Origin: Chiloscyllium plagiosum | Taxonomy: Eukaryota | Direction of reading: 5' to 3' | DNA: 38,059 nt | Assembly (NCBI RefSeq): GCF_004010195.1 | Contig: NC_057719.1 | Span: 45,940,782-45,978,840, forward strand | Shown here: positions 1-38,059 of the stretch, piece by piece | How the letters are laid out: each line of letters starts with the position of its first letter | Numbering within the stretch: the stretch's first letter is position 1 | Translations under genes and position numbers: made by a program | Notes under the pieces: model-generated | What the model saw: the letters and a program-made list of their open reading frames with translations, nothing else | Told to the model about the DNA's origin: nothing | Database searches by the model: none

Positions 1-434
1 TTGTGTTGAGCCTTTCTCTCCTCAGAAAACTTTAACTCTTTCCAGTCAGTCTGTGTCTTGAGACTTAAACGCCACTCCCCTAAAGTTAGGCTGTGATATA
101 ATGCAGGATGCATTGTGTCTCTTATATTTTAAAAAAAGGTGCTTATTGAATGACTATTTGCAAAGTAGTATTTACTTTTATGTTTTTTCCACAGTCATAG
201 AAGTTCTGTTGAGGTCAGTGATCATCCTGCAACTGGTTAAATCTTGGTTGCTTGAAAGAAGCTATGGAGCCACCGTGGCGTTTGTTTGTCAAGCCCAACC
301 TTAGTGTTGGTCTCCCACTCGGTTTTAAAAAAAAACAGGCTTTATGATCCCCGTAGAGATGACAAATTCTGTTTTCAAAAAAAAAGCTTGAAATTCCAAT
401 GAATGAGTACAAGTGTCACACAGGACTTTGTATG

Positions 435-910
435 ATCTGAGAGCAAAAGTAGGCTATTCAGCCTTTTGAGTCTGCCTTGCTGTTCAGTAACATCATGGCT
501 GAACTGATTGTAACTTCAAACTTTCATTCCTGCCTAGCCTTTCATATCCTTGTTTAACAAGAATCAATTTGCCTCTGCCTCAAATATATTCCATGACTCT
601 TGTTACTGCTGCATTTTCAGAAGTTCCAAAGTCTTCAGCCCTCTGAGAGAAAACATTTGCTGTATCTGTTTTAAATGTGCAATTCCTGTTTTTTTTTTGT
701 ACAATGATCCCAAGTTCTAGATTCTCCCAAAAGGAGAGTCATCTTCTCTGCATCTATCTTGTCAAGACCCCTCAGATTCTTGTGTTTCAATTAGTCTAAA
801 CCCCAGCAGACAGAACCTGGCCTTTACAACCTTTTCTCATCTTGTGTCATCTGATTTGACAACCATACCTTCCATCTTTTCATCCAATTTAATTAAATAA
901 ATTGTAAACA
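435..910 (-). mobile_element. Old degraded CR1 LINE 3' portion
   Basis: Begins with a reverse-complemented CR1 tail (gtaggctattcagccttttgagtctgcc...catcatggctga) resembling copies at 8495, 14575 and 2517. Confidence 0.6.
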
Positions 911-1586
911 TTTTAAAATAGTAATGGAAAAGGATAGACCAGATCTAAAAGTTGCAGTTCTAAATTGGAGAAAGGCCAATTTTGATGGTATTATCAAGAA
1001 CTTTCAAAAGCTGATTGGACGCAGATGTTCACAGGTAAAGGGACGGCTGGAAAATGGGAAGCCTTCAGAGATGAGATAACGAGAGTCCAGAGAAAGTATA
1101 CTCCTGTTAGGGTGAAAGGAAAGGCCGGTAGGTATAGGGAATGCTGGATGACTAAAGAAATTGAGGGTTTGGTTAAGAAGAAGAAGAAGGAAGCGTTATG
1201 TCAGGTATAGACAGGCTAGATCAAACGAATCCTTAGAGTAGAAAGGCAGTAGGAGTATACTTAAGAGGGAAGTCAGGAGGACAAAAAGGGGACATGAGAT
1301 AGCTTTGGCAAATAGAACTAAGGAGAATCTAAAGGGTGTTTACAAATAGATTAAGGACCAAAGCAGGGAGAGAATAGGGCCCATCAAACATCAGCAATGC
1401 AGCCTTTTTGTGGAGCTGCAGGAGATAGGGGAGATACTAAACGACTATTTTGCATCAGTATTTACTGTGGATAAGGACATGGCAGATATAAAATGTAGGG
1501 AAATAGATGGTGACATCTTGAAAAATGTCCATATTACAGAGGAGGAAGTGTTGGATGTCTTGAAACGCATAAAAGTGGATAAATCC

Positions 1587-3001
1587 ACAGTGGAAGACAT
1601 GAGTAATATCCCAACAATTAAAGGGAGTCAGGGGGCTGAGTTGAGTATGGTGGCCATTACAAAAGAGAAAGTGCTAGAAAAGCTAAAAGGTCTTAAAATT
1701 GATAAATCTCCTGGCCCTGATGGATTACATCCTAGAGTTCTGAGGGAGGTGGCTGAGGAAATAGCAGAGGTGTTGGTTGAGATGTTTCAAAAGTCACTGG
1801 AGTCAGGGAAAGTCCCAGATGATTGGAAGATCATTGTTGTAACCCCCTTGTTCAAGAAAGGATCAAGACAAAAGATGGAAAATTATAAGCCAATTAGCCT
1901 AATCTCGGTTGTTGGTAAAATTCTAGAATCCATCATTAAGAATGAGGTTTNNNNNNNNNNNNNNNNNNNNNNNNNNNNNNNNNNNNNNNNNNNNNNNNNN
2001 NNNNNNNNNNNNNNNNNNNNNNNNNNNNNNNNNNNNNNNNNNNNNNNNNNNNNNNNNNNNNNNNNNNNNNNNNNNNNNNNNNNNNNNNNNNNNNNNNNNN
2101 NNNNNNNNNNNNNNNNNNNNNNNNNNNNNNNNNNNNNNNNNNNNNNNNNNNNNNNNNNNNNNNNNNNNNNNNNNNNNNNNNNNNNNNNNNNNNNNNNNNN
2201 NNNNNNNNNNNNNNNNNNNNNNNNNNNNNNNNNNNNNNNNNNNNNNNNNNNNNNNNNNNNNNNNNNNNNNNNNNNNNNNNNNNNNNNNNNNNNNNNNNNN
2301 NNNTTCTTAGAACAGCTGGTGCTGGAGCCTACCAGGGAGAAGGCAATTCTGGATCTGGTATTGTGCAACGAACCAGAATTGATCAGGGGCCTCGAAGTGA
2401 AGGAGCCATTGGGAAGTAGTGACCATAATACAATAAGCTTCAATCTGCAATTTGAGAGGGAGAGGGTACAAATGAAAGTGATAATATTTCTATTAAATAA
2501 AGGGAACTATGGAGCTATAAGATCATAAGGCATAGGAGCGGAAGTAAGGCCATTCAGCCCATCGAGTCCACTCTGCCATTCAATCATGGCTGATGGGCAT
2601 TTCAACGCCACTTACCCGCACTCTCCCCATATCCCTTAATTCCTTGAGAGATGGCTTGGAGAGGGTGGACGCTAGGAAATTTTTCTGTTAGGCGAGGAGA
2701 CTAGGACCCGTGGACACAGCTTTAGAATTAGAGGGGGTAAATTCAGAATAGAAATGCGGAGACATTTCTTCAGCCAGAGAGTGGTGGGTCTGTGGAATTC
2801 ATTGCCACAGAGTGCAGTGGAGGCTGGGACGCTAAATGTCTTCAAGGCAGAAATTGATAAATTCTTGATGTCACAAGGAATTAAGGGCTACGGGGAAAAT
2901 GCGGGTAAGTAGAGTTGAAATGCCCATCAGCCGTGATTGAATGGCGGAGTGGACTCGATGGGCCGAATGGCCTTACTTCCGCTCCTATGTCTTATGGTCT
3001 T
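1587..3001 (+). mobile_element. Nested CR1 fragments of a second subfamily (RT N-terminal part, endonuclease C-terminal part, inverted tail, 3' end)
   Basis: KSPGPDGLHPRVL...PLFKKG before the gap; PTREKAILDLVL...LGSSDHN after it; tail ctatgtcttatggtcttat; flanking atcc at 1583-1586 and 3002-3005. Confidence 0.85.
1951..2303. other. Assembly gap (353 N)
   Basis: Run of N. Confidence 1.
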
Positions 3002-4859
3002 ATCCCCAGGACCTGATCAGGTGTACCCGAGAACTTTGTGGGAAGCTAGGGAAGTGATTGCTGGACCTCTTGCTGAGATATTTGTATCATCTATAGTCAC
3101 AGGTGAAGTGCCGGAAGACTGGAGGTTGGCTAACATGGTGCCACTGTTTAAGAAGGGTGGTAAGGACAAGCCAGGGACAAATAGACCAGTGAGCCTGATG
3201 TCGGTGGTGGGCACATTGTTGGAGGGAATCCCTAGGGACAGGATGTACATGTATTTGGAAAGGCAAGGATTGATTAGAGGTGGTCAACATGGCTTTGTGC
3301 ATGGGAAATCATGTCTCGTAAACTTGATTGAGTTTTTTGAAGAAGTAATAGAGTATTGATGAGGGCAGAGCGGTGGACATAATCCATATGGACTTCAGTA
3401 AGGCATTCGACAAGGTTCCCCATGGAACACTAGTTAACAAGATTAGATCTCATGGAGTACAGGGAGAACTAGAACTAGCCATTTGGATACAGAACTGGCT
3501 CAAAGGTAGAAGACAGAGGATGGTGGTGGAGGGTTGTTTTTCAGACTGGAGGCCTGTGACCAGTAGAGTGGCACGAGGATCGGTGCTGGGTCCACTACTT
3601 TTCATCCATAATATAAATGATTTGGATGTGAGCGTAAGAGTTATAGTTAGTAAGTTCGCAAATGACACCAAAATAGGAGGTGTAGTGGACAGCGAAGGTT
3701 ATCTCAGATTACAGTGTGATCTTGACCAGATGGGCCATTGGGCTGAGAAGTGTCAGATGGAGTTTAATTCAGATAAATGCGAGGTGCTGCATTTTGGGAA
3801 AGCAAATCTTAGCAGGACTTATACACTAAATGGTAAGGTCCTAGGGAGTGTTGCTGAACAAAGAGGCCTTGGAGTGCAGGTTCATCGCTCCTTGAAAGTG
3901 GAGTCGCAGGTAGATAGGATTGTGAAGAAGGCGATTAGTATGCTTTCCTTTATTGGTCAGAGTATTGAGTACAGGAGTTGGGAGGTCATGTTGCAGCTGT
4001 ACGGGACATTGGTTAGACCACTGTTGGAAAGATGTTGTGAAACGTGAAAGGGTTCAGAAAAGATTTACAAGGATGTTGCCAGAGTTGGAGGATTTGAGCT
4101 ATAGGGAGAGGTTGAATAGGTTAGGGTTGTTGTTTCCCTGGAGCGACAGAGGCTGAGAGGTGACCTTATAGAGGTTTACACAATCATGAGGGGTATGGAT
4201 AGGCTAAATAGACAAAGTCTTTTCCCTGGGGTGGGGGAGTCCAGAACTAGAGGGCATAGGTTTAGGGTGAGAGGAGAAAGATATAAAAGAGACCTAAGGG
4301 GCCACTTTTTCACGCAGAGGGTGGCACGTGTATGGAATGAGCTGCCAGAGGCAATGGTGGAGGCTAGTACAATTGCAACGTTCAAAAGGCATTTGGATGG
4401 GTATATGAATAAGAGGGGTTTGGAGGGATACGGTCTGGGTGCTGGCAGGTTGGGACTCGTTTGGGTTGGGATATCTAGTCGACATGGGCAAGTTGGACCA
4501 AAGTGTCTGTTTCCATGCTGTACATCTCTGACTGTAATTGAGATCACAGTACTACTTGTTGTGACACACCACTGCTTACAGACAGTCCCCCAAGTTGCGT
4601 ATGGGTTCTGGTCTGGAGTCCATTTGCAGTTTGATTTGTTTGCAAGTCAGAAAACCATATAAAGAAGTAGTTTCTAAGTACAGGAAATGTTCGCATGTCG
4701 GGTACTCAAATTTATATCCCTGTATAAGGTCACATTCGTATGTGTGAACATTCATTTGTCAGATCCTTTTAAATCGGGACCTTTTGTAAATCTTGCTGAC
4801 CTCAAAAAGACTTCCTGTTCGTTAGCTAATCATTCATTTGTGCAAATATGCTGTCTCCC

Positions 4860-5130
4860 ACAACATGAGTTTTTATTTTCCCTAGTAAGCTTTGATGTGC
4901 TACTTTATCAAAAGCCTTTTGGAATCTTAAGTACAATACAGCCACTGGTTCACCTTTATCCACAGCTTGGTTACCTCCTTAAAGAACTCCAATAGACTGA
5001 CCAAACTTCATATTTCTTTCACAAACTATGTTCACACTGACTCAACTTATTTAAGTGCCCTACTATAACTTTCATAGCAGCTTCAAACAAATCTCCTATT
5101 ATAAATTTTAAGCATTTAGCTTGCATTTTA
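4860..5130 (-). mobile_element. Degraded CR1 RT fragment
   Basis: ctttatcaaaagccttttggaatc is the reverse complement of D-F/S-.-K-A-F-D-K coding sequence; aaagaactcc corresponds to EFF; possibly the continuation of 435-910. Confidence 0.55.
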
Positions 5131-5879
5131 ATGCTTTATCTCTTTTTCAATGAGGTTATTATGTTAGCTTTAAAATTTATTCTAAGAACCTAAGAGCAAT
5201 GCTATTTTTGTGGGCTGCTTATATTCTAATCAACTGAAAATAAATTCTTTTAATTTTTAGTAAGTCTTAATTTCTCCCTCTGATTATCTGCTGGTGTCCT
5301 ATAGTGGACATTTCATTCGCCTGGAGCCATCCAAAGTTGTTCTCCGCTCCTGATAGCTTGCTTCCTTTTCCTTTCCAAGCCAGATAACTTCTCATCCTAG
5401 AGCTGACTTTCACTGTGGGACTTAAAAATGGGGATTCCTGCACTCTAGCTCAAGTTAGGTGAGTTTTCCAGCCTCCTTTTAAATTGTCTGGAGCTCAGTC
5501 TCTCCATTCGGAATGTGGACTCCAGTTTGCATGATGAACAATAGAGTATTTTCTCTATTTCAGGTTCAGTACTAGCTAGCTTTGTCTCATCCTTTCTGTC
5601 TGTCAGATGTTTAAGGTACTGACTTGATTCTGACAGTTTCAGGGCTATCTAAGAAAACTTGCAACCCGATTCTTCAATCACTTTCTACTAATATTTCCTT
5701 TCCCAAAGATCCATCCCGATGGCAGTACATATCATGGGCCTTGTGTCCAGGTAGAAATATGGATCAGCTATTTTCTAAATTGTCATTGAGCAAAAGCACA
5801 TTTTGTCAAATACTTTTGCACTCTTGCACTCATTAAGACATTTTGCAAGAATACCAATTCAGGAGAAAATCAATGTTTA

Positions 5880-7900
5880 TACTGCATGAAAGGGGAATGG
5901 CATTGCCAAGTAGCATGCATCTGTTAACATTGACTTGATTTTAAACTAAGCAGGTAGACTCTGATTAGGCAGGGCATTGTCTTGAGAAGGTAACCAGCAG
6001 ATGGCTGTCAACTATTTTGTTCAATTGGAACAGGCACAGGGCTTGTATATGTTCTTTCTGTCTGCTAAGAGCAGGATCCTATAGCTTCCAGATCACACAA
6101 ATATGGCTTGCTGCAAGCTTGAATGATTATCTTCAATTGATTGTCAGCATATGTCCTTGCACATTCATGATTATCCATTAGACGTTATTCAATTGCCGAA
6201 TCGCACCTAATGTTTTGAATATTGCTAGTATGAGCTGGTTGGATGCATCGGTAGCCACTCATTATGAACAGCTAAAAGGCTTCCTATTTGATGTGATCTG
6301 CCAATCTTTGGGGTGTATGGCCTACGTGCCATCACGTTGGCACTGAAATTTATATTCCACGTGACAATGTTTATGAGAGGCAGAATATCTATTTGACTGG
6401 ACTGCAGCATCCAGATAGTGGCAACCACCACTTGTAATGCTGCTGCAGAGTACTGGTGTAAAACAGCTAGTGTCATTTGTTGATCATACATTTGAAATAC
6501 CTTACTCTTCTAGGATAATCTGATGTAGACTTCTCAGAACCAAAAGTGACCACATTAAGGCCTTCCACAAGTTTGTGCAATATAAAATGAGAAGTGATGT
6601 AACCAGGATAGCTATTATACCACAGTATGATTTTGATGTGCCCCATTTCAGAATCAAGTTTGTACAATGGAAAAATTGGCTTGGGCCCTATTTATGAGGC
6701 TATCCAAAAGACCAATTTTATAGCATATGAAACTCGGAATCTGAACTTGTGTACTGACCAATGATGCTAGTTTTGTTGTAACAATCAACCTGATTGATTT
6801 CTCAGTGAATATATTGAAGAAAGGGAACTGATTTGACTGTTTCACTTCAAATGTGAATTTGAGCACAGGCTGAGGCCCATTAAAACATGTCAGAAATTCT
6901 TTTAAGCAGCTGTGGATTTAAGGATGGCAAACATTATCATCAACATATTGGAAATATTCAAGGGGTAGCAGGCTCATGGTTATTCTATTAAAGACCCATT
7001 TCTCGTGGAACTCAAAAGATATTTGAGAGCATTGTGTATAGTAGAGATCCCATGGTAACACCATCTATGTTGTAGAAGTTGAATGCAGCTGAACAGGTTG
7101 CTGAGTTCACAAGTTGTACAAATATTGATTCATGTAATGGTGACAGGTCTAGATTGTCATGATACAGTACTGCAGCCCAGATGGTGATGGCTTCTTTGAG
7201 CACATGGGGACTGCATTGCTATTCATATGTAAGTCCTCTGATCCTTTTAACTGTGAAGGAATCTTGCATTGTATGAATCTGTAGTTTGCTGTTTGTCTAA
7301 ACCTGGTCTTGACTCCTATTCAATAAAAAGCACACCACTTAGTCCACTCACCAAGGCACAGGATCAACACATTAGTAAATAATGACGCATTCATTTGTAA
7401 GCTGCAACACAGGAAATGCACGAGTACAACTGTGCCAGCATCAGTATTATTAGATTAGATTAGATTAGATTAGATTAGATTACTTACAGTGTGGAAACAG
7501 GCCCTTCGGCCCAACAAGTCCACACCGACCCGCCGAAGCGTAACCCACCCATACCCCTACATTTACCCCTTACCTAACACTATGGGCAATTTAGCATGGC
7601 CAATTCACCTGACCTGCACATCTTTGTGACTGTGGGAAGAAACCGGAGCACCCGGAGGAAACCCACGCAGACACTGGGAGAACGTGCAAACTCCACACAG
7701 TCAGTCGCCTGAGGCGGGAACTGAACCCAGGTCTTTGGCGCTGTGAGGCAGCAGTGCTAACCACTGTGCCACTGTGCCGCCCCATGATTAACATGATTTT
7801 TTTTAAAAATGGGAGTGTGACAAGGTCATCCACACAGTGTTGCCCATATCTTAACTTGCGTACTGTTCTGTTCACCAATCACTTCTATGCTTATTGACTT
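5880..7900 (-). mobile_element. Degraded Penelope-like retroelement (RT + GIY-YIG relic), interrupted by a SINE
   Basis: Minus-strand motifs DGVTMGSLL..MLSNIF (~7020-7065), FQYVDD (YVDD 6936-6947), LKFTFEVKQSNQFPFFNI and YKFQCQ (~6340-6357) in PLE order; boundaries approximate. Confidence 0.78.
7450..7783 (-). mobile_element. Full-length tRNA-derived V-SINE (HE1-like)
   Basis: Minus strand: A box TGGCACAGTGG, B box GGTTCAGTTCC, V domain TGTGTGGAGTTTGCACGTTCTCCC.GTGTCTGCGTGGGTTTCCTCCGGGTGCTCCGG, CR1-like 3' end GGGCCGAAGGGCCTGTTTCC, (TCTAA)n tail. Confidence 0.92.
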
Positions 7901-8494
7901 ACTTTGGGTCCTGGACCAACAATGTTTTAATTTTTAAAATTCTTATTTCTGTTTTCATATTCCTCTGGTGTCTTGCAGCTCCTCTAACCTTCTACCTAAA
8001 CTTCTTCAACTCTCTGCTTTCCTTTTAAGATACCCTTAAAATTGGCCTCATTCTTTGTGAATTAATTTCAAAGCTGGTTTTCTCGTTCCTCTGTGAAATT
8101 CCTTTGGCTGTTATAATATATTAAAGACATTATCCAAATGCAAGTTGTTATTGTGATTTGGAGACCGGTTTATCAAACCTTAATACCTGAGCTGCTGACT
8201 GAAATCTTAATCTTTAGAGAAATCTCCCTATTCAGAATTTGAGCACTTAATGCAGGTCTCATCAGTGAAAGGTAGTTAGAGATTGCTGAGCCCTTTTTGA
8301 AATTCCTCTATTCATTGCTTTAACTCACCGGCATTTGGTGGTTGATTATTTTTAAAAGCGTGGCAGAGATTGATAAATGACAATTTGATAGGAATACAAT
8401 TTCAATTCAAGAAAACATGTACTGGCCTCTATTGTTCTGATTGGCAAAGTATTGTAATTTATAACTTCATTGGACCATACACCTGAAGATCAGG

Positions 8495-10490
8495 TGCAGG
8501 CCATTCAAGTCTGCTTCACTATTCAATGAGATCATGACTTATCTGATAAATCCCTATTTCACTTTCCTGTCTTTGCTTTGTAATCCTTGATTCTTTTACT
8601 GATGAAAATTCTGTCTGTCTCAGCCTTGAATAATGCAACGATCCAGGCTCTACAGTCCTCTGCACAGAATTTCACAAATTTACTACCGTCTGAGAGAAGA
8701 AATCCTTCCTCATCTTTATCTTAAAAGAGCAACTCCTTACTCTGAGATTATGCCCTCTGGTTCTCAACCATACCGCATGGGGAAACAATGTTTCTGCTGA
8801 TCTTTTTGTTTCAATAAGCTGCCTACCTTCTCTCCCCCCTAAAAAAATAAAAAACAACGTGCAGGCATAGTCTGTTTAATCATTCCATACCTGGGATCAG
8901 TCTGGTTATCCTTCTCTGGACTGCCTTCAATGTTAGTGCACCTTTCCTTGGGCAACAGGACTAAACCTGTTCACAGTATTCTAATTGCCTTCTATAGTTT
9001 CAGCAAGGCCTCCCTATTTTATACTCTCTTCCATTTGAAATAAAGGCCAACATTCCATTTGAATTCCCCTATTACACATTGAGCTTCTTTGCTCGCTTTT
9101 TTTTTGGTATTTATGCACAAGGACACAAATCTCTTCATGCTACAGCTTTCTGCAGTTTTTATCCTTTGAAATCATATTCAGCTCTTCTCAGCCTGCCAAA
9201 GTGTATAACCTCACATTTTCCACATTATGTTCAATCTGCCATGATGTTGTCTGCTCACTTAAGTTGTCTATGTCCCTCTGTATGCATTTTGTGATCTTTG
9301 TTACTTCCTACATATTTTTATGTCATCGCAAACTTAGTTATATTATGTTCACTTTTCTCATCCAAGTCATTAATGTATACAATAAGTCGCTATGACAGTC
9401 CACTAGTTACAGAGTCATAGAGATGTACAGCACAGAAAAGACCCTTCAGTCCAACCTGTTCATGCTGACCAGATATCCCAACCCAATCTTGTCCCACCAG
9501 CCAACACCCGGCTCATATTCCTCCAAAACCTTCCTATTGATATACCCATCCAGATGCCTTTTAAATGTTGCAATTATACTAGCCTCTATCACCTCCTCAT
9601 TCCATACACGTACCACCCTCTGCGTGAAAGTGTTGCCCCTTAGGTCTCTTTTATATCTTTCTCCTCTCACCTTAAACCTATGCCTCCTAGCTCGGGATTC
9701 CCCCATCCCAGGGAAGAGACTTTGTCTACTTCCCCTATCATGATGTTATAAACCTCTATAAGGTCACCACTCAGCCTCCAACGCTCCAGGGAAAGCAGCC
9801 CTACCGTATTCAACCTCTCCCTATAGTTCAAATCCTCCAACCCTGGCAGCATTTTTGTAAATCTTTTCTGCACCCTTTTAAGTTTCACAACAGATTTGCA
9901 AGCAATATTCCAAAAGTGGCCTAACCAATATCCTGTACAGCTGCAATATGACCTCCCCAACTTCTGTACTCAATACTCTGACCAATAAAGGAAAGTATAT
10001 CAAACGCCACCTTCACTTACAGGTTACTATCTTGAAACTGCCCTCCTGATTGCAACTCTGCCTTTTATTAGTTAGCTAATCCTCTATCCATTCTAATATA
10101 CTGCCTACAACACCATAAGTCTTACTTTACTTTAATGTGCAGTCTTTATCAAAAACATTATAAAAATCCACATATATTCACTGCTTCCCCTTTATCTATA
10201 CTGCTTGTTACTATCTCAAAGAATTCTAGTAAGTGTGTCAGGCATGATTTCCCCTTTGTGAAGCCATGCCTTTTCTGCTTGATCATATTATCTACTTTAA
10301 ATGATCTGTTGTTTCCTTTCAATAGATTCAACTAACAGATGTTAAACTAACCGGCCAATATAGTTACCTTTATTTTGCTTCCTTTTTTCAATAAACATGT
10401 TAGATTTGCAGTTTTCCAATCCTCTGGGAGTTTTCCAGAATCTGAAGTTTCTTGAAAGATTACTAACTGTATATCTGCTATCTCTAGCTT
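8495..10490 (-). mobile_element. Old CR1 LINE relic hosting a younger CR1
   Basis: RTRGHNLRVR...FFSQTVVNL on minus strand; catgatttcccctttgtgaagccatgc is the reverse complement of HGFTKGKSC. Confidence 0.78.
9413..10016 (-). mobile_element. 5'-truncated CR1/HER1 LINE with 6-bp TSD
   Basis: RVQKRFTKMLPGL, RHRFKVRGERYKRDLRG..FTQRVVRVWN; ttacag at 9407-9412 and 10017-10022; same family as 914-4533. Confidence 0.9.
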
Positions 10491-10919
10491 TTCTTTTAAT
10501 CCTTAATTTTGCGTGCACCCCATGGCCTTAGTTTCCCCAGCGCTTTTTCTCTAGTTATTGTATTGCCTTACCTCCTTTAATAGTTCAGTAACTTTGGAAT
10601 GCTGTTTGTGTTTTCTATTGTGCAAAGTTTTTATTCAATTTCTCTGCCTTTTCCTTGTTCTCCATTATTATTGTCTCAAAATTTATCTTTTCTCTCTATT
10701 CTGTGTTTGGTCATCTTTTGGTTTTTATAACTTTCCCAATCATCTACCTTATCACTAATCTTTGCCACATGGAAAGAAAAAAGTACGCAGTTGATGTTAT
10801 CCTTAACTTCACTGGTATTAACATAAAAATCATTATTTCCGGCTTCATGTTATTTGCAATTTGTTTGATAGGATGTTGCAGATCACAGAATCTAAATAGT
10901 AAATATTTTTCTTTGGTAG

Positions 10920-11017
10920 CTTCCTATTCTTGAGGAAAATGGAATAACTCACATAATATGTGTACGGCAGGATATCGAGGCAAATTTCATCAAGGCAAAT
11001 TTCCAAGAGAAATTTAG
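10920..11017 (+). CDS. STYX: STYX coding exon (first exon seen in window, 98 nt)
   Basis: tttttctttggtag|CTT...TTTAG|gtaaat; translates LPILEENGITHIICVRQDIEANFIKANFQEKF(R), matching recalled vertebrate STYX LPVLQKHGITHIICIRQNIEANFIKPNFQQLFR. Confidence 0.96.
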
Positions 11018-11299
11018 GTAAATATTTGAAATTATATAGTAGTAAATATCCTCTTAAAAGTGTTTTTACTATATAGTCATCTTTATTAGGATCAAGCAAA
11101 ATTCTTGACTGTGCCATTGAGCATCAGAAACAATTGTAACAGCGATTGTAAACTTGACAATTCTCTCTACCTTTTTCCTAACCTCAGGAGAGTGATCTGA
11201 AAGAGGAAAGGAAAGATGGTTAGGTCACTTCTACCATATTGGTTCTTCTAAACAAGCCAGCTAAGAAATGTCTAGACTTGTTTACCCATGGGATCTAGA

Positions 11300-11600
11300 T
11301 TTTGTTAACAAGGCCAGCATTTGTTCAACATCCTTAATTACCTTTGAACTGTGTGGCTTGCTAGGATATTTCAAAGGGCAGTTAAGAGGCAAACATATTG
11401 ATGTGGGTCTGTTGCATTAAGGTCGACAGATTTCCTTCCCTAAATTGCATTAATGAATCAAATGGGGTTTTATAACAATGATAGTTTGTATTGAGTCACC
11501 ATTACTGAGGCTAGCTTTATATTACAGATGCATTATTTGAATTTCAGTTTCACCAACTGTTAGCTTGGGCCTCATAATACTCTAATAACATCGTCGCTTT
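11300..11600 (-). mobile_element. Degraded SINE (SacSINE1/DeuSINE-like)
   Basis: Similar to the adjacent copy (gatttccttccctaa..cattaatgaa; tttgaatttcagtttcacca); L2-like tail ggccagcatt. Confidence 0.6.
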
Positions 11601-11607
11601 CTGAAAA

Positions 11608-11930
11608 TTCATTTATGGGATGAGGATGCCACTGGCTAGGCTAGCACGTATTGCCCATTTGCCGTTGTGCAGAAGTAGAAAAGAGTCAAATCCAGGCCAG
11701 ACCAAGTAAGGATGGCAGTTTCCTTTCCTAAAGGACATTAGTGAGCCAGATAAGATTTTTTTTCCCAATAATTGGCAGTGACTTATTGGGCATCATTAAG
11801 ATTCTTAATTAAACTATTTTTTATTGAATTCAAATTCCATCATCTGCTGTGGTAGGGTTTGAGCCTCTGTCCCTAGAGAATTACCTGTGTCTCTGGATTA
11901 ACAACTCTGCAGTAATACCACTAGGCCGTA
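11608..11930 (-). mobile_element. tRNA-derived SINE (SacSINE1/DeuSINE-like)
   Basis: Minus head GGCCTAGTGGTATT (A box) ... GGCTCAAACCC (B box) ... GGAATTTGAATTCAATAAAA; 3' tail shared with the L2-like ends at 23575-23640 and 26770-26810. Confidence 0.7.
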
Positions 11931-12048
11931 AAAGGTGGTTGCGCCACCATCATCCCTCTGGACTATCTTATGCTCTCGATTGTGGGATTTACAACGAGGA
12001 ACTTCACCAAAAAAAATTCTTCCGTTGATGTTTACCTTGTGCTTGCAG

Positions 12049-12109
12049 ATATTTAGTTTTGGATATTGCTGACAATCCAGTGGAGAATATTATACGATAT
12101 TTCCCTGTG
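12049..12109 (+). CDS. STYX: STYX coding exon (61 nt)
   Basis: cttgtgcttgcag|A TAT...GTG|gtaagt; (R)YLVLDIADNPVENIIRYFPV; phase joins the previous exon (AG+A). Confidence 0.97.
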
Positions 12110-13711
12110 GTAAGTACTTTCTGCATTTCTGGTTGTCTGTCTTTCTTGTGTTTCTTCCTACTTACATAATACATTACTTTATTTTTAAAAAAAATCCCAA
12201 GTTTTGTGAACATGTGTCTAGTACATTATAACCTGAATTTAACTATCAATAGTTTTTAAAAGGTAGAATTGCATTTGTTCTAGTTTTAAATATCTATTAT
12301 TTCATCATTGTGACTGTACTTCCCATTTTTTTTGTCAGGATAACTTTGCTTGTTACTAAAATGAACACAAAAATGCTGCAGCATCCCAGCAAAAAGTAGA
12401 GTTTATGTTTCAAGTAGAGTATTGCTGTTCAGAACAGAAATTGGTTGGAAAATGGTGACGTTTTAATATAATTTTGCTACAGATGCAAAGGAGGAGCAAA
12501 GTGGGGGGAGGTGGCAGATGGTGTGGAGGACTAGTGCAAAAGACGAAAGAGTTGCTCATTGGAGTCAAGGAGGAATAGAGGTATAGCACAGATGTAAATT
12601 AAGGTGTGCAAAGGTCAGAGTGGGTCCTCATAGCTGAGAGCAAAGTAAACAAGACAAGTCTGTTGAGTGTAGAGAGAATATAAGAAAAATGGAAGGTAGA
12701 TGTCATGAGTTCAGTCTCTGAAGTTGTATAATTCAGTATTGAGTCCTAGAAGTTGTAAAATGTCAAAGTGGAAAATAAGGTGGTATTTCCCAGAGCATAT
12801 GCTGTGCTTTGATGGAACATTGCAATAGGCTCTGCACAGATATGTTAACAGAAAGGGTCAATGAAGGTCATGCCATTGATGTAATGCACATGAACTTCCA
12901 GGAGGCATTTGACATGATTATGGCAACATTGATGCAAAAGTGAATAAATGATAAGTAACAGTGGATATTTATTTGACTAGAATAGGATATGTGGTCCAGC
13001 TGCCCAAGGCTCAGTTTTGGGATCCTTGCTTGTCTTCGCATACATTAATAATTTAGATCTTGATGTACACTTGGAAAATTTGATGTTTGTGAATGATACA
13101 AAGTTTAGAAGCGTTGTAAACTGTGAGGAAGCTAGTAAGAACTTCAAACGATAGAGACAGATTTGCAGAGTGAGTGTATAGGTGGCAGGTGAAGTTCAAT
13201 GTAAAAAAGTTAAGATACAAAATAAGGAGTAACACTAAAGGAGGTGCAAGAACAGAGGGACAAGGATGTGTAAGTGCATAGACATTGAAGATGGAGACAG
13301 CAATTGACAAAACGTTGTATTCTGAGCTTGCTTAATTGTACCTTGGAGTAGAAGAGCAAGGAGGTGATACTGAACTTATAAGACACTTGTCAGACCTTGG
13401 TTGGAGTATTTTGAAAAATTCAGGGTGCCACAGTCTGAAGAATGTAAAAGCATTGGAGTGAGTGCAGAAGAGTTTTACAGGCATGGTTCTAGGGATAAGA
13501 TACTTCACTTACGAGAATATATTGGAGAGCTTTGGACTGCTCTCCTTGGAGAGAAGAAAGCTAAGAGGAGATCTGATAGAAGTTTTCAGAATGATGAGTA
13601 GGTGCTGGGGTGAAACTAGGTAAAAACAATGACTGCAGATGCTGGAAACCAGATTTTGGATTAGTGGTGCTGGAAGAGCACAGCAGTTCAGGCTGCATCC
13701 GTGGAGCAGCA

Positions 13712-13749
13712 AAATCGACGTTTCGGGCAAAAGCCCTTCTTCAGGAATA
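13712..13749 (-). ncRNA. Minimal type I hammerhead ribozyme motif (opposite arm)
   Basis: Minus strand attc CTGAAGA a GGGC tttt GCCC GAAA C GTC gatt. Confidence 0.72.
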
Positions 13750-13758
13750 AAAGGCTTT

Positions 13759-13796
13759 TATTCCTGATGAAGGGCTTTTGCCCGAAACGTCGATTT
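13759..13796 (+). ncRNA. Minimal type I hammerhead ribozyme motif
   Basis: attc CTGATGA a GGGC tttt GCCC GAAA C GTC gatt; core complete, predicted cleavage after C13791; palindromic ACGT in place of helix III. Confidence 0.75.
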
Positions 13797-14571
13797 TGCT
13801 GCTCCTCGGATGCTGCCCGAACTGCTGTGCTCTTCCAGCACCACTAATCCAAAAGCTGGGGTGAAACTGCTGCTCATAAAAGGATCAAGAATGAGAGGAT
13901 GCGGATTTAATGTCTCACACAAAAGAAGTGAATGTAATGTACAAATAAAACTTTTCTAAACCACAAGTGGTTCAAGTCTGGAATACATGGGATGGAGGTA
14001 TGGTGGCGGCAGTTTCATTTGAGGCATTCCAGAGGGCACTGTGATTTTTAAATAGCCTGGCATGTTGTTTCTGTGTGGAAAAGGCAGGAGAGTGGCACCA
14101 AGTCATGGTGCCCATTTCGAGAGCGGGTGCAGATTTGATGGGCTGAAAGGTTGCTGCCTCTCCTGGAACATTTCTGAGATGCATGCCAGGAATATTTTGC
14201 ATCGTTATGGTTCATGTTCAGAATTAGTTTCAGGAAATAATCAATATTGGCTTTGTTTCCTGGTAGCCAAATGATCTGAATTGTGTTTGGACATGATTAT
14301 TGTATCAAGATTCATCAGCTACAACAGAATATGTGTATTGACCTAACACAGCTCAACAAAATAGTAGCTAGGGAAGTCCATCCATGTCAAGTAACTTGGG
14401 TTGAAGACTGAACAATAAATAAGTCTTGGCGGAAGAGACACTTACCTCTAGCAAGTTAAGGTTTCTTGAATTTAAGTAATTGTATACAGATTACGTTATA
14501 CACTTGGTAACAAGAAGAATAGAAGACATGAATGACTAACTACTACTGCTGAGATCTACCCAATGCTCCAT

Positions 14572-16000
14572 AAGACCATAAAGTCTAGGAACAAAAGTAG
14601 GCCATTCAGCCAATAGAGCAGCGAAAGTGAGGACTGCAGGTGCTGGAGATCAGAGTCAAGATTAGAGTGGTGCTGGAAAAGCACAGCAGGTCAGGCAGCA
14701 TCCGAGAAGCAGGAATATCAACGTTTCTGGCACCCGGATAGGTGGGAAGGAAGATTGGCAGGTAGGACAGTTCACGAGGATGGTGCTGAGCTGGAAGGTT
14801 GGAACTGGGGTAAGGTGGAGGGGGGAGGGGAAGTGAGGAAACTGGTGAACTCCACGCTAAGAGTGCAATAGGTGGATGCTCATTCATCCAATTGAGTCTA
14901 CTCTGCCATTCAATGTAATCATGGTTGATCTGATCATACTCAGTTCCATTTTCCTGCCTTTTTTGTAGAACCCTTGATTCCCATACTGATTGATAATCTG
15001 TCTATCTCAGCCTTGAATATTCTTAACTTCACAGCCTTGAGAGACCTCTTTTGTAAAGAATTCCACAGATTCACCACCCTCGAAGAAATTCCTCCTCATC
15101 TGTATTTCAGATGTGCTACTCTTATGGCCCTCTGATCCTCAACTCTCCCACATGGGGAAGCAACCTTTTTGCATCAACACTGTCTCTTCTATGTTTCAAT
15201 AAGACTGCCTCTCATTCTTCTAAATTTCGAGTACAGGCCCAACCATATCCAGGTTCAATCTAGTGAACCTTCTCTAGACCACCTCCAATGCCAATATATC
15301 TTTCCTTAGATTAGGGTAAATAAAACTGTTCACGGTATTCTAGCTTTGGTCTTACTATTGCCTTTTATAGTTTTAGCAAAATCTCCCTATTCTTATATTC
15401 CATTCCCTTTGAAATAAAGCCCAGACTTTCCTTTGCCATTCCTATTGCCCACTGAACTTGGATACTAGCTTTTTGCACAGGGATGCAAATCCCTCTGTGC
15501 TATAGTTTTCTGCAGTCTTTATCTATTGAAATCATATTTCACTCCTCTCCCCTTCTTGCCAAAGTGCATAATCTCACATTTTCCCTCTGTTCCATCTACC
15601 ATGTTTCTGCCCAATCGTTTAACCTGTCTATATTCCTCCACAGACTCTTATCTTCACCACTTGCCTTTCCACCTATTTTGTGTAATCTTGTAAACTTGGC
15701 CATAATTCATTTCACTTTCCTCATCCAGTATTGTAACAATTGTGGCTCCAGCACTGGTCCCTGTGGCACACTGCTAGTTACAGGTTATCATCCTGAAAAT
15801 GCCCCCCTTATTCCAATTGTCTTCTGCCAGGCAGTCACACCTCTATCCATGCTAATGTATTCCTTTCAATACTTTTTTTGATCTCCTTCCCTTTATAAAT
15901 AAAAGCGTTACATTGGCAACTCTCCAATTTCTGGACTTTTTCAGAATGTAAGGATTTTTGAAAGATTACTACCAGTGCCTCCACTATCTCTGTAGCTTCT
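14572..16000 (-). mobile_element. Old CR1 LINE relic
   Basis: Starts with reversed tail cataagaccataa...gtaggccattcagcc; agcactggtccctgtggcacac encodes VPQGPVL on the minus strand. Confidence 0.78.
14619..14880. mobile_element. Penelope-type short insertion (same family as 13618), hammerhead segment partly deleted
   Basis: Shares gtggtgctggaaaagcacagcaggtcaggcagcatccga; imperfect 16-bp TSD cattcagccaatagag (14603-14618) / cattcatccaattgag (14881-14896). Confidence 0.78.
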
Positions 16001-16018
16001 TGTAATACTTACTATGAT

Positions 16019-16249
16019 CAAAGTTTTTGCGAAGATTTGTAGCTCGAGTGCTCGTTGTTGTGGTTCTGTTCGCCGAGCTGGAAGTTTTTGTTGCAAACAT
16101 TTCGTCCCCTGGCTAGGCGACATCATCAGTGCTTGGGAGCCTCCTGCGACGCGCTTCTTTGATGTTTCCTCCGTTGTTTATAGTGGTCTGTCCCTGCCGC
16201 TTCCGGCTGTCAGTTTCAGCTGTCTGCTGTAGTGGTTGGTATATTGGAT
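16019..16249 (-). mobile_element. Penelope-type terminal fragment (second family) with 14-bp TSD and hammerhead motif
   Basis: atacttactatgat at 16005-16018 and 16250-16263; CpG-rich interior; minus strand gca CTGATGA t GTCGCC tagcca GGGGAC GAAA tgtt tgc at 16093-16132. Confidence 0.82.
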
Positions 16250-16680
16250 ATACTTACTATGATAGAATTAAAACTTGAACATATTTCTACTTGGAATAGG
16301 TCTTGTAACTAATTAGAACTGGTAAATTAGAACTCAAAACTCAACCTATAATTGTGTTTGATATAGGTCTTGCAATTAAAGTTACAGTGTACTCAAAATT
16401 TTACAGTATCATCAATTTGTAAGGGATATATTTTGCAATGAAGTTGAATACCTAAGTTGATTAATAAAGCGATGCTTATGGGTATTTTAAGTCTTTCACA
16501 TTTTGATGTACTTTTTACACCCTGTTCATTAGTATGTGTGGCCATGTTATACAGAAGAATATTAATATAATAATACCCAGTACATTCATCTGAAATGTTG
16601 TTTGCCAGTCATATTAATCATTTCAAATGAAATGGTTTAGCATCATCACTAATTGAGAAAATTCAGACAAATGCGTGAAT

Positions 16681-17240
16681 GGATGTAAGTTTGCTTGCTG
16701 AGCTGAAAGCTTCATTTTCAGACATTTCATCACCATACTATGTACCATTGTCAATGAGCCTCTGGTGAAGAGCTGGTCTTACGTCCCGCTTTCTATTTGT
16801 GTTTAGGTTTCCTTGGGTTGGTGATGTCATTTCTGGTGTTGGTATTATTTCCTGTGCTTTTTCTAAGAGGGTGGTAAATGGGGTCCAAGTCAATGTGTTT
16901 TTTTGATCCCGGTTGGCATGCCGTACTTCCAAGAATTCTTATGCGGTCTCGATTTGGCTTGTCCAAGGATGGATGTGTTGTCCCAGTTAAAGTGGTGTCC
17001 TTCCTCATCTGTATGTAAGGATACTAGTGATAGTAGGTCATGTCTTTTTGTGGCATCACCAACCCAAGGAAACTTAAACACAAATGGAAAGTGGGAAATA
17101 ACACCAGCGCATCACCAGAGAATTACTGATGATGTTACCTAGTATTGTGACAAAACATCTGAAAATGAACCTTCCAGCTTACCGAGCAAACTTACATCCA
17201 GAACCTCAAACTGAGCTGCAAATCTTCTCAAAACTTGCTA
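16681..17240. mobile_element. Penelope-like element remnant with inverted terminal segments
   Basis: Arms ~16681-16830 and ~17051-17199; centre encodes HDLLSLVSLHTDEEGHHFNWDNTSILGQAK on minus (GIY-YIG C-terminal-like); TSD aaatgcgtgaat/aaatgcatgaat at 16669-16680 and 17241-17252. Confidence 0.85.
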
Positions 17241-17625
17241 AAATGCATGAATATTAACTTCTTGTCACATTTACAGACCTTATTCTTACTCCTTAACTTT
17301 GTGCCTATGATATTGATAGTTTTTTTAAAAATAATTATCTGAAGTGTATGTTGAAAGGTTTGACTTGTTCTTATTTTGTGTACAAAAGATCTTTTCATTA
17401 AACATCAAAAGATTGAGTGTATTCCATCCAATATCTGTGCAATTAGAATTGAACTGATGCCTTTTGTTTTGGCAGTATAAATGTATTTCCAGGTTCATTC
17501 ATTAATTGTCTAAAGCAGCCTTTGCTATACAGATTTCTTTTAAATAAAATACATGAAGATTTCATCTTGGGTGTTCCTGATATCTCTCAACAGATATTGT
17601 TATTTGTTTGTACATACACACAAAT

Positions 17626-17840
17626 ACGTGTATGGAATGAGCTGCCAGAGGAAGTGGTGGAGCCTGGTACAATTGCAACATTTAAGAGTCATTTGGATGG
17701 GTATATGAATAGGAAGGGTTTGGAGGGATTTGGGCCGGGTGCTGGCAGGTGGGACGAGATTGGGTTGGGATATCTGGTCGGCGTGGACAGGTTGGACCGA
17801 AGGGTCCGTTTCCATGCTGTACATCTCTATGACTCTATAG
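17626..17840 (+). mobile_element. Short 5'-truncated CR1/HER1 3' end
   Basis: RVWNELPEEVVE..TIATFK.HLD; tail catgctgtacatctctatgactctat; same family as 4327-4533. Confidence 0.9.
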
Positions 17841-18830
17841 TGGAAAGGCAGAATGTGGGTTGATATCTACAGTTTTATCCAATGGTATTTCTAATTCCTG
17901 ATTATTTCATAGAAATGCTCTGAAGCAAAACAGTATATCAAAGTCCTGTATGCATGTGATTTAATAAGATGTTATAGTGTGTTTAATATCACCAGACATC
18001 TCTTGTATGTTTGTACAATTCACTTGCATAATGAATATCCGAGCAACAATGTTAAGTATTTTTGGAGCATAACTCCAAAAAAGATCTTAGCTGAAATGCT
18101 TTCCTATTTAATTGTGAAATATATTCAGTTGCATGTGCTTTGTAGTTCTGCAAGGGGTGAATCGGGTTAGACCAGAAGTCAGATATGTTAAAAGATACCA
18201 AAAATGTGCTGTTGTAAATAGTTTTTGTGAATCAGCCCATTAAAACTGAAATTACAAAATTGAGAGAATGAATCATCTTAAATTTTGAAATAACAAGGTC
18301 TTCCAAAAGTGAAGATTCAGCTGTACCACCCAGTTCAGCAGATGGGTGACTTGAGGTAGCTACTGGAATAATGGGGCCCAGTTATGTAGTATTCCCAATT
18401 ACGTTTTAATCCTTTTCTTAGCGGGGAAGCTGCTGCAGCTTCACCACAATGTAAGCACAGTTTATTGGGAGGTTAGATGGGCCTCAAAAGTAACAAGACT
18501 CTCATTCTACTATTTAGCTGGTTGTCAGCATGCCTGGCTGTGTGCTGAATGGCCTGCCTTTCATTCCCATCCACCAGCCAAACTGTTGGTTCGGCTTTTA
18601 AGACCGATTTGCACTTTTCCTGCTCTCTACCAATCTGAAATTCACTAAGGTTTAGAGCCAATCCCTTTGTATTTACTATTTGAGACGTTTGAATATAATA
18701 TTGCATTCCAGTGGAAGAGCTTTGGTGTATTTACAACACTTTTTATTGCAAACTTTCTTTTCTAATTTGTATGTAAGTAAGGAATGGGTGTAAGAAAGAA
18801 ATCTTCTGGTTTGCTTGGTTCACTCACATT

Positions 18831-18918
18831 CAAAAAGTGTGGCCTTGAAATAGCACAGTAGGTCAGGCAGCATCTGAGGAGCAGGAGAGTCTATGTTTCA
18901 GGCATAAGCCCTTGACTG
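18831..18918. mobile_element. Short Penelope-type fragment (13618 family)
   Basis: agcacagtaggtcaggcagcatctgaggagcaggagagtctatgtttcaggcataagccc; possible 7-bp TSD tcacatt. Confidence 0.7.
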
Positions 18919-19098
18919 TCACATTGTTTGTTACATTTATTTTAGCTTTATTTTATGCTAATCAGACCTGTCTAGAACCTAGTATAAGCATGTTCAAATC
19001 GCCAAAGATTTCCATTAAATGCTAGTTCCCTTTGAAAAGTAATTGTAATACGAAGATTATGTGAGAAATATATATTTTTATTTTTGTTATTTCTTCAG

Positions 19099-19135
19099 AC
19101 AAAAGAATTCATTGATGGATGCTTGGAAAATGGAG
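19099..19135 (+). CDS. STYX: STYX coding exon (37 nt)
   Basis: tatttcttcag|ACA...GGAG|gtaaag; TKEFIDGCLENG(G). Confidence 0.96.
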
Positions 19136-19221
19136 GTAAAGATCTGATTTTTGATTAGTTTTCATAATGTTTTGCACAAACAAAGCTATGGTGATGTATC
19201 CTGGCCACTTTGCTTTCTCAG

Positions 19222-19261
19222 GGAAGGTTCTTTTACATGGAAATGCAGGTATTTCTCGAAG
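19222..19261 (+). CDS. STYX: STYX coding exon (40 nt) carrying the degenerate phosphatase signature
   Basis: tgctttctcag|GG AAG...CGA AG|gtaaga; (G)KVLLHGNAGISR(S), with Gly in place of the catalytic Cys. Confidence 0.97.
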
Positions 19262-19361
19262 GTAAGAACATGATTCACTTTGGAGTTATAATCTAATTAT
19301 CATGACCCCCCCCACCCCAGAGGAAAATTAGTGACTTTACTTTTTTTCTCCTTTCCTCCAG

Positions 19362-19412
19362 TGCAGCCTTGGTGATAGCATATATTATGGAAACATTTGG
19401 TGTTAAGTATAG
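19362..19412 (+). CDS. STYX: STYX coding exon (51 nt)
   Basis: ctcctttcctccag|T GCA...TAT AG|gtaagc; (S)AALVIAYIMETFGVKY(R). Confidence 0.97.
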
Positions 19413-19799
19413 GTAAGCAGTGAAAAGAAATATTAAGTTTAAGGTGTGATGACCATACTATATCTGTTACTATTTTAGCTCAACTCAAAGCTGAAGTTAC
19501 CTTCTCCTAATAATGTAAATGACATTGAAAGCCAAATTACTGGCAAGGACAATAATATTTGCCCATCCTCAACTGGCCTTTTGAGTGTGGTGTTGAGCTA
19601 CCTCCTTGAACCATTCCAGTGCACCTATGGTGGTATTAAGAAGGGTATTTCAGGAATTTGCTTCAAACTATTTAGCAATGATGTTAACAAGTTTTATGAA
19701 CAATGGTCAATACATTGTTACAAATGTACAGTTTATAACTTTGGATTTCATTACAGTTTCTTTAATTTGGAATAAAATGGAGGAACAAAGAGGGTATGT

Positions 19800-22470
19800 G
19801 ATCATAAAACATAGAACAGAACATTTCAGGAACAGTCCCTTTGACCCTCTGTCTAGGCTGAGCATGATCCTATTCTAAACTAATCATATCCCTCTATTCC
19901 CTACCTATTCATGTTTGTTTAAATGCCTTTTAAACATTGTGCTTGTATCTGCTTCTACCGCCTCTCCTGGCAGTGTGTTCCAGTGCATACGCCCTCTGTA
20001 AAAATAAGACTTGCCTCTCTCAACTCCTTTAACCTTCCCCTTTTCACCTTAAACGTGTGTTACCTAGTGTTTGACATTACCACCATGGGAAAAATAATTC
20101 AGACCATCCACCCTATCATGCTTCTCATTTTGTACATTTCTTTCAGGTTCACCCCTCAGCCTCCAACACTCTACTGAAAACAATCCCAGTTTGTCCAACT
20201 TCCCTTTATTACTTATACAATCCAATCCAGGCAACATCCTGGTCAACCTCTTTTGTGCCCACTCCAAAGCATCCACAGCCTTCCTATAGTGTGGTGACCA
20301 GAAATACTCTAAATGTGGCCCATCTAATGTTTTAAACAGCTGCAGCATTGACTTATCAACTTTTATACTAAATACCCCAACCAATAAAGGCAAACATGCC
20401 ATATGCCTTCTTTACTGTCTTATCCTTTTTCAGGGAGCTATGGGCTTGGACCCCACAATCCTTCCATTTATCGCTGCTCCTAAGGTACTGCCATTAACTG
20501 TATAATGCATTTGACCTCCCAAAATGTATCACCACACAGTTGTCTAGATTAAACTCCATCTACCATTTCTTCACCAACTTTTCAACTGATCTCTATCCTG
20601 CTATACCCTTTGACAACCTTCTTCACGCTCATCAATTTTTGTATTGTCTACAAACCTACTAGTTAGACCTTGTACATTTTTATCTAAGTATATATATTTT
20701 TCAAACGGCAGAGGTCCCAGCACTGGTACTTGGGGAGCACGACTGGTGACAGACCCCCAGAAAAACACCCCTCCGTAACTACCCTCTGTCTTCCGTGACC
20801 AAGCTAATTTTGAATCCAACTTAACAACTGACTGTGGGTCCCATGTGACTTCATCTTCTAGAATAGTCTCCCATGCGGGACCTTGTCGAATGCTTTTGTA
20901 AAGTCCATGTCCACTGCCCTACCCTTCATATCCTCATTGCTTCCTCAGAAAATTCAAATTTTTGAGACAAGACCTCCTCTACATAAAGCCATGCTGACTT
21001 TTCCAAGTGAATTCATTCTTCTCCAAGTGCAAGTAAATCCTGCCCATAAGTATCTTCTCCACTAATTTCCCTACCATTGATGTAAGGCTAATTTGCCTGT
21101 AACTTTATGGATTACCCCTATTGCTCTTTTTTTTGAAAAATAACTGGCTATTCTTCAGTCTTCTGGGACTTCACCTGTGGCTAAAGAGAATGCAAAAATC
21201 TCTGTCAAGATTCCAGCAATCTCTTCCTTTTCCCCCCCTCAGTATCCTGGGATAGGGGACTTAATGTTTTTCAAGACACCCAACACCACCACCACCTTAA
21301 AATCAATATCCCCTAGAATATAAACATATTCTGTCTTTCTCTGTTTCTATCTTTCTAATCTTTCTCACTTATGTCCTCTTTCTCCTTGGTTAATTCAATC
21401 TGGCTGATGTATTCATTGAGGACTTCACCAACTTCCTCTGGTCCACGCATAAATTGCCTCCTTTTGTGCTATCCTTTTACTCCTTGTATACCTGAGATTT
21501 CCATTTGTTAAGGACATTTCATGGCCACTTTTAGCCCTTCTAATTTGTTGCTTGATTTCTTCACTGCTTCCTTATATCAGTCAAGGGCATTACCTGATTT
21601 TAGTTTCCTAAACCTTTACGTCTGCTTCCTTTTTCTTTTTGACTGAAGTTTCATTATTTTTTGTCATCCAAAGTTCCCAAATTTTGCCATCTTTATCTTT
21701 CAACCTCACAGCTACATGCTGGTCCTGAACTCTGATCAACTGGCCTTTAAAGACTCACATGTTGTCAGATTTCCATTTCCCCTGAAATAGCTGCCCTCAG
21801 TCTAATTTCTGCAGTTCTTGTCTAATAGTTTTCCCCCAATTTAGAACTTTCACTTGAGAGCCAGTCTTAATCATCTCTGCTCCATCTAAGGCCCCTGAAA
21901 CTGAGAGACAAGCTAAGGGAGGTTAAAATCACCCATTGCAACAACCCTGTTGTTTTCACGTTTTTCCATGATCTGCCTACATATCTGTTCCTCTATGGAC
22001 TGCTAGCTATTGTGAGGCTTATAGTATAACACTGTCATAGTGATTGCATCTTTCTCATTCCTGAGTTCAACACATACTTGCTGATGAGCCCTCCAAGATG
22101 TCCTCTTAGTGCAACTGTGATATTCTCCTTAATCAGTAATGCAATTCCCCCCTCCCACTTCATCTCTGTATTCGCTTGAAATATCTAAACACGAGGACAT
22201 TGAGTTCCCAGTTTTGCTCTTCTCTCAGCCAAGTTTCTGTAATAGCTGCAACACTGTAAATCAAGGCTCTAAACTCATCTGTTACCTGTTATGCTCATTG
22301 CATTAAAATAAACACACATCAGACTGTCAGTCCCGTCATGCTCATTAACCTGGCCCTGCCTATTCTTCATATTAGACTTACTTAACCTTTCCTTTCCTCT
22401 CAATCACTTGACAAGTTGATGTATTACTCTGATCCCCAGCCCCTGCCTCACTAGTTTAACCCTCCTGAAA
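19800..22470 (-). mobile_element. Long degraded CR1 LINE
   Basis: Minus translations PHLEYFWSPHYRK..WAQKRLTRMLPGL and APQVPVLGPL..RFVDNTKI; reversed tail catagaacagaac. Confidence 0.85.
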
Positions 22471-22917
22471 TCAGTTTTGCATTCTCCTGACAACAAGTGA
22501 AGTGTGTGTTAAAGATTAAAGGGTAGCCCACGTTTACTTGATACAAGGTGCAAGGTACAAGGTGGGAACATGATTGTTGGATAGTCAATTTGTATACTTT
22601 TAAACTGTCTGTTTATTTGCAAGGTACGTTCTTAGTTCAGAGTGTAAAGGAGAGCTAGTCAACATCTCTACTTGAATAGAAGTGTAAATGATTCACATGG
22701 CCATAGTGGTTAACTTTTTGAGGGAAAAATTGCATAGGAAACCACTAAGATTGCAAGATTCTATTAAAAACATCTCCGAATCTCTCAGATAAATTACAAG
22801 AAATGGGAGAGAGAGAGAGGTGAAAACTGCAGGTTTTGCACTCCGGTTGAAGAAAATAGTTCATATGAATTTAACCAAAACAGAAAGATTCACTTGGTTT
22901 TGGCTGGAGGGAGGAAT

Positions 22918-23235
22918 CAAAAAGTGTGGCGCTGGAAAAGCACAGCAGATCAGGCAGCATCTGAGGAGCAGGAGATTCGATGTTTCAGGCATAAGCCCTT
23001 ATCAGGAATGGGAGAGAGGGGTGGGGAAGAGGGGTTAGGTAGTTGGGAAGGTGATAGGTTGATATAGGGTGGGGGGTGATGGTGATATGTCAGAGGGGAG
23101 GGTGGAGTGGATAGCTGGGAAGGAAGATGGGCAGATAGGACAGTTCAAGAGGGCGGTGCCGAGTTGGAGGGTCTGGGATGAGTTGAAGTTTCCTTTTCTC
23201 CCCTCCCCCCACCTCATCCCAGATCCAATCATCCA
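22918..23235. mobile_element. Penelope-type fragment (13618 family) with G-rich body
   Basis: gctggaaaagcacagcagatcaggcagcatctgaggagcaggagattcgatgtttcaggcataagcccttatcaggaat; purine-rich part resembles 14735-14850. Confidence 0.75.
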
Positions 23236-23888
23236 ATTTTTTTATGTAGTTTGGAGCTTAAGTTGCCTTTTTCTTTCAGTAAAAGTCTTAACTTGCAACC
23301 TTGTACAAATCTAAATTAATTATTAGGGATTCAGTTTTTAAAGTTATTCATGTCTATGTGAATCATAACATGCTTTAAAATTTGGGGGAATGTTGGAAAT
23401 GATAACCGTTTTCAGTCATCTTAAGAACTACTTGTTACTGCAATAGATGATTTTAAGATCTTTCTGATTGAATGAATTAAGATGAGTCCGATCACCTTAC
23501 TCATTCTAATGATGTATTAATGAGTGCAATGAACCAGATTGCAGTGATTCAAGAAGGCAGTTCACCACCACCTCAAGGGCAAGTTGGGATAGGCAAATAG
23601 ATTCTGGCCCAGCCAATGATACCTACATCCCGTAAGTGAATTGGAAAGAGAGTTTGGGTATGAGCAGAACCTTTCTGGTTTGTTACATTTTAAGTTATAG
23701 AATGTATTATCAAATTGTAGAAGTTCCTGTCTTTGTCCTAGTTGTTAGACTGGGTAGTCTCTTCATTGCTTGCCCTTGCTGGCTGCTAACTTGCCAACTT
23801 ACTTTTATGTTATCGCCAAACTTTGACATTTTGTTCCATTTAAATGAGACTAAATCATATGCACATAGATCCCCATCACTGATCTTTC

Positions 23889-24225
23889 GAATAGAATAGA
23901 ATAGAATATTTGAATCATTGTCACTCTTTGGAGAAAGGTAATAGCACAGAATGAGGCCACTCAGTTAATCATGTCTGTGCATTCCAAGGAGCAATTCTCC
24001 ATACTTTCATTTTTTAAGTTTGCAGTTTTAATCCAATTCCTTCTTGAAGGCCTAGATTGAACCTGTCTCCATGAGGCATATGGGTAGTCCCTCCAGATCC
24101 CAACTCCAAACTGCATGTGTTTTTTCTTCATGTCACCATTGCTATTTTTGCCAGTTACCAAAAATTCATGACCTCTTGTTCTCAATCCTTCCACTAATGG
24201 GAACAGTTTTACCCTGTCTCCTTAA
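23889..24225 (-). mobile_element. Old CR1 3' fragment preceded by (GAATA)n
   Basis: LRTRGHEF on minus strand; gaatagaatagaatagaata at 23889-23908. Confidence 0.6.
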
Positions 24226-24978
24226 TCCATTCGAGGCTACGGAGCTTGACAGTATACTGACAAAAGAATTGAAGACCTGTACTCCAGAATAAGCTGCATC
24301 CATAACCAAGCTGTTCCAGTACAGCTGCAACACTAGAATCTATCTGGCAATGTGAAAAATGCCCAGGTCTGCCCTGTCTACAAAACAATTACCAGACCAT
24401 TAGTCAACAGTCCTTCATCAGAGTGAATGAAGGGGCTGTCCGCAGTGCCATGAGAGATATTTGCTCAGAATAACTTGCTCGCTGTCATTAGTTTGGCTTT
24501 AGCAAGGACTAATTAGCTACTGACCTTATTACTGCTTTGGCCCAGATATGTTCAAAAAAGCTGAACTCCAGAAATAAATGTGACATCAAGGCAGTATTTG
24601 AATGTTGTCAAGGAGCCCTAGCAAACTTGGACTCTGAGAATCAAAGGAAAATTTCTGCTTGTTGGAATCTTATCTCGCACAGGTAGTTGTGGTTATTGGA
24701 GATCATTTAATTCCGTCCTGGGACATCATGGCACAAGGTAATCGGGTAGCATCCTAGGTACAATCCCTTTCTGCTATTCCATAATCTAATCATAAAGTCA
24801 GAAGTTGGAATGTTTACTGATAACTGCACAATGTTTAGTGCGTTTGTAACAGAATGAGGCAAGGGTAATAATAATAGGGAACTAGGAAATGGGAGTGAAG
24901 TTGAATAAATACTTTACATCAGTTTTAATAGCAGAAGATGCCAATTGCATTCTAAAAATACTAAACAATCAAGGAATG

Positions 24979-25115
24979 GCTTGATTCCTGAAGAAGGGCT
25001 TATGCCCGAAACGTCGATTCTCCTGTTCCCTGGATGCTGCCTGACCTGCTGCGCTTTTCCAGCAACATATTTTCAACTCTGATCTCCAGCATCTGCAGAC
25101 CTCACTTTCTCCCCA
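24979..25115 (+). mobile_element. Penelope-type terminal fragment (13618 family)
   Basis: Matches the right arm of the 13618 element and the reverse complement of 14623-14725. Confidence 0.85.
24983..25020 (+). ncRNA. Minimal type I hammerhead ribozyme motif
   Basis: gattc CTGAAGA a GGGC ttat GCCC GAAA C GTC gattc; predicted cleavage after C25015. Confidence 0.75.
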
Positions 25116-26929
25116 CAATTATTTACAGTATATTATAATGAGTTGAATGAGGGAAGCGTATGTACTATAGCCAGGTTTGCAGATAACGCAAAAATAAATG
25201 GGAATGCAGGTAGTGAGGACTCAATGTCTAAATGGGTTTATAGACAGGTTAAGCAGGTAGGCAATTACATGGCAGATGGAATATAATCTGGGGAAATGTG
25301 AGGAAGAATAGAGGAACTCTATTATTTAAGTTGAAGAAGATGCTGCACAGAGGGATTTGGAGTCCTCATGCCTCAACCATTAGGTTTGCATATAAATTCA
25401 GTTGCTATTAGGGAAGCTAAATGGAATGTTGGTCTTTATTCCAAAAGGAATGGATTCGACAACTAGTGACGTCTTGCTGAAGCTATATAAGGCACTAGTT
25501 AGATCACAGCTAGAATACTATGAATTGATTTTGACCCCTTTATCCAAAGAAATATATACTAATGTTGGAGGCAGTCCAGAGCAGGATCACTTGGTTGAGC
25601 CAAGGAATTGAGGGTATCTCTTTTGTTGAGCGGGTTGGGCCTATACTCGTTGGAATTCACAATGATGAGAGGCAATGTTATTGAAACAGACAAGATTCTT
25701 ACAGACCTGATAGGGTAGATGTGAAAAGGTTGTTCACTTTGTGGTGGAGCCTAGGACCAGAGGACATTATTTCAAAATAAAGGGTTGTCCATTTAAGGCA
25801 AATATGAAGAAGAATATCTTTTGGGAGTAGTGAATCTGTGGAATGTTTTACTACAGAGGGTTACAGAAGCTGGGTCAATAAGCATATTCAATAGACAGAT
25901 TTTTAATTAGTATGATAATCAAATGTTATGGGGCAAAAGCAGAAAAATGGAGTTGGACCATGATCATCTTGAATGGCTGAGCAGACTTGGTGGGTGGAAT
26001 GGCCTATTTCTCCTCCTTTTGTCTTATGATCTCAGATACAGAAGCAGTTCATGTCCATATGCAGTACTCCTGGCCAATATTGGCAGATACCATAATTGCC
26101 AGGTAATGACCATCTCCTCCTGCAACAGAGAATTAAATCATCTATCCTTGATATTCAAATGCATTGACATTGCTGAATTCCAACTATCAGTATTCTGACC
26201 AGAAGTTGGACCAGCCATGAAAACAAACTACAAGAACAGATTAGAGTCTAGGAATTTGGAGGCAATTACTCATTTAATTTGATTGCCCAATGTGTTGCCA
26301 TTAATGTACATGGCACAAGTGGAGTGTGATAGAATACTCTCCCCTTTCCTGAATGGATGCAGCTTCACTAACACTGAAGGAATTTGACATCATTCAAACC
26401 AAAACAGCCCACTTCGTTGACACCCATCCACCATCTTCAGCATATGTATCTCTGTTACCCCCACTCCCCACAATTTGCAGTATGTACCATTTCCAAGATT
26501 GATAGTAGCAATTTATCAAGGCTTTTTCAACAACACCTTCCAAACTTGTGACCCCTACCATTTAGAAGAGCAGCAGACACATATGGGAGCACCACCATCT
26601 GCAAGTTTCCCTCCAAGCCATGTACCATCCTGGCTTGGAATTATTCACCATTCCTGCATGCAGGGTCAGAACCCTGAAATTCTTAATGGTATTGTGGGTG
26701 AACCTACATCCATGGATGACATCAGTTCAAGACAGGAAGTTGCCACCACATTCTCAAGATAACTAGATAATGAAAGTTGGCCAAGCCAGTGACACCTACA
26801 TCGTCCTAAAATGTGTTGCCTAGAACTGCGCACAGCACTCTAGTTGAGGCCAAATCAATGTCTATACAAAGCTGCTTGCATTTTTGTACACTGTCCCTTT
26901 TTATAAAGCTTAGCCTGCCCGTAGGTTTT

Positions 26930-27038
26930 TTTAATCAGCCAGTTCAGGGATGTTATGACACACCTCTGAGGCAGGTGAGACTTGAAACAAGTTCTCCTGG
27001 CTCACAGATAGATACACTACCACTGTCATAAGAATCCT
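26930..27038 (-). mobile_element. Short degraded tRNA-derived SINE-like fragment
   Basis: Minus strand TGACAGTGGTAGT (A-box-like) and GTTTCAAGTC (B-box-like) with a short tail. Confidence 0.4.
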
Positions 27039-27637
27039 AGCCTTCTGTATGCTTTTGTTTTCTCAACTTGGCCTGTCACTTCATTGATTTATGCACAAAA
27101 ACTGTACATTCAGGACCTTCTAATCCTGTACCCTCTTTAGAAATGTCCATGCAATTAATCTAATGGTAGCTTTCAAGCAATGCTGTTACACTTTATACCA
27201 GATATGAGTTTTTCTGATAAACCTGTGGTGGCCTACCTATTTGAACACTTTCTGGCAATCCACATATAACATTCCCATTTCTGTTGACTGGATCATTCCT
27301 TTGGAAATCTGCTAATTTCATTAAAAACAACTTTTTAATAGGTTCTAGGAAAAAGATTGGTATTCCCATACTGAACTGTGATCAGTGGCAATTGTGAAGA
27401 TAAGGCAACATATTTCTTGACAGTGAACAGTAAAGTTGTAAATCACTTATCCATCTCCTAATGATCAATTAGGAAATCACCAATGCCAAGAATCAGTTTA
27501 CTTGCTTAATCTTTTATTTGAGAAATGGTTTGGAAATGAGCTAGGAGAAAGGGGAAATAAATAGTTGGGTTTTGAGTGGATAAAATAACAGTTTGGAAAG
27601 ATGTTCATAGTATGCACCTTTACTACTTTGTTTTTAG

Positions 27638-27710
27638 GGATGCCTTTACATATGTGCAGGAAAGAAGATTTTGTATTAATCCAAATGCTGGATTTGTCCA
27701 TCAGCTGCAG
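27638..27710 (+). CDS. STYX: STYX coding exon (73 nt)
   Basis: tttgtttttag|G GAT...CAG|gtaact; (R)DAFTYVQERRFCINPNAGFVHQLQ. Confidence 0.97.
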
Positions 27711-27884
27711 GTAACTGGCTTGTCTTTTTATTAATCACCATAAAATATTAATTTATATTGATAATATAACATTTGAGGAATTGGCACAAGATTGGTGTGT
27801 ATGTTTTAAAATGAATGTCTTTTTATTTTATACAGTTTAGGCTTTATTTCCTTTTAAACTATCCACGTTTCTCACCTGGAAGAT

Positions 27885-28375
27885 AGCAGACATAAGATGT
27901 AGAGGCAAGGGGAGACCAGATGGCCTCATAAGCCTTCTCTGGCACTCAGTCTTCTACCTCCACTTTATTTTCCACCCATTTCCCATATCCCTTCACTCCC
28001 TGTCTAAGGGCCAATGGTCTGTTTATTTCAACCTGAAATATCTTTAGTAATGGAGCATCCATAAGTATATGGAATAGATAATTTCAAAAATGAACAATCC
28101 TTTGAAGAAATTGCCCCTCATCTGAGTTTTAAATGAACCGGTCCTTATTTCTATGATTCTGTCCTGGGGGTCTAAATTCCCCAGCCAGGGAAACAACTTC
28201 TGTGTCAACCCCATCAAGCACCTGTAGAATCTTTATTATTTCAATCACCCTTCATTCTTCTAAGCTTCAGTATAGGCCCAATTTATGCAGCCTTTGGTTG
28301 TAAGTCAACCTCACGAGGAAACCAATGTAGTCATCCTTTACTGTGCTGCCTCAAAGGCAGTTATGTATTTCCTTA
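27885..28375 (-). mobile_element. Old CR1 3' fragment
   Basis: Similar to other reversed CR1 ends here (cccatatccctt, gaagaaattgcccctcatctgagttttaaatg). Confidence 0.6.
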
Positions 28376-29071
28376 ACAAAATAGAAACAGAAAGCATGGT
28401 AAGCCAGCTGGGGATTTGCCAAAGTCCTGGTAAATGAATTTGAACAATTAATTACTGATGAGGCTGAAGCTCAGCAAGTAGCTGGAGAAATTAGAAGGGG
28501 TAGGACTGAGGAGGCAGGTAAGTCAGATTGAATGACTTCAGTGTTAAATAAGGTTCAGGTTAAAGAAATAGAGCGGGATAAAGTAAAATTGGATCAAAAG
28601 AGAACAGCGACAGAAAAATGGGGAATAAAATTAACAGTAGAATTTGACATTTACAAATTCTCCCAACAATAATCCATAAGGAATGATGCACCATACATTT
28701 AATGTTCACCTTTTGGGAGGGACTGATTGATTGCCAACTAGTGACAATTGTGACTTTGTTAAATAGGTACGTGCACTGTTAATTGTGAGAGAGAACTTTC
28801 TGTGGGAAGTTGAGATAATGAGCAAATGTAGCAACTCATGCCAGTTTTGTAAAGCTTATAGCAGAATGGTGCAACACATCCAACGATGTGCAAGCAATTC
28901 CCAGAGTCTGTCTCCTTTATGTGTTATTGGCTGATTTGTGCACATGCACTTGCATGTTCCAAAAATTGCAGAAAAATGCGTGAGGTGTTAAGCTGTTTTA
29001 GATGATTGCTTTAGTCAAATCAACAAAATATTTTTTAATAAAAGCTAATGTAAAAACTGTTCTATAAATAG

Positions 29072-29153
29072 GAGTATGAAGCCATTTATTTAGCAAAATT
29101 GACAATAAAGATGATGTCACCACTTCAACTGGGCAGATCAGTTTCTGCACAAG
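29072..29153 (+). CDS. STYX: STYX penultimate coding exon (82 nt)
   Basis: ttctataaatag|GAG...CAA G|gttagt; EYEAIYLAKLTIKMMSPLQLGRSVSAQ(G). Confidence 0.94.
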
Positions 29154-31814
29154 GTTAGTAATTGTTGAAAATGATTGTTTTCTTACATTTTCTTGTGTTA
29201 ATACTACTGATGGATGTTATGTTTGGCTAATATATCATTCTGAAATATGCCCAAGATACATCTTAGTACAAAGCTTCAATCTTTGGAGCATTAGAAATGT
29301 TGTAGTTATTGATTTAAGAATGTTACAGCCTGAAAATAAGCTGCTAGGAATACAGATATTGACATGTAGTTGGAGAAGTGATGTTATATTCTGAAACTCA
29401 AGTAAATTAAATATATACCCAATGTAAATAAAACGACCAATATTTTGGGAAAGAGAAGGGCATGTACCCAGGACAACAATGTCCTGAACAATTTTTACTA
29501 TTTTTTTTCTTTTCAGTTTGCATGTGCACAGGGCAAATCAAAAAATGCCAGCTATTTATAGATAAATTAGAGAGGATTTAGTTATCTGAATATGTTGTTG
29601 ATATGTTGTTCATGTTCGTTCTTTTCTGTGTCATATTAAAGCTTTTCTTGATGACATTAAAATGTTCCTCCAGTGTGCTGCAATCAATTCTGTATATTCC
29701 TAAATTCAGGGAGCAGATGTTATTCTGTACGTGCCCTTTGATTCCCTGAGTATTGCAGCAAAATTAAACATTATTTTAAACATCTCATTCAGGGTGTAAA
29801 ATGATTAGTTCTCAAATATTCTTGTGCTAAATTCTTGAACAAATCCCATGCTATCCTGTTACTAGATTGAATTCTTTACTTGGTCAACAGATTTCTGTTT
29901 TATTGTTTGTTTTTCACTATTTCCTTTCAATAGCCAAAATGCTCTCTTTCTAGTAAATACATTGATTCTAGGAAATCTTTTGTGAGTAAGGCATATCCTA
30001 CAAGTTGAAGTTGTTAATCATTTGGAGTTTATCCTGGAACCCACATTGCTAAGCTTGGTTTTGAAATGAAGCACCAACATTGTTCATTTACAGCTTCTGC
30101 AGTACTCCGTGTTTCCTCTCTGGACTCTTGGTGAAAATCCTTTTGTATCTTATTTTATGAAAGGGATTTGGAAATCAAGTCTTGCTTAATTTCCTTCTCG
30201 AGATTTACACCTGGTATTCCATACCAAGCCTTTGAGCTCAATCTTCCACATGATTTTATCATTGTAAACTACTTTCTTGGTAGCTGTGATTCTCTGTTGG
30301 AAGCATCTTCATATCTCAGTTGCTGTTACTAGTGCAATCACTGAGCTAATTTTAGAACTGTTCTCAGATTCTGTTTTATGGATAGTAAAAGGTATATGAT
30401 CTATGTAAATGCAACACAATCTTTTCCTTTTTTTAGTTGTTCTCAGGATATGGGCGACATTGGAAAGGCCTCATTTATCACCCATCCCTTGTTACCCTGA
30501 GAAGGTGATGGGCCTTCTCCTTTAACCGCTGCAGTCCTTCTGGTGATGGTGTTCCCTCAATGGTGTTAGGTAGGGAATTTCCTAGTTCTCAGTAGCTGTT
30601 GTCATCTGGAGACCACACATATCTGACAAGGTTATCTCAACATACAAGAATATTACATGTTTGGTTGAATGTTCTCTAGATTTGTGTTGTTTTAGCGTAG
30701 CAAACATCAGTTGCTCTACAATGGTATCTGCAAGACTTTTGTCTGCAATAATCTCCCAGCAGTCAATTATTTAGTTAGAGCCTTTTATGGCTCTAATTGT
30801 TTTTAAGCTCAAACTGGAATTTCTGTGGGGTTCTCCTGATTCACTGCCCAAGATACTAGTGCAAACCCCAGAGAAGTGGTGTAAGTAGTGGATGGTATAG
30901 AGAATCCAGTAAATATTCTAACTCTCTAAGATTTTCCATTCTAACTTGTAAGAAGCTACTGAGTCAGACAGTGTGACATTTAGGCAATGATGTAATGAAG
31001 TGGATTTATTTACTTGTAGGGTAGTCTTTCTTGGAGTTTCTCACTCTATCAGGATCCCATTCATTTAGTCTCCAAAACTTTCCCATGGTTAAGTATTTAT
31101 TGCTTCCTCTGAGGGGACATGAGGCTAATTTGTGAGGCTAGTGGACATTCTCTTTTATAAGATAGAAAATATAATCATATGGTATTCATAGATTTGGAGA
31201 TCGTCAAAAGCTGTTACAACGTCCTCTTGCCAATCTGAGCATTCTTTTATATGTTGACCTATATGTTCTGATATTTGCTGTGGCAAGTAGTATACTAATG
31301 CAAATCCAGGAATACAGATAAACTTGTCATTTCTAAACTGGCACATCTTATGTCCCTTCCTATGCATCAATTAGTAATGTTTAAATTCTCAAGTATCAAT
31401 TCTTCTCATACTTTCATTTAAAAATTTTGATTTTTCTCAAAATTAAAGCTTGTGGACATTTCAACTAGGCTTCTGCTATGAGATTCAGCAATTCTTCTTG
31501 CTTTTGGTGCCTATCTCCATGTGTCAATGTACAAGGTATTCCTGAGTTTCTCTGAACTAGTTAAATCACCTTTTGCAGAAGAGAGAGAGGGGCCAGATGC
31601 AATACATATGAACATCATACAATAGAATTTAATGGGTTTTGTTTTGAAGAGCTTACCTGTTGGTTTTGGTTCAGCTTGCCTGACACTCTTATGACAGCAA
31701 CATTTGGGATAATCCAAATGTTCGCCAACATGTATGCAGAAATTTATCCTTAAAAGTGCTACACTAAATCAGCTCCATCCTTGAAGAGAGCCTTCAATTA
31801 CAGAATGCAGTCTT

Positions 31815-32290
31815 CGGTGGCCAGGCCAGCGTTTATTGCGCATCTTTAATGGTCCTTGAAGAAGTGTTGGTGAGCTGCCTTCTTGAACTACTCCCACAGT
31901 GCTGTTAGATATGGAGTTCCAGGATTTTGACCCAGTGATGATACAGGAAGGGTGGAAAATACCATGTAAGTTTGGTGTGCAATTTGAAGATGGTGCTATC
32001 CCAGTGTCTGTTGTTCTTGTGATAGTAAGGGTGCAGGTTGGGAGTTGCTGTTGTAGAAATCTTGGTGACTTGCTGCAATGCATCATGTAGATGTTATGCA
32101 CTACAATCAAGTTGTTGTAGAAGTGGTGAATGTTTAAGGTTGTAGGAAGTGTCAGTCAATAGTTTGGATTGTCTTAGATGTATCAAGTTTCTTGCATGGT
32201 CTTGGAGCACCACTTGTAGATGGTGAATCTTTGAGAGACATTTCTGTTGATTGCCTACCTGAACTCTAGGGAAGAAAACGGTTGAGAATT
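31815..32290 (-). mobile_element. L2-like LINE 3' fragment
   Basis: Reverse complement resembles 26480-26810 (ITGSKSWNS..NSTVG); tail ggccagcgtttattgcgcatc; shorter tail pieces at 19545-19620, 23525-23640 and 30445-30580. Confidence 0.68.
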
Positions 32291-32929
32291 CCAATGCTTC
32301 ATTTTGCCATATTAGTTCGCAGTGATTATGCATGCTGCAGGGTTATCAATAATGAACATCATTATTTGGGAACTGCAAGAGTATCACTTCCCTGCAGATA
32401 GTGTAAACTAAGCTTCCGGAAGCTACCCCATTAGGATTAGGAAGATTTGCTCTTAGGATCTCCTATCAGAATGTAACAATGGCTTACCAACTAATGTAAT
32501 TGTCTCCTTCATGTTAAAATGGATTGCCTTTGAAAAATATCTACATGTGGGTACGAAGAACTGCTTCAGATATAATCAATCAACAGGAAGAGAGCCTTCT
32601 GCACAAGGACCTTTATACTTAAGCACTGCAAATAACTGGGACCACAGTAGACTATGAATGTTGTCTCTAACTTCTCTCTGTAAAGTTTAAGGATTATATT
32701 AAAGCATTGGCAGTTAAACAACACTGCAGATGCTAGAAATAACTGAGCAAGTCAGCAATTTCGTGGTGGAGGGAGAAGAAAAGTTTTGATGAGAGATTAA
32801 CATGCAGAAATGTTACTTCTGTTTCTTTTGAATTTTGTTTGAACTGAATATTTCCTGTATTTGTTTTTCTCTGACCTGTGTTTATCATTACTCTTCAAAG
32901 CTTTAGTAATGGCATTTTGTTTTGTTTAG

Positions 32930-33003
32930 GAACCTTGAAAAGAATGCTGGAAGATGATGATGATATTTCAAGTATGCAGGTGGCTGCAGTCCATGATGGG
33001 TAA
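32930..33003 (+). CDS. STYX: STYX last coding exon to stop codon
   Basis: ttttgttttgtttag|GA ACC...GGG TAA; (G)TLKRMLEDDDDISSMQVAAVHDG*, similar to the recalled human end GSLKRTHEEEDDFGTMQVATAQNG. Confidence 0.94.
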
Positions 33004-33490
33004 CCTGTTACTACTCCATTAATTATAATGGACATGATTACTGTACTGTATCAAACAGTGAATAAAGGATGAGAAGTGTTATGGGATATTTAAGATTATG
33101 AATACTAAAAACTTAGTTGGCAAAATTTACTTTCTTTCCATTTCTTGTCTTGCTACTTCTGAGGAAGTATGCTAAAATGGAGAACTTGCCCTTTCATATG
33201 AGAACAACCTGGAGCACTAGAATCTCTTATGAAAATATTAAAATGACCAGGAACAGCACAGCACAACACATTTTTGATGGATTTTGAAGTCTTCATATGC
33301 TAATTATTTTACATTTTTACCAATTGCAGTTTTGACAGTTAATAAGTATGCATGTGCTAAGACATGGATGCACTTTTGATACTTGAATTTTGATTGTATG
33401 AGAGTTTGATAGGGAAATAATGCACTGTGTGCTTGGTGTCAGACCCATACATGCAATTTGTTATAAAGTGTTAATCTTTGAGTGTAATTT

Positions 33491-33508
33491 ATTAAAACTT
33501 TCAATAAA
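33491..33508 (+). terminator. Candidate STYX polyadenylation signals (ATTAAA 33491-33496, AATAAA 33503-33508)
   Basis: Tandem hexamers about 490 nt after the stop, following a T-rich UTR-like stretch; a more proximal AATAAA lies at 33061-33066. Confidence 0.6.
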
Positions 33509-33977
33509 AAAAGTTTGATTAATTCCTTAAGTGTTACACTTATCTGTCAAACCATATGTAGCACCTCATTTTATTTAGTTCACTAAATGCAGATTGTAGA
33601 CCAGCAAGATCTATTCAAAAATTAAGGTAATTTTCACAAAACGTACTTTTGATTTTTCTGACCATGCTATGAAACTATAATAGTTAAGACAACTAGGTAA
33701 ATCTTTTCAGGCCTTTGTTACTTGGCTTAATTATTATGCTTCACCTACTCAAATTAATATTGGAAAATATCTTTAGTCCTCAAATATAACCACAAACTTA
33801 AAGATACATAAGTACATTAACTGTACAGATCTTTAGGAGAAAGACAGCTACAGCTAGCCTATGACATTATATAGTGAAGGTCTGTCAATTGAATTGAATT
33901 CAATTAACTTTTGTTTTCTGCAAAAACATGCATACATTGAATAAATTAGTGCAACAAGCTGTCAAACTTTTGATTTG

Positions 33978-34540
33978 AGTAGATTTGTAGCTCAGATTGT
34001 AACTTTGCTCGTTGAGCTGGCAGATTTTTTCTCAGATGTTTTGTCACAGTGCTAGGTAACATCATCAACGAGCCTCTGATGAAGCGCTGCTGTTTTGTCT
34101 TGTTTGCTATTTGTATGTCTTGGTCTGTTGTGGTGAGTGATATCACATCCAGTTCTTTTTCTGAGAGGTTGGTAAATGGAGTCAAAATCGATATGTTAGT
34201 TAATGGAGCTCAGGTTTGAATGCCAGGCCTCTAGGAATTCCCGTGTGTGTCTTTGTTTAGCCTGTCCCACATTGTCCTAGTCAAACTGGTGTCCCTCTGT
34301 CTGTGTGTATGGATACCAATGATACTTGGTCTATCACTGTCAACTCCATTAACAAACATATCGATTTGGAGCCTATTTACCAACCTCAGAAAAAGAACTG
34401 GATGTGATATCACTCACCACAACAGACCAAAGCACACAAGTAGCAAGCAGGACAGAACACCAGCGCTTCATCGGAGGCTCATTGATGATGATACCTAGTA
34501 TTGTGACAAAACATCTGAGAACAAATCTGCAAGCTCAGCT
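33978..34540. mobile_element. Penelope-like remnant with ~195-bp inverted arms (16681 family)
   Basis: Arms ~34013-34208 and ~34344-34540; decayed hammerhead ttgatgatg.tacctag...tgtgacaaaacatc in both arms. Confidence 0.85.
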
Positions 34541-34703
34541 TCTGGTTGTATGTTTTCTCACTATCAAATGTAGCTATTTTGCTTTTTTTAATTTTGTAAA
34601 GCAGAAACATTAACATAGTTTAATATAATTAGACTATTGCTGAACAGTATAAAATTTATATTGAAGACCATATTGTATTCCAATTATATACATCGAGTTT
34701 GAT

Positions 34704-34709
34704 TTTATT
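34704..34709 (-). terminator. Candidate GNPNAT1 polyadenylation signal (AATAAA on minus strand)
   Basis: tttatt on + at the distal end of a ~1.9 kb repeat-poor region (34690-36627) that reads T-rich on the minus strand; other candidates at 35408 and 33570. Confidence 0.45.
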
Positions 34710-35413
34710 TGCCCTTTGTCCAAAATACTATAGTTATAAATAAATACAAATTAATACTAATAAAATAACTAATTTGGATCACAATAAATCTCTCAACCAA
34801 AAACTGTACTTAAAAGCAGCTGTAATTCAAAAAAGCACAACAGTTTTTTGTGTGGTTCATGTAGTATATGCATACCTTAAAGAACCAAGTATAATTTTTG
34901 GGCCCAAAGATGGGTTTCAAAAACTTTTGACAGAGTAGTCAGTACAGTAAACAGAAGGTGACATGTTGAACTTAAATGCAGACATTTACCATCTTGGTCC
35001 TATAAATTATAGCATCTAAACAACAATGACAGACCCAGTATACAGCAATTCTTTGCAGCATTTCTCATCACCTATGTACCCACATCAAAGTATACCAAGT
35101 TTCTACAAATATTAGCTCTGATGCTGTAGTATAAAACTAAAGCTCAATAGTTTAGACAAAAACTCTTAAAAATTAACAGGGTGAAAATATACAATCTTTA
35201 GTAAAGTAAATTCCTTCAGAATATTAAATTTTACTTTAACTGCATCTTTTGCGCTAGAATTTACCTTTCCTATCGGAAGCAGTGCTTTCTTTGACTAAAT
35301 TATATACAATATATACCAAATCTCCGGTTCTAATTTTTACTTATGTGTAACTTGTTACAATAATCAATGATGATCACTATTCATATCCCCATCTCTATTG
35401 GAATTTGTTTTAT

Positions 35414-35467
35414 TGTGTGTGTGTGTATGTATATATAAAACACACACACATATATATATATATACAT
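35414..35467. repeat. Compound microsatellite (TG)n-(TA)n-(AC)n-(AT)n
   Basis: Read directly from the sequence. Confidence 0.9.
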
Positions 35468-36627
35468 CTAACTTTCAAAGGATAAATTTAGGGATAATGT
35501 TTAAATTTATGGAGCTCTCTCAAATACCATTTTACTAAGTCATAGATTAATTGTATTTAGCTACAACTCTACAAACAAAAATAAAAAGTTTTCAACAAAC
35601 AACTCCTATAAACAGGCTGAAAACAGTAGATTTATCTGCAATGTTAACCATGAAGACTAAAATTTGAGATAAAGAGTAAAATCCCGTTGGGTAAAATCAG
35701 TTAATACCTGTGCAATATTGCATCTACACAGCGAGCAGTTTATCTTCATTTTTAAATATTTAAATATTAACATTCTGTAAATTAGATAAATGTGCTTTGG
35801 AATTATCCAATTTTAAGATCAATTAAATCACACTAATGAAGTCACGTATGTATGACCTAGAGTCTTAATGCTTACATTTAGTTACACTGCAGCAAGCTAC
35901 TTCAGAACATCAACATATGGTGCTCGTGCGCTGTTTGATACTGTCTTGTTCCTACAAAACTCCACAACTTATTTTTAAAAAAAATTGGGAACAGCCACAC
36001 AAGTATTTTTAATATCGCCACTTCAACTTGGACAGTGCCATAAAGCCCATGCGCTGAAAATCGAAGCCCATGCACTTAATACCAATCAGATTTCTGCTCC
36101 CAAGATTTCCTGCAAATTTTGCACTTAATGAAAATGGAATTACTCCCAAATGACTGCATAACATCGTTCTTCCTTTAACATTGCAGGCAGAGCATCATGG
36201 CAGCCATAATTACTAGTTAAGTGATTTAACAGAAATTAATGCATAGAAATGTCCTGCTCCAAGTTTTACATAAATTCGAGACAAAGGTTTTGGAGCTAGA
36301 CAAAAACAAAAGTACTTTGGTTAAAATTCTTGATATCTTCAGTTTCTAAATAAAACAATGTTCCTTCATAGATACAGCACTCTCAGCCAAAGTTTAATAA
36401 TGTGAACTATGCTGCAGTTTACCCCTCATCCACATAACTGCTTAGTCTGAGAAAAACATTCTTAAATTTCAACTACATCCTGTTACCACCAAATTAAGCA
36501 GAAAATAGGCCATTAATGCCAGACTATTCTATATTCAGTCCTGTATTAATAGATCAGAATACCAGTAATATAGCCAGATCTCAAATGTCTTTTTAGAAAT
36601 AAAAATAAGCAACCAATTAAGCAGACT

Positions 36628-36775
36628 TCAGTCGAAAAATCTGCACTGCATGTACACTTCTTCTGTAGCTTTATATCCAAACTTTTGATAGAAGGCTTCA
36701 TTCTTTGGTAGGCACTCTAGTGTAATTTTATAACAGTTGAGTTTCTTGCTGAGAAGTGTGAGGGCTGAAACTAAC
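36628..36775 (-). CDS. GNPNAT1: Glucosamine-6-phosphate N-acetyltransferase, last coding exon
   Basis: Minus strand cctattaacag|G TTA GTT...[54 protein letters not shown], with the GNA1 motif [14 protein letters not shown]; convergent with STYX. Confidence 0.95.
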
Positions 36776-37452
36776 CTGTTAATAGGACAAAATATAGCTA
36801 CAGGTTAGTAATAGTTCATTTATTTGCAAGCATGTATGAAAAGTTTTTTTTAAAAACAATAGGCCCTTTTAGGCAATATTTCAGGTAGAACTGCATGGAA
36901 CATGTTACAGCAATATTACAGAAAATTCAAAATGCAATGCAATTATAGAACTAATCAACAGACGTTTTGAGAGACAGCAGGGTGAAATGTTTTTGTTAAA
37001 AATCATATTGTGAAGTGGTGAAGATTGTTAAGAAGAGTTTTTTTAAGCAAAGTCATAATCAAGATCATGAGAAGCCAATGCTAGACCACCAAACCAATCC
37101 AGGATTGACCATGAACTGTTCATGCACGAATAAACCAACAATCAAGGATCGTTTCTGGATATACGAGGGTAGTGACTTAGTAAGGGTTAACAAAGCCTGT
37201 GTTTTAGTGGTTCCATGTACAAAAAAGGTTAAAGACAGAAGAACGTGTATAGGCTAGGCACCCTGCCTTTTTAAGTATCATTTCTTTTGTATCTGTTATG
37301 ATAAACCGAAGAAAACATTTATAGCTGTAAATGAGTTTTGTAACTAATCAGGACAAGCAACCTTAGTTTGGCTTTCTTAAAACCCAGTCTGTAATTTTAA
37401 TTAATTAGAATTCAAAAACCTCAATCAAGGTGCACCTAAGAATATTACAGCT

Positions 37453-38059
37453 ATGGAAACTAAGGCGAGGAACAGTGGGACATCCCCTCGGCATTGGCGT
37501 ATGGACCCCTTCTTAATGAAAGATAGTAAATTTGTATAGTACTTCTCTCAAGAATTTAAAACTTTTTTAGAAATTAATTCAGGTACAGCTAGCAACCCGT
37601 CAATGATGTGGGAGACCATCAAAGCTTACACGCGAGGCTTGACCATCTCCTACTCAGCGACCCAGAAGAAATTAAAGGGAGAACAACAGCGTCTGCTTGA
37701 AGCCCGCTTAAAAGCGGCTGAAACAGCATACACTGATAGACCCTCTATTATTAAATTGAAAAGGATTACAGCTCTTAGGACAGCTCTAAATACTACACTT
37801 ACTCAAACGGCTAAGAGGGAAATATTATTTGCAAAGCAAAGGTTATAACCTTTGGCGACAAACCGGGTAGATACTTAGCATTTCTTGCAAAGAAAAAAAA
37901 GGCACCTCAGACTATTACGTCTATCATGGAAAGTACGGGTATTTTGACTCATGATCATAAAAAGATTAATGCGACCTTTAGAAAATTCTATTCTGAGTTA
38001 TATAAATCACAGGATTGTGAAGATAGGACGAAGAGGATGCAGTCATTTTTTAAAAAATT
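37453..38059 (+). mobile_element. L1-clade LINE ORF2 fragment (post-endonuclease linker), runs off the window, antisense in a GNPNAT1 intron
   Basis: WRMDPFLMKD, MWETIKAYTRG, GDKPGRYLA, FRKFYSELY; TAG at 37537-37539 and a frameshift near 37848. Confidence 0.87.

What the first reader, a model, noticed from the sequence alone, without database searches (positions are those of the whole stretch)
13604..13868. Young palindromic insertion with an intact hammerhead core on each strand inside a STYX intron
Seen: a 237-bp insert with a perfect 14-bp TSD, two 100-bp inverted arms (4 mismatches, essentially no spacer), and CUGANGA-a-GGGC-UUUU-GCCC-GAAA-C-GUC in each arm. Established: Penelope-like elements carry minimal hammerheads and often insert with inverted terminal repeats. 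Inference: in the STYX pre-mRNA the sense ribozyme is masked by its own upstream antisense arm, forming a ~100-bp dsRNA that could be an ADAR or Dicer substrate, and a cruciform in DNA. This self-masking may be why it is tolerated.
Basis: partly seen in the sequence, partly recalled or inferred. Interest (0 to 1): 0.72.

Follow-up and report, generated by a model that had tools for sequence, protein, structure and literature searches.

The report
Head-to-head Penelope fragment in STYX intron
The palindrome is a short piece of a very abundant Penelope-type retrotransposon inserted as two back-to-back copies of its ribozyme-bearing end, a layout seen at thousands of other places in this genome and already described for this class; its ribozymes are likely inactive passengers here, although family-wide a modest excess of copies begins exactly at the ribozyme's predicted cut site.

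Summary
In detail: 237-bp insert (13618-13854), 14-bp TSD, 100-bp arms with 4 mismatches, a minimal hammerhead core on each strand, inside a STYX intron. The insert is the 3' end of a Neptune-type PLE with at least 17,938 copies; 2,090 exact head-to-head hammerhead junctions exist genome-wide, and 30 of 89 sampled copies have an adjacent inverted arm. Inverted repeat plus tail and opposite-strand hammerhead pairs are in print. 'Self-masking explains tolerance' is unsupported: most copies are unmasked, minimal hammerheads are reported inactive as monomers, and the core decays like its flanks. The insert seems shared with a related species, so it is not very recent. Two family-level results add something. 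In 12 of 30 palindromes neither arm contains the other, which favours two separate priming events. Copy 5' ends are about twice as frequent at the hammerhead cut site as nulls predict, in two families; microhomology explains much of this, but not the excess over the next bases. The scan noted similar palindromes before, in this and other genomes. Ordinary locus; modest testable lead.

The parts
13604..13617 (+). left target-site duplication (14 bp)
   Evidence: identical to 13855-13868
13618..13653 (-). 36-nt PLE 'tail', present on the left arm only
   Evidence: its 34-nt core matches 17,938 places exactly; in long copies the tail runs on into the ORF 5' region
13654..13754 (-). left arm: 3' part of the pLTR, antisense to STYX
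13717..13744 (-). minimal type I hammerhead core (CUGAAGA...GAAAC-GUC), predicted cut after 13717
13755..13854 (+). right arm: tail-less inverted pLTR copy, sense to STYX; ends about 36 nt short of the tail end
   Evidence: 20 of 30 inverted arms end 31-39 nt short of the tail end
13764..13791 (+). minimal type I hammerhead core (CUGAUGA...GAAAC-GUC), predicted cut after 13791
13855..13868 (+). right target-site duplication (14 bp)
12109..19097 (+). host STYX intron (GT...AG) that contains the insert
   Evidence: exon motifs, PDB 2r0b matches, boundaries

Best explanation
The insert is a 5'-truncated, head-to-head insertion of the ribozyme-bearing end (pLTR) of a high-copy, likely Neptune-type Penelope-like retrotransposon, likely made when both nicked target strands each primed reverse transcription and the two short cDNAs were joined at the centre. 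Shown: family identity, tail on one arm only, TSD, abundance of the same layout. Inferred steps: (1) the element's GIY-YIG endonuclease nicks the two strands about 14 bp apart; (2) one 3'-OH primes at the distal internal start site (arm with tail), the other at the proximal site about 36 nt upstream (tail-less arm), the two sites Frangieh et al. mapped in vitro for the anole PLE; (3) both cDNAs run 37-39 nt past the predicted hammerhead cut site, so both templates were uncut RNA, and they stop in the zone where many copies stop; (4) the ends are joined with about 1 nt of overlap and gap fill makes the TSD. In the STYX pre-mRNA the arms would pair into a ~100-bp hairpin. The single sense hammerhead lacks the in-cis partner that minimal hammerheads need, so it is likely an inactive passenger under no selection, masked or not.
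For: Longer copies continue into an ORF end with GIY-YIG (Pfam PF01541 in 3 of 4 fragments, 2 above the curated cut-off). Its 32 longer homologues mostly carry PF00078 (read as RT from recall). CX4CxxC precedes the GIY-YIG in the translations. 30 of 89 unbiased copies have an adjacent inverted arm; 20 of these 30 stop 31-39 nt short of the tail end; a TSD of 13-20 bp (mode 15) was found in 24 of 30. In 12 of those 30 (read by eye) the tail-less arm reaches at least 10 nt further 5' than the tailed arm, so neither arm can be a simple copy of the other. Arms differ in subfamily in 4 of 30 scored palindromes. 17 of 89 5' ends fall 27-37 nt upstream of the cut site, only 7 in the next 56 nt. Layout described in PMC8557442 and PMC3846280; two RT start sites bracketing the tail in PMC11167929; monomer inactivity in PMC4209133.
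Against: 26 of 30 palindromes have both arms from one subfamily (7.6 expected by shuffling), which a single-template fold-back also predicts. Asymmetric centres could arise by later deletion inside a palindrome. No intact full-length parent ORF was seen in the loci opened, and no RT tree was built, so the Neptune label rests on the linker motif. The two-primer step has not been shown in vitro for any PLE in the papers read.
Confidence: 0.8

Rival explanations
1. Same element, but the palindrome arises by self-priming/fold-back: one cDNA (or an antisense template) folds at its end and copies itself, and the endonuclease trims the second arm about 36 nt short (proposed by Arkhipova et al. 2013; tail by EN resolution in Craig et al. 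2021).
For: 26 of 30 arm pairs share subfamily alleles; both arms here share the rarer ATCCAAAA allele; near-zero spacers are common; PMC3846280 discussion passage.
Against: 12 of 30 palindromes have a tail-less arm reaching further 5' than the tailed arm; 4 of 30 pair different subfamilies; tail-less ends match the second RT start site of PMC11167929.
Confidence: 0.25
2. One reading: the sense ribozyme would harm STYX pre-mRNA unless masked, and the antisense arm silences it, which explains tolerance (and perhaps gives a regulated ADAR/Dicer substrate).
For: Predicted hairpin of -186.6 kcal/mol buries the core; both cores are intact here while 18 of 40 sampled copies keep core plus stem II.
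Against: Unmasked copies dominate (49 of 79 short copies). An unmasked sense sister copy with intact core lies in another STYX intron. Published single minimal hammerheads do not cleave, and the anole one needs its protein (PMC4209133, PMC11167929). No significant excess conservation of the core.
Confidence: 0.06
3. A non-autonomous DNA transposon (MITE/foldback) or a miRNA hairpin.
For: Long inverted arms and a TSD; Rfam E-value hits to miRNA families.
Against: Arms meet in the centre and are unequal at the ends; TSD length varies 13-20 bp; the sequence is contiguous with a retrotransposon ORF; all 9 Rfam hits are below gathering scores.
Confidence: 0.02

Closest known systems
Endonuclease-positive Penelope-like elements with inverted 5'-truncated pLTR and 30-40 bp tail (Drosophila virilis Penelope; Adineta vaga Pen2/Pen2a; Craig et al. 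2021 Fig. 2 legend)
   Same: Head-to-head pLTR copies, tail on one end only, TSD, strong 5' truncation, C-terminal GIY-YIG in the parent
   Different: Here the unit is reduced to two ~100-137 nt pLTR ends with no ORF; TSD mode 15 bp against the 8-10 bp quoted for A. vaga; copy number in the tens of thousands
Minimal type I hammerheads of metazoan PLEs (Cervera and De la Pena 2014, PMC4209133)
   Same: Core boxes, extra nucleotide before stem II, G10.1-C11.1, palindromic ACGU in place of helix III; that paper also notes pairs 100-700 bp apart on opposite strands
   Different: Helix II is 4 bp (7-8 bp in the Schistosoma families) and helix I only 2 bp plus one pair after a U.U mismatch; activity untested
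Poseidon element of Anolis carolinensis (Frangieh et al. 2024, PMC11167929)
   Same: Hammerhead about 120 nt upstream of the tail end; two internal ends bracketing a ~35-nt tail; uncut RNA as the main template
   Different: The parent here has the CX2-5CxxC linker that Penelope/Poseidon lack; the ATG in the core does not open the long frame here; that study saw no RNA ends at the cut site, whereas genomic 5' ends here show an excess at it
Animal (non-LTR) retrozymes (bioRxiv 10.64898/2026.07.22.740005)
   Same: Non-coding, hammerhead-bearing, PLE-derived
   Different: Retrozymes are head-to-tail tandem units; this is head-to-head and dispersed

Membership tests
EN+ Penelope-like element | Parent ORF with RT followed by C-terminal GIY-YIG endonuclease | tested here: met
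   GIY-YIG in 3 of 4 fragments; homologues with PF00078; ORF end contiguous with the arm. No intact full-length copy seen.
EN+ Penelope-like element | Two cysteines between GIY and YIG (CCHH motif) | tested here: met
   IIYCIRCSRCGLLYIG in translations; motif defined in PMC8557442; histidines not aligned formally
EN+ Penelope-like element | pLTR with optional 30-40 bp tail that overlaps the ORF 5' end | tested here: met
   36-nt tail on one arm; 5 of 100 copies continue past the tail into the ORF 5' region; L326 shows the pLTR reading into the ORF frame
EN+ Penelope-like element | Adjacent inverted 5'-truncated copy and TSD | tested here: met
   this locus; 30 of 89 copies, TSD in 24 of 30
EN+ Penelope-like element | RT groups with PLE/telomerase RTs; retained spliceosomal intron | not tested
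   no tree built; a pyrimidine tract plus CAG about 45 nt upstream of the cut site was seen by eye only
Neptune/Nematis clades | CX2-5CxxC linker upstream of GIY-YIG | tested here: met
   CHRRNCKTC in parent translations; definition in PMC8557442. Neptune versus Nematis not resolved by a tree
Minimal type I hammerhead | CUGANGA, GAAA, NUH, extra nt before stem II, G10.1-C11.1, palindromic 15.2-16.2 | tested here: met
   sequence of both arms
Minimal type I hammerhead | Helix I of 4-5 bp | tested here: not met
   only C-G and U-A, then U.U, then A-U (read); D. virilis has a 2-bp helix I per PMC4209133
Minimal type I hammerhead | Self-cleavage as a dimer or with protein help | not testable with these tools
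   needs an assay; Rfam gave no hammerhead hit at E<=1
Non-LTR retrozyme | Head-to-tail tandem units each with a hammerhead | tested here: not met
   single head-to-head unit
MITE / foldback DNA transposon | Inverted repeats at both termini and fixed TSD length | tested here: not met
   36-nt unpaired tail at one end; TSD 13-20 bp across copies

The most novel reading that the evidence does not exclude
The genome keeps a footprint of hammerhead cleavage in vivo: a few per cent of PLE insertions were reverse-transcribed from RNA already cut at C17, so their 5' ends start exactly at the first base after the cut. With the finding that the two arms are often independent cDNAs, this would mean a dimeric PLE complex primes from both nicked strands on two pLTR RNAs, possibly held together by the hammerhead dimer. 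It would give the first genomic evidence that vertebrate PLE minimal hammerheads cut in the germ line.
Probability: 0.35. Interest if true: 0.6.

Novelty: new member of a known kind. Interest (0 to 1): 0.27.

Why it matters
The locus itself matters little: it is one of thousands of like palindromes in this genome. The family is useful as a very large natural sample of PLE insertion products. How PLEs make inverted repeats and what their hammerheads do in vivo are stated as open in PMC8557442, PMC4209133 and PMC11167929. Tens of thousands of young copies let both questions be tested by counting junctions genome-wide. The thousands of intronic ~100-bp hairpins may also be a main source of dsRNA in this animal (inference; untested).

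Tried and rejected
Rfam scan: no hammerhead family hit, only sub-threshold miRNA hairpins; rejected as hairpin artefacts. Apparent 5'-end pile at -87 to -89 was an artefact of a divergent reference and was re-mapped. The genome-wide contrast of 315 ends at the cut site versus 31 at -3 looked decisive but is reproduced by a 4-6 nt microhomology model on a CpG-poor genome (ratios 9-13), so it is not used as evidence of cleavage. Under those models the 17-of-76 and 12-of-51 excesses lose significance (p 0.10-0.58). Selection on the core: none detected. No RNA holder listed for the locus. RNA run X21 gave family reads on both strands but none on the unique flanks and no pile-up of read ends; X22 laid nothing: no test of editing, small RNAs or cleavage. 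PDB search with a parent ORF fragment: 0 hits. Intact autonomous copy: not found; only L175-L185, L326 and L327 were opened, 7 other long loci were fetched but not read. The paper on dimer cleavage of PLE hammerheads (PMC5785218) was not held, so I saw only its title in a reference list. Literature searches for a shark PLE description or for truncation at the cut site returned nothing on either; subscription papers, Repbase/Dfam and all supplements were not seen, and these may name this family.

Full report
1. Observation. The 14-bp direct repeat, 237-bp insert and two 100-bp arms with four mismatches are as described. Each arm holds CUGANGA-A-GGGC-UUUU-GCCC-GAAA-C-GUC, with C17 at 13791 (+) and 13717 (-). 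STYX exons lie on the + strand; two of them match human STYX in the PDB, and the insert is in the intron 12109-19097. Public contigs from organism A (X1, which may be the source sample; X7, another study, right junction only among the pieces shown) and organism B (X13) carry the outer junctions. They reach 23-30 letters into the insert, below the tool's 31-letter rule, and none spans the centre. Organism B differs by 8 letters and 2 gaps in 275 and by 6 letters and 2 gaps in 372 of flank, so the insertion likely predates that split.

2. Family. The left arm matches many places at 94-97%. The 34-nt tail core occurs exactly 17,938 times. Longer copies run upstream into an ORF end that scores as GIY-YIG in 3 of 4 fragments. 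One such fragment has 32 longer homologues, most with PF00078 (RT by recall of the accession). The translations show CX4CxxC before the nuclease and cysteines between GIY and YIG, the Neptune/Nematis pattern defined in PMC8557442 (passages read). In L326 the pLTR and tail read on into the ORF 5' region, as in PLE partial tandems. I found no intact parent in the 13 long loci opened. That the host is a shark-like fish is my recall and the wording of earlier scan notes, not a result.

3. The layout is common. An exact head-to-head pattern of two cores within 30 nt matches 2,090 places, control 0 (shared with sister families); 1,264 have this family's UUUU loop. I took the first 100 tail matches on contig 1 and dropped 11 at assembly gaps. 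Of the 89 left, 30 have an adjacent inverted arm (10 copies of 199 nt or more were not tested for one). Twenty of the 30 arms stop 31-39 nt short of the tail end, and 24 of 30 units have a 13-20 bp TSD, mode 15. Among 49 short plain copies a TSD was found in only 15. Inverted 5'-truncated copies with a 30-40 bp tail at one end are described in PMC8557442 and PMC3846280 (passages read). Opposite-strand hammerhead pairs 100-700 bp apart are noted in PMC4209133 (parts 1-2 of 4 read).

4. Mechanism. PMC11167929 (parts 1-2 of 4 read) shows that the anole PLE protein cuts and extends both strands and starts reverse transcription at two internal sites bracketing the tail. The two outer ends here fit those two sites. 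In 12 of 30 palindromes the tail-less arm extends at least 10 nt further 5' than the tailed arm (by eye), and 4 of 30 scored pairs mix subfamilies. Simple fold-back of one cDNA gives neither, though later central deletion could mimic the first. Against this, 26 of 30 pairs share a subfamily (7.6 by shuffling), which fits either one tandem transcript or fold-back. Both arms of this insert pass the cut site by 37-39 nt, so they were copied from uncut RNA. They end at the edge of the zone 27-37 nt upstream of the cut site where 17 of 89 copies end.

5. The ribozyme at this locus. The insert is predicted to fold into one long hairpin on either strand (-186.6 and -188.6 kcal/mol), so masking is plausible physically. 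It is not needed to explain tolerance. Most copies are unmasked. A sense sister copy with an intact core lies in another STYX intron without a nearby inverted partner. Single minimal hammerheads showed no cleavage in PMC4209133, and the anole one needed protein. Helix I is weak here. Across 40 copies the core differs from the column majority at 10 of 400 non-CpG sites against 66 of 1,880 in the arm (p=0.36), and 18 of 40 keep core plus stem II. The core is unchanged between this family and its sister while loop II and downstream bases differ, which fits selection on source elements only. RNA data were uninformative for the locus.

6. Side result: 5' ends at the cut site. Four of 89 unbiased copies start exactly at the first base after C17, position 0. 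Genome-wide patterns demanding three non-matching upstream bases gave 315 at 0, 141 at +1 and 31 at -3; a uniform-truncation simulation predicts ratios near 1.05 and 1.4-1.9. In position-blind samples, 17 of 76 ends (focal family, -7..+4; edge bins -8 and +5 dropped from 100) and 12 of 51 (sister family, -7..+3; 70 scored of the first 71 listed, one at a gap and edge bins dropped) were at 0. Expected were 8.0 and 6.8 (p=0.002, 0.03). Results against: of 30 loci from the position-0 list, about 13 abut an inverted arm and 5-6 are internal deletions or small indels, and 15 of the 100 listed read CCT|GATTT, a 3-nt microhomology with the core itself (by eye). Three of five position-0 copies with a TSD at the junction have 4-5 nt of GATT(T) supplied by the target. 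A model requiring 4-6 nt microhomology in a CpG-poor genome reproduces the 0/-3 ratio and removes significance of the overall excess (p 0.10-0.58). What it does not reproduce is the excess of 0 over the next bases: 315 vs 141 (model ratio 0.8-1.3), 17 of 39 (p 0.002-0.017) and 12 of 24 (p 0.002-0.016); flank-only 10-11 of 24-25, p 0.01-0.08. That last comparison was chosen after seeing the data. The endonuclease's ATT preference (PMC11167929) and RT stalling at the folded core remain untested rivals. Earlier scan notes reported no pile-up in a small check, or blamed a four-letter palindrome; my larger sample finds a modest residual excess. I put cleavage as its cause at about 35%. My searches found no paper reporting such an excess; unseen supplements and subscription papers may.

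7. Verdict. A real, ordinary insertion of a known class: new member of a known kind, interest 0.27. The value lies in the family as a test bed for PLE mechanism, not in this STYX locus. Other papers: 10.64898/2026.07.22.740005 parts 1-2 of 5 read; PMC6765202 and PMC2377424 passages only.

Noticed in passing
window 24981-25098 (+), 14632-14732 (-), 18846-18913 (-), 22926-23009 (-): Four older family or sister-family copies in STYX introns (79-84% to the arm); the 24981 copy has an intact core on the sense strand. Opposite-strand copies 2-10 kb apart could pair in the pre-mRNA.
   Followed up: partly
window 13330-13603 and 13869-14080: The insert sits inside a decayed LINE ORF end (translation LGLLSLERRKLRGDLIEVFRMM); CR1-like by recall, not tested.
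   Followed up: no
window 16100-16129 (-): A second, different hammerhead-like motif (CUGAUGA...GACGAAAUGUU) picked up by the motif scan; possibly another PLE family.
   Followed up: no
window 34013-34537, 2517-3003, 16680-17200: Other long inverted repeat pairs (82-90% identity, 136-196 bp arms) in the window self-comparison.
   Followed up: no
L186, L187, L214 and 15 of 100 rows: Copies in which CCT of the 5' core is joined directly to GATTT, deleting the whole hammerhead core through a 3-nt GAT microhomology.
   Followed up: partly
family-wide, 27-37 nt upstream of the cut site: 17 of 89 5' ends fall here with a sharp drop further upstream; the zone holds TTATTCC and lies just 3' of a possible splice acceptor (pyrimidine tract, CTTCAG|GCTCTC). 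Cause unknown.
   Followed up: no
L282, L304, L347, L374: Palindromes centred on the ACGT/TCGA self-complementary bases beside the cut site.
   Followed up: partly
window 19221-19260: STYX exon carries HGNAG, the glycine in place of the catalytic cysteine typical of this pseudophosphatase (recalled).
   Followed up: no
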